From a virus (taxonomy: Duplodnaviria; Caudoviricetes), in the IMG/VR virus record IMGVR_UViG_3300013121_000041, positions 1 to 64,000 of that record: a stretch of 64,000 bases of DNA; one strand, 5' to 3'. The position numbers and the translations under genes are program-made. Under the pieces are notes generated by a model, which worked only from the letters and a program-made list of their open reading frames with translations, did not search any database and was not told the DNA's origin. Shown piece after piece: positions 1 through 64,000 of this stretch; the first letter of the stretch is position 1; every line of letters begins with the position of its first letter.

Positions 1-827
1 ACGATGTACGTGGACGTTCCGTCGGGGGCCACCGAGAAGTTCGACGTGACCGTGGCGATGCGTGATGAACCGGTGTAGGTATTGATCTTCCGCACCTGCC
101 CAGCGCCGGTCCCCGCCGAAATGTAGACGCCCATCGAATTGTAATAATTGTTGTTGGCCGAAGCCCCGGTCGAGAGGGTGATCGTCGACGTCGTTCCGGC
201 CTGTGCCGTCCCGGCGTGATAGTGATACCCGGAACCACCTGCGGTAACGACGGTCGTCTCGATCCCGGAGGTCACGGCGGCGGCCTGAACGTCCCACTGC
301 GTGGAGGAATCGTCGGCGTCGAGTGTTTTGACCGGGATGTAGGAACCCGTCATGAATTTCAGGATGCTCGCCGGAGAGAGCGTGAACATATACTTCCACT
401 GATAGCCGTCGGCGGTGGTGATGACCGCCGTCGAAGTTCCAGACGGTTCGTAAGTTGACGCCACCCCACCATTATTCGACAGACATTTGTAAACGTCGTA
501 GTTGCCGGTGACAACGTAAAACTGCCCATCGTGGAACGTCGTGTTCGATGCGTAGGGGGTGTAGACGGTCCCCGTCGTCCAGTTGTACCGGACGGCACCG
601 TATGAAACGTCGACGACGTTCACCTTCTTGAAAGAGAGGGCATCGTCCCAGACTCGATACTGCATGGCGTCGATCGTGTCGGCCGTCGTATCGGGGGAAT
701 TTTCGTCCGACCACTCCGTCGGCCTCCCGATGAACAGATACAAATTGCTCGTATCCGCCTCACTCAGCATTTTCTTAAACTGAGTGGCGTTGTAAAGGCG
801 AAAATTCTTTGAAATGGTCGTCGGCAT
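1..827 (-). CDS. gp8: Baseplate wedge subunit gp8-like (runs off the window, 3' partial)
   Basis: Not in the ORF track. Manual translation from ATG at 827: MPTTISKNFRLYNATQF...LYLFIGRPTEW...RYNWTTGTVY...VYKCLSNNGG...DGYQWKYMFTL, typical gp8 motifs. GGAGG RBS and CTAAATA upstream; follows gp7. Confidence 0.88.
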   Translation of the reverse strand, partial: MPTTISKNFRLYNATQFKKMLSEADTSNLYLFIGRPTEWSDENSPDTTADTIDAMQYRVWDDALSFKKVNVVDVSYGAVRYNWTTGTVYTPYASNTTFHDGQFYVVTGNYDVYKCLSNNGGVASTYEPSGTSTAVITTADGYQWKYMFTLSPASILKFMTGSYIPVKTLDADDSSTQWDVQAAAVTSGIETTVVTAGGSGYHYHAGTAQAGTTSTITLSTGASANNNYYNSMGVYISAGTGAGQVRKINTYTGSSRIATVTSNFSVAPDGTSTYI

Positions 828-845
828 CCTAACCCTCCGGTCCTT

Positions 846-852
846 TATTTAG
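846..852 (-). promoter_or_regulatory. T4-type late promoter (CTAAATA)
   Basis: TAAATA core ~20 nt upstream of the gp8 start; the same motif recurs before many late genes. Confidence 0.6.
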
Positions 853-855
853 CTG

Positions 856-2196
856 TTAAATCGTGGGGTCGATGGTGAAATTCGAATCCGAGAGCGCAAC
901 CCAAGCGTACTCGGGGGCGATGCGCATCGCTGTGTCTGAATAGACGGACGAGACGACGTAGACCCCGTTGGCCGAATGGGGTACGTCTGAGATGGCGATG
1001 AGGGCGTCGGCCTCAAGTTCCGTCTCGAAAATCGTCCCGGTGCCGAATAGGATGTTCGGGCTGCCCAACAGGCCGAGGGGAACGACGCCCCACGTTGAAA
1101 TCGGATCGGTCAGATCGGCGATGGTGTCCGAACTCGTATGGACGGTCCCGGTTCCGGCGACGGGAGAAGAGTGTCGCAACGACGACGCTACGGTAACGGT
1201 GAGGTCTTCGGTGAAACTGATGGAAATTTTGTACGGGAACGTGATGGACGTCGAGACGGTCGTCCCCGCCGCCGACACGAGGACCGTGTAGACGAGCGCC
1301 TGATGAGTTACGTCAACGTTGATCTCAAGTTCCGGGGAGGCGTCGATGACGATCTGTTCGGTGACACATCCGAAGAGTTTCGACCCGCTCGGGTGCGCCA
1401 GTTTGTAGATCGGCTTGCGCCAATCATTGACGTTCTTCGTCGTCTTGATGACGTAGGAATATTCCTGATAGTACCAGTTGTCTTGCAGGTACTTGTCCGA
1501 CGAAATGAACCCCTCGGTCCCGATCCATCGACCGGAATCCTCAAGGAGACCTTCGGAAGTTATCGTGGCGAGAGTTCGACCGCCCACCTGATTTTCGAGG
1601 ATCGATTCCCCCTTCACGAACGTCCCGTACACGGAACTCACGTACATCGACGTCACGTCGCCGCCGATCGTCGTCTGCGTGTCGATGCGGTCGATGATGG
1701 CCGTCGCACCGGAAGTTCCACCGACGATCTGTGGGTACGTCATTGGATCGTCGACGGCGACGTTGACGACGAGCCTCCGCTCGACGGTCCAGCGGCCGTC
1801 CGACGCCCTGAGAATGTCATCGCCGGGATAGTAGAATTCGATCTCCTCACCATAGAGGATGCGGAACAGGAGGCGGAACGCCCGCTCCGATCCCTTCGCC
1901 CTGTAAAAATCGAGGATGTGACGCATGACGAGACGTTCGTCGGCGGCGATGTCCCTCGGGAGATTTTCAAGAAATTCATCATGGAGGAACGTCAGGAAAT
2001 CTGCCGCCGTCGTCGCACTGTCCCGATAGTGGATGAGATCGCGACCCTCGCCGACCGCCTGACCTTCCGACGCCAGCCACTCGTAATAGTACTTGACGAA
2101 GGTAACGAGCGTCCCCGCCTCCTCGCGAAAATATTCCGGGAATTGCGTGTCGATAAAAATCTGGACGTTCTTATCGATCGTCGGCGTCGTCGTCAT
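856..2196 (-). CDS. gp7: Baseplate wedge initiator gp7-like
   Basis: QFPEYFREE..FVKYYYEWL, FYRAKGSERAFRLLFRILYGEE, LQDNWYYQEYSYVIK..HPSG motifs; lies between gp6 and gp8. Confidence 0.78.
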   Translation of the reverse strand: MTTTPTIDKNVQIFIDTQFPEYFREEAGTLVTFVKYYYEWLASEGQAVGEGRDLIHYRDSATTAADFLTFLHDEFLENLPRDIAADERLVMRHILDFYRAKGSERAFRLLFRILYGEEIEFYYPGDDILRASDGRWTVERRLVVNVAVDDPMTYPQIVGGTSGATAIIDRIDTQTTIGGDVTSMYVSSVYGTFVKGESILENQVGGRTLATITSEGLLEDSGRWIGTEGFISSDKYLQDNWYYQEYSYVIKTTKNVNDWRKPIYKLAHPSGSKLFGCVTEQIVIDASPELEINVDVTHQALVYTVLVSAAGTTVSTSITFPYKISISFTEDLTVTVASSLRHSSPVAGTGTVHTSSDTIADLTDPISTWGVVPLGLLGSPNILFGTGTIFETELEADALIAISDVPHSANGVYVVSSVYSDTAMRIAPEYAWVALSDSNFTIDPTI

Positions 2197-4091
2197 AGGA
2201 TGACCGGCGTCAGGATGGAGTTCGTCTGCAACGGCGACCAGTTACCGGCGACCGAGGCCGTTCCGGTCTTCGTCGTCATCGCCTTCACGATGTCATAGAT
2301 TGAGACGGTCGGATGTGAAAACAGGACGATCTCGTTGTCGCTGGGGATGTACGACGGGAGTTTCGGTCTGGCGTAGACCCTCAGTTCCGACGCCCCCGTC
2401 GGGAGCGATTCGAACGTGATGGAATTGATCACGACCGTCCCCGACGAATAGTCGACGGTCCCGGCGTTCACGTTGATCCACACCTTGTTGTACGTCGCGT
2501 CGTAATGATAGATGCGCAACTTTCCGTTACCGTCGTCGTCGAAATAACATTGATTGGCGTTTCCAGCGATGTAAAATGGCTCGGACGTGATCGTGCCCAA
2601 ATGCCCCGAATATGGGAGATCGAGCGTAGCGTTGAACGAAAGTTTATACGTGATCGTACTGAGCGAGACCGGAGTGATCCTCTTTTCCAACTTCACGTCG
2701 ATGTTCGTCGAAACGATCGAACCATCGAGGGCATCGATGGCGGCGGCGAATTTCGACAGGTAGAACCCCTTTCGGAATACGCCGAGGTTCGTCTTCTCCC
2801 AAGCGACTACTTTGTTGGCGATGAGCGTGTGGATCGCGTCCGAACTAAGTGTCGTGAGCGTGGGGTCGTAGTGAACGACGACCCCCATCGTGATGTACGT
2901 CAGGATCGGATCGACGAACAGCGGGTCGATCGACATCACCGTCCATTTTGCCAGTTCCCGTTTGATCTCCGACTTCCGCCACGCCGAGATCGTGTATCCC
3001 TGAACCGGTTTACAGGCGACGAGAACCTTGCCGTAATACGGCGGATCGTGTTTTTCCCCACCCATGACCGAGACCGAATCGATCTCCGGGTAATTGGACA
3101 GGATGAACGACCGGTAGTCGTCCTCCGTGACGAGACGGCGCTGTCTGCCGAAATATTTCGGTGCCGAGAACCTGACGGAATCGACCGTCTCTCTGGAGGA
3201 CCCACCGGAAGTCCGGCTCTGTGCACGGATCGTCGTCGGCGTGTAGGTGACGGCGATATTGTCGATATTATACCCAATGTGGGAATTTGTGGATATATCG
3301 GAAATTCCATTGGCGAGCGCACCGAGACAGAAACGTCCCTCGACGACGATCACGTTTCCGGTTTCGAGGGCGACGCCGAGGACCCCGTCGCCGAACGAAA
3401 TCGTCCAGTTGCCGTTATAGTCTTCCTCAAGGTAGTAGACCGTTGAATCGCCCTCAACCTCGACGATGTCTTCCGCCAACGTGTACTCAGTCTTGTCGGT
3501 GGTGACGTCGTTCTCCTTGACGTACACCCGTAACGACGTGGAATCGAGATTATAGTTCGGTATCTGGAACGGTGCGTTGTTGCCGTTATAAATGAACTTC
3601 CACGTCAGGACGATCCCCTCGTAGACGGTGACGGTCTTCGTGTAACTACCGCCGGTCGATGGCGTGACATTATAATCATCGTGGGTGACGAATTGGAGGG
3701 TCTCGCCGTTCTCCGAAATCGCCGAGAACCGGGTGTATTTCGGGATGACGATCTGTGCGGGGTCGTCGTTCGGGAGAAAATTCAGATAGAGCGTCGTCAT
3801 TGCCGATCGCATCGACCGGGGGACGTAACCGAGTTCCTTGGCCCGTGAGACGACGTTCTCGCGGAGGATCGCGGTATCGAGAAAATTCTCGTTGCCCACC
3901 ATATTCAGGTAATAGGCGTTGTGGTAAGTGTTGACGGCGAGAACGTCGAGGAGCGTCGACATGGTCGAAGCGTCGAAATCGTAGTCCTGAAATTCCCGTT
4001 TCGTGCGCAAGTAATTCTTGAGATTGTCCTTGATCTCGAAGAAATTCAGTTCGGAAACGCGCAACTGTTTCGCCGTGGTTTCAACCATCAA
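2193..4091 (-). CDS. gp6: Baseplate wedge subunit gp6
   Basis: ELNFFEIKDNLKNYL..DYDFDAS..LLDVLA..FLDTA..SRAKELGYVPRS; FGDGVLG; RLVTEDDY. Confidence 0.93.
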   Translation of the reverse strand: MMVETTAKQLRVSELNFFEIKDNLKNYLRTKREFQDYDFDASTMSTLLDVLAVNTYHNAYYLNMVGNENFLDTAILRENVVSRAKELGYVPRSMRSAMTTLYLNFLPNDDPAQIVIPKYTRFSAISENGETLQFVTHDDYNVTPSTGGSYTKTVTVYEGIVLTWKFIYNGNNAPFQIPNYNLDSTSLRVYVKENDVTTDKTEYTLAEDIVEVEGDSTVYYLEEDYNGNWTISFGDGVLGVALETGNVIVVEGRFCLGALANGISDISTNSHIGYNIDNIAVTYTPTTIRAQSRTSGGSSRETVDSVRFSAPKYFGRQRRLVTEDDYRSFILSNYPEIDSVSVMGGEKHDPPYYGKVLVACKPVQGYTISAWRKSEIKRELAKWTVMSIDPLFVDPILTYITMGVVVHYDPTLTTLSSDAIHTLIANKVVAWEKTNLGVFRKGFYLSKFAAAIDALDGSIVSTNIDVKLEKRITPVSLSTITYKLSFNATLDLPYSGHLGTITSEPFYIAGNANQCYFDDDGNGKLRIYHYDATYNKVWINVNAGTVDYSSGTVVINSITFESLPTGASELRVYARPKLPSYIPSDNEIVLFSHPTVSIYDIVKAMTTKTGTASVAGNWSPLQTNSILTPVIL

Positions 4092-4483
4092 CGGACCCTC
4101 TTCAAAAATACGTCGACCGTCTCCGGGGCGATGGCCGTCGTCGGGAGATAGGTGATCGACATGGTGTATGCGTTTTCATCGAGGTCGTTCTTGACGGACA
4201 CGTTCAGGACGGACGCCCTCGGTTCGTAAATTTGAAGGATGGCCTCGACGCGCGTTTTCAGGGCGGCGACGTCACCAGAGTCGAGATTTTCGAACAACGA
4301 CCCCTTTATCCCGGACCCCATTTCCGGCTGAAACGGACGCTCGAAGCGATTGGTCATGACGATGCAGCGGACCGCCTGTGCGAGGGCGGCACTATTGTTC
4401 AGGACCTTCAACTTGCCCGTCACGGGGTGCGCTTCGAAGCGCATGTCGAGGTCCGTCCAAATTCTGTCACGAGTGGGGCGCAT
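4088..4483 (-). CDS. gp25: Baseplate wedge subunit gp25
   Basis: DLDMRF..HPVTG..ERPFQPEMGS..LFE..YEPR..LKRVR, GPW/gp25 family; ATAAATA at 4488-4494. Confidence 0.9.
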   Translation of the reverse strand: MRPTRDRIWTDLDMRFEAHPVTGKLKVLNNSAALAQAVRCIVMTNRFERPFQPEMGSGIKGSLFENLDSGDVAALKTRVEAILQIYEPRASVLNVSVKNDLDENAYTMSITYLPTTAIAPETVDVFLKRVR

Positions 4484-4510
4484 GACTTATTTATGCGCCC
4501 CAGCCAAGGG

Positions 4511-5788
4511 TTAGATGTACCCCGCAACAGGTTCATTACCGGCGTAGACGGCCCCGTCCGGTCCGACGGTCCTGATGACCGGAAGTTCCTTTTTCACGGC
4601 CGTATCCTGACATTTCGACCGATCGACGACGACGTGAAAATACGCCCCCCCTCCGCTGGTATAGACGCAGTCTAGTTGTGAGGCGTTCTTGCAGATCGAC
4701 CGGATGTCCTTGGCGATGCCGTAGCAATTGTCACCGTAACCGGAGACCGAAATATCGAGGCCGAGACCGACGACGTGATTAAGTTCCCGCATCGGCACGT
4801 TCGTCGACACGTCGTTCAGGAACCCGGTGCGGACGTTGAGCGCCTGTCCGGCCGCACCGAGGAGACCCTCAAGCACGCCGCCGGACGACATCTGTAGATT
4901 CTGGACGATGCGCCACGCCGGGATGATCCCGGAAAACATGTTGTTCGACAGGTTCGGGTCCAGCACGGAGGAAAATTGCGGCATCCACTTGCCGAGAATC
5001 TGATGGAACGCCCCCTGCGTCAGGTGGCCGAGATTGAAGTTCTGCGACAGTTGCGTTCCCATGTTGATGAGCGTCTGTGGGGTGATCTGCCCAATACCAC
5101 CCCCCTGCGCCATGCCAGCGAGACCCTGCGTGAGGTTCAGAATACCGGACAGCGGGTTGTTCTGTGCCGACCCGAGGAATTGCTGGAAGTGCGCCCTGCC
5201 GTTCGGCATCCGTTTATGGAAGAAATCGTACACCTCCCGATTCTTCCGCTTGACCTTCTTCTTGTTGTGTTCCTTGAACCAGACGACGTCGTTCTTCACC
5301 TTTGCACCGGGGGAGGGGGCCGGTTCCTCCGGCTTCTGTTCGGCGAGTTTGCGTTTTTCCTCGACCTTCGCCGCACCCCCGAGGACCGAAGCCATGAAGA
5401 CTTCGGCCCGTTGTGGATCGCGACCCAGCGTTGAACGGAGTTCCTGAACCTGTTGCAGGGTTTCCTTGGCGACGGACATCGCGTCGGGAGCGCCGCCCGT
5501 TATGTCCTTCTTCCAGTCACACATGAACAGGAGGAAGTCGGCGGGACAGCCAGTTTTCGCCGTCGCCTCCTTTATGTCCTTGAACGTCTGGTCGTCGACC
5601 TTCCCCTTGAGTTCCGGTTCGCCGGAATTTGCGAGCTTTCGGTAGTTGTTGATGTTCGGGATCACGCCCTCCGAAGAGAACGTCGGGTGTCCCTCGTCCT
5701 TGACGGCAGACTGGATGATCGGACCGGGCTGTTCGTCGCCGTCCGGGTTCCCCCCCATCTCGCCGAAGGGTAAGTTAAAATCGTACAT
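4511..5788 (-). CDS. Baseplate-associated protein with degenerate lytic-transglycosylase-like and M15-peptidase-like segments
   Basis: 425-aa ORF between gp5 and gp25; LGRDPQRAEVFMASVLG resembles SLT motifs, NH..GLGLDI...FHVVV resembles the M15 fold. Confidence 0.45.
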   Translation of the reverse strand: MYDFNLPFGEMGGNPDGDEQPGPIIQSAVKDEGHPTFSSEGVIPNINNYRKLANSGEPELKGKVDDQTFKDIKEATAKTGCPADFLLFMCDWKKDITGGAPDAMSVAKETLQQVQELRSTLGRDPQRAEVFMASVLGGAAKVEEKRKLAEQKPEEPAPSPGAKVKNDVVWFKEHNKKKVKRKNREVYDFFHKRMPNGRAHFQQFLGSAQNNPLSGILNLTQGLAGMAQGGGIGQITPQTLINMGTQLSQNFNLGHLTQGAFHQILGKWMPQFSSVLDPNLSNNMFSGIIPAWRIVQNLQMSSGGVLEGLLGAAGQALNVRTGFLNDVSTNVPMRELNHVVGLGLDISVSGYGDNCYGIAKDIRSICKNASQLDCVYTSGGGAYFHVVVDRSKCQDTAVKKELPVIRTVGPDGAVYAGNEPVAGYI

Positions 5789-5796
5789 ATGCGGTC

Positions 5797-8700
5797 CTAT
5801 TGAACTGGGTATCTATTGTTAATTGCCATGTAAACGTCGAAGGCTTGGTTCCACTGATCCAGTGTGAGATAATTTCTCCCTTCGGCGGTGGCCATCGATT
5901 GCATGAACGGCACCATAAAATTCCGGTCCTCAAGCATCGCCTCTGTAACGACCATGTTACTGTCCCAGCCCGGCAATGAATCTCTGTGGTGTCCAGACCA
6001 CGTGTAGTTGATGTCTCCTATCGTCGATCCATCCCCGTAATTATTTCCATTCAACAAAAGGTCCATATTGGACGCCGCCCCATAAACGGGGTCTGGAAAG
6101 TTGGCGATCCTATTTCCATCCGCAAGAACACCATAACCGGTCATACCATAAAGTTCTGCCCGCTGGTTGGGCCATTGTGCTCCCGGATTGTTATAACGAT
6201 CTGCGGCCTGTCGCCCATCATAGGGAATGTTATCTATCGTATTCCGCGCCCCTTCATTATTTGGGGGAAGGTTCTCAATCGGATTAGCGCCGGTGTCGAA
6301 CACAGATTGACCGTCGTTATCTTTGTTGCCGTAGGGCGAGTCGCCATCGATGGCATCCGGATGTTCTCCGGCCCCCTCGTCCTTCTCAACTTTCTTGCGT
6401 GGTCCGGGTGCAGCGATGTCGACGGTGTCGGCGTCCGCCGCCCCCTTCGGTTTCTTCGGCGAAACTGCACCACCACCATTTTGGTGATCGGCCGCGATGT
6501 GATTTCCGCCGGAGATGATGTTCCCCGATGTTTCGAGGAGACCCTTGAGTTTCGTCTGTGCGGTGATCCCCAACTGGGTTCCCTCCATCGCGATCTCCGA
6601 AGACGCCTTGAGACCGATGTCCCCACCGGTCGATTGGAGGTTGATCGATTTACCCTTGATGTTGACGGCCTCCGCACCCTCAAGATTGAGGTCGCCGAGG
6701 GACTTCAAATGAATCCCCCCGTCGGCATGGATCAACAATTTCTTGACGCGAATCTGCCCGACGTCACCGGCCGAAACGTCATACTTACCGGCGACGGTCA
6801 TTTTATGATCGTTGTGCGACTGCACTTCATAGGAGCCGTCGGCGTCGATGGAAACGTCCGACGTTGACCTGATCCCCATCGATCCCCGTGACGACAGGTG
6901 ATAGTCGCCGAGGGCGGAGTTGAATTGGTTCTTCATCGCCGTCGTGTAGATGTTCTGCCCCTTCTGGATGACGGACCCCTTGTGATTGATCTGAAACTGC
7001 GATCCCGACTTGTGTTCGAAATTCAGACGTTCGACGCCGGGCGTAGAATCGATCTCGATTTTGCCGCCGGAGCGACCCTGCCACACCTGATTGTACGGAT
7101 ATTGCGGAGATTTTGGATTCTGCGGTTCGCCGAACGTCCGTCCCCCGGTCGCCGGGATACCATTCACACGCCCACCGCCTTGATTTGATCGAGTGGCCGG
7201 GAGATTGTTGTTCATCCCACGCGCCGAATCGGGGGTCGATGGTTTCCCCTTATCCTGACCGTAAGGTTGTGAGTTCGATGGGTCTTTGAATCCGGTTCCA
7301 TTGCCGGACGAGTTCGGATTGTTATACCCAGAGGTCCCCCCCTTTAGATCATTGTTGAATATCTGATTGGCCGACCAAGCATCTTTGTTAACACTCTCCC
7401 ACCCCCTATAACGTTCGAACGCCCCCATCGCCGCCGCTGCTTCGGTCGGCGTTTGTGCGGCACGCAGCATATTACCGGCACTACGTTCCGTCGTTTCCAA
7501 TTCATTGTAAAAAAATATAATCTGCGTTGCCGAATCGTTCCAACTCGTTCCGTTTTGAGCGGCAAAATTTTGCAGTGCCGTCAAACGCGACCCGTTCCAT
7601 TGAGCTTGCCCCCAAGATATTCCGTTATCTCCGGTCGTATCAAACGGATTGAAATTAGATTCGCGCTTGATCGCCGCCAATATTCCGGAAAGTTGTGCGT
7701 CCGTATAACCACGCGCACGCCCCTCATCGATGAACCCCTGTCGATTTGCCTCGCGCGACGTCCCATCGATGGACCCCGGTTCAACGACTCCGCTATCTTT
7801 ATCGCTCGTCGTCGCATCGTCTTTCGCGGAAGAACTGCTTAAATCCGTGGCGTCGCTCGACCCCTTATCCGTTCCGCTCGACGACGTGTTCGCGGCCGGT
7901 TGTTGGCCCGGCGACGTCCGTGAGTTCGCGAACGGACGACATCCATCTCTCCACCCGGCTTTCATCAGCGCTGCTTTGAGACCTCCCTTATCATCTCTGT
8001 AAACAACGCCACTAGGTCTCGTGTCGATATGAAGGAACGTTCGATACATCCCGAACCCTGTAAATCCGGCTTTGAATGCCTGAATGGCAGTTTCTATCGT
8101 TCCTCCCCCAATATCAAATGCCCGTCCCATGGTATGGTACGAATCCTTCGCGGCCCCCTTCCCCTCACGTCGCAATTGTTCGTTATATTGTGGACTTCGG
8201 TATCCACTGTTAATCTTTAATTTCCCCGGAATGGCGTCTAGGGCCAAACCGGACGCCAGATGCAAGTGCAAAGTTTCCGTTCCCCTACATTGAAGTTCTT
8301 TCGGCGAATATTTCTTCAATGGCCAGTTCGACGCCTGTGCATGGCCGATGTAGATGTTGTTGTCGCCGGTCTGCGCTCCGGCACCGGGGGCACCCTGACT
8401 TGGGGGCATCGACGACGGCTCCTTGGCGGACGCCGGAGGATCGCCGGGCTTGCCGCGCTCAACTGGCTGACCGTGGTATGGCGGTCCAGACGTGTAGGGC
8501 TTCGTCGAGTTGCCGGGGTTCTTGCCGGAAGGACGGTTGACCTTCGGCATCACCCCCCAGACGACGGGATACTGGGCGGCGCGTCCGTCGGCGAAAAAGC
8601 CGACGACGATCGAACCATTCGGTATCTGCGTGGGGGACATCGTCGCCCCATCTTGCAGGAGGATCGCCCACGGGAGGTCCTGCGTCGGAATTTCACTCTG

Positions 8701-8841
8701 ACTCTCGGTGTGAAACCCGAAACACCGGACCTTCATCCGGCCGATTTGCAACGGATCGGCGGTGTCCTCGACGACGCCGAAGAAGAAGACGAATTGTCCC
8801 GTCCCGAGAAAATCTATTTCAGACCAGTCTGCCATTGTCAC
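5797..8841 (-). CDS. gp5: Baseplate hub/spike gp5 with several cell-wall hydrolase domains
   Basis: N-terminal OB fold (FFGVVED..DPLQIGRMKVRCFGFH..LPWA..VVGFFADG), YPYNQV..SG..EIDSTPG.ER gp5 motif, beta-helix repeats; internal M15 peptidase and tail-lysozyme motifs. Confidence 0.9.
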   Translation of the reverse strand: MTMADWSEIDFLGTGQFVFFFGVVEDTADPLQIGRMKVRCFGFHTESQSEIPTQDLPWAILLQDGATMSPTQIPNGSIVVGFFADGRAAQYPVVWGVMPKVNRPSGKNPGNSTKPYTSGPPYHGQPVERGKPGDPPASAKEPSSMPPSQGAPGAGAQTGDNNIYIGHAQASNWPLKKYSPKELQCRGTETLHLHLASGLALDAIPGKLKINSGYRSPQYNEQLRREGKGAAKDSYHTMGRAFDIGGGTIETAIQAFKAGFTGFGMYRTFLHIDTRPSGVVYRDDKGGLKAALMKAGWRDGCRPFANSRTSPGQQPAANTSSSGTDKGSSDATDLSSSSAKDDATTSDKDSGVVEPGSIDGTSREANRQGFIDEGRARGYTDAQLSGILAAIKRESNFNPFDTTGDNGISWGQAQWNGSRLTALQNFAAQNGTSWNDSATQIIFFYNELETTERSAGNMLRAAQTPTEAAAAMGAFERYRGWESVNKDAWSANQIFNNDLKGGTSGYNNPNSSGNGTGFKDPSNSQPYGQDKGKPSTPDSARGMNNNLPATRSNQGGGRVNGIPATGGRTFGEPQNPKSPQYPYNQVWQGRSGGKIEIDSTPGVERLNFEHKSGSQFQINHKGSVIQKGQNIYTTAMKNQFNSALGDYHLSSRGSMGIRSTSDVSIDADGSYEVQSHNDHKMTVAGKYDVSAGDVGQIRVKKLLIHADGGIHLKSLGDLNLEGAEAVNIKGKSINLQSTGGDIGLKASSEIAMEGTQLGITAQTKLKGLLETSGNIISGGNHIAADHQNGGGAVSPKKPKGAADADTVDIAAPGPRKKVEKDEGAGEHPDAIDGDSPYGNKDNDGQSVFDTGANPIENLPPNNEGARNTIDNIPYDGRQAADRYNNPGAQWPNQRAELYGMTGYGVLADGNRIANFPDPVYGAASNMDLLLNGNNYGDGSTIGDINYTWSGHHRDSLPGWDSNMVVTEAMLEDRNFMVPFMQSMATAEGRNYLTLDQWNQAFDVYMAINNRYPVQ

Positions 8842-10523
8842 GTATCCTGCACGACGTTCGTCACCGGAGTTCCGGCCCGCGCACCACCATCGCCGGTTGA
8901 AATCGGGATGATTTGGTTGGTCGAGGGGTTCATCGACGTCGTCGGGTTAGCGCCCGTCATCCCCCCACCACCATCGGGGTTCGTCGGTGTCGGTGTCGAC
9001 GGCGTCGTTGAAGAATTCGAACCGGAATCGCGGAGAGTTTGATATTGCTCTGGCTTGGTGTGAAACTGGTTCTTCACGCATTCCATGATCGTAATGTACT
9101 GCGACCCCGTCCCTGCGGACATCGCATGTCTGACGGCGGTGATGAAATAAGTTCCGGCGAGGTAGAGATTTTCCTTCTCCTTGGTCTTCTCGAACCGGGA
9201 AAATTCCGGGAACGTCACGTCGATGAGATCGCCGACGCGACGGGTGTTGTCTCCGGGGATCGTGATGTGCAGACGCACGTAGCCGAGGAGTGCCCCCGCA
9301 GCCGCCCGTTGCCCGAGTATCTGATACTTCAAGTCTGGGACCTGTTTTTCCGAATCGTGATTCGAGATGATGAAACGGAGGTGCGACTTGCCCTGCAAAT
9401 TATTCAATTCAGACTTCTCGAATATCGGCTTGCCGCCCTTTTCGTCGATGTGTTTGAGTTTGTCCCACCCGGTTTTGAAGTTCCATTTCGTCGTCTCATA
9501 CAGGGATTTCGCCGGATCGATGGTGATCACCTCATTGTCGAACGCCCCCTGCTTCACCTTTTCTTCGAGGTCGAATATCTTCTCGAAACGGTAGGCGTTG
9601 ACCTTCAACCACTCCTTCGGTTTTTCCGCTGATTGTGTTGGTGTGGTCCCCGTCCCGGTCCCAGCACCGTCGGCCCCGGTGCCAGTGCCACCCGTTCCAG
9701 AAGTGGGGTTAACGGTGCCCCCTCCATCGGCCCCGGCCGCTGCCGTCGGCGTCGCCGTGACGGGCGTCCCCTCCTGCGTCGCAGACGCAACGCTAGTTCC
9801 GGGGGACGGCTGTGGGGACGACGATCCTGCGGCCTCACTCCCCATCTTGTTCTTTTCGACGAGGGTGTACACGTCGAGTTTCTCCTTCGGTTTGTACATC
9901 CCCGCGAGGGCCTTGAAATAATACTTGTCTGCCGTGCCCCAGAAATAGAAATCCGACTCCTGATATTGTGGCGATTTCGATTCACGGCATAACATCTTAA
10001 TGGCGTCGGTCGGCCGAAGTGCCGGAATGACGATCGTCCGCTTTCCCTCCGTCTCATCGACCTCGATTTCAGAGATGCCCAGAAAATTCTTGGCGATCTC
10101 CTTCACCATGTTGGACGTCGGCATGTTCGCGTAGGACTTGCGGATGTGGGTCTGCCAGTCTCTCGGCGCTTCGGTGGCGACGACGTGCATCCGGTATTGC
10201 ACCGTGCGAACCTCCCGTTCGACCGTCAAATTTGTGATCGACGCCACCCTGAATTTCTTCTTGTACGGCTTCTTCTGGAATGCCGGGGAATCGACCTCGA
10301 AATCGACGTCCAGCGTCTCGTCGCCCGTCAACGGAAAAATGGTGAACAGCGATGACGCATCGAGGATGATCAGGTTTCCCGTCGGAAACGGCTGAAATAT
10401 GGACTCGTAGAAATTGAATTCGACGATCAGATTGGAGATGTCCGCCGAATCGTTCGTGTGCGGTGACGACATCACCATCTTCTTGATCTTGACGGAACCG
10501 ACCGAAACGCCTGCGTCAGCCAC
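8838..10523 (-). CDS. Putative baseplate hub protein (gp27-like)
   Basis: EFNFYESIF..GNLIILDA..PLTGDE, IPGD..RVGDLI..G.YFITAVRH hub motifs; between gp53 and gp5; two Gly/Thr/Ser/Pro-rich inserts. Confidence 0.6.
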   Translation of the reverse strand: MADAGVSVGSVKIKKMVMSSPHTNDSADISNLIVEFNFYESIFQPFPTGNLIILDASSLFTIFPLTGDETLDVDFEVDSPAFQKKPYKKKFRVASITNLTVEREVRTVQYRMHVVATEAPRDWQTHIRKSYANMPTSNMVKEIAKNFLGISEIEVDETEGKRTIVIPALRPTDAIKMLCRESKSPQYQESDFYFWGTADKYYFKALAGMYKPKEKLDVYTLVEKNKMGSEAAGSSSPQPSPGTSVASATQEGTPVTATPTAAAGADGGGTVNPTSGTGGTGTGADGAGTGTGTTPTQSAEKPKEWLKVNAYRFEKIFDLEEKVKQGAFDNEVITIDPAKSLYETTKWNFKTGWDKLKHIDEKGGKPIFEKSELNNLQGKSHLRFIISNHDSEKQVPDLKYQILGQRAAAGALLGYVRLHITIPGDNTRRVGDLIDVTFPEFSRFEKTKEKENLYLAGTYFITAVRHAMSAGTGSQYITIMECVKNQFHTKPEQYQTLRDSGSNSSTTPSTPTPTNPDGGGGMTGANPTTSMNPSTNQIIPISTGDGGARAGTPVTNVVQDT

Positions 10524-10526
10524 GGG

Positions 10527-11096
10527 TTACTTCCATATCCTGTTCTTTTCTTCCAAAATCTGATTGATGTAGGCCCCGTCGAGAATTTGAATGTGACGAA
10601 GTTCCTCGTTGCGGTTATATTCCCAGTCGTAATTATACACGACCCTCCGCTCGAAATCCGCGAGCGTGAGGTACGTCTCCTCGTCGCAGACGAGGGACCG
10701 TTCCGGGATAACGAGGCCGTCGTAACGGACGGATCGTTGCTGCCAGATGTATTCGTAATGATGGACGGTCTGTGTCGATTCCTCCATGCTCCCGTACTTA
10801 CCGACGAGATACTCTCCGAATTGGTCGTAATCGAGGGGCCACTGAAAATACGGGTCTAGGCGTTCGTTGAACATCATGATGATCCAATGATAATCGACCT
10901 TCCCGTAAATCTTATAGGCGACGTCCTCCGGTTTCTCCCCGTCTTTCACGTCGTAATCGAAGTAAATTTTCCCCCGCTTCAACACCGCCGACAGGGGGGT
11001 GAAACGCTTGAGAATATCGACCACGACGGAACGGGAACCGTCCTTGTTGACGTCGTACTCGATTTTCGGAAACCCATCGAAATAGACGGCCATCAC
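10527..11096 (-). CDS. gp53: Baseplate wedge subunit gp53
   Basis: YF..FPKIEY, YDVKDGEKPEDVAYKIYG..YHWII..N..DPYFQWP, HHYE, NEELRHI. Confidence 0.9.
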   Translation of the reverse strand: MMAVYFDGFPKIEYDVNKDGSRSVVVDILKRFTPLSAVLKRGKIYFDYDVKDGEKPEDVAYKIYGKVDYHWIIMMFNERLDPYFQWPLDYDQFGEYLVGKYGSMEESTQTVHHYEYIWQQRSVRYDGLVIPERSLVCDEETYLTLADFERRVVYNYDWEYNRNEELRHIQILDGAYINQILEEKNRIWK

Positions 11097-12085
11097 ATGC
11101 TCCCCGGAACATTAAACCCGGCGTAACCGGGGAGTTTTTCCTTCGTGACGATCTCCATTTCGGACAGCGCCAAGTTCAACTTCATGTATGCCGGAATTTT
11201 CGCCCCGTTCTTCTCGAAGTAAATTGGCGTCCCCTTGGCGTGGTAGTCGACGCTGACCGACGTGATGACACAATATCCGAAAGAAAACATGAAGGACGGG
11301 TCCGTGAATTCCGGTTTGTAGATATTGGGATATTCGAACAGGGCGTTTTGATACCCGCTCTTGTAAGACGGGTGCATCCCCAGTTTCAGGGAGTTGATCA
11401 GATCGCGAAGGGCCACGGATTCCTCATATGATTCCGGGAAGAAGTCCCATTCGAACGTGAAATTCCGGAGTTTCATCCCGGTGAACGACATGGCCACGAA
11501 CGGGTTACGGGCGACGCCCGCGTATATACCGAACATCTTACCGGCGTTCGTCGTCATAAGGGCGTCGGCCGCACCGATGAGGGAATTGTTTATCACGTCG
11601 GAACCGGCGCTCTTGATCTTGTCGAGTAAATTTGTGACGCCGCCGTCGTTCGCAGCACCGGAAACGGCGTTGATCACACTCTTGACTTCCGCCTGCGCGC
11701 CCTTGAGTGTCGATAACGCATTTACCCAGTCCCGGCCCTTGTCGAGCGTGTTCATCGCCGAATTGACGAAATATCCGAGGTCGACCCCAGACCATTCGGC
11801 GTCATACCGGGCCATCAGGCTCCCCGGAGGGACCGGAAGTTTGAAGACCCTGTTCGTCGGCTGTGCCGCCGCATAGGAGGCGGACGACGGCCTGACGTAA
11901 TTGAACTCGTTGAGGATGAACCACTGACCGGAATCCTCCTCGTAATGGGCGGGATATTGATAGGAGACGATGGCCGACGACCCGGTCGTACCCGTGCCGG
12001 TGGTGCCAGTGCCACCCGTTCCCCCGGTCGTCCCTCCGACCGTTTCTGAGATGACGGCATTCTGCGTGGTGGACATACCGCCCAT
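11093..12085 (-). CDS. gp48: Baseplate-tail tube cap gp48-like
   Basis: NPFVAMSFTGMKLRNFTFEWDFFPES..E, YP, CVITSVSVDY, L.LSEMEIVTK. Confidence 0.8.
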   Translation of the reverse strand: MGGMSTTQNAVISETVGGTTGGTGGTGTTGTGTTGSSAIVSYQYPAHYEEDSGQWFILNEFNYVRPSSASYAAAQPTNRVFKLPVPPGSLMARYDAEWSGVDLGYFVNSAMNTLDKGRDWVNALSTLKGAQAEVKSVINAVSGAANDGGVTNLLDKIKSAGSDVINNSLIGAADALMTTNAGKMFGIYAGVARNPFVAMSFTGMKLRNFTFEWDFFPESYEESVALRDLINSLKLGMHPSYKSGYQNALFEYPNIYKPEFTDPSFMFSFGYCVITSVSVDYHAKGTPIYFEKNGAKIPAYMKLNLALSEMEIVTKEKLPGYAGFNVPGSM

Positions 12086-12101
12086 TTTGCAAATTTCTCC
12101 G

Positions 12102-12127
12102 ATAAATAGAGTAGTTCTGTTATTTAT
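12102..12127. promoter_or_regulatory. Divergent pair of late promoters (ATAAATA on both strands)
   Basis: ATAAATA at 12102-12108 (+, toward gp4) and TATTTAT at 12121-12127 (-, toward gp48). Confidence 0.65.
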
Positions 12128-12142
12128 CGGAGATTTCGTAAA

Positions 12143-12595
12143 TTGAAACCGTCGCTCTCAGGAGGGGGAAAATATCGTCAGGGCATTTTCGCCCCGAAAC
12201 ACCCTGAGAAATACGTCGGCGATCCGTCCAACATCATCTTTCGAAGTAACCTCGAACGACGGTTCTTCAAACACTTCGACGAAAACCCCGACATCGTGGC
12301 GTGGGGGTCCGAGGAAATCCACATCCCCTACGTCAGCCCGATCGACGGACAGTGGCACAGGTACTTTGTGGACGTGATAATTAAGACGAGGGCCGGGAAA
12401 AAGTTCGTCGTCGAAATCAAACCGTGGGATCAATGCAAACCCCCCAAGCGGCCAAAGCGGATGACCTCGCGATGGAAAAAGGACGCCGTGACATACGCCA
12501 TCAATGAAGCAAAATGGTCGAGCGCCGACAATTTCTGCCAAAAGAACGGCATGGAATTCGTCATCCTGACTGAAAAAAACATCGGTGGTTGGTGA
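12143..12595 (+). CDS. gp4: Head completion nuclease gp4
   Basis: YRQG.F.PKHPEKYVGD..I.FRS..E..W.SEE..IPY.SP.D..HRYFVD..EIKP..N.AKW. Confidence 0.92.
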   Translation: MKPSLSGGGKYRQGIFAPKHPEKYVGDPSNIIFRSNLERRFFKHFDENPDIVAWGSEEIHIPYVSPIDGQWHRYFVDVIIKTRAGKKFVVEIKPWDQCKPPKRPKRMTSRWKKDAVTYAINEAKWSSADNFCQKNGMEFVILTEKNIGGW

Positions 12596-13242
12596 TGACC
12601 GCACTCAATCTCAGCGAATTGATGGATCGCGTCGAACGGGAGGGGCAGACCGCCAAATCCATGCGGACGCGCACGTCGATGGAATGGTTCGCTTCGACTA
12701 TCGGCAAGGAATTCGGCGGCAAGACGCGCGACAAGAGGAAGCGGGAACAGTTGGGATCGGACCTGATGCGATCGGAACCAGTTTATCTGACCGAAAACAT
12801 CCGCATGGGAAAAATGTTTTCCTATTTTTACGATCCTAAACTCAAGGCGACGCTCCCTTATTACGACATGTTTCCGCTCGTTTTCCCATTTGCCGATGCG
12901 AAGTCAGTCAGTGGAGAGAAAAGTTTTTTGGGGATAAATATTCACTATCTTCATCCCCGGCTCCGCGCACAGTTGATGGAAGCCCTCTACGAAACGGAGA
13001 CGAAGACGAAGTTCGCCGAAGGGAAACGGTTGCAGATCAGTTACGACATCCTCAAGTCGGCGTCACAATACACGTACTTCAAGCCGTGCGTCAAACAATA
13101 TCTCATCACACACGTTCGTTCCAAATTTCTGGAAATTCCATACGATGCGTGGCCGATCGCAGCGATGTTGCCGATGGCCCAATTCGCTAAACGTTCGGAT
13201 TCCGCCATCTGGGCCGAATCTTACAGAAAGGCGATGCGATGA
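12589..13242 (+). CDS. gp2: DNA end protector gp2
   Basis: GKMFSYFYDPKLKATLPYYDMFPL..FLGINIHYL..KPCVKQYL..HVRS. Confidence 0.92.
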   Translation: MVMTALNLSELMDRVEREGQTAKSMRTRTSMEWFASTIGKEFGGKTRDKRKREQLGSDLMRSEPVYLTENIRMGKMFSYFYDPKLKATLPYYDMFPLVFPFADAKSVSGEKSFLGINIHYLHPRLRAQLMEALYETETKTKFAEGKRLQISYDILKSASQYTYFKPCVKQYLITHVRSKFLEIPYDAWPIAAMLPMAQFAKRSDSAIWAESYRKAMR

Positions 13243-13294
13243 ATTTTTTCGCAATATTGGTCATCCTGACGGCGATCTATGAATGGAGTGCCGG

Positions 13295-13975
13295 ATGACG
13301 ACGTTCGCGGTATCAGATTTCTTCGCCTATCTCAATTCCGGTCAGGTTTCAGCGTCCACCGATTTTACGGTGATCGTATCGCGAAACCAGAATGCCACGA
13401 CGACGAACATGGCGACCAACGGACAGGCCCTCATGTACCGGACGGACTCCGTCAACCTCCCCGGACGGACGGTTTCGACGATGGACCACGTCGTCTATGG
13501 ACTGGCGACACCGATGGCCTACGGATCGCGGGTGTCAAACGAGATTACGACGACGGTTATCCTCTCGGAAGACCTGCGGGAAAAGCTGTACTTCGAACGG
13601 TGGATAGACGAGATCGTCGGTCCCTACCGGACGGTCGATCATGCAAAAAATATGTACGACATCAAGTACCTCAAGGATTACTCGGGGACGCTCCTCATTT
13701 CCGTGTACGACGCCAAGGCCAATTGCACGTATCAAATTACGTGTACCGATGCCTTCCCCGTCGAAATCGCCGACGGCAACCTCAGTTGGGCGCGCGGTAG
13801 TGAGGGCGGCGTCTCCCGTCTCACCGTCAAATATAAATTCAAGCGATACAAAGAATTGAATTCGACGGTCGGCAACGGGGCGGCGGAAGCTCCGCAATCC
13901 GAGTCGAATGCGACCGACCAATCGACGGCGACGGCGACGTCGCCCAACGCAACTCAAGCAGTAACACAGGATTGA
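13295..13975 (+). CDS. Baseplate-tail tube initiator gp54-like (gp19 family)
   Basis: SVNLPGR, YFERWID, AFPVEI..LSW tube-family motifs; RBS favours ATG 13295. Confidence 0.65.
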   Translation: MTTFAVSDFFAYLNSGQVSASTDFTVIVSRNQNATTTNMATNGQALMYRTDSVNLPGRTVSTMDHVVYGLATPMAYGSRVSNEITTTVILSEDLREKLYFERWIDEIVGPYRTVDHAKNMYDIKYLKDYSGTLLISVYDAKANCTYQITCTDAFPVEIADGNLSWARGSEGGVSRLTVKYKFKRYKELNSTVGNGAAEAPQSESNATDQSTATATSPNATQAVTQD

Positions 13976-13982
13976 CGTTATC

Positions 13983-14708
13983 ATGACCATGACACTCCCG
14001 AAGATCGTGACGCCCGAATGGACCACGACGCTCCCCCTGACGAACGTCGAAGTTCGTTACCGCCCCTACCTCGTGAAAGAGGAGAAGATACTCCTCACGG
14101 CGATGGAATCGTTCACAGGAGATAACGTCGCCGTCATCGGCGATGCCGTCAAACAGATCATCAAGAATTGCATCATCACGGCGATCAACGTCGATGACGT
14201 CCCGAATGTTGACGTCGAGTGGCTGTTCATCCAGATGCGCAAACATTCTGTCGGCGAGACGATCGATCTCAAGATCGAACACAAGGCCGGTGGTTGTGGT
14301 CACATCAACAAAGTCACCGTCCGCCTCGACGACGTCAAGTACGTCTGCCCGGAGGGACACGAGCGATCGATCAAGTTGACGGAAACCGCAGGTATCGTCA
14401 TGCGATACCCCGATCTGGGGAAGGCGATGAAGATCGCCGAGAGGAAAGATGCGACGGCCGCCGTATTCGACCTGATCATCGACTCCATCGACAAGGTGTG
14501 GGACGGTGACGATTTCGAAAGTGCGTCGAAGTTTTCCCGTGAGGAACTCAAGAATTGGGTCGAAACGTTCAACTCGGAGCAATTCCGCCAGATGACGAAG
14601 TTCTTCGAAACGATGCCGTCACTTCGGACGGAAATTAAATATACGTGTGAGAAGTGTGGCGTTGAAGAGACGATGGAGGTCAAGGGGGCCGGTGATTTTT
14701 TTATCTAA
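13983..14708 (+). CDS. gp26: Baseplate hub assembly protein gp26-like
   Basis: LPKIVTP..YRPYLVKEEKILL..D.EWLFIQMR..SVGE..MRYP..FFETMP..C..CG..G..DFF. Confidence 0.85.
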   Translation: MTMTLPKIVTPEWTTTLPLTNVEVRYRPYLVKEEKILLTAMESFTGDNVAVIGDAVKQIIKNCIITAINVDDVPNVDVEWLFIQMRKHSVGETIDLKIEHKAGGCGHINKVTVRLDDVKYVCPEGHERSIKLTETAGIVMRYPDLGKAMKIAERKDATAAVFDLIIDSIDKVWDGDDFESASKFSREELKNWVETFNSEQFRQMTKFFETMPSLRTEIKYTCEKCGVEETMEVKGAGDFFI

Positions 14709-14893
14709 GCCTCCTGCACGACAACCTCGCCAACCACTACCTGACGAATTTCGCGATGGTGGAGGGCGGGGCGTTCTCGCTGTCGGAATTGGACGCCCTG
14801 CTGCCATATGAAAAGGAAATCTACCTCCAATTCATGGTGGATCGAGCGAAACAGGCTCGCGAGGGAGAACAGCGGGAATCGTTCCCGCAGTAA
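14696..14893 (+). CDS. gp51: gp51-like C-terminal module in the -1 frame of gp26 (probably reached by frameshift)
   Basis: Not in the ORF track. The -1 frame reads FFYLSLLHDNLANHYLTNFAMVEGGAFSLSELDALLPYEKEIYLQFM..., matching the gp51 Y.TNF.M..SL.E...P.E.EIY pattern. Confidence 0.75.
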   Translation, partial: FFYLSLLHDNLANHYLTNFAMVEGGAFSLSELDALLPYEKEIYLQFMVDRAKQAREGEQRESFPQ

Positions 14894-14919
14894 GTACAGG
14901 CCACCGAGGATAAGGCACG

Positions 14920-16857
14920 ATGTTGGACGAACTGCCGCTGACGGAAAACTTCGACAAACAGACGATCAAGAATCTGTTGGATCGTCTTGATGCGACGACC
15001 GATAAGGTCGACGAGATGTTGGACGCCTCGGGCACAAACTTGGAGCACATCTCGAAGGCCGAAAAGGAGGCCCTCGAAGCCCTCCGCGCGGCGAGAACGT
15101 ACCTCATTGACATTTCCCAAGGGACTAAAAAAGACACCGATGCAAAAATCAACATCGTGACTAATTTTGTCAGGAGTGAGATTGAGAGTCTGGAAGAATC
15201 CTACAAAACGATTCAGGCGATGATCAATCCGTCTTTGATTTCACCACCAGAAACATCACAGCCGACGAAATCTCTGTTCGCTCAGGACGGTTCGAATCCA
15301 GTTTCCGACGTGGCCAAGGCGACCAACATCAAAACGACAGAGCAAACGTATTCCATCAACGTTCCTGAAAGTCTGGACGGACAGAAATCGGCCATCGCCG
15401 CCGTCCGCGAAGTCGATAAGAGCGGGTTCGTCGCCCCGATCGTTGAAAAGTTGAATGAGTTGATTCACGTCTTTACCGATGGCGTCGTCCGTTTTGCCGG
15501 GGACGTCGTCGATAAAGCAAAACCCTATCTTGAGGACATCAAAAAACAGACGGCCGAGATGAACTCCAAATTCGGAGAGATGGCCCGTCGGGTGTCTGGG
15601 CCGATCGTCAAAGCCCTACATCCTTACATAGAGGCCATGATGCCAGTCCTGACGCCACTCGGCAAGGCACTGTCGGCGCTCGGTCGATGGATGATCCCCA
15701 CCGAAATTCGAAAACCCCTCGGGATCAAAGGGGGGGCATTCGACAAGATCGCCGACTTCGGGCCGGAGGCGGCCAATGCTCTCGTGAAGAGGGCCGTCGG
15801 CCGAATCTTCGACGTCACCCTCGGTGCCATCGTCGCCACCATTAAAACTGCGTTCAGCGTTCCACTCCTCGCAGTCGCGGCCCCGATCGTCGCCGCAGAA
15901 CTCGCCAATTGGCTGATGGGATCGAAGGAAGCCAAGGCTGGTGAATCATCATCATTCTCAAAATTCGTCGCCGACCACCTCACGTCGATATTAGCTGGCG
16001 TCGCTGGCGTCGGTCTCGTCGTCGTCGCCGGGGCGTCTCTTCCGGTCATCATCGCGGGTGCCCTCGTCGGCGGTGCGATCGCCATCATCGGAAACATGGT
16101 CGGCAACTGGGCGGGCGGCGATGATTGGAAGACGGGCTTCGCCAAGGCCCTCGATAATGTCGGAACGTTATTCATGGGACACTGGAATCGTTTCCTGAAA
16201 TGGGCCGAAGACATCAAGCTGCCGACACTATCGACGATACTACCTAAGATGGAAGGTCTCGAATCGTGGAATACGTGGCTGAGGAACTTCCTACACCCGT
16301 CCCCTGAACTCATTACCGAGAGTGAGAGAAAAAAGGCCGAGGCCAATTCCGAAATTCTGTCTATCCAGAAACGACAGAACGACGAAAGTGTGGGGATGGA
16401 AAGGCGGGCACTCGATGGCCTCATGCACGTCGGTAAAATACTCGACGACGTCGTCCGATCATTTGAAAATATGGTCGTTGCGATCGGCACTATGGTCAAA
16501 AACGCCACCCTCAAAATTCTCGGTATGCAGCCAGCGGAACCGAAGACAGAGGGTCCGGCCAAACCCGTGACGATCGAAACGATGGTCGATTCCGAGGGGT
16601 TCATCAAGGGCACCCGCAATAAACTCGCACCGTCCGTCGTCGAACGTGGCGTCATCGACATATTGAGACAGAACACCCCACGATCCGCCGCCGCGAATGC
16701 GAGCGTCGTGTCAGCCCCGACGGTAGTTTCGGCCCCGACGTCGATCAATAATTCATCGTCGTTCGTCAATTCGTCGACTACCGTCACGACCGTCCAACCA
16801 CGACCATACGACAACATGTCTGATTACAGGTTCCGTATGCCAGCAACGCCGTTTTAA
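14920..16857 (+). CDS. Putative tape measure/baseplate hub protein (gp29-like)
   Basis: 645 aa, helical, central hydrophobic Ala/Gly/Val stretch, C-terminal SAPT..NNSS tract; follows gp26/51. Confidence 0.5.
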   Translation: MLDELPLTENFDKQTIKNLLDRLDATTDKVDEMLDASGTNLEHISKAEKEALEALRAARTYLIDISQGTKKDTDAKINIVTNFVRSEIESLEESYKTIQAMINPSLISPPETSQPTKSLFAQDGSNPVSDVAKATNIKTTEQTYSINVPESLDGQKSAIAAVREVDKSGFVAPIVEKLNELIHVFTDGVVRFAGDVVDKAKPYLEDIKKQTAEMNSKFGEMARRVSGPIVKALHPYIEAMMPVLTPLGKALSALGRWMIPTEIRKPLGIKGGAFDKIADFGPEAANALVKRAVGRIFDVTLGAIVATIKTAFSVPLLAVAAPIVAAELANWLMGSKEAKAGESSSFSKFVADHLTSILAGVAGVGLVVVAGASLPVIIAGALVGGAIAIIGNMVGNWAGGDDWKTGFAKALDNVGTLFMGHWNRFLKWAEDIKLPTLSTILPKMEGLESWNTWLRNFLHPSPELITESERKKAEANSEILSIQKRQNDESVGMERRALDGLMHVGKILDDVVRSFENMVVAIGTMVKNATLKILGMQPAEPKTEGPAKPVTIETMVDSEGFIKGTRNKLAPSVVERGVIDILRQNTPRSAAANASVVSAPTVVSAPTSINNSSSFVNSSTTVTTVQPRPYDNMSDYRFRMPATPF

Positions 16858-16968
16858 GGAGTTACAGATGATCGTCGACGTTTTTTTCGGAGCGCTGGTT
16901 GGCGGAAGTTGTGCTGCCATCACCGCCCTCATCATTATCTCAATTCGCAGGATCAGGAGCGGATCGAA

Positions 16969-17223
16969 ATGACGTGCGTTCATTTTATCGCCGCATCGTT
17001 ACCATGCGCCGTGCCGAAAGACGGTGAGTGGCACCGGACGTTTGCGTTGACGCCCGTCGTCGTGGACGCCTACTCACAAGAGGAACTGAAAACATTCGGC
17101 GGGTTCACACGAACCGTGTGGTTTAGCCCCGTCGAAGCCCGTCTCCATCGTTTCACCAACGATGATGGTGATGTGATTGAAAAATGGCGGTATCGCATTG
17201 TGAGGGAAAATGACGTTCCGTGA
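16969..17223 (+). CDS. Hypothetical protein
   Basis: MTCVHF.. after GGAG; stop overlaps the next start. Confidence 0.45.
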   Translation: MTCVHFIAASLPCAVPKDGEWHRTFALTPVVVDAYSQEELKTFGGFTRTVWFSPVEARLHRFTNDDGDVIEKWRYRIVRENDVP

Positions 17224-17677
17224 GTTCATAAAACCGAAGACCCTGTACGTCAAAAGGGCGGTCCTCAACGCCCGTGAAATTCGCCTATGGGCGCTTAATT
17301 CAGGCTTCGCGACGACGCTCCCTCCCGACGATCTTCACGTCACCATCGCATTCTCACGAACTCCGTTCGACTGGTCGGCGATTCCCCCCGATGAACGGGA
17401 GGTCATCGTTCCCCCCGCCAGCGATCGGATCGTCACTTTGTTGGGAGACGGTGGTGCCATCGTCCTAAAATTCAACTCCGACGTTCTGACGAAGGAATGG
17501 CGGTCATACCGCGATGCCGGTGCTTCGTGGGATTTCCCCGAATATCAACCCCACATGACGATCAGCTATTCCAAAATGCCGTCCGACCTCTCACCGTGGA
17601 CTGGCGAAATTCGTCTAGGCCCGCAGAAATTCGCCGAGGTCGACGAAAATTGGAAAGACGCCGTCAAGGAAATCTGA
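17210..17677 (+). CDS. 2H phosphoesterase, gp57B/Acb1-like (putative anti-CBASS nuclease)
   Basis: Two HxT motifs (LHVTIAFSR, YQPHMTISY) and GASWDFPEY, typical of Acb1/gp57B. Confidence 0.82.
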   Translation: MTFREFIKPKTLYVKRAVLNAREIRLWALNSGFATTLPPDDLHVTIAFSRTPFDWSAIPPDEREVIVPPASDRIVTLLGDGGAIVLKFNSDVLTKEWRSYRDAGASWDFPEYQPHMTISYSKMPSDLSPWTGEIRLGPQKFAEVDENWKDAVKEI

Positions 17678-19284
17678 TGTTTTACAATGGCAAGGAAAAT
17701 CTCCGTGAGGCCGGGGTCGCCATCCCACTGACGGAAGAACAGATTCTCGAATGGCAACGCTGTTCAGAGGACTACGAATATTTCATCGAAAACTACGTGA
17801 AGGTCCTCGATGCAGATAGTCGATTGATGATCCTATTCAAACTCAGATCATATCAAAAAAAACTCCTCGATACCATACACAACTCACGGTGGAGTTGCGT
17901 TAAATTTTCCCGTCAGAGTGGAAAATCAACCTCAACGATGGCTTATTTTTTGTGGGCCATGATATTTCATGAAAATTATTCCGCGCTGATCGCCGCGAAC
18001 AAGTTGTCGTCGGCGTCTGAAATCATGTCGCGCATGAAATCGGCGTATGAAGAGCTTCCCTATTGGATAAAACCCGGCGTCATAAATTGGTCGACCCTGT
18101 CGATAGGTTTCGAAAATGGTAGTAAGGTGCGAGCGGAGGCTACGACGTCAAACTCAGGGCGTTCCGGAACCTACAATGCCGTGATGCTCGACGAGTTTGC
18201 ATTCATAAAAAAAACCGTCGCCGATGAGTTTTTCGCTTCGGCCCTTCCGACCATCACGGCCGGTGACACCACTAAGCTGGTCGTCATTTCAACGCCGAAC
18301 GGCACGAACCTATTTCACAAACTCTGGACGGACGGTGTGAATGGAAAAAATGGGTTTTCCACGGTAGACGTTCTATGGAGTGATGTGCCCGGAAGAGATG
18401 AAAATTTCAAACGGTCCATGATCGAAAAAATCGGCATCGACAAATGGATGCAAGAATTTGAAGGTGAATTCGTCGGCGCATCAAACTCATTGATCGCCAT
18501 GACGACCCTAAAAACACTCACATCAAATCCGGAAATCAAGCGGATCGAAGACCTCCACATCTGGGAAGAACCGATCGACGATCACACGTATTTCATCACG
18601 GTCGATACGTCTCGTGGCAAGGGGCTCGACTATTCTGCGTTCATCGTGTTTGACGTCACGGAATGGCCGATTCGCGTCGTCGCCCGGTATCGTAATGACA
18701 CGATCCCCGTCATGTTATATCCATCGAAAATTCACGCCGCCGCAAGACATTACAATAACGCGATGGTCCTCGTCGAAACGAACGACGCGGGCGGACAGGT
18801 TGCAGACATCCTCCATTGGGAATTGGAGTGCGAGAACGTCATGTTCACGACCGCCCATCAAGGCAAGAGTGCGACGCTCGAAGGAATGGGTGGTAAAGAC
18901 GTTGGCGTCAGAACGACGTCATCCGTCAAAAGAGTCGGATGTGCCAACCTCAAGGCGATCGTCGAATCTGGCGGGATCGTCCTCAACGACGAGGCCCTGA
19001 TCGACGAATTGCGGAATTTCGTCATGACGAAGGCCAGTTATGCGGCGATGGAAGGGTACAACGACGATCTGGTGATGTGCTGCGTGTTGATGGCTTGGGC
19101 CACCACCCAACAATACTATAAAGACGTCACGAACACAGACGTTAGAAATGATACGTTCAAACGGCAGATCGAGCAAATTGCGGAAGAACTTCCCCCGGCC
19201 GGTTACGTCAGCGGTGCCGAAGAGAAAGAATCCAAAATCGTCACGGACCCGAAAGACGAATTTTTCGGCTGGTCGAAGTCCTGA
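17677..19284 (+). CDS. gp17: Terminase large subunit
   Basis: True start MFYNGKENL at 17677; RQSGKS Walker A, LDEFAF Walker B, ISTPNG, VDTSRGKGLDYSAF, DDLVM. Confidence 0.96.
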   Translation: MFYNGKENLREAGVAIPLTEEQILEWQRCSEDYEYFIENYVKVLDADSRLMILFKLRSYQKKLLDTIHNSRWSCVKFSRQSGKSTSTMAYFLWAMIFHENYSALIAANKLSSASEIMSRMKSAYEELPYWIKPGVINWSTLSIGFENGSKVRAEATTSNSGRSGTYNAVMLDEFAFIKKTVADEFFASALPTITAGDTTKLVVISTPNGTNLFHKLWTDGVNGKNGFSTVDVLWSDVPGRDENFKRSMIEKIGIDKWMQEFEGEFVGASNSLIAMTTLKTLTSNPEIKRIEDLHIWEEPIDDHTYFITVDTSRGKGLDYSAFIVFDVTEWPIRVVARYRNDTIPVMLYPSKIHAAARHYNNAMVLVETNDAGGQVADILHWELECENVMFTTAHQGKSATLEGMGGKDVGVRTTSSVKRVGCANLKAIVESGGIVLNDEALIDELRNFVMTKASYAAMEGYNDDLVMCCVLMAWATTQQYYKDVTNTDVRNDTFKRQIEQIAEELPPAGYVSGAEEKESKIVTDPKDEFFGWSKS

Positions 19285-19925
19285 GCGTGCCAGACCCCGG
19301 CCGCATCGATGAAATTCGGGAGGTGGTCGCGACATTTGCCCGCGAACACCTGCAACTGGGCGGCCTCATCAACGACGACGACGCGAAACGATTCGACATC
19401 GACCCCCGTCATCTCCCGCAGACACTCGGCATACGCCGCGCACTGCATGAAGTAATTGCCGATCCAATGGGCCTTCTTCGGTTTCAGACTCGTCTTGAAA
19501 TCGACGACCGTCGGCACACCATTGACGACGCCGATCAGATCGGTCGCACCCGCCACCCCCATATCGTGGGAATAGACCGACCCTTCGATGTACCAGATTT
19601 CATCTAGGTTGGCGTCGAGCCAACGACCGATGGGCGTGAATAGATGGGAAAATCGGCCATCCGTAACGGTCTTACCAAGAAGATAATCCTCGGCCATCGC
19701 GTGGACGGCGTTCCCCCTTTCGGAAGACGACGCCCTGATGCGCTCGGCTTCGGCTTCGCCGACCCTCGCTACCCACGCGGCTATACCGGCCTGCGACAAT
19801 TGCCCTAGGACCGTCGTCACCGACGGATAGACGTCACCGCGCGCCGTCACATAACGACGCCCGGCGGGCGTGCTGACGCGCTGTATTTTTTCCAGTTGTG
19901 TCGGAGGTCGGATCGGGAACGCCAT
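19203..19925 (-). CDS. PD-(D/E)XK exonuclease
   Basis: YPSVTTVL, RGNAVH..EDYL, AGATDLI..DFKTS, YFMQCAAYA. Confidence 0.85.
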   Translation of the reverse strand: MAFPIRPPTQLEKIQRVSTPAGRRYVTARGDVYPSVTTVLGQLSQAGIAAWVARVGEAEAERIRASSSERGNAVHAMAEDYLLGKTVTDGRFSHLFTPIGRWLDANLDEIWYIEGSVYSHDMGVAGATDLIGVVNGVPTVVDFKTSLKPKKAHWIGNYFMQCAAYAECLREMTGVDVESFRVVVVDEAAQLQVFAGKCRDHLPNFIDAAGVWHAQDFDQPKNSSFGSVTILDSFSSAPLT

Positions 19926-20164
19926 CAGATCGACGAGATGTTCCCCGTGTCGATCTTCGCCCCACGGTTGTTCTTCTTGATTTTCTTTAGGACTTCACGG
20001 AAACCGCTTGGCATTTTCTTACGTGACCAAGGATCGCCGATGTGAACAGCGACGATGACCTGTTCAACGTTCTCGTCTTTCAGTAGGGTTTCCATCTCGG
20101 CGATGGACATCATGTCTGTCCACTCTTCGCCGGTCGTTTTATTTCGAAATGTGTACGTCGGCAT
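19925..20164 (-). CDS. Conserved T4-like small protein (MPTY.F.N..TGE, FmdB-like)
   Basis: MPTYTFRNKTTGEEW..MSIAE..GFREVLKKI. Confidence 0.65.
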   Translation of the reverse strand: MPTYTFRNKTTGEEWTDMMSIAEMETLLKDENVEQVIVAVHIGDPWSRKKMPSGFREVLKKIKKNNRGAKIDTGNISSI

Positions 20165-20446
20165 CACCAATCTTGCCTCGGCTGTTCCTCTATTCCGATG
20201 ATCTGCATTCCTGAATGAATGTGAAAATCGCGCACTGTGTTTGGGGCGACGATTTCCGTTCGAACGTGCTTTTCATGAGTAGGCTCACCATCTTTGATCG
20301 TTACGAGCACGGGCCATCCTGCGTGTTATCTCCAAGAATTGGCGAAGCTTCAAGTGTCGTCGGGCACAACGATCCACATTCGCGCCTGTTATTGAATGTG
20401 TCAACACCGCGTCCGACGATTTCAATATAATCGAGATTTTCGCCCA

Positions 20447-20776
20447 TCACTTCCGCTCGTTCCTATTTCCACGATTGCGCCGTCCGTCAAGATGGAACGG
20501 CACATTTCCGGCGAGACATTGTTTCATCCAAACTTCCTGCTCGCCGTGAATTTCAAAATGGACGCCGCGAATCCACCCGAGGCGATAGCAGTCGCCGAAC
20601 GTCGGCGGATTGCTGTACTCGCGTTCCAGCGCCGGGTCCAATTCTCCCATGAGGATGGCCGAAGCCTGTCCAGACGAGAGTGTCACGGCAACGGCGATCA
20701 ATGCAATCCAACTGAACTTCTTCATCATCTCCCCTACAAATATGGCAGTCATCATTCCATAATATACGGAAATCAT
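20447..20776 (-). CDS. Hypothetical secreted protein
   Basis: Signal-peptide-like MKKFSWIALIAVAVTLSSGQASA; start probably internal. Confidence 0.5.
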   Translation of the reverse strand: MISVYYGMMTAIFVGEMMKKFSWIALIAVAVTLSSGQASAILMGELDPALEREYSNPPTFGDCYRLGWIRGVHFEIHGEQEVWMKQCLAGNVPFHLDGRRNRGNRNERK

Positions 20777-20782
20777 AAAATG

Positions 20783-21091
20783 TCAAGACCGCCTCACGGA
20801 GAGGAGTTCCTCGAAAAATTTCACGTTGAAATCTAGGCCAATGGCCTGTGCGACGATGCACACCTCGCCGTCTGGAGCAACACTGACGATCAGGGCCGCC
20901 CCACCCTTGGCGGCGAACAGGACGATGTCATGGGGAACGCCCGCCTTCGCTGTTTTGGCGCTGGCCACCATCTGATGGCCGCTGTCCTCGATGATCTTCA
21001 AGAATGCGTCCATGGGAACGCACGGCGTCGCCTGTGCCACGGCGGCCGTCGACCAGATGCAGATGATCAACGCGAAGACGATCTTTCCCAT
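20783..21091 (-). CDS. Hypothetical secreted protein
   Basis: Signal peptide; ATAAATA immediately upstream. Confidence 0.55.
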   Translation of the reverse strand: MGKIVFALIICIWSTAAVAQATPCVPMDAFLKIIEDSGHQMVASAKTAKAGVPHDIVLFAAKGGAALIVSVAPDGEVCIVAQAIGLDFNVKFFEELLSVRRS

Positions 21092-21098
21092 CCCGTAT

Positions 21099-21662
21099 TT
21101 ATGGAAATACCAAATCGCCCGAAAGTGATTTTCCGGCGGTTATGTCCCATATGACGTCGTAAATGATTTTACCGGAGACGACGCCAACGTAACAGTGTCC
21201 GTCTTCTAATTTAATTTCTCTCAGAAAACATGGGGACCATCGCTCGGTGACTCCCGTTGGTGACGACGCCATAAACCAATCATCGGTATAATGAAATTTG
21301 AACCTCCGCAGACGGACGGTCCCGTTATTTTTCTCATGCCGTTGAATTTTACCGTCAACGTCAGCATCACACGCAGCAAGCACATCGATTAATTTGACCC
21401 CGATAAATTCCGGGGGCCACCAATAATGATAATCGGTGGCGGACACGACGGCATCGGGTGGCAATGTCGGTATATCTTCCAACCGACTCACTCCGATCAC
21501 CCGGCGCTCGCCGTTCTCGACGACCATCACCTGTCGTTTCGTCGCCGCGACGGCTTCGATGGAAGCCATTTTAACGGCATTCTTTTTTATTATGTAAGGA
21601 ATGACGCCGTCCGGAAATTTGTTCACAACCGTAGCGTTTCCATAAAAAACGACGGACATCAA
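21099..21662 (-). CDS. Hypothetical protein
   Basis: 187-aa ORF in a tightly packed operon. Confidence 0.55.
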   Translation of the reverse strand: MMSVVFYGNATVVNKFPDGVIPYIIKKNAVKMASIEAVAATKRQVMVVENGERRVIGVSRLEDIPTLPPDAVVSATDYHYWWPPEFIGVKLIDVLAACDADVDGKIQRHEKNNGTVRLRRFKFHYTDDWFMASSPTGVTERWSPCFLREIKLEDGHCYVGVVSGKIIYDVIWDITAGKSLSGDLVFP

Positions 21663-22129
21663 CCAACTTTACTTTGATTGGCCGGGTCCTCGCGCTTCCA
21701 TTTGTCGGCGAGGTCTGGGAACGCCTCCTCGATGATCTTCCGATCGAGATTATCGAACGGCAACTTCCCGTCCTTCATGGCGCAGACGAGCGTCGCGTCT
21801 GACGGATGGAGAGTTTCCAACATACGGAGGAACATCGACTCCCGCTTGAGTGGGGTCATCTTCGGATATGGCCCCACATTGAGGTAATTCGGGAGACGTT
21901 TGATCTCCTGCCGCAGGCGCATGACCGTCACACTTCGTTCTTCTTTCGTCGGCGTGAACGGAGGTGTGCCGGGCGGCAGCATCCATTTGATCTTCGGGTG
22001 GAACGTCACGTTGAGGAGAAACTTTAATTCGTCGCTCCCGTATTTGCGCAGGAGTTCAACGCGAGATTTCTTCAAACGCAGTTTCGACACTTCTTCGAGA
22101 ATTTCATAAAACGTCTGGCGTTTCTGCAT
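21659..22129 (-). CDS. Conserved T4-like hypothetical protein (DUF6433-like)
   Basis: Start MQKRQTF after GAGGT; W.LP.G.PPF, KRESMF..LE.LHP.DA. Confidence 0.7.
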   Translation of the reverse strand: MQKRQTFYEILEEVSKLRLKKSRVELLRKYGSDELKFLLNVTFHPKIKWMLPPGTPPFTPTKEERSVTVMRLRQEIKRLPNYLNVGPYPKMTPLKRESMFLRMLETLHPSDATLVCAMKDGKLPFDNLDRKIIEEAFPDLADKWKREDPANQSKVG

Positions 22130-22142
22130 CACGACCTCTGTA

Positions 22143-22533
22143 AAGTGGGGGCTTCTGTTGCCGGGTGCCCCCTTACCCCGAACGGTCACGCCGCGAGGCG
22201 CACTTCGTTCAGGACACCATTATCGTTGGCATCTATCATCGGGCCATTCATGGGAGCCACCCCAAGCACAAGACTGGAAACCCATCCATCGTCGATCCTA
22301 TTTCGCCCCCAACAAGAACACACCACCAATTTCCTGATCCACTTCCGGGCGTGGTGCACCACGATCCCTTACCTCGATCTTCCACGGACCCAGTAGTCCG
22401 GGCTGGTGTGTTCATGGTGGAGGCGGTGGGTACTGCCCCCACGTCCGATCAAACTTCCTTCCAATCCTTCAGCGCCATCTTCCCTCACGGGAACCAAAAC
22501 AGTGAGGACTTCACACAATGCCACCAGACGGAG
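22143..22533 (-). ncRNA. ssrA: Circularly permuted two-piece tmRNA (alphaproteobacterial type)
   Basis: Acceptor piece ends GGACGTGGGGGCAGTACCCACCGCCTCCACCA at 22415. Intervening segment 22414-22311. Coding piece starts GGGGGCGAAATAGGATCGAC at 22310. Tag ANDNGVLNEVRLAA* at 22230-22186. G3:U70 pair in a 7-bp acceptor stem. Outer ends approximate. Confidence 0.95.
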
Positions 22534-22545
22534 TATTAGCTGATG

Positions 22546-22893
22546 CTATTCCCCATCTTCTGGAAAATCTCCAGCAGCGTCATCCGCATCGTCCAGAGAA
22601 TGTAACTCGTCGACGTACCCCTGTAAAGGGTGATATTTTCCGACCGATCTGAGGAGGGCACTCTTGAACGATTCGTAAGTCAAATCGATGTCACGAAAAA
22701 CGTCCTTATCGATCGGAAATCCACGGTTAGTGATGTGATGGATCAACTGTTTGACGTAATGGAAGGCGATCTTGTCGATGTCCTCTTTACTGATCGTCTC
22801 AGGATCGATCCTGTCGCCGGGTGCCCTCTTGACGTTCGGATAGATGAGTACCGGGTCGTGTTTTTCGTCGGCTGTCATCAGATTCACTTTCAT
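22546..22893 (-). CDS. Hypothetical protein (late promoter)
   Basis: ATAAATA (22906-22912) and GAGGT RBS upstream; ..ESFKSALLR..HPLQ.. Confidence 0.65.
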   Translation of the reverse strand: MKVNLMTADEKHDPVLIYPNVKRAPGDRIDPETISKEDIDKIAFHYVKQLIHHITNRGFPIDKDVFRDIDLTYESFKSALLRSVGKYHPLQGYVDELHSLDDADDAAGDFPEDGE

Positions 22894-22908
22894 GTTTACC
22901 TCACCTAT

Positions 22909-25437
22909 TTATCCGAACGGCAATGGGCCGTCTGGATTGGTCTTGACGGCAGTTTCCTTCGTCTTCTTCAACGCCTTCCCTTTTTTATCACCACCGTCCG
23001 GTGATAATTCACCAGTTTCTATCCTCCCCATTCGATCTGTGATGTCCCTCTGATATTCCCCCTCCCGTTCGATCAGAATGACCCTCATACCCTCGAAGAT
23101 TGCCGCCTGACCCGTCGTTCCCGATCCTGCGAACGGATCGAGGATGGTACCTCCGGGAGGACAGACCAATCGACAGAGCCACCCCACTAAATCGACAGGC
23201 TTTACGGTATTATGAGACATACCAACCACCGTCTGAAATGTGTGCCTATTCTCGATAGTTATGTTCCAAACCTCACCATGATAATCCTGTTTCGTGACAG
23301 ACTTCACACGACGGATAGAATAAACACACGAACCCCACTTAACAAAACGTGTCCTATTCTGTTTGCCTATCGGCCGCACGAACTTCCCGGAGTCGTGTTC
23401 AGCGTCGAAATAGATAGAAAAATAGACACCATGTTTAATTGGTCGGCCTCCGATATATGTGATCTTACCACCATCGTCGTAACGATAAACAGAAGCCCTC
23501 ATACCCAACGATTCTGTTAGCAATGGTAACGTACTCGCGAGACGTAAAGACGCCGTCTTGGCACGGTATTTATTCCGCACCCGACAACCGTCTCCGGCAA
23601 GAAACCCAAGGAGAAATGCTCTGCGCTTTTCATCAGATTGTGCGAGGACTTCTGGTGAAACGTACTTATTACGTGCACCGCGCCCGCAAAGCGATACAAA
23701 CCGATTAATGACGCCGGAAACAAATACGACGACGTTTATCGCACCACAGTTAGGCTTCTCATAAACCTTTACGTTACCGAACACACGACGCAGTGTTTCA
23801 ACATGTTCGATTTCGTGTGCCGCAAGTGTGTATTGAGGAAAATCATTTCCACGCCCGTTTGTCAAAACTGTTCCTTCGGCCATCCACAGACCGGCTGCAA
23901 ACCACCAATCGGCGCTTTCTTCGGTCGACACTTCCTGTAACGCCGCTACCGGCGTCATCAGATAATCTCCAACACCAATGCTATCGGCATTGATCCACGA
24001 TGCCTCACCAACGCCTATTGTATCACTTACACGACCATTTGGTCGCCAAACGAGAAATGGATGGTTGTTCGTTGCCCTCGTGCGCAAGTTCGTTCCTGCA
24101 ACACTGATCTCGAAGACTTGCGTGTTGCATGGTGACGGAAAACGATCGATGACACGGTGAAACTGCCCATCGTCCGCATATACCATCCGACCAACACCAA
24201 TCGTCTCGATTGGCTCGTACCCGGCATCGGTCAAAACAAGTTCTCCCGGAGGCAAACACGGGTGTTTGCTCCCACACCGATCCGCCTTGCTGGCCTTGGA
24301 TGAATAAAATAGGCGATGGTGTTCCGTCGACTCTCGTAGCCGCCCCGACATAGCGGCAAAATTTGTACTGCCTTCTTCAACGTATCTGGCGGTGGCCGAT
24401 CGTTCGCCGTCACGCCCATTGAACGTCGCAAAGAAACGGGAGGCCGATCCTTCGTCGCCGTATTCAACGTTCGGTGTTCCGACCGGACGGGATTCCGTAC
24501 CATAGGCGTTGGCACGATGACCTTTCGCCGTCGTCCTCTTGACGGCACCAGTCCCCGATTTGGTGTGGGGGAATATTTCGAGAACTTCGTCGGAACCGTC
24601 GTGGACGAGATTGGCTGGGAACCTTCCCACCGGGGAACTACCTACGACGGCATTTGGATCGATTGGAATACGACAGCCATCAATATTCAACGCCCCCGTT
24701 CCGTGTTCAAGGACATTTTCGGCGACGGTCCCTTCCGACAGGGGTTTACGGGCGAGGACGGCTGGTTCGACGGCGGGTTTCAGGGCCGTTCCAAATCCAT
24801 CCCAACGCTTCGCCTCTTCGGTTGCCGGGACAGTCTTGTAATGAGACGCCTCTCTCTTTTTTTCGTCGTACATCCACGGACGGTCAAATCCGAACATCGA
24901 TCCATTTTTGAAACCCATATGACCTTGCGTTTTACGCCCGACGAATTCTTCATGGCCGGGTTTAACGCCGACAACTTCACGCTCTGCACCGAATTTCTTG
25001 TCGATGGCCTTCGACACGTCCAACGATTTTGGCATCCCCTGTGCATAAACCCATGATACCATATCCCTGATCTCAAATCCGGCATCTTCGATGGAGATCG
25101 CCAGCCTATGGTATGTGCGCGTTCCAGCAAATGCGACGACGTGCCCGCCGGGTTTCAAAACGCGCAGAACTTCCACCCAGAATTCGTGGTTGTGGGCAAC
25201 GTCGCCGTTGTCCCACGACATTCCCATAAAGCCTTTGTCGCCAATCCGCGTTCTTCCGAATGGTGTCTTAGGATCGTTCTTACGCGGTGAACCGCCACGC
25301 GAGTTTTGCGTGAGGGCATAAGGGGGATCGGTCACGACGGCGTCGATTGAATTGTCGGGCAGCGTCTTGATAACATCGACACAATCACCGCAATGGAGGA
25401 CCGCCCGACCATCGAGAAATGATTTGGTTTCAGTCAC
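22909..25437 (-). CDS. N6A/N4C DNA methyltransferase (beta class) interrupted by an intein
   Basis: GDC..VTDPPY motif IV near the N-terminus; HP|TVKP..LDPFAGSGTT motif I near the C-terminus. Confidence 0.92.
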   Translation of the reverse strand: MTETKSFLDGRAVLHCGDCVDVIKTLPDNSIDAVVTDPPYALTQNSRGGSPRKNDPKTPFGRTRIGDKGFMGMSWDNGDVAHNHEFWVEVLRVLKPGGHVVAFAGTRTYHRLAISIEDAGFEIRDMVSWVYAQGMPKSLDVSKAIDKKFGAEREVVGVKPGHEEFVGRKTQGHMGFKNGSMFGFDRPWMYDEKKREASHYKTVPATEEAKRWDGFGTALKPAVEPAVLARKPLSEGTVAENVLEHGTGALNIDGCRIPIDPNAVVGSSPVGRFPANLVHDGSDEVLEIFPHTKSGTGAVKRTTAKGHRANAYGTESRPVGTPNVEYGDEGSASRFFATFNGRDGERSATARYVEEGSTNFAAMSGRLRESTEHHRLFYSSKASKADRCGSKHPCLPPGELVLTDAGYEPIETIGVGRMVYADDGQFHRVIDRFPSPCNTQVFEISVAGTNLRTRATNNHPFLVWRPNGRVSDTIGVGEASWINADSIGVGDYLMTPVAALQEVSTEESADWWFAAGLWMAEGTVLTNGRGNDFPQYTLAAHEIEHVETLRRVFGNVKVYEKPNCGAINVVVFVSGVINRFVSLCGRGARNKYVSPEVLAQSDEKRRAFLLGFLAGDGCRVRNKYRAKTASLRLASTLPLLTESLGMRASVYRYDDGGKITYIGGRPIKHGVYFSIYFDAEHDSGKFVRPIGKQNRTRFVKWGSCVYSIRRVKSVTKQDYHGEVWNITIENRHTFQTVVGMSHNTVKPVDLVGWLCRLVCPPGGTILDPFAGSGTTGQAAIFEGMRVILIEREGEYQRDITDRMGRIETGELSPDGGDKKGKALKKTKETAVKTNPDGPLPFG
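23209..24258 (-). mobile_element. Intein with LAGLIDADG homing endonuclease (350 aa)
   Basis: Starts CLPPGELVLT; block B ATNNHPF; GLWMAEG and GFLAGDG endonuclease motifs; VWNITIE..HTF..SHN followed by T(+1). Confidence 0.92.
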
Positions 25438-25449
25438 TATTTTATTCTC

Positions 25450-25782
25450 TCATATGATTATGTGTTCTGATTTGATGAACGTGACGTCGGCCTCAGCAAG
25501 GCCGTTGATTTTCAGCCACATCTGAAAAACGTACTGGGCGTCCATCCCCATCGCCCCTTCGTTATGTGGGTCGAGTCGATATTTTCTCCCAGATCGTGTC
25601 GTGGCGATATTCCCATCAAGTTTCACGATCTTGGATGAAACTCGACCCTCACCGCAATAGCCGACGATATGGTGGTCCCCGGATGGTGTTCGAAAAACTT
25701 CCCAAGATGACATGGATGTTCGTGGTTCGTCGCGAACGCTGTCTGGCTTCCATATTCCCCCAAACTGTCTTTCAGTCACCAT
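25450..25782 (-). CDS. Hypothetical protein
   Basis: H.VG..EGRVSS.I..TRSGR.Y.L pattern. Confidence 0.6.
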   Translation of the reverse strand: MVTERQFGGIWKPDSVRDEPRTSMSSWEVFRTPSGDHHIVGYCGEGRVSSKIVKLDGNIATTRSGRKYRLDPHNEGAMGMDAQYVFQMWLKINGLAEADVTFIKSEHIII

Positions 25783-25996
25783 TTTTCTTTCTCCACATCA
25801 AACGAGTTGTCGGACACACAGGTTCGTAGCCAGCGGCAAGCAATTCTTCTTCGGTGGAAGAAGCGTCCATCAGATTTTTTATAACGTCGTGTGGCATCGG
25901 CTGAACACCGACCAACTCTTCGGCGATTCTAGATGGGATGGTTTTCGACACGGCGTTTAATACCTCATCATCTTTCTTTCGAAATTTCATCTCCAT
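25772..25996 (-). CDS. Small protein with a gp23 Gol-peptide-like motif
   Basis: AGGAG RBS before ATG 25996; VLNAVSKTIPSRIAEELVGVQPM. Confidence 0.6.
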   Translation of the reverse strand: MEMKFRKKDDEVLNAVSKTIPSRIAEELVGVQPMPHDVIKNLMDASSTEEELLAAGYEPVCPTTRLMWRKKNGD

Positions 25997-26189
25997 ATCT
26001 CCTGATATAAAATGATGGACCATCCAATTGTCGGTATGATGACGGCCCCCAATAATACGATGCCGTAATTTTATCGTTCGATGGCAGTGTGACGACACCG
26101 ATCAATGCAACGGAGACCCAACCCAATGCGACCATGACTCCGAAGACGGCACCTAACAATGCAAATAAGAACGTCAGGATGATGGGCAT
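25968..26189 (-). CDS. Small membrane protein
   Basis: Hydrophobic N-terminal half; start overlaps the radical SAM stop. Confidence 0.45.
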   Translation of the reverse strand: MPIILTFLFALLGAVFGVMVALGWVSVALIGVVTLPSNDKITASYYWGPSSYRQLDGPSFYIRRYGDEISKER

Positions 26190-27124
26190 CAAAAATCCAT
26201 GCACTTTTCACAGATCGTTCCAGTCACATCCTTGTTTAGGTTTGCCCGGCGAATGTCTTGAAATTTCTCCGAATGCCACGCTTCCATGAACGACATTTCG
26301 TTAAGATTTCCCATATCAAATCTGTTATCGTGTGAAAAACAACAGGCCGACAGCCTACCATCGAACGTGATGTGTCCCTCCGTCATAATAGACCAACACG
26401 GCAGAGGATCGCGGAGGGCGTCCTGCCTGCCGCGATTACCCTGAACGAATTTCCAATCTTCGTTATTGACGAGGGCCGCCTGATTATACAGGGGGAGGGC
26501 GTACACTTCGTCGAGGTATGGACGCAGGGCGTCGACGTACTCACCGATGCGTTCGCCCTGTTGACCGTCGTAATTGATGTACGAACCGAACAGCCCACAC
26601 TTATATCCACCACGGTCACGAATTTCATGGGCGGCCTTCACGGAATCAGCGATCTTATGAAAGAGCGATCCCTTGACCTGTGCAATTTCCTTGAATTGTT
26701 CTTCGTCGGCGTAATTGAGGGAAAATTTGAGGGAGTCGAGACCGGCCTTAAAACACGCCTCTATCTTTTCTGGCGTCGATGCCGACCCGTTCGTCGTCAG
26801 AAACACGTAGGGGAAGCCGACGTCTTCCTTGGCGTAACGGATGGCTTCCGGCAACCAACTACACAGGAATGATTCCCCGAGGTAAAAGACGCCGAGTTCT
26901 TCGACGCCGGACTCACGCATTTCCTTAACGACCCTGCGGTAGAACGTCTGATCCATTTCGCCGACGGATCGCAACCTCTGTTGATGGGCGCAAAACGAAC
27001 AGGAAAAATTGCACCGACCGGTCAATTCAATCTTCACCGATTTCGGTGCCGGTGGCGTCACCGACGCATATTCCGGGGTGATCCCGGTGATCGCATCGAT
27101 CTTGTCTGTAATCGTGTATTTCAT
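26189..27124 (-). CDS. Radical SAM protein with SPASM/twitch domain
   Basis: ELTGRCNFSCSFC (CxxxCxxC), TTNG, C-terminal PC..DG..ACC..GNL..W..C..C. Confidence 0.9.
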   Translation of the reverse strand: MKYTITDKIDAITGITPEYASVTPPAPKSVKIELTGRCNFSCSFCAHQQRLRSVGEMDQTFYRRVVKEMRESGVEELGVFYLGESFLCSWLPEAIRYAKEDVGFPYVFLTTNGSASTPEKIEACFKAGLDSLKFSLNYADEEQFKEIAQVKGSLFHKIADSVKAAHEIRDRGGYKCGLFGSYINYDGQQGERIGEYVDALRPYLDEVYALPLYNQAALVNNEDWKFVQGNRGRQDALRDPLPCWSIMTEGHITFDGRLSACCFSHDNRFDMGNLNEMSFMEAWHSEKFQDIRRANLNKDVTGTICEKCMDF

Positions 27125-27299
27125 CTAAAATTCTCCATATAGAGACGGCCTTCGTGTCTCCCCGTGATGGCACATCTCATCAACACCACCAACGATCACA
27201 CGAACCACGTCCAATATCTTATTATATTTACCGAAACCATCCACCACCATTCTATATATCGGTCTTGACCTGACGATGAACGGTCTGACCGACACCATC

Positions 27300-27926
27300 C
27301 TAGCCGATGACATCACACACCTCTTTCGCGAGATTATGGTAGGGGACGAGCACGACGTTCGATGCCCTGATGTCACGGATCGTTTTGATCCGTCTGGGGA
27401 GAACGATCTTAAACACCGTCGTCGGATTCTGACGGACGAACCAATTGAAATATTGAACGCGCCGTTTCGTATCCTCAAAAGAAGCCCGCGTCTCCGGTTT
27501 TCCCGGCATCAGATTGGACACCGACTCCCGACCTTCGATGATACAATCGAAACCGAAGACGTAGAGTGGGTTCAAATTCATGCGGATCGCGGCCTTCATT
27601 GCCAGCATCCCGGAATTTGACCTCGGAGTCTGAGTTCCGGCCGGAATGTCGCGTCCCGTCACCTCGCGCCAATACGACAGTTCTTCGTTTAACTCCTCCT
27701 CGGGGTCGAAGATCGACCGCTCTTTCGGCCAGCCGAACTCGCGCATTTCCTCACGACGATATTCCTCCATCGCGACGACGTAATCCGGGAGATCGTATTT
27801 GTGGAGATCGTTCTCTTTATAGACGGCGTTGCAGCCGATGACGACACCACGACCCCTCAAAAAAACGGGGTCGAAGTCTTCGCGCGTCTCGCCGTTACAC
27901 AGGATGAATGCCGCCGTCATGACCAC
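27300..27926 (-). CDS. DUF115/MptE-like (sialyltransferase-like fold) protein
   Basis: AFILCNGETR, IGCNAVY, PDYVVA, NSG..A, LYVFGFD. Confidence 0.55.
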   Translation of the reverse strand: MVMTAAFILCNGETREDFDPVFLRGRGVVIGCNAVYKENDLHKYDLPDYVVAMEEYRREEMREFGWPKERSIFDPEEELNEELSYWREVTGRDIPAGTQTPRSNSGMLAMKAAIRMNLNPLYVFGFDCIIEGRESVSNLMPGKPETRASFEDTKRRVQYFNWFVRQNPTTVFKIVLPRRIKTIRDIRASNVVLVPYHNLAKEVCDVIG

Positions 27927-28573
27927 AGACTCCTGTAATATTTACCGAACAAGCGGAGGCCGTTTTGAATGCGGTCGTCGTGCCTTTTCACACCGTCACG
28001 ATCGACGACGGGTTCCCGCTTCCACTTGAGTTCCCACCCTTCATCAGTTTGACCGCTATCGAAATCAATTTCACCACACTCAATGTGAAATTGATCCTCA
28101 CCACAGTCATCGGTCGCCAATTGTTCGAACGTCCAGATGATCTCGTCAATGACGTAGTCCCACCGGACGTGAAAAAACTCGTCCGTGTCGTATTCATTTT
28201 CAACGGGAGGGGCGGCCGTTTTCCTGATATTTTCCGGAACGTCTTCATCGTCGACGTATGGAGACCCGTGTTTCTCCTCCTTCAATTGTCGAAGGAGAGG
28301 GAGTACGATCAACGCGAGCGTGTGATCCATACCCCAAGTGTCCCACGGATCGATCCTTATTTTTATGGTGCGTTTCCGACGGCCGTGAACCCAGTTCAGG
28401 AATTTGTCGATGCGCCCACCCTTCATATAATCGAAAATCACGTCCCTCGTCCGTTCCGGGACGCCGATAAATTTAAGGAGACCGATGATCTGCCACGGTC
28501 CCCAAAAATTCAAATATCGTCCAATTTTCACGCGCATGTCATCACCAAAAAACATGGGGGCCATCGCCCCCAT
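27917..28573 (-). CDS. Conserved phage hypothetical protein
   Basis: IDPWDTWGMDHTLA..HGSP.VD.EDVP..RWDYV.DE..GLRLFGKYY..LW. Confidence 0.7.
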   Translation of the reverse strand: MGAMAPMFFGDDMRVKIGRYLNFWGPWQIIGLLKFIGVPERTRDVIFDYMKGGRIDKFLNWVHGRRKRTIKIRIDPWDTWGMDHTLALIVLPLLRQLKEEKHGSPYVDDEDVPENIRKTAAPPVENEYDTDEFFHVRWDYVIDEIIWTFEQLATDDCGEDQFHIECGEIDFDSGQTDEGWELKWKREPVVDRDGVKRHDDRIQNGLRLFGKYYRSLWS

Positions 28574-28578
28574 GAAAT

Positions 28579-28746
28579 TTATCCTGTCTTCTTTTTAACC
28601 GTTTTCTTGGCCTTGTCAATTACCTGATCGGCGCTATTCGCGGCCGTGTCGGCAACCTTTCCAAAAAGTTTCGGCCAATTGTGATAGACGGCGATGGCGA
28701 TACCGGCACCGACGACGACCCACAGTGTGATCCAAATGACTTCCAT
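28579..28746 (-). CDS. Small single-pass membrane protein (55 aa)
   Basis: Not in the ORF track. MEVIWITLWVVVGAGIAIAVYHNW...KKKTG; AAGGAGG RBS and ATAAATA upstream. Confidence 0.7.
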   Translation of the reverse strand: MEVIWITLWVVVGAGIAIAVYHNWPKLFGKVADTAANSADQVIDKAKKTVKKKTG

Positions 28747-28808
28747 GATGTCCTCCTTGTCACATATTTATCGGTTCCCAGTAGGAACCTTCCTGACCCG
28801 TTTCATCA

Positions 28809-29765
28809 TTATTTTTCCATCGACCGAAGCAGGGATTCCCACTGGACGATCCTCGTCGCCCAATTGTATTTCAACCGGACGTACCGCTGTGCGGCGATCA
28901 TGTTGTTAACGAGCGTCTGATTACGACACTTCTGAATGGCGTCCGCCAGATTCGCGGCGAAAATATTGGCGTGATTGTTCGGATTCTCGTGAAATCGATA
29001 CATCCAGCCGAAGCCACCGAGGGTTTCCGGCAACGCCCCATAATCCGACGACACGACGAGGGTCCCCGCCGACATCGCCTCGATCGCCGCGAGGCATGAT
29101 GTTTCCTCCCAACAACTTGGAAATGCGAAGATGTGCGCCCTCTTCAAATACTCACGCACCTCGTCGTTCGGTTTCGTCCCATGATATTCGATCTGCGGGT
29201 GCGCCCGACAACGTTCGAACAATTCGGCGTATGGTTCGTCGCGGTTCTCCCATCCGTAGATCGAGAACGACGAGAACACGTCGAGGTGAACGTTCGGATT
29301 CGTTTCGGCTATCTTCTCAAATACAGGAACGAGAATTTCGAGACCCCTGTGCGGGGTCGTGTGGTATATTAGGTTTACCCGATCCGTCGGCTTATCCGCC
29401 GGATTGCAGTCGATCGGATCGATGGCGTTTTCCAAAACGATGGATTCCGAATAGGGGACGCCGTGCGTCAAGTGGTATCCCTGAAACTGATGGTTCGACA
29501 CGAAGACCAGCTTCTCGAACCGCCAACGTGATGTGGGGTCCGCCAGATGTTCCGACTCCGGGTCCGACGCCAGATCGTGGAGCCAGAGGATTTTCTTTTT
29601 TTTGTCGTCGAGGTCGCGCACACGCGAACAGACGATCTGCCACCGATCCTTCACATCCGTCGGCAGACGTTCCATCAGCGTTCGGAACATCCTCTCGGTT
29701 CCGCCGTTGGATTTTTCATAGATGCCGTTTTCGTTCGGGCTGTCGTCGACGAACGTGTACTTCAT
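28809..29765 (-). CDS. GT4-family glycosyltransferase
   Basis: GGTE, LWLHD, FVS..Q, PHRGL, FPSCWEETSC.AAIEAM.AG..GALPE. Confidence 0.88.
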   Translation of the reverse strand: MKYTFVDDSPNENGIYEKSNGGTERMFRTLMERLPTDVKDRWQIVCSRVRDLDDKKKKILWLHDLASDPESEHLADPTSRWRFEKLVFVSNHQFQGYHLTHGVPYSESIVLENAIDPIDCNPADKPTDRVNLIYHTTPHRGLEILVPVFEKIAETNPNVHLDVFSSFSIYGWENRDEPYAELFERCRAHPQIEYHGTKPNDEVREYLKRAHIFAFPSCWEETSCLAAIEAMSAGTLVVSSDYGALPETLGGFGWMYRFHENPNNHANIFAANLADAIQKCRNQTLVNNMIAAQRYVRLKYNWATRIVQWESLLRSMEK

Positions 29766-30229
29766 TCCCAAAACTCCAACGTTCCGTTCCACTTTTTTTC
29801 AATCGCCTCGATGACCGCAGGTTTGACGACGGCCCAATCGAGGCCGCCGAGACCGCACCCAACCTTTGGCATGGCCACACCACCGACACCACCGATCGTC
29901 AACAGTTCTGCGGCGATGTCCGCAGAACGGACGACCCACGACAATTCTGATTTCCTACTGGGGACGATCTTCGTCGGGAACATGAGGATCGTCTTGTCTC
30001 CGCCCCATATCGTCCGTTGATAGAGCATCGGCCGAATCAGTTCCTTATCGATAAATGAATTGCGGGCGAACAACCGTGACTCCTCATTGAAGGCGTCACA
30101 TTGCTTTGGGTAGCGCCTCTTGAAAGCGAGGGCCAGACCAGCACCCATAATCCCGACGGAGTTAACCGGGTTCGTGATGCACTCAAGGTCGGTGGTAAAC
30201 ATGTCACCACGGCGTTCGACGACGATCAT
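29762..30229 (-). CDS. Macrodomain ADP-ribose hydrolase (DarG/TARG1-like)
   Basis: GDMF..NPVNSVGIMGAGLA.AFK..YP, FPTK, PKVGCGLGGLDW. Confidence 0.88.
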   Translation of the reverse strand: MIVVERRGDMFTTDLECITNPVNSVGIMGAGLALAFKRRYPKQCDAFNEESRLFARNSFIDKELIRPMLYQRTIWGGDKTILMFPTKIVPSRKSELSWVVRSADIAAELLTIGGVGGVAMPKVGCGLGGLDWAVVKPAVIEAIEKKWNGTLEFWE

Positions 30230-30379
30230 GTGTGCACAATGTGGTTCATTTTCACACATTCATATCGAACGTAATATGCAAGATGCGCCTCTTCATTTTA
30301 TTTGACCTCCACAATGACGGCAATGAACGCCGCGACCACAACCACGAAAAACACCATGAGGATCATTTCCGTTGACATT

Positions 30380-30583
30380 TCATTCTCCCACTTTCCTTTT
30401 CCAGACGTCGGCCACCCACATTCGAAAATGATACATTGGAACTATGACTCCATACATCACCACCATCATCATGACTAATGCGACGACGATCGTCGCATAG
30501 ATGGGAAAACTGATCGGAGCCGTCAGAAGAAACGCCCTGCGCCACGGCAGGGACCAAGATTTCGGAGAGATAAATTTGTCCAC
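30380..30583 (-). CDS. Small membrane protein
   Basis: Long hydrophobic segment; GAGG RBS. Confidence 0.45.
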   Translation of the reverse strand: MDKFISPKSWSLPWRRAFLLTAPISFPIYATIVVALVMMMVVMYGVIVPMYHFRMWVADVWKRKVGE

Positions 30584-30639
30584 GTCGCCCTCAATAAAAA
30601 AGAAGGGGGATCATACCCCCCTTCTTCAAATATTGCAAG

Positions 30640-31269
30640 TTACCCCGGAAGACGATAGTCGAGGGCCGCCCTGTGTTGAGGGACCTCCCGCCATCCCCCA
30701 CGACCGGGGTTCCAGATGTAGACGACGCCGTTCTCCACACGAGAAACGATGGCGACGTGCCCGCTCTTCGAACGCGGTCCCCCGCGATGATAGACGGCGA
30801 CGGCACCCGGCGTCGGACTGGTTGAACGCCCCCAATTGAGGAACGATTTTGCCATGGCCGATCCCGTCCCCTGAATCCCCCTGCGGGCGAGTTCAGCGTT
30901 GACGTTCACAGCACAAACGAGCCTTCCACCGATGTACCGCGCCGGTTGACTGATCCCTGCGGTGGCCCAACTCACGGTGTCACGAATCTGCCGACCTCTC
31001 GGTCCGATCCTCTCCATAGGATAGGATGAAGGATACGTCCTTCCAGTTTCGTACTCTGCGCTCGGTGTGATAACGACAGTGTTTACCGCCGCCCTCTTTC
31101 CGTGACGAACGCGAACCTGCGCTTGCGCCGTCGTTCCCTGTGATCCGAAGACCGCAGAGAAGATGTTCGGAGTCTCAACGACACGGCGTTGCCGTGCGGT
31201 CGCCTCATGATGAGAGGCGACCAGAGTCAAGAGACCGATCACCACGATGAGTGGTCGTGATACTTTCAT
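30640..31269 (-). CDS. Secreted CHAP/NlpC-like peptidoglycan amidase
   Basis: Signal peptide; CAVNVN..GTGSAMAKSFLNWG..PGAVAV..GHVAIV (Cys-His). Confidence 0.72.
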   Translation of the reverse strand: MKVSRPLIVVIGLLTLVASHHEATARQRRVVETPNIFSAVFGSQGTTAQAQVRVRHGKRAAVNTVVITPSAEYETGRTYPSSYPMERIGPRGRQIRDTVSWATAGISQPARYIGGRLVCAVNVNAELARRGIQGTGSAMAKSFLNWGRSTSPTPGAVAVYHRGGPRSKSGHVAIVSRVENGVVYIWNPGRGGWREVPQHRAALDYRLPG

Positions 31270-31329
31270 GTCTTCTCCTTAGTTTGCCAATTGGCATCGT
31301 CTATTTAATATAATAAAGGAAGTCAACTG

Positions 31330-31626
31330 TTGAAAAATGACATGATTATAGATGCAACAATGCGAATCGTTGCCAACAACCTCGAACAATTGGGGTGTGT
31401 CGTCAAAAAATATGACCATCGGTGTGTGGTTTTCACATATCGATGGTTGACGTTCGAACTCCACATCACACCGTGGGAAGACAAAATCATCGCCTCTGTT
31501 TACACAGAGGGGCAGACCGCGTTGATACGAAATTCAATTGAAGAAAGTGGAAGGTGGTGGATCGGATCGCCGACGGTCATCGCCGCAGATGCAATCAGAA
31601 GCATTCGGTTATGGTGGCAGGACTGA
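31330..31626 (+). CDS. Hypothetical protein
   Basis: 98-aa ORF divergent from the CHAP gene, after an AT-rich gap. Confidence 0.45.
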   Translation: MKNDMIIDATMRIVANNLEQLGCVVKKYDHRCVVFTYRWLTFELHITPWEDKIIASVYTEGQTALIRNSIEESGRWWIGSPTVIAADAIRSIRLWWQD

Positions 31627-32220
31627 AAGATCGACGATCGCCACGTCTACAGTCCTGTTCGAACGCAAGGCTTTCAGCACTTGGTCGCGACCCTCTCGCC
31701 ATTCACCGTCGACGATGGCGATCTTGATCGTCTCGTCATCGATGGCTTCATCGATCTCCATCGTCGTTCCGACGACTCCGATCAAAACCCAAAAATCGAT
31801 TCGCCCCTCTACGTTCTTCCAATATCCCCATCTTCCGTCGCGCTCCACGATCGTCAAATCGGGGACGACTCGCTGCATCCACTCGTTCAACGTTCCGGTG
31901 CCGTAAATCGATCGCCACTTTCGTTTTTCGACGGTCCACCCTTTCGCCCGCAGATGGGCGGCGCGCGTCTCTTCGTCCATGTCCCTCAATTCCGGGACGT
32001 AATCAAGGAGCGGTCGATCATTCAAAAAATGCCAGTCTCCCAACCATTCGACGGCGAGCGTCTTGCCGGACCATTCACGTTCGAGCGTTTCAGTCACGTC
32101 GACGAACGTCGTCCTCTCATCATCGGGATCATCGGAAATCAAAAATTTTCGCATCGCAGATGCGATCGTCTTCGAGCCATGGGGGAGGACGACGGCGGCC
32201 CGCGCGTTCACAGTCGCCAT
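31609..32220 (-). CDS. Hypothetical protein
   Basis: 203 aa, coupled to ung. Confidence 0.55.
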   Translation of the reverse strand: MATVNARAAVVLPHGSKTIASAMRKFLISDDPDDERTTFVDVTETLEREWSGKTLAVEWLGDWHFLNDRPLLDYVPELRDMDEETRAAHLRAKGWTVEKRKWRSIYGTGTLNEWMQRVVPDLTIVERDGRWGYWKNVEGRIDFWVLIGVVGTTMEIDEAIDDETIKIAIVDGEWREGRDQVLKALRSNRTVDVAIVDLSVLPP

Positions 32221-32843
32221 TCTATCCTCCCCGTTTTCAACGCAGCGTTAACGCGAGAGAACGGCCGCGATCCGAAGAAACCACGATGTGCGCTCAACGG
32301 TGATGGGTGTGGTGATTCGATGATAGGATGCCATGGTGGAATGGACGATTTGAATTCCCCCGCGTGGTTCCCCCATAGAACCCAAACGACGTCATCGTTC
32401 TCGGACACGGCGGCAATGATCTCTGCGATGAGCGATCTCCACCCCAAATCCTTGTGCGATCCCGGAGACCCGGCCTCCACGGTCAACGCCGTGTTCAAAA
32501 GAAGGACCCCCTGTTTCGCCCACGGCGTCAGATCGCCGGTCGTCGGCTCAGGACAGCCGACGTCATCGACGAGTTCCTTGAAGATATTCATCAGCGATGG
32601 TGGTGGTTTCTGGCCGGGATTGACCGAGAACGCCAGACCATTGGCGACGCCCGGCGTATGATAGGGGTCTTGTCCGATGATCACGACGCGCGTCTCCGCC
32701 GGTTTGAAGAAAGAGAGGGCCGCAAAAATACGATCAGGTTCGGGCAGAATGATCTTGCCGGTCTCCTGCCGTCGCCGCAATTCATCGACGATCCCCGGAA
32801 GACGTTCCTTGAAGAAGGGGAGGTCGGTCCAACGGTCGATCAT
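32208..32843 (-). CDS. ung: Uracil-DNA glycosylase (family 1)
   Basis: GQDPYH, GLAFS, PPSL.NI, GVLLLN..LTV, HPSPLS. Confidence 0.95.
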   Translation of the reverse strand: MIDRWTDLPFFKERLPGIVDELRRRQETGKIILPEPDRIFAALSFFKPAETRVVIIGQDPYHTPGVANGLAFSVNPGQKPPPSLMNIFKELVDDVGCPEPTTGDLTPWAKQGVLLLNTALTVEAGSPGSHKDLGWRSLIAEIIAAVSENDDVVWVLWGNHAGEFKSSIPPWHPIIESPHPSPLSAHRGFFGSRPFSRVNAALKTGRIEWRL

Positions 32844-33088
32844 ATGACGCCATTGATGACGATGATCTCCGACGGAACGTCGGCAAACTTGACGTTATTG
32901 TACATCGTGATGGCAACGTCGAGGGCCACGGCCGGATCGGAAAACAGACGACCCTCGTCCAGCAATTTGTCGGCGACGTCATCTTCGGCGATCCGATTAT
33001 CAACGTCGGTTCGCTCGCCCACGACTTCGATGACGCCGAACTTATCGTTGATCGGAGTTATGACTATCCACCGCATCTCGTCAACCAA
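32840..33088 (-). CDS. Hypothetical protein
   Basis: Coupled short ORF. Confidence 0.5.
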   Translation of the reverse strand: MVDEMRWIVITPINDKFGVIEVVGERTDVDNRIAEDDVADKLLDEGRLFSDPAVALDVAITMYNNVKFADVPSEIIVINGVI

Positions 33089-33323
33089 GTTTCGGCCTCG
33101 TCGAGGACTGGACGCAATTCAACGTCACATCCTGACGTTTCAAGAGACGACCATCGTACAAGATGGTCCCCTTCTCGAAAGCCTCATCCACCTTCATGGC
33201 TATGCGCGGGAGGTTCGACGTACATTCAGCGAGCGTGAATGGAACCGGCCCCCACGCACCGACGGTCTTCCCCATGATGACGGCGATGATCCAGACTTCA
33301 ATCACCGGCCCTCTCCTTCTCAA
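33081..33323 (-). CDS. Hypothetical protein
   Basis: Coupled short ORF; start probably internal (VIEVW). Confidence 0.45.
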   Translation of the reverse strand: MRRRGPVIEVWIIAVIMGKTVGAWGPVPFTLAECTSNLPRIAMKVDEAFEKGTILYDGRLLKRQDVTLNCVQSSTRPKLG

Positions 33324-33609
33324 GGCGGGCCTTGGCCCGTTGAAAAAACACCCTGATCTCTCGACTCTGTTGCCGACACTTCGACAACGTAGCCTGCATC
33401 GTGAGGATGACGTGACCGACCTCGGCGTCCGTCATCGTATCGACATTGGGGACGGCGATCTTCGCGTCGGCACAGGACGTCGTGATGGGTGGTGGTGTGA
33501 GTGGAACGAATTGTGTCTTCGTGACCGTCTTCGTCGTTTCACAGCCACCGAGAATGGCGGCGACGCTGGCGACCGCGAGAAATTTAATTGCCGGACGAAC
33601 TCTCCGCAT
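33298..33609 (-). CDS. Putative o-spanin (Rz1-like lipoprotein)
   Basis: Lipobox LGGC, Pro-rich segment, overlaps the 3' end of the upstream TM/coiled-coil gene. Confidence 0.7.
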   Translation of the reverse strand: MRRVRPAIKFLAVASVAAILGGCETTKTVTKTQFVPLTPPPITTSCADAKIAVPNVDTMTDAEVGHVILTMQATLSKCRQQSREIRVFFQRAKARLEKERAGD

Positions 33610-33955
33610 CGCGAACTCTCCTCATAATCTCTTTGATGTAATCGGACGCCATATTACCAGCGTCCTTCCGCTTTGCCAACTGAAATTCCGCCTCGGAGAG
33701 GGCCGTCTCGACGTCCCTCTGCTTCTTCGCGATTTCCTCGATCGAACGATCACGTTCGGCCGCGAGGTCCTTCAACAGGACCATTTCTTTTTCTTTGTCG
33801 GCGATCGTCTGTTCGAGTTGTGCGTTCTCGATCTTCAAACGTCCGTTCTGCTGTATGAGAGTTTTAAGCTGCCACCACGCACCACCGGCAAGTGCAACGA
33901 CGACGGCCCCGGCGATGACCTTCGCCCAAATACTCGCGAACAATCCGGCGAACAT
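33584..33955 (-). CDS. Putative i-spanin (Rz-like)
   Basis: N-terminal TM helix plus coiled coil. Confidence 0.7.
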   Translation of the reverse strand: MFAGLFASIWAKVIAGAVVVALAGGAWWQLKTLIQQNGRLKIENAQLEQTIADKEKEMVLLKDLAAERDRSIEEIAKKQRDVETALSEAEFQLAKRKDAGNMASDYIKEIMRRVRDAESSSGN

Positions 33956-33967
33956 GGTGATCTCCTT

Positions 33968-34318
33968 TTAACTGATGCAGACCGTTCCCACGCCAGAAAA
34001 GCCGATGGCTCTTGCGGCACCTGTACTCAGATCGATGTGTCGACCGCGAATGAACGGGCCACGATCGTTGATCCTGACGACGACACTCCTTCCAGTACGC
34101 GGGTTCGTGACGGTCACACGCGATCCGAACGGCATCGTCCTGTGGGCGGCCGTCAAACCATGGGGATTGAACCGTTCGCCGGACGCCGTGCGGGTGCCAC
34201 TCTCTGAACCATAATGCGATGCGACGACCTTGTTGCAGCCGAAGGCGACGGCATTAGCCTCTCCGATCCCGAATGAACAGGCGAAGGCGAAGGCGAAACT
34301 CGCGATGATCTTTTTCAA
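33968..34318 (-). CDS. rlpA: RlpA-like lytic transglycosylase (DPBB)
   Basis: [34 protein letters not shown]. Confidence 0.92.
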
Positions 34319-34716
34319 TTCTCACTCCACTCCGTTGAATACGAAACGTCCTGTCCACCGCGTCCCCGCAGGATCATCGTGGAGGTCGTCCTCTTTGGAT
34401 TAAAATATTTGGTGACGACGTCTTCGACGACATCCCCATCGAAATCCTTGCACGAATGGACGTTGAGATAAATCTCTCCGGTCGCATCGACGAAATGTGC
34501 AGTGATGGCGCTCGTCTCGATGGCCTGAAAAAGTGTGAACCCGCCCTTGGACGGATCGTGGGTGGCGAAGTGTTCGATCCACGGATCACCGTATGCCTTC
34601 ATGTCGATCCGTTCGACGAGTTCCTTCGTGAACGCCGCTACGTTATCCCGTGATGTGATCTTGTCAACGTCCGCGCCGTCACATGCGACGAGCAGTTCAT
34701 ATCCCCAGTAATCCAT
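34315..34716 (-). CDS. speD: S-adenosylmethionine decarboxylase proenzyme-like
   Basis: [32 protein letters not shown]. Confidence 0.75.
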
Positions 34717-34727
34717 CGATCTCTCCG

Positions 34728-35273
34728 TCAGTTCATTTTACGAAGGAAGAACGTCGCATCGGCGTCCACGTTCATCTTGTTCTTCACGGTGTCCCCCAGT
34801 GTGAGGGACCGCTTATTTATCCGACGGCGCGGGTGATACCACCCGGAATCGTAGAACGTCAACGTCCTGTCCGTCGTCGTGATGGCCACCGTCCAATGGG
34901 CCACCGGATTGTTGAGGCCGACGATCGCCACGGTGTTCCCGACGGACATCTCGTTTTCAAGGTGTGAGAGCCAGTCGTTGATCCTCACGAACGAACCGCT
35001 CGGCGGCCTGAACCAGACGATCTCCGCCCCGTAGATGATGTTCGCCGCCTCGACGGCAGTTTCCATGATTTTCTTCATGTCGGTCATCGTCAGACCGTCG
35101 ATCATGACGCCGGGAAATTTTTCAGCGATGGTGAGGACCATTTTCTTGAAAATTTTCCTCGCACCCGGCTTGTCCATATTCGGGATGTTCAAAGACGTGA
35201 GACCGTTGATGATGGCGTAAAAGCCGCACAACGCATCGAAGTGCCCCTGTTCATATGGATCGCCGTTCGCCAT
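34728..35273 (-). CDS. Putative papain-fold (C39-like) cysteine peptidase
   Basis: QG..D.LCGFYAIIN, HWTV, FYDS (Cys-His-Asp); CTAAATA upstream. Confidence 0.5.
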   Translation of the reverse strand: MANGDPYEQGHFDALCGFYAIINGLTSLNIPNMDKPGARKIFKKMVLTIAEKFPGVMIDGLTMTDMKKIMETAVEAANIIYGAEIVWFRPPSGSFVRINDWLSHLENEMSVGNTVAIVGLNNPVAHWTVAITTTDRTLTFYDSGWYHPRRRINKRSLTLGDTVKNKMNVDADATFFLRKMN

Positions 35274-35280
35274 CCTTTAT

Positions 35281-35847
35281 TTAGGGGGGTCCGTACAGGG
35301 GCGGATCAAATCTGGGGACCCATTTGTTCGCCTCCGTCAGTACGGCGATGGTCCCGTCATCTCTGTGGAACGTCATTTCCGACGGTCCCCCACTGACGAC
35401 GGCGAACCCGAGTTTCGGCAAATATCCGACATAAAAGTGGCGGTTTTCCTCAAGCTGTTTGACGAGAACTTCGCCATTTTGCCGAGAGTCGCGGTTGCTA
35501 GCGGCCTGAACAAGCACTCGCTCGCGGGCGGGACCGTTCAGGCCAGAACCGAACCCCTCGGCGGTAGGGAAGACCGTCGCATCAGGGTTCGACTTGCGGG
35601 CGTAGTCGTACATCGCGGCTTCCAACTCGAAGGCCAAGTCGGTTGCACTTGCCTTAAGGCCCAGTGCGCGCAGTTCTCGCATCAGGTCGTCGCACGCATT
35701 TCCGATCACTTCGTTCAGTGCCTTGGCTTGGTCGTAACAACCTTCAGGCGCTTCTTCTGCGCATTGTTTGAAGTGCCCAAGAGCGGTGAGAAGACTTCTG
35801 TTCATGGCGTCGTTCCTTTCGGGTGTCGGGTTGGTGAAACACATCAA
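35281..35847 (-). CDS. Hypothetical early protein
   Basis: First ORF downstream of the leftward promoter; start likely MNRSLL (GAAAGGA RBS). Confidence 0.6.
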   Translation of the reverse strand: MMCFTNPTPERNDAMNRSLLTALGHFKQCAEEAPEGCYDQAKALNEVIGNACDDLMRELRALGLKASATDLAFELEAAMYDYARKSNPDATVFPTAEGFGSGLNGPARERVLVQAASNRDSRQNGEVLVKQLEENRHFYVGYLPKLGFAVVSGGPSEMTFHRDDGTIAVLTEANKWVPRFDPPLYGPP

Positions 35848-35952
35848 AATCCGGTTTCATAGTAGCGCAACGCCGCAGCGTGGCACCGTCCTCACCCGGA
35901 TCACACATACATGATGATTGACATATCGCCCCTCCACCTTGAAAACACCACG

Positions 35953-36003
35953 TCAGATCACCATACAGGAAATTTCATTAAAGTCAAGAACCAATTTCGT
36001 CAA
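35953..36003 (-). promoter_or_regulatory. Early sigma70-type promoter; copy 1 of a 51-bp inverted repeat
   Basis: Reverse complement is identical to 39988-40038; TTGACT-N16-TATGGT. Confidence 0.75.
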
Positions 36004-36093
36004 TGACCACGGCTATCGACACATCCCGACGAACGACGAAATACTTACAAAAGACACCGTTCGGCATTTTCCTAACGTCCATTTTCACGGATT

Positions 36094-36279
36094 TCATGAA
36101 GGCTTCCAATCCTTTGGATCGATGTGACGAACGGGTGACGCAGGACCAAACGTTCCAAGTTTACGATCATTGTACTTCCGTTGTTTTTCCGAAGACCATT
36201 TCGTGAGACCGACGTGTCTTCCAATGGAAGTTGATCCTTTCATGGATTTTGAAATCTTACGTAAACGTGATTTTTTCAT
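36094..36279 (-). CDS. Small basic protein downstream of LexA boxes
   Basis: MKKSRLRKISKS..GTFGPASPVR.ID; AAGGA RBS. Confidence 0.55.
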   Translation of the reverse strand: MKKSRLRKISKSMKGSTSIGRHVGLTKWSSEKQRKYNDRKLGTFGPASPVRHIDPKDWKPS

Positions 36280-36336
36280 GATGTTTCCTTTCACGGCAAA
36301 TGTAAATCGAGATTGAAAAAAATCAACCTTTACTTC

Positions 36337-36424
36337 GTTCACGATTTGTTCTCATTCATGATGGTAATTCTGTTCACGTTTTGTTCTCATTTTTCATCAA
36401 AATAACTTTGTTCACGATTTGTTC
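36337..36424. promoter_or_regulatory. Three alphaproteobacterial LexA (SOS) boxes, GTTC-N7-GTTC
   Basis: GTTCacgatttGTTC 36337-36351, GTTCacgttttGTTC 36372-36386, GTTCacgatttGTTC 36410-36424. Confidence 0.75.
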
Positions 36425-36469
36425 GCGTCAAACACTCTTAATGGATTCAATGAACTCTTTGATTCTGCT

Positions 36470-36845
36470 GGCGATCATCGGTGGTGGGTCTCTAGGTAGC
36501 GGACATCCCACGGACCACAGAGTGATCACGTCGGACGTCCGCTAACCTAGGGGCATCATCGTATGGAGCCGCTCTAGCATCCCGTCCGTCGATCCCCGGC
36601 GAAATGTCACTGACTGCTATCGGTGAGTAGATCGCTCACCGGGACGGCATGGGCCTTCAGCTTTCGCGCGCCCTTCCCGTTTATCCGTCCTTCCCACAGT
36701 ACGGGAGAGATCATCACCGCTGTCGTTGTCCGTAATCCCCGACCAGTGATGACGACGTTCGACACTGGAACCATTAATCCCGGAGGATGGTGCAGTGGCG
36801 TTCGCCTTTCGAATCGAGCCTCCTTAGACCCGTCGATCTGACTCG
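36470..36845 (-). ncRNA. Candidate structured non-coding RNA of unknown family
   Basis: No convincing ORF; at least six inverted-repeat stems; TTGACA-N17-TAAATA promoter at 36874-36846 points into it. Confidence 0.45.
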
Positions 36846-36906
36846 TATTTAGTCGGATTTTATTCCCATGTCAACACCCCTTTAATAAATAATCGAGAGG
36901 TGGATC

Positions 36907-38199
36907 ATGGCACTGCAATTCAGCTTATCTTCCAATGTCTTACGTTCCGCGTGGCCTAAGGCGTCCGCAGAATTGATCGACGGTTTCGTCGAAAAATACG
37001 AGGACATCTTCTCCCGTTACGGCATCACCACGTGGATTCGCGCCGTCCATTTCATGGCTCAGATTTCCCACGAATCGAACGGGGGGACCGTCACCAAGGA
37101 ATCCCTGTATTACACGACGCCGGGGAGACTGCAACAGGTGTGGCCGTCGCGATTTCCGACGACGGCATCCGCCCTGCCATACGTTCGTAACGAACGGGCA
37201 CTGGCATCGAAGGTGTATAACGGGCGCATGGGGAACGTGCCGGGCACCGAAGACGGATACACGTATCGGGGGAGGGGCCTCCTGCAATTGACCGGACGGG
37301 AATCATACCGGAAGATCGGGGACAAGATCGGCGTCGATCTGATCGCCGATCCGGACAAGGTTTTCGATCCTGCCGTGGCCCTCGAAATCGCCGCCTGTGA
37401 ATTTCGCGACCTCAATACTCTGCCGTTCTGTGACCGTGACGATCTTCGTGGCGTCACCCACCACGTCAATGGCGGGCTTACGGGCCTCACTGATCGCGCC
37501 AATTGGTTGGCAAGGTGGAAGCGCATCCTTCCGAAAGACGCACCCACGGCCTCCCCTGTGGCTTTGGCGGGGGTATCCAAGAAAAAGGCATCTCCGGGGG
37601 TCACGGTCAACGAGGTTGGCGTGGTCAGCCAGCCCGAGCCTGACGGGCTGAAATACGGTGACAATGATTGGAAGGTTAAGGCCCTCCAGCAGCGGTTGAC
37701 GGACCTCAATTACTTCGTCGGGTCCGTGGACGGTGATTTCGGCCCATCGACGCGGGCTGCGGTCCTCGCCTTTCAGGCGGACAATGCCCTACCGACGACC
37801 GGCGTGGTCGATGCCGCCACGGAGGCGGCACTCGCGACCGCACCGCCGAAACCGGTTTCAGAGGCCCGGCAGAACAAGACGGTCGACGATCTGGCGAAAT
37901 CCGGTTCCGCGACGGCCCAGACGTCGTTCTCGATCTCCCGGTGGGCGAAGGTCATTCTCGGCGTCGGTGCGGCCGGTGCGGCGGACAATACCGGCCTCAT
38001 CGAATCGGCGAAATCCGTCACGGACAATTACGAGACGGTCAAGGGGATCATGGAAACTTTACAAGAGGCGATCACATGGGGACACGAACACATTTGGCTG
38101 GTCCTCGTTTTCGTGGCCATTTTCCTCATGTGGCAGGCGCGAAAGATCGCCATCGCCCGGTTGATGGACGCCCGAGACGGGGCGAATCTCCGTCGTTGA
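36907..38199 (+). CDS. Endolysin: GH19 domain, peptidoglycan-binding domain, C-terminal TM
   Basis: FMAQISHES, YRGRGLLQLTG..Y, VNGG..G..DR; VKALQ..L..DGDFGP.T.AAV.AFQ; ATAAATA at 36885. Confidence 0.9.
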   Translation: MALQFSLSSNVLRSAWPKASAELIDGFVEKYEDIFSRYGITTWIRAVHFMAQISHESNGGTVTKESLYYTTPGRLQQVWPSRFPTTASALPYVRNERALASKVYNGRMGNVPGTEDGYTYRGRGLLQLTGRESYRKIGDKIGVDLIADPDKVFDPAVALEIAACEFRDLNTLPFCDRDDLRGVTHHVNGGLTGLTDRANWLARWKRILPKDAPTASPVALAGVSKKKASPGVTVNEVGVVSQPEPDGLKYGDNDWKVKALQQRLTDLNYFVGSVDGDFGPSTRAAVLAFQADNALPTTGVVDAATEAALATAPPKPVSEARQNKTVDDLAKSGSATAQTSFSISRWAKVILGVGAAGAADNTGLIESAKSVTDNYETVKGIMETLQEAITWGHEHIWLVLVFVAIFLMWQARKIAIARLMDARDGANLRR

Positions 38200-38301
38200 T
38201 TTGACAGTGGCGGTCGGACCGTTTATGAGGGCACCCTCGTTTCGGAGGCCCCATGACCATTTTCGAATCATCTGCAATGGCGACGTTCGATCGGTGCATA
38301 A

Positions 38302-38556
38302 ATGGATAGTACGATCGATTTTATTTCCGGGTTGATCGTCGGGTTCGTCGTCGAACACATTCATCTGTCCATCGTCGGGCGGGTGAATTATCTCATGAAA
38401 ATGGGGTCAATGGTCAGTGGAATCATCTTGTCCTTCCTCATTATGAAAACATTGGGGGCGACCGGCGTCTATCATGCGCCGTTCAACGTCGCCGCCTTCC
38501 TCTCCGGCAATCTCGTCTTTCCGTTGATATGGCTCCTGCGTGTGAGGATCGTATGA
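38302..38556 (+). CDS. Small membrane protein (holin candidate)
   Basis: 2-3 hydrophobic helices, directly after the endolysin. Confidence 0.4.
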   Translation: MDSTIDFISGLIVGFVVEHIHLSIVGRVNYLMKMGSMVSGIILSFLIMKTLGATGVYHAPFNVAAFLSGNLVFPLIWLLRVRIV

Positions 38557-38620
38557 TGGTGTTTTTCCATGAGGACGGTAGGAGGGACGTCGGTTTCTTC
38601 CTGCGCCAGCATCGAGCAGG

Positions 38621-39514
38621 ATGATGACGAATCTGGGGGCGTTATGGAAAAACAGGGTGCGGGGGTCGATCGTCGGTCTCGCAGTCGGCGATGCCCTCGG
38701 GGCACCACTGGAATTTTCGAAACGGGATTCCGTCCCCTTGGTGACGGATATGATCGGCGGTGGTCCATTCAATCTTGCCCCCGGAGAGTGGACCGACGAT
38801 ACGTCGATGGCCCTCTGCCTGATGGATTCCATGATTGCAAATGGTGGGTTCGACGGTCGTGACGTCATCGACGGTTTCCTGCGTTGGCGTGATCACGGCG
38901 AGAACAGTGTCACCGGCCGGTGTTTCGACATCGGCGGGGCGACGGCCGAAGGATTGCGTTATTTCGAACGGACCGGAAAATTCATCGGTGAGGGATCGCC
39001 GAACGATTCGTCCAACGGAAACGGATCGCTCATGCGGGTCGCCCCGGTCATCGCTTTTCCCGATGGACGAAAACTGGCCGTCCGACAAAGCCACCTGACG
39101 CACGCCGGTCACACTGCGGCTGTGTGTTGTGAGACGTTCGTTGGCCTGCTGATGTGGTGCACGACGGCCGACGATCCGACGAAATTTCCAGTTTTCTTTC
39201 CGTGGTCGAAAACGATCATCGAAAGAGATCGTGGTTCGATTCAATCCGACGGGTATTCTCTCCACACGATGGATGCGGCGATCTGGGCCGTGGGAAATTC
39301 CCGTTCGTTCGAGGACGCCCTGATCAAGGCCGTCAATCTTGCCGACGATTCCGATACGGTCGGTGCCGTCACCGGTCAACTTGCCGGGGTCGTGTGGGGG
39401 TACGATTCGATCCCGAGTCGTTGGCTCGATAAACTGGCGTGGCGGGACGACATCGTCGATCGCGTCGATCGTCTCATTGCAGTCGCAGGAGGGAATGATG
39501 TTAGACTTGGTTAA
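38621..39514 (+). CDS. ADP-ribosylglycohydrolase (DraG/ARH family)
   Basis: GDALG, WTDDTSM, CFDIG, GNGSLMR, THA, DSDTVGAVTGQLAG. Confidence 0.93.
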   Translation: MMTNLGALWKNRVRGSIVGLAVGDALGAPLEFSKRDSVPLVTDMIGGGPFNLAPGEWTDDTSMALCLMDSMIANGGFDGRDVIDGFLRWRDHGENSVTGRCFDIGGATAEGLRYFERTGKFIGEGSPNDSSNGNGSLMRVAPVIAFPDGRKLAVRQSHLTHAGHTAAVCCETFVGLLMWCTTADDPTKFPVFFPWSKTIIERDRGSIQSDGYSLHTMDAAIWAVGNSRSFEDALIKAVNLADDSDTVGAVTGQLAGVVWGYDSIPSRWLDKLAWRDDIVDRVDRLIAVAGGNDVRLG

Positions 39515-39755
39515 ACGAACCATCGAATGGCGGGGTGATCGTTGCGTCGTGACGGTATCGTCACCGTTCGTAACCGTCCCTGAGACCGTCACGCTCACGG
39601 TCGATCAGGCGAAGCGTTTCGTCGACTGGGAACGAACTGGGATCAAAATTCAAGACGCCCTCCCAGACTTGACGGACGACGATCGGGAGATCATCCTCAC
39701 CGGAATCGGACCCGCCAAGTGGGAGGAGATGTTCGGGGAAGATGACGATGATTGA
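39497..39755 (+). CDS. Hypothetical protein
   Basis: ..IQDALPDL..DDRE...TGI...W..MFG conserved phage pattern; start approximate. Confidence 0.55.
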
Positions 39756-39848
39756 ACGGCTGCAAGATGAACTGAGGGCGGCGTGGGACCGCTGCGATCA
39801 TCTCGTCGAGGAGAACCGGCGGTTGCGTGCCGCCGTTAGAAAATACAG

Positions 39849-39961
39849 GGCGAAGGATCGCGGTAACGGGATTCGTCGGAGGGCCTTCGAGGGTTCGTTG
39901 TTGGTGGAACGGGTGGAACACGGCCGTCGAGAACTGGCAAAATGAGGCGCAAAAACTGATC
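39849..39961 (+). repeat. Mosaic of three exact copies of downstream sequence (47, 27 and 14 bp)
   Basis: 39849-39895 = 40053-40099; 39921-39947 = 41213-41239; 39948-39961 = 42688-42701. Confidence 0.85.
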
Positions 39962-39987
39962 GGATCAATATTTTGTAAGGGCTATTT

Positions 39988-40038
39988 TTGACGAAATTGG
40001 TTCTTGACTTTAATGAAATTTCCTGTATGGTGATCTGA
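39988..40038 (+). promoter_or_regulatory. Early promoter; copy 2 of the 51-bp inverted repeat, upstream of serS
   Basis: TTGACT (40004)..TATGGT (40026). Confidence 0.75.
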
Positions 40039-40107
40039 GTTTTTAATGCCTAGGCGAAGGATCGCGGTAACGGGATTCGTCGGAGGGCCTTCGAGGGTTG
40101 GTGGAAC

Positions 40108-41277
40108 ATGCACGACATTAAAAAGATACGAAAATTCCCGGCGGCCTTCGACGATGCAATGCGGCGTCGTGGGATCGATCCCATTGCGGACACTCTCATC
40201 GTCAAGGATGATTTGCGGCGGGGTCTCATTTTAGAATATGAAAAGGTTCGCGCCGAATGTCGGGGAACAACGGACCATGAAGTTCTTCGTCGTCGGCGCG
40301 AAGAACTCAGGAACTTTGAGCGTGATATTGATGTGGCGACCGATGACGTTCGGAATGCGATGGCCGCGATCCCAAATTTACCGGCCGACGAGACGCCAGA
40401 AAATCTCGTCGTCGTCAGGAACGTCGGCGAACCGACGAAATTTGATTTCCCAGTGAAGGATCACGTTGAACTTTTAGGCGCTGACTATCGTGCGGAAACG
40501 GCGACTAAGTTAGCTGGGGCGCGTTTGCCGATGTTGACGGGTCCCGCCGCCAGACTTGAGAGGGCGCTCGGGCAATTTGCCCTCGATCGTTTTGTTAATT
40601 TTGGGTTTCTAGAAGTATATCCTCCGTTCATCGTAAATGAATGTGCGATGTTCGGCACAGGACAACTGCCGAAATTTGCGGACGATCTGTTTACCACCAC
40701 TGACGGAAGATGGTTGATTCCGACGGCCGAAGTTCCGTTGACGAACGTGGTGATGGGGGACATTATCGACGCGGCGGAACTGCCGTTGCGTTTCACGGCG
40801 TTGACCCCATGTTTTCGTGCGGAGGCCGGGGCCGCCGGGAGGGATACCCGTGGATTGATGCGCAATCATCAATTCAACAAAGTGGAGGCCGTCGCTATCA
40901 CGACGCCGGAAAATGTTGACGTCAGACTCCATGAGATTTTGTGGACGACCGAAGGTATCCTTCGCGACCTTCGAATACCGTACAGGGTGGTTGAGTTACC
41001 GGCCAACGATCTTGGATTCGCGGCTCGACGGACGTTCGACATCGAAGCGTGGTTCCCCGGTCAGGGACGGTATCGTGAGGTCGGGAGCATTACCGATTGT
41101 GGGGATTTTCAAGCGCGTCGAATGAACGGACGGTTCAAACGTAAAATTGGAAAACCTGAGTTTCTGCGGACGATCAACGGCACGGGTATGGCAACCGGTA
41201 GGGTTCTCGCTGCGGCCGTCGAGAACTGGCAAAATGAGGACGGTACGTACACCGTTCCGGAGGGGGTATTTCGATGA
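40108..41277 (+). CDS. serS: Seryl-tRNA synthetase
   Basis: IPNLP, GTGQLPKF, LIPTAEVP, CFRAEAGAAGRDTRGLMRNHQFNKVE, TFDIEAWFP, CGDFQARR, TING. Confidence 0.95.
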   Translation: MHDIKKIRKFPAAFDDAMRRRGIDPIADTLIVKDDLRRGLILEYEKVRAECRGTTDHEVLRRRREELRNFERDIDVATDDVRNAMAAIPNLPADETPENLVVVRNVGEPTKFDFPVKDHVELLGADYRAETATKLAGARLPMLTGPAARLERALGQFALDRFVNFGFLEVYPPFIVNECAMFGTGQLPKFADDLFTTTDGRWLIPTAEVPLTNVVMGDIIDAAELPLRFTALTPCFRAEAGAAGRDTRGLMRNHQFNKVEAVAITTPENVDVRLHEILWTTEGILRDLRIPYRVVELPANDLGFAARRTFDIEAWFPGQGRYREVGSITDCGDFQARRMNGRFKRKIGKPEFLRTINGTGMATGRVLAAAVENWQNEDGTYTVPEGVFR

Positions 41278-42650
41278 CACAAACCAAATCAAAGCGCCCA
41301 ATTGGGGTCGATCTATTCTCGGGCGCGGGCGGCATGAGCTTGGGCTTCGAGCAGGCGGGCTTTGATGTTCGCGCCGCCGTGGAGATCGACCCGATCCACG
41401 CGGCTATTCACAAGTTTAACTTCCCTGATTGTGCGGTGCTGGCTCGATCGGTCGTCGGCTTGACTGGCGACCAGATACGCAAGGCGGCGAGCATCAAAGG
41501 CCGCGACGTTGATGTGGTATTTGGCGGAGCGCCTTGCCAAGGGTTCTCGCTTATCGGTCAACGCGCGATCGATGACCCGCGAAACTCGCTCGTCAAAGAG
41601 TTCGTCCGCATCGTCAAGGAGTTGGACGCCAGATACTTTGTCTTCGAGAACGTCAAGGGCCTGACCGTAGGCAAGCACAAGCGGTTCCTTGAAGAGATCA
41701 TCGAAGCCTTCGAGACAAGCGGCTATCAGGTCCGTTGGCGCGTGCTGAATGCCGCAGACTATGGGGTGCCGCAACACCGCGAGCGTCTAATCCTGTTAGG
41801 CGCGAAGAATGGGATACCGCTTCCGAGTTACCCGACACCGACCCACTACCCAGCAGGCAAGGGCGAAAACAAACTCCTGTTGGCGGGGCCTTCCTGCAAG
41901 GATGCCCTTGGCGATCTGCCCGAGCCAGAGGACTACCCCGAACTGGAAGTGATTGATGCCGTATCCACGAACCGATGGGGCAAGCCTAGCCCGTATGCGG
42001 CTTCGCTACGTTGCGAGACGGCGGCGGATTGGCACTTCGGATACAGGCGTAAATGGAAAGGGTCGCTGCTCACTTCGAGCATGAGAACCGATCACACGGA
42101 GATTTCGCGGCGGCGCTTCGCCGAGACGGCGGGCGGAGATGTGGAACCGATTTCGCGCTTTTTCAGGCTTCCAGAGGGCGGAATCTCAAACACGTTGCGG
42201 GCAGGGACGGACAGTGCACGCGGCGCGTTCACCAGCCCGCGACCGATCCACTATGCATCGCCTCGATGCGTCACCGTTCGTGAAATGGCCCGCCTTCACG
42301 GCTTCCCCGATTGGTTCCGCTTTCACGTGACCAAATGGCATGGGGCACGTCAGATCGGTAACGCCGTGCCGCCGCCGCTTGCACGTGTGGTTGCAACGGC
42401 GGTCATGTCTTCCATAGGATACAAGCCCACGAGACAGACGACAGCGCTCGATCTCGGCGACGAAAAGCTGCTTTCGATCGGCATGGCAGAAGCCGCCGCC
42501 TATTGGGACGTGCCAGTGGTCATTGGTCGTCGCGACAAGAAAAGTGGCACGAAGAAACGGAAACAAGAAATGATCGAGGCGGAGCGTCGCGCCGCCGACA
42601 AGACCCGACAAGCGCCAGTCGGGTATGATCTGGAAAAGAGGACTCGATGA
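41274..42650 (+). CDS. dcm: C5 cytosine DNA methyltransferase
   Basis: DLFSGAGG, GGAPCQGFS, ENV, YGVPQ.RER, REMARLHGFPD, QIGNAVPP. Confidence 0.95.
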   Translation: MTQTKSKRPIGVDLFSGAGGMSLGFEQAGFDVRAAVEIDPIHAAIHKFNFPDCAVLARSVVGLTGDQIRKAASIKGRDVDVVFGGAPCQGFSLIGQRAIDDPRNSLVKEFVRIVKELDARYFVFENVKGLTVGKHKRFLEEIIEAFETSGYQVRWRVLNAADYGVPQHRERLILLGAKNGIPLPSYPTPTHYPAGKGENKLLLAGPSCKDALGDLPEPEDYPELEVIDAVSTNRWGKPSPYAASLRCETAADWHFGYRRKWKGSLLTSSMRTDHTEISRRRFAETAGGDVEPISRFFRLPEGGISNTLRAGTDSARGAFTSPRPIHYASPRCVTVREMARLHGFPDWFRFHVTKWHGARQIGNAVPPPLARVVATAVMSSIGYKPTRQTTALDLGDEKLLSIGMAEAAAYWDVPVVIGRRDKKSGTKKRKQEMIEAERRAADKTRQAPVGYDLEKRTR

Positions 42651-42683
42651 ATGATGACGGTACTCCGTTCCGGAGGGGAGTCG

Positions 42684-43058
42684 ATGACGCAAAAACTGAT
42701 CCTCGTTCGTGGTCTGCCGGGGAGCGGCAAATCCACGCTCGCGGCGATGCTTCCGGGGACCCACGTCGAGGCTGACGATTTTTTCATCGTGAACGGTGAA
42801 TACAAATTCGACGGCAGTCGGATCGGTGAAGCGCATGGGTGGTGTCTGTCGAAATGCCGGGAGGCGCTGGAGCGCGGTGAGGACGTCGTCGTGTCAAACA
42901 CCTTCACCAGACTGTGGGAAATGCGGCCGTACATCGATGCAGCAACGGAGTTCGGTATTGTTCCGTTCATCGTGATGTGTGAAAATTCATTCGGGTCGAT
43001 TCACGTTGGCGATGATGTGATCGAAAGGATGCGGGCACGGTGGGAAACGTTCAAATGA
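42684..43058 (+). CDS. P-loop kinase (AAA_33, polynucleotide-kinase-like)
   Basis: RGLPGSGKST, EADDFF, AH.WC, VSNTF. Confidence 0.8.
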   Translation: MTQKLILVRGLPGSGKSTLAAMLPGTHVEADDFFIVNGEYKFDGSRIGEAHGWCLSKCREALERGEDVVVSNTFTRLWEMRPYIDAATEFGIVPFIVMCENSFGSIHVGDDVIERMRARWETFK

Positions 43059-43570
43059 GGAACGTCTGGTTTACGGCAGATACACATTTTGGTCACGCAC
43101 GGATCATCGATCTGTGTGGTCGTCCATTTTCGTCCGTTCATGACATGAACGAGGCGATGATCGATCGGTGGAATGCGATCGTCTCTCCGAGGGACGTGGT
43201 GTGGCATCTTGGTGATTTTGCGTTCGCCGATCATCAGAAATATTTCAGTCGATTGAACGGTGAGAAACATCTGATTCGCGGGAACCACGATCAACGCGGG
43301 CGTATGAAGAGCGCAAAATGGCAGTCTGTGTCTGATTTGAAGGAAGTGACCGTCAATGACAGTACGGTCGTCCTCTGTCATTATGCCCTTAGGACGTGGA
43401 ACAGAGCGCACTACGGTTCCATCCATTTGTACGGCCATTCGCACGGCAAATTGCCGCCGACGTTCAACAGTCTTGACGTTGGCGTCGATTGTTGGCAATA
43501 TGCGCCCGTTTCTTTGGAAGAAGTTCAAAAGAGGTTATCCGCTCACGTCGATGTGCCAGCATCGGTGTGA
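43055..43570 (+). CDS. Calcineurin-like metallophosphoesterase
   Basis: DTHFGH, HLGD, GNHD, HY, GHSH, DVGVD. Confidence 0.88.
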   Translation: MRNVWFTADTHFGHARIIDLCGRPFSSVHDMNEAMIDRWNAIVSPRDVVWHLGDFAFADHQKYFSRLNGEKHLIRGNHDQRGRMKSAKWQSVSDLKEVTVNDSTVVLCHYALRTWNRAHYGSIHLYGHSHGKLPPTFNSLDVGVDCWQYAPVSLEEVQKRLSAHVDVPASV

Positions 43571-43612
43571 ACGATCGAGTATGATCTGGCGAAGAGGACT
43601 TGATGATGGCCG

Positions 43613-43837
43613 ATGATAATGTTGAAAATCTCGACGTCACTCGATCCGGCGGTCATTCTCCGGACGACCAATCAACGTCGTTACGACGAAATTAAGGATT
43701 TTCAGACGGTCGAAGAAATTTCGACAGACGCAGATTTTTCCGAAACGAACGTGATCAACATCCTCGATCATTTGAAAACACGGGAACCCGTCACGGATCG
43801 TGATGACGTTGAGGCGCTTTTGAAATCCTTCGGATAG
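43613..43837 (+). CDS. Hypothetical protein
   Basis: Short ORF in the operon. Confidence 0.4.
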   Translation: MIMLKISTSLDPAVILRTTNQRRYDEIKDFQTVEEISTDADFSETNVINILDHLKTREPVTDRDDVEALLKSFG

Positions 43838-43845
43838 GGAAGACC

Positions 43846-44175
43846 ATGATGGTTGAAATCGTTAATATCACTGACGAGGAAGATGGTGGTGCGATCATTT
43901 CGTTCGATTTAACGAACGAAGAATTAAAAAGGTTCGCCGAGATCGGAATTCTGGCGGCGCTCATGGATGCCGCCATGGAGGTGATCACAGACAAACCATA
44001 TTTGATATTTGAAGTTATCAGTGGGGAGAAGAAATTCATCGCCGAAACTGAAAATTATGAAGATGCCCGTAAGATCGCCAAAAAATTGTATTCGACGTTT
44101 CACAAGGATTCCAAACTCGTGATCGTCAAAATCATCGATGAAATCACGTCCCCGGTTTCTGGTTCCTCTGAGTGA
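43846..44175 (+). CDS. Hypothetical protein
   Basis: ORF with RBS. Confidence 0.5.
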   Translation: MMVEIVNITDEEDGGAIISFDLTNEELKRFAEIGILAALMDAAMEVITDKPYLIFEVISGEKKFIAETENYEDARKIAKKLYSTFHKDSKLVIVKIIDEITSPVSGSSE

Positions 44176-44626
44176 TGCGGTGATCTCGATTGACGATGGT
44201 GACTGATCCGAAATTCACTGAAACCCATCTGTCGAAGAGCCTCTCATAGGGATTGCAGATGAAGTGGACGCGGGCGCGCAACTGATATTCTCCGGGAGGG
44301 ACGTTGGGTATCTCCAACGTTATTCCAACTGGTGTTGAATTTTTCGCCATCCTCGTCGTCCGTTCTTCTCCGATGGCCGTCTCCACACCATTACCGACGA
44401 TCTGTACGATCGTGTTATAAAAACACGATCGACGATCTGTAATTTCGTAAAAAATGGAGATCGCCTCACCGGCCGATATTTCAGCCGGAGTCGAAGATGC
44501 GTTCTTTTGAATGGGGACAGACGTGACGGATTCCACCCCCCAGTAGACGAACGCAGCCAATGCGATATATAATGGACATAAGAGGACGAATGGGACCGAA
44601 TTGCGTTTCACGAAATTCATGACCAC
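44144..44626 (-). CDS. Membrane-anchored periplasmic protein
   Basis: N-terminal TM helix, C..CNP; AGGAG RBS. Confidence 0.55.
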   Translation of the reverse strand: MVMNFVKRNSVPFVLLCPLYIALAAFVYWGVESVTSVPIQKNASSTPAEISAGEAISIFYEITDRRSCFYNTIVQIVGNGVETAIGEERTTRMAKNSTPVGITLEIPNVPPGEYQLRARVHFICNPYERLFDRWVSVNFGSVTIVNRDHRITQRNQKPGT

Positions 44627-44632
44627 ACTCCT

Positions 44633-44956
44633 TTAATGAATGTTTTTGTTGACCAGCGAGATGATCATTCCACCGACCGCGAGTAACAGGAATGACACGA
44701 CCCCATACACCAACTTTTTGACGGGTTCGAACTCGACCTTTTTCGTGTATCCGTCATCGATTTCTTTGCGAAGAGACTTGTGGGTATCCTTGATTTCGTC
44801 GATCTCATTTTTGTGGGTCTTCGACATTTCGTCGAATTTTCCACGCACCTCCGTGCGCATCTGGTCGATGTTGTCACGAATGGCCTTGGTTCGCTCGTCC
44901 AGACCAGATAAATGGGAAAGGACGTCCCTCACGAATTCGTCGATGTTGTTAGCCAT
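44633..44956 (-). CDS. Coiled-coil protein with C-terminal TM (holin/XhlA-like candidate)
   Basis: EFEPVKKLVYGVV + TM helix; ATAAATA upstream (~44984-44990). Confidence 0.55.
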   Translation of the reverse strand: MANNIDEFVRDVLSHLSGLDERTKAIRDNIDQMRTEVRGKFDEMSKTHKNEIDEIKDTHKSLRKEIDDGYTKKVEFEPVKKLVYGVVSFLLLAVGGMIISLVNKNIH

Positions 44957-45017
44957 ACATTTCCCGCCTCGGTTTCGATGATTTATTTATTCAACCGAGC
45001 AATTTAGTGAAAATCTC

Positions 45018-46052
45018 ATGAACGAGTTACACTACATTACAATGTTGTCGACCGGGTTGCGGAATTTTCGCCGTCGCGGGCGGCTGTTTAATTTTTCTTG
45101 CCCGATCTGTGGGGATTCCAACACCAATCGGTTGAAGGCCAGAGGATACCTTTTCGAACGTCAGCGGGAGTATTTTTTCAAGTGTCACAACTGCGGGGCG
45201 TCGATGTCTTTCGGTAGGTTCCTGCGTGAGGTTAATCCCCATCTATGGTCACAGTGGAACGCCGAAAAGTTCCTAAAATCAGAACGGCCTGAGGATCATT
45301 CTCACAGGACGGTCGTCAAGTTGACTTCCGGCAATCCCACACTTTCGTCGATCATGTCGTCGATCGATCTTATGCCGACATCTTCTGAGGTCGTCCGGTA
45401 CATTGCCGGAAGAAAAATTCCCGAGGACCGATGGGCCAACATTTTTTTCACCGAAAATATCAACGTCGTCGGTGAAATTTTTCCGAAATACGCAGATCGA
45501 GAATTTGACGTTGAACCTCGGATCGTCTTTCCGATTCACGATCGCCGTGGGGCCGTCGTCGGTATCGTGTCTCGGGCACTTCGAAAAACGTCTAAAGTGC
45601 GCTATCAGACGTTCAAGGAGAACGACGAGGTTCCGCTCATCTACGGATTGGACCGCGTTGATTTTGGAAAACCGGTCGTCGTCGTCGAAGGACCGATAGA
45701 CAGTATTTTCATCGACAATTGCATCGCCGCCTGCGGTGGTGATTTCACGCACGTTTTCCCCCATCTGGTGGTCGGTCGCGATTTATTGGCGTTCGACAAC
45801 ACCCCCCGCAACATGCACGTCGTTAGACATATGAGAGCGGCGGCGAGGGACGGACATCGGGTCGTCGTGTGGCCGGATGAAAATGATAAAAAGGACGTGA
45901 ATGACATGATCCTTTCCGGGATCACCAAGGATGAACTCACGAGAATGATGTGGGAAAATTCCGCCACCGGAATGGAATTAAATCTCAAGATAGCGAAATG
46001 GGACAAGAGTAATGACAATCGTGGCGAAGGTCGTCGGGGATTCAATTTCTGA
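45018..46052 (+). CDS. gp61: DNA primase
   Basis: NFSCPICGDS..KARG..CHNCG zinc finger; VEGPIDS, DN.PRN, KDVNDM Toprim motifs. Confidence 0.93.
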   Translation: MNELHYITMLSTGLRNFRRRGRLFNFSCPICGDSNTNRLKARGYLFERQREYFFKCHNCGASMSFGRFLREVNPHLWSQWNAEKFLKSERPEDHSHRTVVKLTSGNPTLSSIMSSIDLMPTSSEVVRYIAGRKIPEDRWANIFFTENINVVGEIFPKYADREFDVEPRIVFPIHDRRGAVVGIVSRALRKTSKVRYQTFKENDEVPLIYGLDRVDFGKPVVVVEGPIDSIFIDNCIAACGGDFTHVFPHLVVGRDLLAFDNTPRNMHVVRHMRAAARDGHRVVVWPDENDKKDVNDMILSGITKDELTRMMWENSATGMELNLKIAKWDKSNDNRGEGRRGFNF

Positions 46053-46875
46053 TGAGGGTGTTCGGATCACCACACTTCAACTGAGATTTCCGAGGTTCAT
46101 TCTACCACAATTTAATACGCATAGGTGTTTTTCACGTTCAGCATCGTCGTCTCGTGCGATCCCCGTTGAACGCCTCATTCAGGACGTTCTGGACGATCCG
46201 GTCATCCCATCATTTTGGGGGGCGAATAAACCGGGGATGCAGGCGGACGTCGAATGCGATGAAATTGTCGTGATGAGCGACGGTAATGGCGATGACATCG
46301 AACTAGATAGGGAATTGGCGTGGCTGGAGTCCATGCGACTGGCCGTCGTCAGTGCCCGTGCGTTCTCCGCCGCTGGATACCACAAGCAGATCGTCAACCG
46401 TCTGTTGGAGCCGTTCGCTCACGTCAACGTCGTCTGTACGTCCACGCAATGGTCGAATTTTTTCGCCCTGCGCGATCATTCCGACGCACAGCCGGAAATC
46501 AGCATCCTCGCTCGTGAGATGAAACGGGTGATGGCGGCCTCGACGCCGAAACTCCTAGGTGTCGGTGAGTGGCACCTGCCGTATTGTGACGATCTGTCGA
46601 AATTCAGTGACATCGACGTTGCGATCAAGTGTTCCGTCGCCCGCTGTGCCCGTGTGTCATACGTGACGCACGACGGGAAGATTCCAAGTATAGATGCTGA
46701 TTTGAATCTGTACGACAGGCTGATCACATCCATCCCTGCCCACATGTCACCGTCGGAACATCAGGCTACCCCGGATGAACAGATCGATGGTGGGAAATGG
46801 CGGCAGTGTAAATTACACGGAAATTTCGTCGGATGGGTGCAATACAGGAAGACACTACCGAACGAATGCCTGTGA
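46012..46875 (+). CDS. thyX: Flavin-dependent thymidylate synthase (Thy1/ThyX-like)
   Basis: THR.FSRS.SSSRAIP, HKQ.VNRLLEPF, NFF.LR..AQPEI, SVARCARVSY, H.SP.EH.A. Confidence 0.85.
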   Translation: MTIVAKVVGDSISDEGVRITTLQLRFPRFILPQFNTHRCFSRSASSSRAIPVERLIQDVLDDPVIPSFWGANKPGMQADVECDEIVVMSDGNGDDIELDRELAWLESMRLAVVSARAFSAAGYHKQIVNRLLEPFAHVNVVCTSTQWSNFFALRDHSDAQPEISILAREMKRVMAASTPKLLGVGEWHLPYCDDLSKFSDIDVAIKCSVARCARVSYVTHDGKIPSIDADLNLYDRLITSIPAHMSPSEHQATPDEQIDGGKWRQCKLHGNFVGWVQYRKTLPNECL

Positions 46876-46986
46876 AGTTTCAAATAATTCGTCGGTCTAA
46901 ATATCCGACGAGCCTTCCCGCGACTAGACCACCCGACGACGCGATGATACTGTCCGTCGACGTCATCCTTTTGCATGGAGTTACCA

Positions 46987-49401
46987 ATGTCCGACAAAAT
47001 CGTCCCCCTTCCGCAAAACGCCGAATACCGGTCGCTTTATCCCGGTCTAGGTCAGGCCGTCGCTGAAAGGACGATCCTGCGAAAGGGTGTGGACGGGGTT
47101 TTGGAAAATTGGGGAGAGGTCGCCCATCGGGTGGCCCTCGGCAATTCACTCCTCTGTCGCGATCTACAGGAACAGGCGAAGGAATATCAACTTCTTCGCA
47201 AGCACATCGCCAACGGGACGACGTTGATGAGCGGCCGTCACCTACAGCACGGTGATGAAACGCAGCCGACGCGAACGGCCGACGTTTTCGTGAATTGCGC
47301 CACGTCGGCGACGAGTTTTTCGGCGTTCCTGTTATTGCTGTCCGGCGCTGGTGTCGGGAGGTCGTATGACGACGACATGATGCTCGTCGATTGGAATAAT
47401 ATGCCGAACCTTCGCGTCGTACTGTCACACACGCACGGAGATTTCGATTGGAGTGCTAATGAGAGCGTTCGTGATGCCCTGCACAAATACGGTCCGCACT
47501 CGAAGCACGTGATGTGGTTCGAAGTGCCGGACACGCGCGAGGGATGGGCACAGGCCCTCGAAGTTCTTGAAGTGGCGGCGTTCGAAAAAATTCATAAGGA
47601 CAAGATGTTGATCTTGGATTTTTCGAACGTCCGACCGAAGGGATCGCCGATCGCCGGAATGCAGGGGCGTCCGGCGTCCGGTCCGATCCCGCTGATGAAC
47701 GCCTTCATGAAGATCGCCTCGATCAAGGGCGTTGGCTATGAACCTTGGCGACAGGCGATGTACGTCGACCACTATGCGGCGGAGTGCGTTCTCGTTGGTG
47801 GTGCCCGTCGCGCCGCCCGCATGTCCACAAAGTTCTGGAAGGATAAGAACGTCGTCGATTTCATCGGGGTCAAGAGGCCGATCGAGTTTGAGGGCAAGTC
47901 TCTCGACGAGATCGTCGAATATCGACGGGACAATCCCCCGGCGTTCGGCTTCCTCTGGTCATCGAACAATTCAGTCACCGTCGACGAAGAATTTTGGAAG
48001 CTCGTCGATCTAAAGAGGACGGACGACGCCTACAATTCCGAGATCGCCAAGCACGCTCGCAAGGTCTGGAATGAGTTGACGAAGTGTGCGTTCGCCGACG
48101 GGACCGGTGAGCCGGGGATCATCAACGTGGACAAATTGGTCCGCAATGATGAGGGTTGGAACGAGATGATCGGCGACGGCAATTTCATCGGATCGAAGAA
48201 GTACCACATTCGCGAAGAGACGGAACTGTATTTGAAGCGTCTCGCCAAGAGGGCCAAGGCGAAGCGTTATCCGATGATCGTTAATCCATGCAGTGAAGTG
48301 GCCCTCTCATTGCTCAGTGGATTTTGCGTCATCGCCGACGTCGTCCCGTTTCACGCCAACGATTTGTCCGACGCCGAGGAAGCGTTTCGCACGGTGACGC
48401 GGGCGCTGATCCGCGTGAATACGATGGATTCCATCTATCATCGTGAGGTCAAACGCACGAACCGAATCGGCGTCGGGATGACCGGCGTTCATGAGTTTGC
48501 GTGGAAGTTTTTCGGCGTTGGTTTCCGCGATCTCATCGATCCAGATTTTGATGGGTTTGGTCAGGTGTGTGTAGAGACGTTCGAAGATGAAGGGAAAACC
48601 GTATCCGAAGTTATCTCCGATGTGACGAAACGAGTTCTCGCGGGTGAAAAATCCGGGTTGTCAGATCGACAGATGGCGGCGGCATTTTGGCACACGCTTG
48701 AGAAATTTAACGCGGCCGTGAATGAGGAGGCGGAAGAATATTCGAAGAAACTCGGGATGACAATTCCGCATACAATTACTGTAATAAAACCGGCTGGCTC
48801 GGTTTCGAAGTTATTCGGCTTGACCGAAGGGTGGCACCTTCCATCGATGAAGTTTTACATGCGGTGGGTGCAATTTCGCCACGACGATCCGTTGATCGAA
48901 GTGCATCGGGCGAACGGTTATCCGGTCAAGGAGTTGAAGACGTATTCTGGGACGACGATCGTCGGTTTCCCGACCGCACCGACACTTTCAACGATCATGC
49001 CGGAAGATCGTCTTGTGACGGCGGCTGAGGCGACGCCGGAAGAACAGTACGAGTGGTTGCGCCTCGGGGAGCGATACTGGATTCGTGGTTATGGTGACGT
49101 TGATCGTGGCAATCAGATTTCATTCACACTTCACTACGACGCGAAAATAGTCGATCATAAAACGTTCAAGGATACGTTGCGGAAGCATCAGCGGACGGTG
49201 AAATGTTGTTCCGTCATGCCGAAGGGAGATTCATCGTCCTATGAATATCTGCCGGAGGAGATGATCTCCAAGGCCGAATATGAGGCCGTGGCACAGGCCA
49301 TCGTCAATTCTGGTGTGACGGAAGACGTCGGGTTCGAGCATGTGGACTGTTCGACGGGGGCGTGTCCGATTTCGTGGAAGGACGACGCGGCGTCAGCCTA
49401 G
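46987..49401 (+). CDS. nrdJ: Class II (B12-dependent) ribonucleotide reductase
   Basis: SGRHL, NC, G.GVG, GG.RRAA, SNNS, GEPG, NPCSE, IGVG.TG, IKPAGSVS, C-terminal C..GACP; no small subunit in the window. Confidence 0.88.
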   Translation: MSDKIVPLPQNAEYRSLYPGLGQAVAERTILRKGVDGVLENWGEVAHRVALGNSLLCRDLQEQAKEYQLLRKHIANGTTLMSGRHLQHGDETQPTRTADVFVNCATSATSFSAFLLLLSGAGVGRSYDDDMMLVDWNNMPNLRVVLSHTHGDFDWSANESVRDALHKYGPHSKHVMWFEVPDTREGWAQALEVLEVAAFEKIHKDKMLILDFSNVRPKGSPIAGMQGRPASGPIPLMNAFMKIASIKGVGYEPWRQAMYVDHYAAECVLVGGARRAARMSTKFWKDKNVVDFIGVKRPIEFEGKSLDEIVEYRRDNPPAFGFLWSSNNSVTVDEEFWKLVDLKRTDDAYNSEIAKHARKVWNELTKCAFADGTGEPGIINVDKLVRNDEGWNEMIGDGNFIGSKKYHIREETELYLKRLAKRAKAKRYPMIVNPCSEVALSLLSGFCVIADVVPFHANDLSDAEEAFRTVTRALIRVNTMDSIYHREVKRTNRIGVGMTGVHEFAWKFFGVGFRDLIDPDFDGFGQVCVETFEDEGKTVSEVISDVTKRVLAGEKSGLSDRQMAAAFWHTLEKFNAAVNEEAEEYSKKLGMTIPHTITVIKPAGSVSKLFGLTEGWHLPSMKFYMRWVQFRHDDPLIEVHRANGYPVKELKTYSGTTIVGFPTAPTLSTIMPEDRLVTAAEATPEEQYEWLRLGERYWIRGYGDVDRGNQISFTLHYDAKIVDHKTFKDTLRKHQRTVKCCSVMPKGDSSSYEYLPEEMISKAEYEAVAQAIVNSGVTEDVGFEHVDCSTGACPISWKDDAASA

Positions 49402-49893
49402 GAGATCGCCGAAATTTTTAGCGATGGCCCGGCCATCGACGATCCGCTGCGTCTGCGTTCGATATTTTCCGATCGCATCGTTGTACCAACGGCCGTCGAT
49501 GAGGGAGACGTGGGCAAACTGATACCGTAATTCGGTGAAATTGGTGTCGCCGCGCGTTAGGTGGAGCGAGAGGATGTGGCGTTCGTATTCGGACGCCCCA
49601 TTCTTCTCGATGTCACTTTTCAGGCGGGTACTGGAACCCCAATAGGTCTTCCAATCTGACTCCTTCCTCGTTCGCCTCCTGTCGGTTTTTTTCTTTCGAA
49701 CGACGTTGTAGAAATACTTCCGACCGATGTACCGGCGGCCGGTTTCCTTGTGAAGGATGAGGTAGACGAAGCCTTCGAAATCCCCGATTTGGTCTTCGGT
49801 GAAGGGGACACCACCGTACAGCCACGGCGGTTCGACGGCGTCAATCTTCTTCAATTTCTTCGTCCTTTTCGACGAACGTTTCGTTCGAATCAT
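49393..49893 (-). CDS. GIY-YIG-family nuclease
   Basis: GFVYLI..TGRRYIGRK..ESDWKTYWGSS. Confidence 0.75.
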   Translation of the reverse strand: MIRTKRSSKRTKKLKKIDAVEPPWLYGGVPFTEDQIGDFEGFVYLILHKETGRRYIGRKYFYNVVRKKKTDRRRTRKESDWKTYWGSSTRLKSDIEKNGASEYERHILSLHLTRGDTNFTELRYQFAHVSLIDGRWYNDAIGKYRTQTQRIVDGRAIAKNFGDLLG

Positions 49894-50070
49894 CTAGAGA
49901 AATTCCACAAAAGGGGCACCAATCCGGCGTTTCCACTTCATTTTCGGACTTCCACGATACCGTGTATTCGTAGGAGCCGCAGGGACATTCGACGGTCCTT
50001 TTCTTCATCTGTTGACTTTACTCCATTTATGGGTCAGAATCCCTTTACTTATAATTTTCAGGAGATTGCC

Positions 50071-50346
50071 GTGGCCTCGTCAGCGTCGTTCGCCGCCAAT
50101 ACCGTCTTCAAAATCGAATACGGTGATTCCGTAGCCGTTTTGGACCTCGATGAGGTTTCGATGATCGTCTGTACCGACACGGCGTTCATCGTCTATTTCA
50201 AGACGGGACAGGAATTCGAGATTACGATTGAGGAGATCGAGGTACGGGAATATTTCAATACGGCGGTGAAGGATATGTATTCAAGAATGAAGAAACGTCG
50301 GGAGATCGACGTTGAAAATTTCGGAAAATTCATCGTTGGAGGTTGA
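50071..50346 (+). CDS. Hypothetical protein
   Basis: GTG after AGGAG; TTGACT..CAGAAT upstream. Confidence 0.5.
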   Translation: MASSASFAANTVFKIEYGDSVAVLDLDEVSMIVCTDTAFIVYFKTGQEFEITIEEIEVREYFNTAVKDMYSRMKKRREIDVENFGKFIVGG

Positions 50347-50699
50347 CCGTGCGTGTTATTATCGCTGGTTCTCGCTGGATCGGTGATCAGCGTTTCGTTG
50401 ATGAAGCTGTGAGCGAGAGTGGTTTCACCATCGACACCGTCGTTTCTGGTGGTGCCCGTGGCGTCGACCGTCTAGGTGAGCGCTGGTCGAAGGTTAATGG
50501 GACGAAGCTGTCCGTATTCCCCGCTGATTGGGCGAAGTACGGGAACGCCGCAGGGCCTATCCGTAATCGTCAGATGGGCGATTATGCCGATGCCCTGATC
50601 GCAGTCTGGGACGGTAAGTCTTCGGGGACGAAGGACATGATCGATTACATGAAGAAATTGGGCAAGCCGGTGTACGTCAAGGTGATGGGTGATAGATGA
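50343..50699 (+). CDS. SLOG (YspA/DUF2493) protein
   Basis: IIAGSR, SGGARGVD, FPADW..G.AAGPIRN..M..DALIA.WDG.S.GT..MI. Confidence 0.85.
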   Translation: MTVRVIIAGSRWIGDQRFVDEAVSESGFTIDTVVSGGARGVDRLGERWSKVNGTKLSVFPADWAKYGNAAGPIRNRQMGDYADALIAVWDGKSSGTKDMIDYMKKLGKPVYVKVMGDR

Positions 50700-50881
50700 T
50701 TGACGCCGACGAAGCGACCGTCATTTTTGGATCGCCTGCCGGTGGGGTCGTGCGTGTGATGCCGGTGATGTTGCCGTTTCCGTCGGAGTCGTGTCTGACG
50801 ATCGCCGTCATGGATTCAGATGGAAACGTGACGATACGAACGGAAGTTCCGAAGGGCGATGACGATGACGAAGGTCATTAA
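50696..50881 (+). CDS. Hypothetical protein
   Basis: Coupled short ORF. Confidence 0.4.
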   Translation: MIDADEATVIFGSPAGGVVRVMPVMLPFPSESCLTIAVMDSDGNVTIRTEVPKGDDDDEGH

Positions 50882-51401
50882 CTTCAGCGGTGGCCCGGCC
50901 GCTGGTAAGACGACGATGGCAGCCGAACTTTTCGGCCACATGAAGCGAAATCGTCTTAACGTCGAGTACGTTTCAGAATTTGCCAAAGACTTGGTGTGGC
51001 GATCGTCGAATTCTTTGGAAGATCAGGTTTACGTTTTCGGACAGCAACATCATCGTCTGTACATGTTACTAAATCGCGTTGATTGGATCATCACAGACTC
51101 CCCCCTTTTCCTATCGGCGTTTTACGTGTCGGGAGCGATGGGAAAATTTGGTCATAAATTGGATGAATGGAAGGACGAATTTTCCAACGTCGTCTTTCAC
51201 ACTTTCAATCTATATGAAAATCTAAATTTTTTCGTCGATCGTGTTGGCCGTAAATTCATTCAGGCTGGTCGCAACGAAGACGAGGAAACGTCGAAGTCGT
51301 ATGACGTTAAAATACGACGTATGATGGACGATCGGGGCATACCGTACACGGTCGTCCGCACCGTCGAAGAGGTCGTAGATCGAATCGGTCCGGTGATTTA
51401 A
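50859..51401 (+). CDS. NadR-like P-loop kinase/ATPase
   Basis: INFSGGPAAGKTT, EY.SEFAKD..W, TDSP, GR. Confidence 0.72.
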   Translation: MTMTKVINFSGGPAAGKTTMAAELFGHMKRNRLNVEYVSEFAKDLVWRSSNSLEDQVYVFGQQHHRLYMLLNRVDWIITDSPLFLSAFYVSGAMGKFGHKLDEWKDEFSNVVFHTFNLYENLNFFVDRVGRKFIQAGRNEDEETSKSYDVKIRRMMDDRGIPYTVVRTVEEVVDRIGPVI

Positions 51402-51417
51402 TTCAACAGGAGATAAC

Positions 51418-51720
51418 GTGAAACAGAAAGCAAAATCTAGGCGCTTCGATCCGAGAACGAGTCGGGCCGCCGCCCGTTCCGTCAGGGACGATACCGTCAC
51501 CCGTCTTGAGGGCATGATTCACAAGGCCATCGCCAAGCGCGGTAAGAAGGGGGCCACTTGGGACGAGGTTCATCGTCTCACGAAAATCGACAAGGCGTCG
51601 ATCTCCCCACGCTTCAAGCCGATGCGTGACAAGGGTCTTATTTTCGCCAAGGAAGACGACGGCGGTCCGATCAAGCGTCCGGGAAATTCCGGTCGTGGTC
51701 AGATCGTCTGGTTTGCCTGA
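51418..51720 (+). CDS. Putative HTH DNA-binding protein
   Basis: DPRTS.AAA, GAT.DEV..SISPR..L..GR..IVW. Confidence 0.6.
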   Translation: MKQKAKSRRFDPRTSRAAARSVRDDTVTRLEGMIHKAIAKRGKKGATWDEVHRLTKIDKASISPRFKPMRDKGLIFAKEDDGGPIKRPGNSGRGQIVWFA

Positions 51721-51753
51721 TCATCGTCAAGATTTGCCTGATCATCGTCAAGA
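51712..51753 (+). repeat. 21-bp tandem duplication TTTGCCTGATCATCGTCAAGA x2
   Basis: Directly visible; spans the stop codon of the HTH gene. Confidence 0.85.
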
Positions 51754-51800
51754 TGGGTCGTGGCGTTCGTTACGACCCATCGCAACTCAAGGAGATCGCG

Positions 51801-52004
51801 ATGTACTATGTGATGAACGATGATAATGTGTCGTCATGGTCGGACGAAGTTTTAGATAAGGCCGAGATGTTCGAACGGGAAGAGGCGGCCGTGGCGCGGG
51901 CCAAAGCATTGTCGAAGGATTGCCCCGGTAAGGAATTTTTCGTCGCCAAACGGATCGCGCGGATTTTCACACCGATCGGCGATACGATGGTCGGCGTCGT
52001 ATGA
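51801..52004 (+). CDS. Hypothetical protein
   Basis: AAGGAG RBS before MYYVMND. Confidence 0.55.
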   Translation: MYYVMNDDNVSSWSDEVLDKAEMFEREEAAVARAKALSKDCPGKEFFVAKRIARIFTPIGDTMVGVV

Positions 52005-52816
52005 GACTTTTCGTTGGGGTATCTCCCGATGGACAGGATGCGGAATCGCAGGCGGTCCTTGAGTGGACCGTCAGGAAATGGTCGTCCGTTCCGATTGACA
52101 TCGTCTGGATGACCGTTTCCCGCGATCCGAATTCTTTCTGGTATTCGGAACCGGAGAAGGGGGCCGGGTGGCAGACGCAGCTTTGGTCGACGCCCTTCTC
52201 TGGATTTCGTTGGGCGATACCGGAGTTTTGCGGTTTCGAAGGCCGGGCGATGTATTGTGACTCCGATTTTATCTTCATGGCCGATGTTGCCGAATTGTGG
52301 CGACAGCCGATGAAAGGGAAAGTCGTCATTGCCAAGGGCGGGGACAACGGCTGGCGTTTTTGTTCCTGTCTGTGGGATTGTGCGGCGGCGAAGGGTCACG
52401 TCCTTCCGTTGGCGGCATTGAAGAAGGCTGATGGACATCGTCGGATGATCGCCCATTTCAGTGGTAATCGGGATTTGGTGGAACCTTTCATCGGAAACTG
52501 GAATTGTGTTGACGTGGAGGGTTACGAGGACGTCCTCGATCCTGAAATCAAGGCACATCATTATTCGTCCATGAACCATCAGTTGCACGTCAAACATGCC
52601 CTCCCCCGTCTCACCGCAGAAGGACGGAGACACTGGTTCGATGGTGTCGTCACCCCTCATTGGCGGGAGGATTATCAGAAGTTGTTCGACGACCTTCTGG
52701 TTGAAGCCACTGAAAATGGATACGGCATCGAACGTTACACTGCCGTCGAGCCTTACGGTAAACAGATCAAGTTGACGCAGGCCGACTATCGTCATGCACA
52801 TGAATGGGTCAAATGA
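52001..52816 (+). CDS. GT-A glycosyltransferase (GT8-like)
   Basis: FVG, TPFSGFRWAIP..GRAMYCDSDF (DxD), WNC.D, HY. Confidence 0.75.
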   Translation: MRLFVGVSPDGQDAESQAVLEWTVRKWSSVPIDIVWMTVSRDPNSFWYSEPEKGAGWQTQLWSTPFSGFRWAIPEFCGFEGRAMYCDSDFIFMADVAELWRQPMKGKVVIAKGGDNGWRFCSCLWDCAAAKGHVLPLAALKKADGHRRMIAHFSGNRDLVEPFIGNWNCVDVEGYEDVLDPEIKAHHYSSMNHQLHVKHALPRLTAEGRRHWFDGVVTPHWREDYQKLFDDLLVEATENGYGIERYTAVEPYGKQIKLTQADYRHAHEWVK

Positions 52817-52970
52817 TGAAACTCCCCATCGAAGATCGTTTTGTTCGTATGGCCGATGAAGAGGATTTGGATCGACGGTGGCCGTTCGACACTCCAATCG
52901 TCATCCGCGAATTGCGTGAGTTGAGTTTTTGGGATAAGGTGAGACTGACGTTGATCATTTGGAGGGCATC

Positions 52971-53435
52971 GTGAAATCAAAGTTCAAGGTCTATCTCGCC
53001 GGGGCCATCTCAGGACAATCGTGGGGTGTTTCGACGGACTGGCGCAATGACGCCGTCCGCCTTCTCGATGATTACAGTGGTGGTCGTATTGAGGGGTACT
53101 CGCCTTTGAGGGCGAAGGATTTTCTCAAGAGCGTCGACGCCATTGCCGATAGTTACGCCGATCATCCGTTGGCTACGTCCAGAGGGATCATGACGCGCGA
53201 CCATTACGACTGTCAATCCGCCGATCTGGTTTTCGTTAATCTCTCGGGGGCCAGCAAGGTTTCCATCGGTACGGTGATGGAAATCGCGTGGGCATATGCC
53301 TATCGAACGCCGATCATCATGGTGCGCGATGAGAGCGGGGCGCACGATCATGCGATGATCAACGAGGCCGTCTGTTATTGGGCCGATGACGTTGAAGATG
53401 CCTGTGCCCTCGCTGCGAAGATATTGTTGCCCTGA
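52971..53435 (+). CDS. Nucleoside 2-deoxyribosyltransferase-like
   Basis: VYLAGAI, WR, RD..D...D, SIGT.MEI.WA. Confidence 0.8.
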   Translation: MKSKFKVYLAGAISGQSWGVSTDWRNDAVRLLDDYSGGRIEGYSPLRAKDFLKSVDAIADSYADHPLATSRGIMTRDHYDCQSADLVFVNLSGASKVSIGTVMEIAWAYAYRTPIIMVRDESGAHDHAMINEAVCYWADDVEDACALAAKILLP

Positions 53436-53686
53436 TGCCGTACATCAAAGAGGAAGATCGTGAACGACTCGCGTCCGGGTTGCCGATGTTGCAACCCGGA
53501 GAGTTGAATTACGCCATCACGATGCTCGTCGATGAATATATAAAGACGCACGGCGAGAGTTATCGAATTTTCAACGACGTCATCGGGGCGCTCGAATGTT
53601 CGAAACTTGAGGTCTATCGTCGTCTGATTGCTCCTTATGAAAATGGGAAGATCGAGGAAAATGGAGACGTGTTCGATGACCGATGA
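53435..53686 (+). CDS. Conserved phage protein (DUF6899-like)
   Basis: MPYIK..R, GELNY.IT, N..IGALEC.KLE.YRR...PYE..K..ENGDV. Confidence 0.75.
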   Translation: MPYIKEEDRERLASGLPMLQPGELNYAITMLVDEYIKTHGESYRIFNDVIGALECSKLEVYRRLIAPYENGKIEENGDVFDDR

Positions 53687-53915
53687 TCACATTAAGTTAA
53701 TCGATGAAGTTACGAAGGATCACCCTCCGGTAAAGGATGGGTATGTTAGAATCTACGAGGACCACACGTATCGCTATTATACGGATTTCACAAAGGAAGA
53801 AATTCAGACGATGGTGGACGATCCTCTGTACAAACTTTTACAGGAAGAAATTACGAAAGTGATTAATGAGGAAATCATCAAGAAGATGATGGGTGTGAAT
53901 GATGAAAAAGTTTGA
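53676..53915 (+). CDS. Hypothetical protein
   Basis: Coupled short ORF. Confidence 0.5.
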   Translation: MTDDHIKLIDEVTKDHPPVKDGYVRIYEDHTYRYYTDFTKEEIQTMVDDPLYKLLQEEITKVINEEIIKKMMGVNDEKV

Positions 53916-54054
53916 TTTCGAGAAACATCTATACAGACAGCGTGAATTTTCCGAGAGAACTTTTGGTCCCGGAGCGAGGACCGCTGGCGTCGTCGATTGG
54001 AGAACGGCACCCGCTGATAAGGCGATCGAACATGTCGACGATGGTGCACGATGA
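53899..54054 (+). pseudogene. Internally deleted DUF550-like (nucleotide pyrophosphohydrolase) remnant
   Basis: MMKKFDFEKHLYRQREFSERTFGPGARTAGVVD|WRTAPADKAIEHV: both family ends are joined and the core is missing. Confidence 0.6.
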
Positions 54055-54794
54055 AACCGACGTTGTACGCCGCCTGTGATTTTTCATATTTTTGTGATCA
54101 TGGTTACGCTCTGGCGAAGTCGGCGGCCGATAACAACATGAAGATCGTCATCGAAATGTTCCCGACGCTCGACGGTGATTATGTTTCCATGTTCGACCGC
54201 TTCTTCGCCAATTGGGTGACGAAACGCGACGAAGCCATATTTGAACACGTCGATCTGCGTGGGGCCGACGAGAAATTATTCACCGATCTTCTCACGACAC
54301 TGACGATCGAAGATCGTAGGGCATTTTACGCCTGCTATCGTTTTCTCGCTGCCCCGAGGTGGTTGCACGACGACGACAACATCCTCATCATCGATGCTGA
54401 TTCGATCATTCGAAATCCCGTTGAGTTGCCGGACGGTTTCGACCTAGGTCTGTATCTTCGTGAGGGTAATGTCGTCGGTGCTAACACGTGGGAAGTCGAG
54501 GGGATGAAGGTCGCCGCCGGGGCCGTGTTCTTGACGCGGCGGGCGTCGGCGTTCGCCGTCGACGTCGCCAATCACATCATCTATAATCCGGTCAAATGGT
54601 TCGCAGATCAGGCCGCCCTTTGGGCTGCCTACGGCAAATACAAGGATACGTTGAATGTGGTTCGGCTCGACGAGTTGCCGGTCGTCGATTGGGATTTCAT
54701 TGATGGGACCATGATCTGGACGGGGAAGGGGCGGAGAAAATTCGATGATCCTAAGTATGTAGCGGCGAAGGCGACGATCGATGCCCTTGAGTAA
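54051..54794 (+). CDS. Putative nucleotide-diphospho-sugar transferase (GT-A)
   Basis: ACD..YF, YAC.RFL, IIDAD, AAG, WF.DQ.AL, IWTGKG. Confidence 0.6.
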   Translation: MKPTLYAACDFSYFCDHGYALAKSAADNNMKIVIEMFPTLDGDYVSMFDRFFANWVTKRDEAIFEHVDLRGADEKLFTDLLTTLTIEDRRAFYACYRFLAAPRWLHDDDNILIIDADSIIRNPVELPDGFDLGLYLREGNVVGANTWEVEGMKVAAGAVFLTRRASAFAVDVANHIIYNPVKWFADQAALWAAYGKYKDTLNVVRLDELPVVDWDFIDGTMIWTGKGRRKFDDPKYVAAKATIDALE

Positions 54795-56142
54795 ACGTGA
54801 TTTCCTGAAAACTGGATTTCTTTCTATCATTGCCGCTCCGTTTATAGGTGGGATGAAACTGCCGCCAGCACCGTCTCCCGTCGTTGCTCCTCCTCCTCCG
54901 TTGCCTTCCGACGTCAATCCCGTTGAAATCGTCGCCAACAAAATTTCACGAGAACAGCGGTATTGGCGCGAACAAATCATCAAACAGTACGGATCGATGG
55001 ACGCCTACAAGGCGGAACAGCAGCGGAAGATGTTGGTGTCGTTCGAAGAGGAATATGGTATTCGTGGTTGTGATGATGGTGCATTGCGATTGATGGATGA
55101 TGAGACGCGCAAAAAAGCCGAAGCTTTCATGATGGAATATGATGAAAAACTTATGAAAGCAAAGATGATGAAGATCGTCGTCAAATTTCCAAAACTGAAC
55201 GAGCCGTTCAAGAACATCGGTGGTGGCGACCCGTCAAAAAACTATTCACGCGAATCCCTCCCAGAGATCAGGCGTCATTGGTTCGATTTCCGCACTGCCA
55301 TCTCATCTCGCGGTGGCGTGACGATCGATGAGCGTCCCCTGTGGCAGTTTGATGGGGATACCTACGATCCCAATGTCGTCTATTTGATCCCCCACAAATG
55401 CAAGACCGACGGTGCGTTTCCCCCCTCCTGTCTGTTTTATGCACAGACGGTTTTCCCAAATTATTTTACGATCGATCCAGATGGGTGGGGGGCCGATCTA
55501 TCGTTCCTTTCCGACAAAAATTTTGGAAAAATGTCGTCCTTGACGACAAAAAAGCTGTCGTTGGCGGCGTCCGCACGGGAACGCACGTCGTCGGGAAATT
55601 CCAAATTCAGTCAGCCAGCAATCCGAGGGAGTATTTCTAAAACTCCCTACATCCTGTTCGTCTGTCAGATACCGCACGACGAGGCGATCGTCAGATTTTC
55701 GAAAGTGTCGGTGGCCGATGCCCTGCGTGATGCGATCCGTCTGTCGCGCGCCGTGGGCATCGACCTGATCGTCAAGGGCCATCCCGTCAATCCGGGGGCC
55801 ATGATGCCGTTGTGGGAGATCGCCGCCGCCGCTGGCGTCCGATGGGTCGACGATATATCCATCCACGACTGTCTGACGGCACCGTGCGTCGCCGCTTTTA
55901 TGGTCAATTCTGGTGTGGGGTTTGAGGCCCTTTTGATGGGGGTGCCCGTCTATCATTACGGGCGGGCGGAATACGCCAAAGTGGCCACGTTCGTTACTCC
56001 CGGCGACCTCGGGGATGGATGGTGCCCCACCCCAGTCGTCGATGCTGAGGTGGATATTTTCGTGGGGTCTTTTCTGGAACGATGTTTCGATGTGAAGGAT
56101 TTCATCAGTTTTCAACAGGTCGAGAAATTATTCTTGAAATAA
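54781..56142 (+). CDS. KpsS/KpsC-like capsule polysaccharide protein with a Tat-like N-terminal extension
   Basis: SKF.Q, CQIPHD, VKGHP, VNSGVGFEALLMG.PV..G; N-terminus SKRDFLK + Pro-rich linker. Confidence 0.6.
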   Translation: MPLSKRDFLKTGFLSIIAAPFIGGMKLPPAPSPVVAPPPPLPSDVNPVEIVANKISREQRYWREQIIKQYGSMDAYKAEQQRKMLVSFEEEYGIRGCDDGALRLMDDETRKKAEAFMMEYDEKLMKAKMMKIVVKFPKLNEPFKNIGGGDPSKNYSRESLPEIRRHWFDFRTAISSRGGVTIDERPLWQFDGDTYDPNVVYLIPHKCKTDGAFPPSCLFYAQTVFPNYFTIDPDGWGADLSFLSDKNFGKMSSLTTKKLSLAASARERTSSGNSKFSQPAIRGSISKTPYILFVCQIPHDEAIVRFSKVSVADALRDAIRLSRAVGIDLIVKGHPVNPGAMMPLWEIAAAAGVRWVDDISIHDCLTAPCVAAFMVNSGVGFEALLMGVPVYHYGRAEYAKVATFVTPGDLGDGWCPTPVVDAEVDIFVGSFLERCFDVKDFISFQQVEKLFLK

Positions 56143-56146
56143 ATAG

Positions 56147-57070
56147 GTGATGCGATTCAGATCATTCATCACCGAACGGGCGTCCAAGGACATCACCGAA
56201 GTTGAGTTGAGTAACGACGTCTTCGATGCGATCCTGAAACTTCTCGGCGATATTGGCGGTCGCCGCAGGGACGGTGAGGTGAAGAGGGGGGAGATCACAA
56301 TCAACGGGAGCCGCGTTCCCGCAATCGTCAGTTTCTTTTCGAACCAAGCGCAGATGAATAGTGTTTCCGATTCGCCGATGTTCGGCCGTCTGGAAACCGA
56401 ACCATCGACCGGTTTCATGCACGCAGTTGTCATTAATATTGGCGATCTCATTTCCGTTTCTTTCGAATACATCACGTCCGGAACGAGAGGTTCGTTCTCC
56501 CCGTCAGAACGTCACATTACGCTCAACGTCAATCCCGTGGCGTTCGATTTTGACGATGAGATGGTGGACGTCGATCGTCTCGTCAAATTCCTTTCGAGAG
56601 AGCGAACGATCGTTCGCTCCACGTTCGTTCACGAATTTCAGCATCTCCGTCTGTTCGCCCGTGCTGTAGGGGCTTTTGATCGTGGTGCGATCACAAAAAT
56701 CAATGACAAATTGTTCTCGGCGAAGACGGCGGACGATCAACGGGCGGCGTTCGTCGACTATCAGTCGAACCCAAACGAATTTAACTCACATTACGAACAG
56801 ATGCTCCACACCATCCTCGATGACGTCCGTCGCATGGTGAACCTCAAGGTTTCACCACCGCGTTTCGACGAATTGTTCCCGACGCGACACGCCTTCGAAG
56901 ATTACGTGAAGAAATATCACGTCGCTAAAGTGTTTTTACATGGGTTGAAACCGAATATCGCCGATAATTTGGATCGGAGGATACGGGGTCTTTACGACGA
57001 ACTGTCGAAGGCCGGGGACGGTCCGTCCTTGAAGAAAAAACTGAATGACGGGTTCTTTCGTGGAAAATGA
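56147..57070 (+). CDS. Late protein with zincin HExxH motif; possible internal head protein
   Basis: ATAAATA immediately upstream; N-terminus MRFRSFITE; FVHEFQH..E.NS. Confidence 0.5.
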   Translation: MMRFRSFITERASKDITEVELSNDVFDAILKLLGDIGGRRRDGEVKRGEITINGSRVPAIVSFFSNQAQMNSVSDSPMFGRLETEPSTGFMHAVVINIGDLISVSFEYITSGTRGSFSPSERHITLNVNPVAFDFDDEMVDVDRLVKFLSRERTIVRSTFVHEFQHLRLFARAVGAFDRGAITKINDKLFSAKTADDQRAAFVDYQSNPNEFNSHYEQMLHTILDDVRRMVNLKVSPPRFDELFPTRHAFEDYVKKYHVAKVFLHGLKPNIADNLDRRIRGLYDELSKAGDGPSLKKKLNDGFFRGK

Positions 57071-57443
57071 TGCCTTCAAAAAGTTAACGGTCAAGTTGGC
57101 GGGGCGTTACGAGATTCCCACGGAGGCGGCGGCGTTTTGCGTGGGGGTCGTTTTCAACGTCCTTAAAAAGCGGGTCGGAAAGGCCGCCGATCCGGTGGTG
57201 GCTGCATATCCCGGAATTGGCCATTATATGGCCTCGGCAAGGGCTTCTGAGGGGTGGTCAATTTTCGGCGACCTGATGGTGGCGGCCAATCAGATGGCCA
57301 CCGTTGGCCTTCCTATGGGCACCATAGAGGCGTTCTGCACGACGGTATTGGTCGACGCCAGAGCGCGGGTCGGAAAGGCCCCTGTAGATGCGATTTTGTC
57401 GCAAATACCGGAGTTGAAAGGCCGTTTGCCTGACTTTTCTTAA
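57045..57443 (+). CDS. Hypothetical protein
   Basis: 132-aa helical ORF. Confidence 0.5.
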   Translation: MTGSFVENDAFKKLTVKLAGRYEIPTEAAAFCVGVVFNVLKKRVGKAADPVVAAYPGIGHYMASARASEGWSIFGDLMVAANQMATVGLPMGTIEAFCTTVLVDARARVGKAPVDAILSQIPELKGRLPDFS

Positions 57444-57449
57444 ATTCTC

Positions 57450-57478
57450 TTGACAGGGGCTTGAGTCGCCTGTATGGT
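57450..57478 (+). promoter_or_regulatory. Early sigma70-type promoter
   Basis: TTGACA-N17-TATGGT; shares CCTGTATGGT with the 51-bp repeat promoters. Confidence 0.7.
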
Positions 57479-57506
57479 CCTCCCACGATTAACGGGGAGC
57501 ACCGTC

Positions 57507-58163
57507 ATGGCGAAAACGAAGCCCAATCTCTTTGCATCTGCACAGAAGATCGAACCGAAGGCATCGAAGGCGAAAGCCAAGAAGGCCGAAGTCAGGATCG
57601 ATGGTCTCGCGGAATTGGCGTCCATCGCCGCCGTGGTCGAATCTCTCTCTTCCCTGAAAGAAACGTTCGAAGCGCAGGTGAAATCCCGGATGACGGAGTA
57701 TTTCGTCGAAGTCGGAACGGCGACCGGCGAACGTCCCGATAATTTCTACGGGTTCGATGATGCTGCGACGGCCTCCTGTGAATTGCGTCGGCGGTCGAGT
57801 GCGTCTGGCCTCACTGACGCCGAGGTCGATCTCCTCGTCCGCGTCGGTATTCCGACCGAACAGATCGAAGATCGCCCGGACACGTTCATCATCAATCCGG
57901 TTTACAAGGAAGACGCCGCCCTGATGGATCGGGTCGGCAAGGTGCTCGGTGGCATCAAGGACATTCCAGAGGATTTCATCCAGCATCAGGTGTCGCGTAA
58001 GAAGACGATCGTGAACGATCAGTCTCTCAGCGCCCTGTTCAAACTCGACGCGAATCAGATTCGTGAATTGATCTCCGTCGTCGGCACGCTCGCCGTCAAG
58101 CCGAAGATCGATGAAGAACTGTCGATCACCCTCAACCGCGTTCGCGCAATCCTCGGAGTCTGA
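57507..58163 (+). CDS. Hypothetical early protein
   Basis: GGGAG RBS; follows the promoter. Confidence 0.7.
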   Translation: MAKTKPNLFASAQKIEPKASKAKAKKAEVRIDGLAELASIAAVVESLSSLKETFEAQVKSRMTEYFVEVGTATGERPDNFYGFDDAATASCELRRRSSASGLTDAEVDLLVRVGIPTEQIEDRPDTFIINPVYKEDAALMDRVGKVLGGIKDIPEDFIQHQVSRKKTIVNDQSLSALFKLDANQIRELISVVGTLAVKPKIDEELSITLNRVRAILGV

Positions 58164-58164
58164 C

Positions 58165-58497
58165 ATGGGCGTTCTCTGTGATGATTTCATTCCGCCTCGG
58201 GCATGGGCAACGATCCCCGAACACATGGTCGAAGCCACCCGTCGTTACATCGAACGGGGCATCCCACCGGGCGGATTTCTCACGGCGGTCATCTGCAACG
58301 ATCTCGTCGGTGCCGTAGCCCGTGCCGATGAAATCAACGCCGTCCGCCTCGTCGATTGGGTCCGTTTCTTTCATATGTACGCACCGGCAACGTGTTGGGG
58401 CGACGAATACTGTTTCGACAAGTGGGTGGAAGCCGGTGGTCTCTCTGGTATGAAAATGGAGAAGGGTGATGAAGACGCTCGTCGAACGCCTGAATGA
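58165..58497 (+). CDS. Conserved phage hypothetical protein
   Basis: RYIE.GIPPG.FL.AV..NDL..A..RAD..N..P..CWG. Confidence 0.65.
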   Translation: MGVLCDDFIPPRAWATIPEHMVEATRRYIERGIPPGGFLTAVICNDLVGAVARADEINAVRLVDWVRFFHMYAPATCWGDEYCFDKWVEAGGLSGMKMEKGDEDARRTPE

Positions 58498-58660
58498 ACG
58501 GACCGACGAACCCATTTGTGTCGAAGCGGCGGCGGAGATCGAACGGTTGCGTAAGGTCATCATGAGTCTGGCCCATACCATTGCCGCCGCCCGCCGGGTA
58601 TTGAAGGAATCTTGATACGAGACGGAAAACGGTCTCGTTAAAATATGGAGGAGAAATTCA

Positions 58661-59134
58661 ATGAGCACTCGTGCTGACATCATCGTTCGCCGCACCGACG
58701 ACAAGTGGGCGCGCGTCTATCTGCATTTCGACGGTTATCCCGATGGTGCCGGTCGAACGTTGTTCGAAAGTTACAACGATCAGGACCGGGCCGAACTCCT
58801 CGTTTCCGGCGGTGATATGTCGTCGCTCGCCGAGAGTTGCGATTGTCCCGAAGGACATACGTTCGATACGCGAGTCGATGGATATACGGTTTATTACGGT
58901 CGTGATCGTGGCGAGACCGATTGTGAGGCCAGCGTGTTCGACTCAGTTTCGGAGGCGTGGCCGCCGAAAGACACGTGGACGGAATTTACCTACGTGTGGG
59001 ACGGCTATCGTTGGTGGGTCGGCGATCCGGATGAAGGATTTCAGACAGTCAAACTGCTCGAAGATGTCTTGAGTGGGACCGCAACTATCCATCCTGACAT
59101 CAAGGCGTTCGGTGTTGCAATTGGGAAATGGTGA
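58661..59134 (+). CDS. Conserved phage hypothetical protein
   Basis: MSTR..I..Y.HFDGYP..G..L..GDMSSL..YGRDRGE..E..Y.W. Confidence 0.7.
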   Translation: MSTRADIIVRRTDDKWARVYLHFDGYPDGAGRTLFESYNDQDRAELLVSGGDMSSLAESCDCPEGHTFDTRVDGYTVYYGRDRGETDCEASVFDSVSEAWPPKDTWTEFTYVWDGYRWWVGDPDEGFQTVKLLEDVLSGTATIHPDIKAFGVAIGKW

Positions 59135-59143
59135 CGTCAAATC

Positions 59144-59746
59144 ATGAAGTACGACAAGTTCGCTTTCATCACACCGCCGCGCGCGGAAAACCGCATACCG
59201 CCGGGATTGCTCGACGGTTACGAGGCGCGCGGATGGTGGGCACAGAGGAAATTGAACGGAACGAATTCCGTGATCTTCGTGTCGCCGGAGAAGACGTTGC
59301 GGGCGATGACACGCCACGGTGAAGATCATAAGATGTGGTCGTTCTCCGACGACTCTGCGGCCGTCTTCCGAAATCTCCCCGGAAGGGGATGGTGGGTCAT
59401 CAACGCGGAGTTGATGCACTCGAAGGGTGGTGGTATGAGGGACGTGAATTACGTTCACGACGTTCTCGTTGCCGACGGTGACTGGCTGTTGGGTTCGACG
59501 TACCAGCAACGATGGGGCATCCTCTCGTCCGTGTTGCCCGGCAAGGAAGACGGATGGCGGCGCATCGTCAACGCGAAGACGTGGCTCGCGAATAACGTCG
59601 TTTCCGGGTTCAAGGATGCTTTCAGTTCTCTCGTCGGGGTCGAATTTGAAGGTCTCGTCCTCAAAGACCCTCTCGGCAAATTGGCCACGAAGGGGGTGCC
59701 GTGGGCAGTGAAGTGTCGCCGTCCGGCGAAGAATTACGGCTTCTAG
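59144..59746 (+). CDS. Minimal ATP-dependent ligase-like nucleotidyltransferase
   Basis: QRKLNG (motif I), NAEL (III), HDVL (IIIa), EGLVLK (IV), W.VKCR (V); no OB domain. Confidence 0.65.
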   Translation: MKYDKFAFITPPRAENRIPPGLLDGYEARGWWAQRKLNGTNSVIFVSPEKTLRAMTRHGEDHKMWSFSDDSAAVFRNLPGRGWWVINAELMHSKGGGMRDVNYVHDVLVADGDWLLGSTYQQRWGILSSVLPGKEDGWRRIVNAKTWLANNVVSGFKDAFSSLVGVEFEGLVLKDPLGKLATKGVPWAVKCRRPAKNYGF

Positions 59747-59806
59747 GAGGCATCATGTTCGGGGGGAGAAAAGATCGGTTCGAAAAACGGGAGACCTCAT
59801 TGGAGA

Positions 59807-60058
59807 GTGGAGATGTATAAGTTGCCTGAGTTGCGACGCATCGCGTTGCTGTTGGAAGATCATGAGAACGGCGTCGAAGTGTCGTATTATCACCTTCGAA
59901 AACTCGTCGGCATGGGTTTCCTGATCGCCGTCGACGAGAAGATTGAGATGGGACGGCCGCGCAAGGTGTACGTTAAATCCGGCAATTATGCCGCAAAGAT
60001 CGAGAGACTCCGCGAGGAAATCAGGAAGTTGGAAGATGGCGGGGATGAAGCGAAGTAA
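59807..60058 (+). CDS. Hypothetical protein (winged-HTH-like)
   Basis: YHLRKL..G..GRPRKVY. Confidence 0.5.
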   Translation: MEMYKLPELRRIALLLEDHENGVEVSYYHLRKLVGMGFLIAVDEKIEMGRPRKVYVKSGNYAAKIERLREEIRKLEDGGDEAK

Positions 60059-60599
60059 AACGATAACTCTCACGATCCTGACGGCGAGCACGGCGTCCGT
60101 TCTGGCGGCCTGTCACGATACTTCGATTCCGCCACCGTCAACACTCGTGATGGACGTTCCGGCGAATTTCTCAGACGTCGGTGCCTGTGAGAAAATCCAC
60201 GGGTCGGGATCGTGCGTCGCTCCCTCCGTCATGACGGACGGGGAACACCCGCGCTTTCGTTCGATGGAAGAATGTGAGGCCGTGTTTCCCGGAGACTGTC
60301 GGCCGAAATTTCTGACGGCGGAGAACGATTTCACGTTCGTCGACGGTGGCCGCATATCGGAGGCCAATCGAAGTGGTGGTGTCTACGTATATTATCACCC
60401 GAATTACATTTCTGGCGTGACGCATTATTATGCGCCGGTTTACAGTGGTGGTCATTATACCGGTGGTTATGTTGGCGGTAGTTTGAAGGCCGCGTCGGCT
60501 CCGGCCGCGAAGGTGGCCGTGGTCCCCGGACGGATCGTTCCGTCGACGATCGGACGTGGTGGTTTCGGTGTTTCGGCACACGGATCGGTCGGTGGGTGA
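60045..60599 (+). CDS. DUF1190 (YgiB-like) lipoprotein
   Basis: Lipobox LAAC, HPRF.S..CE..F, C-terminal RGGFG; precedes the Gsp synthase. Confidence 0.75.
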   Translation: MKRSKTITLTILTASTASVLAACHDTSIPPPSTLVMDVPANFSDVGACEKIHGSGSCVAPSVMTDGEHPRFRSMEECEAVFPGDCRPKFLTAENDFTFVDGGRISEANRSGGVYVYYHPNYISGVTHYYAPVYSGGHYTGGYVGGSLKAASAPAAKVAVVPGRIVPSTIGRGGFGVSAHGSVGG

Positions 60600-61759
60600 T
60601 GGAACGGTTAAAGACGCCGCCGCGCGAGAATTGGCAGGAGAAGGTTGAGTCCGTCGGCCTTACGTTTCATTCCAACGGCATCAGGCCGGTGAATGACGGT
60701 GGAACGTGGTGGGACGAAACGGCATATTACGAATTTACGTCCGCAGAGGTCGATGAACTCGAAGTTGCGACGGAGACCCTCCATCAGATGTCGATCGAAG
60801 CCGCCGAGAGGATCATCGGCGATCCGTCTCTCATGGAACACATGATGATCCCGTTCGAATATCGGGACATGATCAGGGCGTCGTGGGAGCGACGAGACCC
60901 GCACGTGTACGGACGGTTCGACGTCGTTTATGACGGCAATGGTCCGCCAAAACTCCTCGAATACAATGCCGACACGCCGACGTGTCTCATCGAATCCGCC
61001 GTCGTGCAATGGTATTGGTTACTCGATAAATTCGGCGACGCCGATCAATTCAATTCAATCCACGAGAAGCTGCTCGTCCGTTGGAATGAGATCGCCGCGA
61101 TGACGGTTGCACCGATTTACTTTTCTTCCATCAAAGATAACCTCGAAGAATTTGCCACCGTCGAGTACATGCGTGACGTGGCGACACAAGTCGGGATCGA
61201 CGGTCGTTTCATCCACATGGAGGACATTGGGTGGGACGGCGTGCGGCGACGTTTCGTCGATGAAAACGCCTCTCCGTTCGTCCACTGGTTCAAACTCTAT
61301 CCGTGGGAATGGCTGGCGCAGGAGGAATTCGGAAAGTATCTGCCGGAGGTCGCCGACGTCCTCGGGATCATCGAACCGCCGTGGAAGGCCGTCCTGTCCA
61401 ACAAGGGCCTCTTGCCGGTGCTGTGGGAGATGTTCCCCGGTCATGATTATCTCCTCCCGTCGTACTGGTCTCCCGGCCCTTTGGAAGGCCGTGGGAAAGT
61501 GTCCAAACCTCTCTATGGGAGGGAGGGAAAGAACGTCGGAATACATCACGGGGGCGCTGCGTCCGTTTCTGGCGGTCCCTATGGGAGTCGGACCATTTGG
61601 CAGGAGGCGGCCAACGTTCCGAATTTCAACGGCAATTACGCGATCCTCGGTTCGTGGGTGATCGGAGATAAAAGTGCTGGGATCATTGTGCGTGAGGATG
61701 ACGCCCCTTTAATCGTCGGAGGTAGTCGGGTCGTTCCACATATTTTCCGTCATAAATAG
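60596..61759 (+). CDS. Glutathionylspermidine synthase-like ATP-grasp (YgiC family)
   Basis: YGRFD..KLLEYNADTPT..E, FNSIHE, FKLYPWE, EPPWK..SNK, KP..GREG. Confidence 0.92.
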   Translation: MMERLKTPPRENWQEKVESVGLTFHSNGIRPVNDGGTWWDETAYYEFTSAEVDELEVATETLHQMSIEAAERIIGDPSLMEHMMIPFEYRDMIRASWERRDPHVYGRFDVVYDGNGPPKLLEYNADTPTCLIESAVVQWYWLLDKFGDADQFNSIHEKLLVRWNEIAAMTVAPIYFSSIKDNLEEFATVEYMRDVATQVGIDGRFIHMEDIGWDGVRRRFVDENASPFVHWFKLYPWEWLAQEEFGKYLPEVADVLGIIEPPWKAVLSNKGLLPVLWEMFPGHDYLLPSYWSPGPLEGRGKVSKPLYGREGKNVGIHHGGAASVSGGPYGSRTIWQEAANVPNFNGNYAILGSWVIGDKSAGIIVREDDAPLIVGGSRVVPHIFRHK

Positions 61760-61762
61760 AGG

Positions 61763-62323
61763 ATGACCGATGAACCATCCAGAACGACGGCCGGGGGAGC
61801 CTTCGCCCCACCCGAATCTGTGAACAATCTGTACACGAACAAATTTCGTCTCGTCTTCCTCAAAATTCCGACGACGACGTTTTTTTGTACGGACGCCGCT
61901 CTGCCCGACCTGTCCCTCAATTCCATCCCGATCACGACGCCGTTCAATCCCCATTTCGTGGGTGATACGTCCGTCACGTACTCCGATCTGACCGTGAGAT
62001 TTCAGGTCGATGAGGATTTGAAGAACTACAAGGAAATTCACAAATGGATGGTCGGCATCGCTTCGCCGGAACGTTACCCGCAATTCACCGATCTGATCAA
62101 TTCAAACACACCGTCCGGAACGTCCACCGGATACCACATCTATTCAGACGCCCGTTTATTGACGTTGAAAAATTCCCACCTCTATAATCTGTCCATCGTC
62201 TTTAGAGACGCTTTCCCAATTCGTTTGACTGGCATCCGTTTTCGCACGGGCGAGAACGTCGTCGCCACGGCCGACGCGACGTTCAAGTATAACTACTATG
62301 AGTTCGAGGACGGCTTGGCTTGA
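61763..62323 (+). CDS. gp3: Tail tube terminator gp3
   Basis: N.L..NKF..IP..FFC..LP..GD..Y..L.V.F.VDEDLKNYKEIHKW, SDA.L, F.DAFP..L; ATAAATA upstream. Confidence 0.88.
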   Translation: MTDEPSRTTAGGAFAPPESVNNLYTNKFRLVFLKIPTTTFFCTDAALPDLSLNSIPITTPFNPHFVGDTSVTYSDLTVRFQVDEDLKNYKEIHKWMVGIASPERYPQFTDLINSNTPSGTSTGYHIYSDARLLTLKNSHLYNLSIVFRDAFPIRLTGIRFRTGENVVATADATFKYNYYEFEDGLA

Positions 62324-62354
62324 CGCCGACCGTTCGAATTTGTTATGATGGGCC

Positions 62355-62789
62355 ATGAAATTATCGGATTTACAGACAGAGTGGAAGGCCGATTCCAAGA
62401 TCGAGCCGATGACGATCGCGGAGTCGGCGATCGGCGTCCCAAACCTACATTCGAAATACCTGACGTTCCTCTCTTCTGAGAGGGTGCGTTTGCGTGCGCT
62501 CGTCGCCGAACGGGCGATCCTAGAGAAGAAACTCGAAGATTATTTCGAGGGGAGGATCGACGGTCGTGACATTGGGAGGGGACCGTTCCAGCACGTTGTT
62601 TCGACGAAATCAAAACTCGAAAAACTGATCAATTCCGATCCTGAGATGATGGCCGTCAATCTGGCGATGGTCGAGTCTGAGGAGATCGTCGGTTTCCTAA
62701 AAGAGGTGATCACGTCGATCAATGGCAGGAATTTTACGATCAAAAACTACATCGACTATCAACGGTGGCTCAATGGAGGATCGCTCTGA
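62355..62789 (+). CDS. uvsY: Recombination mediator UvsY
   Basis: LQ.EW..DS.I..P.LHSKYL..I..R.F.IKN.ID..R...G. Confidence 0.88.
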   Translation: MKLSDLQTEWKADSKIEPMTIAESAIGVPNLHSKYLTFLSSERVRLRALVAERAILEKKLEDYFEGRIDGRDIGRGPFQHVVSTKSKLEKLINSDPEMMAVNLAMVESEEIVGFLKEVITSINGRNFTIKNYIDYQRWLNGGSL

Positions 62790-64000
62790 CGGAGGTCATC
62801 GTCGAACGGGTGGATGAGAGTTTCATCAAGATCGATGCCCCAAGTTCCATCCTCATGGAATTGCGGGACAGATTTTCGTATGACCTACCGAAGGCAGAAT
62901 ACTTAAAACGGCGGAACAAGAAATATCGTTACTGGGACGGGAAGTTACGGATTTTCAAATTGCGGAGCCGGACGATTTACGCCGGTCTCGTTCATAAGGT
63001 CGCGGAATTCTGTAAAGAGCGTGGGTATGAGTTCATAGATCGCAGCGGCGTTTTTGTGGAAACGCCGGTATCCGTTCAAGCGGCGCGCGACGTCATGGCG
63101 ACCGTCGTCCCTTCACTTGAAGGGCGCGATTATCAATGGGAGACGGTGGCACATTGTCTGTCGGTGCGACGGGCCGTCATCGTTTCACCCACGTCGTCCG
63201 GCAAATCCGCCATCATCTACACGTTGACCAGACATCTGAATCTACGGACGCTCATCATCGTGCCGACGACCGGCCTCGTGCTCCAGATGGCCAAGGAATT
63301 CAATAATTATGCGACCGACTGGGGGACGTTCAAGGACGATATATCCATCGTCATGGAGGGATACTCGAAGGTTGACCTAAATCGGGTGGTTATCGGAACG
63401 TGGCAGTCGATCTTCCGGTTGCCGCACGAATGGTTCGATCGATTCGACGTCGTCATCATCGATGAGGCCCATCTGGCGAAGGCGGCATCTCTCGTTTCGC
63501 TGATGGAAAAATGTGTGAACGCTAACTGGCGTTTCGGTTTTACCGGCACGCTGGACGGTCTCGAAATTAATGAGATGGTCCTAGAAGGGCTGTTTGGCCC
63601 GCCTCGGGCGATCATCAAGACGCGGGAACTCATCGAACGGGAGTTCATCTCGACGATTGAAATTCGTTGTATGATATTTTCCCACACTCCGACCGACCGT
63701 CGGGCTATGGTCGGGGCATCATATCAGGACGAGATCAATTTCATCGTCGGGTGTGACGCGCGCAACGAGTACATTAAAGATTTGGCGATGGCCCTGCCGG
63801 GGAACACTCTCATCCTCTTTCAGTACGTCGAGAAACACGGGAAGATCATTTACGATAAGCTGAGGGCCGCCGGGGCCAAGACATTTTTCGTCGATGGTAG
63901 TGTATCCGCAGAGGAACGGGAGATCATCAGGGCGACGATGGAACGCGAAACCGGATGGATTCTCGTTGCCTCGTTCGGGACCACGTCGACCGGGTGGAAC
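62786..64000 (+). CDS. uvsW: UvsW DNA helicase (3' partial)
   Basis: Not in the ORF track. WDGKLR, RDYQ, SPTSSGKS, IVPT..LV.Q, TWQS, DEAH, GFTGT, LF.YVEKHG. Start is CTG 62786 (after GGAGGA) or GTG 62765. Confidence 0.92.
   Translation, partial: MTEVIVERVDESFIKIDAPSSILMELRDRFSYDLPKAEYLKRRNKKYRYWDGKLRIFKLRSRTIYAGLVHKVAEFCKERGYEFIDRSGVFVETPVSVQAARDVMATVVPSLEGRDYQWETVAHCLSVRRAVIVSPTSSGKSAIIYTLTRHLNLRTLIIVPTTGLVLQMAKEFNNYATDWGTFKDDISIVMEGYSKVDLNRVVIGTWQSIFRLPHEWFDRFDVVIIDEAHLAKAASLVSLMEKCVNANWRFGFTGTLDGLEINEMVLEGLFGPPRAIIKTRELIEREFISTIEIRCMIFSHTPTDRRAMVGASYQDEINFIVGCDARNEYIKDLAMALPGNTLILFQYVEKHGKIIYDKLRAAGAKTFFVDGSVSAEEREIIRATMERETGWILVASFGTTSTGWN

Follow-up and report, generated by a model that had tools for sequence, protein, structure and literature searches.

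A probable programmed −1 frameshift joining gp26 to a gp51-like tail in a divergent, uncultured T4-type phage

The pair gpG/gpGT of bacteriophage lambda, and with it a conserved −1 frameshift of tail assembly genes, reportedly goes back to work by Levin, Hendrix and Casjens in 1993 and by Xu, Hendrix and Duda in 2004. The lambda heptamer on which the shift takes place is G_GGA_AAG. In the dnaX gene of Escherichia coli, a −1 frameshift is helped by an upstream Shine-Dalgarno stimulator, and there the shift truncates the protein. As for T4-like phages, gp26 and gp51 were classed as hub assembly chaperones by Leiman et al. 2010 (PMC3004832), who also report that gp51 is required for assembly yet absent from the particle, as expected for a chaperone. 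They were then recognized as the tail assembly chaperones of T4-like phages by Vladimirov, Gautam and Davidson (Virology 2022, 566:9-15, PMID 34826709), a paper that we know through the passages citing it in PMC10274946 and PMC12846349; our literature search on these two genes found no direct account of a gp26/gp51 frameshift. According to these passages, poly-T slippery sequences are known in the TAC-N genes of T4-like phages (PMC12846349), and some T4-like phages have a short gene and a long fusion gene in place of frameshifting (PMC10274946). The frameshifted gp26/gp51 chaperone is, therefore, already published for T4-like phages, and the locus described here is one more, divergent example.

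The window (the whole stretch of DNA that was analysed, 64,000 nucleotides long) belongs to a 111-kb metagenome-derived virus contig, 61% complete; the features discussed below are collected in Table 1. Like the TAC-N/TAC-NC genes of T4-like phages, as far as the citing passages describe them, the locus is of family PF12322, carries the poly-T site at the 3′ end of the short gene, lends itself to the same lambda G/GT reading and stands in the same contrast to the phages with a short gene and a long fusion gene. It differs in that the phage is uncultured, with 54% GC and a gp26 whose identity to any protein of the databases searched does not exceed 45%, and in that its slippery run is made of seven T's, whereas six T's followed by a C are commoner among its relatives. 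With lambda gpG/gpGT, it shares the order tube, chaperone, tape measure, a slip site near the end of the short ORF, a predicted long form made of the short form plus a small C-terminal domain, and an N-terminal chaperone fold. In contrast, the heptamer is T_TTT_TTT instead of the lambda one, there is no sequence similarity between the proteins, gp26 has about 140 extra residues, and the tail of the phage is contractile, with a baseplate hub of the T4 type.

Table 1. Features of the gp26 locus and its neighbours (positions are those of the window).
Feature	Position	Strand	Basis
Tube-family gene, 230 aa, directly upstream of gp26	13283..13975	+	phrog_45 'tail tube', E 2.3e-18
gp26, short form (TAC-N), 241 aa	13983..14708	+	PF12322, phrog_150, AlphaFold2 model
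Predicted long form (TAC-NC), 240 + 63 = 303 aa	13983..14893	+	Conceptual −1 fusion
Shine-Dalgarno-like AAGGGGG, 7 nt upstream of heptamer	14682..14688	+	Possible dnaX-type stimulator (inferred)
TGA closing the −1 frame just 5′ of the slip site	14693..14695	+	Sequence, −1 translation
Slippery heptamer T_TTT_TTT, in phase with the gp26 frame	14696..14702	+	Sequence
−1 frame extension, 63 codons + stop	14702..14893	+	Homology to C-terminal tail of T4 gp51
Zero-frame stop TAA, one codon past the heptamer	14706..14708	+	Sequence
Possible downstream hairpin, weak evidence	14712..14787	+	Folding vs shuffles
Tape-measure candidate, 645 aa, directly downstream	14920..16857	+	phrog_167 tail length tape measure, E 9e-7

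The gp26 ORF ends with GGT GAT TTT TTT ATC TAA, and the run of seven T's starts at position 3 of the Asp codon, which puts it in the X_XXY_YYZ phase. The −1 frame, closed by a TGA immediately before the run, opens exactly at the slip site and stays open from 14696 to a stop at 14891-14893, i.e., over 65 codons. The initial annotation had described both the heptamer and this frame, and the sequence and its translation confirm them. The predicted junction peptide, ..GAGDFF followed by YLSLLH.., is the outcome expected from simultaneous slippage on the heptamer. The first ATG of the −1 frame lies at 14756, 18 codons past the slip, and no purine-rich Shine-Dalgarno motif is found in the 15 bases that precede it. 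One has to keep in mind that the evidence from this single genome is weak, as GAT TTT TTT for Asp-Phe-Phe has a probability of about 0.05 given the codon usage of 35 long ORFs of the window (54% GC); the weight comes from conservation, the heptamer being found at 179 of 182 related loci (see below). A +1 reading (14596-14808) was also considered and rejected: in the window, this frame crosses the junction with 71 codons free of stops, but relatives keep it open for only 5-49 codons and show no conservation of it, and its openness in the window is probably a by-product of GC content.

The identity of gp26 that had been proposed from the sequence is borne out by its match to PF12322 (T4_baseplate), at 183.2 bits against a cut-off of 24.5 (E 7e-54, profile positions 2-218 of 219), and to phrog_150 (E 1.7e-61); the PF12322 domain was also recovered by a genome search of the window's record. 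The −1 ORF matches phrog_634 ('baseplate hub assembly catalyst', gp51) over its residues 2-56 (E 4.7e-14), so that the gp51-like homology does begin ahead of the first ATG, as previously noted. It also matches residues 207-249 of T4 gp51 (BLASTP, E 0.001), and a tblastn search found the extension matched in 463 phage records. The location of the pair between a tube-family gene and a tape-measure candidate is likewise upheld by the PHROG matches on either side, giving the order tube family, chaperone, tape-measure candidate, with a weak match for the last of these, which has a long hydrophobic central stretch. The upstream gene has no BLASTP similarity to T4 gp54, and that of the tape-measure candidate to T4 gp29 is not significant, so the roles of the two neighbours rest on PHROG profiles and position.

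In T4 itself, genes 26 and 51 are indeed separate, as the genome shows; they are adjacent and divergently transcribed. T4 gp26 (208 aa) consists of the PF12322 domain alone, and T4 gp51 (249 aa) of a PF12322 domain over residues 1-201 followed by a tail, all in one frame. T4 thus has two copies of PF12322, compared to one each in the window's record and in nine other complete genomes (S-WAM1, Atu_ph04, Vibrio phages D479, phi-ST2 and K452, Pelagibacter phage Mosig, Aeromonas phages Ah1 and AsSzw2, and Salmonella phage S118). When the conceptual −1 fusions of 28 loci were aligned with both T4 proteins, they followed gp51 collinearly across the junction without a break, and T4 gp26 ended three residues past the conserved Phe-Phe. 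Judging from this alignment, the predicted fusion product corresponds to gp51, and the protein made without a shift to gp26, domain for domain; the difference is that T4 has two paralogous divergent genes without a frameshift, whereas the window has one gene. This leads us to amend the proposal that the −1 ORF is gp51. Its homology to the tail of T4 gp51 stands, but it cannot be called gp51 on its own, because it matches only the last ~45 residues and residues 1-201 of T4 gp51 are a second PF12322 domain; the name belongs to the predicted fusion product.

The initial annotation had suggested comparing gp26/gp51 junctions across T4-like phages, and had held that relatives devoid of the slippery site would speak against a frameshift. 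The outcome of this comparison is strongly positive. Of 182 related loci, 179 have a T_TTT_TTN in phase close to where the gp26 homologue ends: T_TTT_TTC/T/A in 32 out of 35 loci from named phages and IMG/VR contigs, and the heptamer in all 147 further non-redundant metagenome and IMG/VR loci (TTTTTTC in 128, TTTTTTT in 19). Overall, the site is made of six T's then C at 147 of these 179 loci. The gp26 proteins of heptamer-bearing loci are only 20-45% identical to that of the window, and the carriers include Kyanoviridae, one Agrobacterium phage, phages of Stenotrophomonas, Pseudomonas and Acidovorax, and non-T4 Straboviridae of Vibrio and Aeromonas. The geometry is kept as well, with the heptamer followed by one codon and the stop in 164 of the 179 loci (26/32 for the named phages and IMG/VR contigs, 138/147 for the metagenome and IMG/VR loci). 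Among the exceptions to this spacing, the heptamer and the stop are separated by 8 codons in Pelagibacter phage Mosig (L005:1490-1525) and by 3 at another locus (L026, 2195-2217), and a third has nine T's in a row, immediately followed by the stop (L023, 2220-2235).

The codon before the T run always ends in T in the 147 loci (AGT, TCT, GAT, AAT, GCT, GGT), even though the encoded residue varies between Ser, Asp, Asn, Ala and Gly; such an invariant wobble T is a signature of selection on the RNA and not on the protein. The conserved Phe-Phe itself could partly reflect a protein constraint. Downstream of the junction, the motif P-[WYF]-[EQ]-[RKF] is kept in 147/147 extensions, and the first ATG of the extension frame falls anywhere from codon 1 to codon 43 across relatives, so there is no conserved initiator for the extension. 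At the protein level, the best 120 of 1082 homologues (E <= 1e-20) are 228-246 aa long and end with Phe-Phe plus 0-3 residues, exactly one residue in 116 of these 120, and no in-frame long form is found among them. No relative above 45% identity to the window's gp26 was found by protein search in the databases used, and a degenerate DNA pattern over the gp26 C-terminus had no other match in IMG/VR.

Taken with the chaperone fold described further below, these observations make it very probable that the gene encodes a tail assembly chaperone in two forms, 241 aa and 303 aa, the longer one being produced by a ribosomal −1 slip on T_TTT_TTT. The lambda G/GT-like reading put forward initially is, thus, well supported by geometry, conservation, collinearity with gp51, fold and gene order, and it agrees with what has been published for T4-like phages; as comparative sequence evidence goes, the case could hardly be stronger. 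Most ribosomes would reach the TAA at 14706 and make the short form, equivalent to T4 gp26 and lambda G, while a minority would slip back one base with two tRNA-Phe on the TTT TTT of the heptamer and read the −1 frame to 14893, making the long form, equivalent to T4 gp51 and lambda GT. If lambda is a guide, the N-terminal part shared by both forms would coat the product of the neighbouring tape measure gene, and the C-terminal tail, which is rare, would bring in subunits of the tube or hub, in which case the slip rate would set the ratio of short to long form.

The same two proteins could come from slippage of the RNA polymerase, adding one U on the T7 run so that a fraction of the mRNAs would have both parts in frame; as the protein product is identical for a polymerase or a ribosomal −1 slip, the product alone does not tell them apart. 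The seven T's of the window and the nine T's of one relative (L023) would suit such a process. However, most sites have only six T's before a C, and a T6 run is too short for efficient polymerase slippage. Moreover, the run always begins at codon position 3, and polymerase slippage needs length, not phase. We thus favour ribosomal over transcriptional slippage, and consider the latter improbable; PMC10274946 also takes the 'other mechanism' of Vladimirov et al. to be separate short and long genes. An error in the homopolymer is another explanation: if the true run were T8, the locus would be one ordinary in-frame gp26-gp51 gene, or else a decayed one. Homopolymers are error-prone, the contig is derived from a metagenome, and no near-identical second assembly was found. 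Nevertheless, the same out-of-frame layout recurs in 179 of 182 independent loci, some of them from cultured phages that many laboratories have sequenced, and the best 120 of 1082 protein homologues all stop at the same place, which makes an error hardly credible.

Alternatively, the locus could make two unlinked proteins, with gp26 ending at 14706 and the tail ORF starting at the ATG at 14756, or at a non-canonical start nearer the stop, to give an unfused peptide of 45-63 aa. Public records do annotate 'gp51' ORFs of 31-60 aa, some heptamer-bearing phages have an ATG 2-3 codons past the slip, and the Ackermannviridae and Vibrio phage K452, which lack the heptamer, have an overlapping TAATG start. 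In the window, though, the first start codon lies 18 codons in without a Shine-Dalgarno motif, and a start there would cost the tail its best-conserved part. Relatives have their first ATG at varying positions, the tail is fused in frame in T4, and two separate proteins would leave the invariant heptamer and wobble T unexplained. For the window, we regard this arrangement as very improbable, somewhat more so than polymerase slippage and less so than a homopolymer error, and we retain a ribosomal −1 slip.

The heptamer is absent from 3 of the 35 loci, namely those of Salmonella phage S118 and Dickeya phage JA15, both Ackermannviridae, and of Vibrio phage K452 (L039:1680-1870, L043:1690-1860 and L038:1600-1810, respectively). 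In JA15 and K452, the tail ORF begins at an ATG overlapping the stop (TAATG), and S118 has ATT at that place; these genomes have one PF12322 gene. Since the Ackermannviridae and one vibriophage group do without the heptamer and have this overlapping start, the tail may be a separate small protein that works unfused in some lineages. The overlapping start may then be a third way of making the tail, beside the frameshift and the gene duplication of T4.

Surveys conducted in E. coli are not known to rank U_UUU_UUU with the most efficient heptamers of bacteria. Regarding possible stimulators of the slip, 167 of 173 related loci have a Shine-Dalgarno-like 4-mer at positions −15 to −10 relative to the heptamer, compared to 9% of control windows in the same genes; because the motif overlaps conserved [E/K]-G codons, selection at the RNA level and at the protein level are not separable in this figure. 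The arrangement recalls dnaX, where such an element also lies about 7-10 nt upstream of a homopolymeric heptamer, with the difference that the shift would extend the protein here instead of truncating it; the role of stimulator is putative in our case. Downstream, a hairpin starting 9 nt past the heptamer can be folded in the window, but it is only modestly better than shuffled sequences (MFE −31.5 kcal/mol, z −2.5, equalled by 2 of 200 shuffles); at the junction, a 58-nt fold was no better than shuffles and an 88-nt fold had a z of −2.5. No stimulatory structure is conserved downstream: ten junctions gave folds unlike one another (z from −4.5 to +1.7), and the median z of the survey is −1.6.

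A bolder view would be that the Shine-Dalgarno-like element at −15 to −10, T_TTT_TTY, exactly one codon and the stop form a deeply conserved composite cassette that sets the ratio of short to long chaperone in T4-like phages whose hosts differ widely, from which the T4 duplication and the separately initiated tail of the Ackermannviridae would be two independent escapes. We put this forward tentatively and consider it rather unlikely in this full form. The upstream element, the spacing rule and the Ackermannviridae solution would be new if they lie outside what Vladimirov et al. 2022 covers.

An AlphaFold2 model of gp26 was built from 32 homologues (pLDDT 88.3, pTM 0.83) and compared exhaustively to 48,161 representative chains. 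The model is a confident one. The first three ranks, over model residues 1-100, went to 3fgx (Z 7.8, rmsd 4.0 over 85 aligned residues), 2ob9, which is the chaperone of HK97 (Z 7.3, rmsd 4.9 over 86), and 3klu (Z 6.6, rmsd 5.5 over 87), exactly the three that PMC9603447 lists as the solved phage tail assembly chaperones. They are followed by 5ir0, an uncharacterized protein of a Vibrio PICI-like element (Z 5.5), and, at rank 5, by an unrelated chain (Z 4.9). The model, thus, supports a tail assembly chaperone fold for residues 1-100 of gp26: the Z values are middling, but the specificity of the top three is persuasive. Searching solved structures with the gp26 sequence profile found nothing, and Foldseek with the model returned nothing at E <= 0.001, 2ob9 appearing at E 1.8.

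Past this fold, gp26 has a second domain of ~140 residues (about 100-240) with four nearly invariant cysteines, located near 105, about 110, 222 and 225 in the window protein and resembling a zinc ribbon. T4 gp51 has weak zinc-ribbon matches in Pfam. Lambda-type chaperones, in contrast, are devoid of this cysteine-bearing domain.

The way in which these genes are annotated leads to a practical remark. In the public records that we inspected, the tail part is either a truncated ORF of 31-60 aa or missing, and none has a joined CDS, which indicates that the published insight has not reached genome annotation. For the window, the corrected annotation would be one chaperone gene upstream of the tape measure, with predicted products of 241 and 303 aa, replacing gp26 and an orphan 45-aa 'gp51'. 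Left as they are, gene finders will continue to miscall this core chaperone gene in cyanophages and other marine T4-like phages. More generally, T4-like phages can be taken off the list of exceptions to the tail-chaperone frameshift rule, and the credit for this goes to the 2022 paper. One GenBank record labels a gp51 homologue 'tape measure protein assembly chaperone'. In eight public phage records (L001, L002, L003, L004, L005, L007, L008 and L009), the gp51-like region is annotated as an ORF of 31-45 aa from the first ATG, or is left unannotated, and in the S-WAM1 record the gp26 gene is called from a later start.
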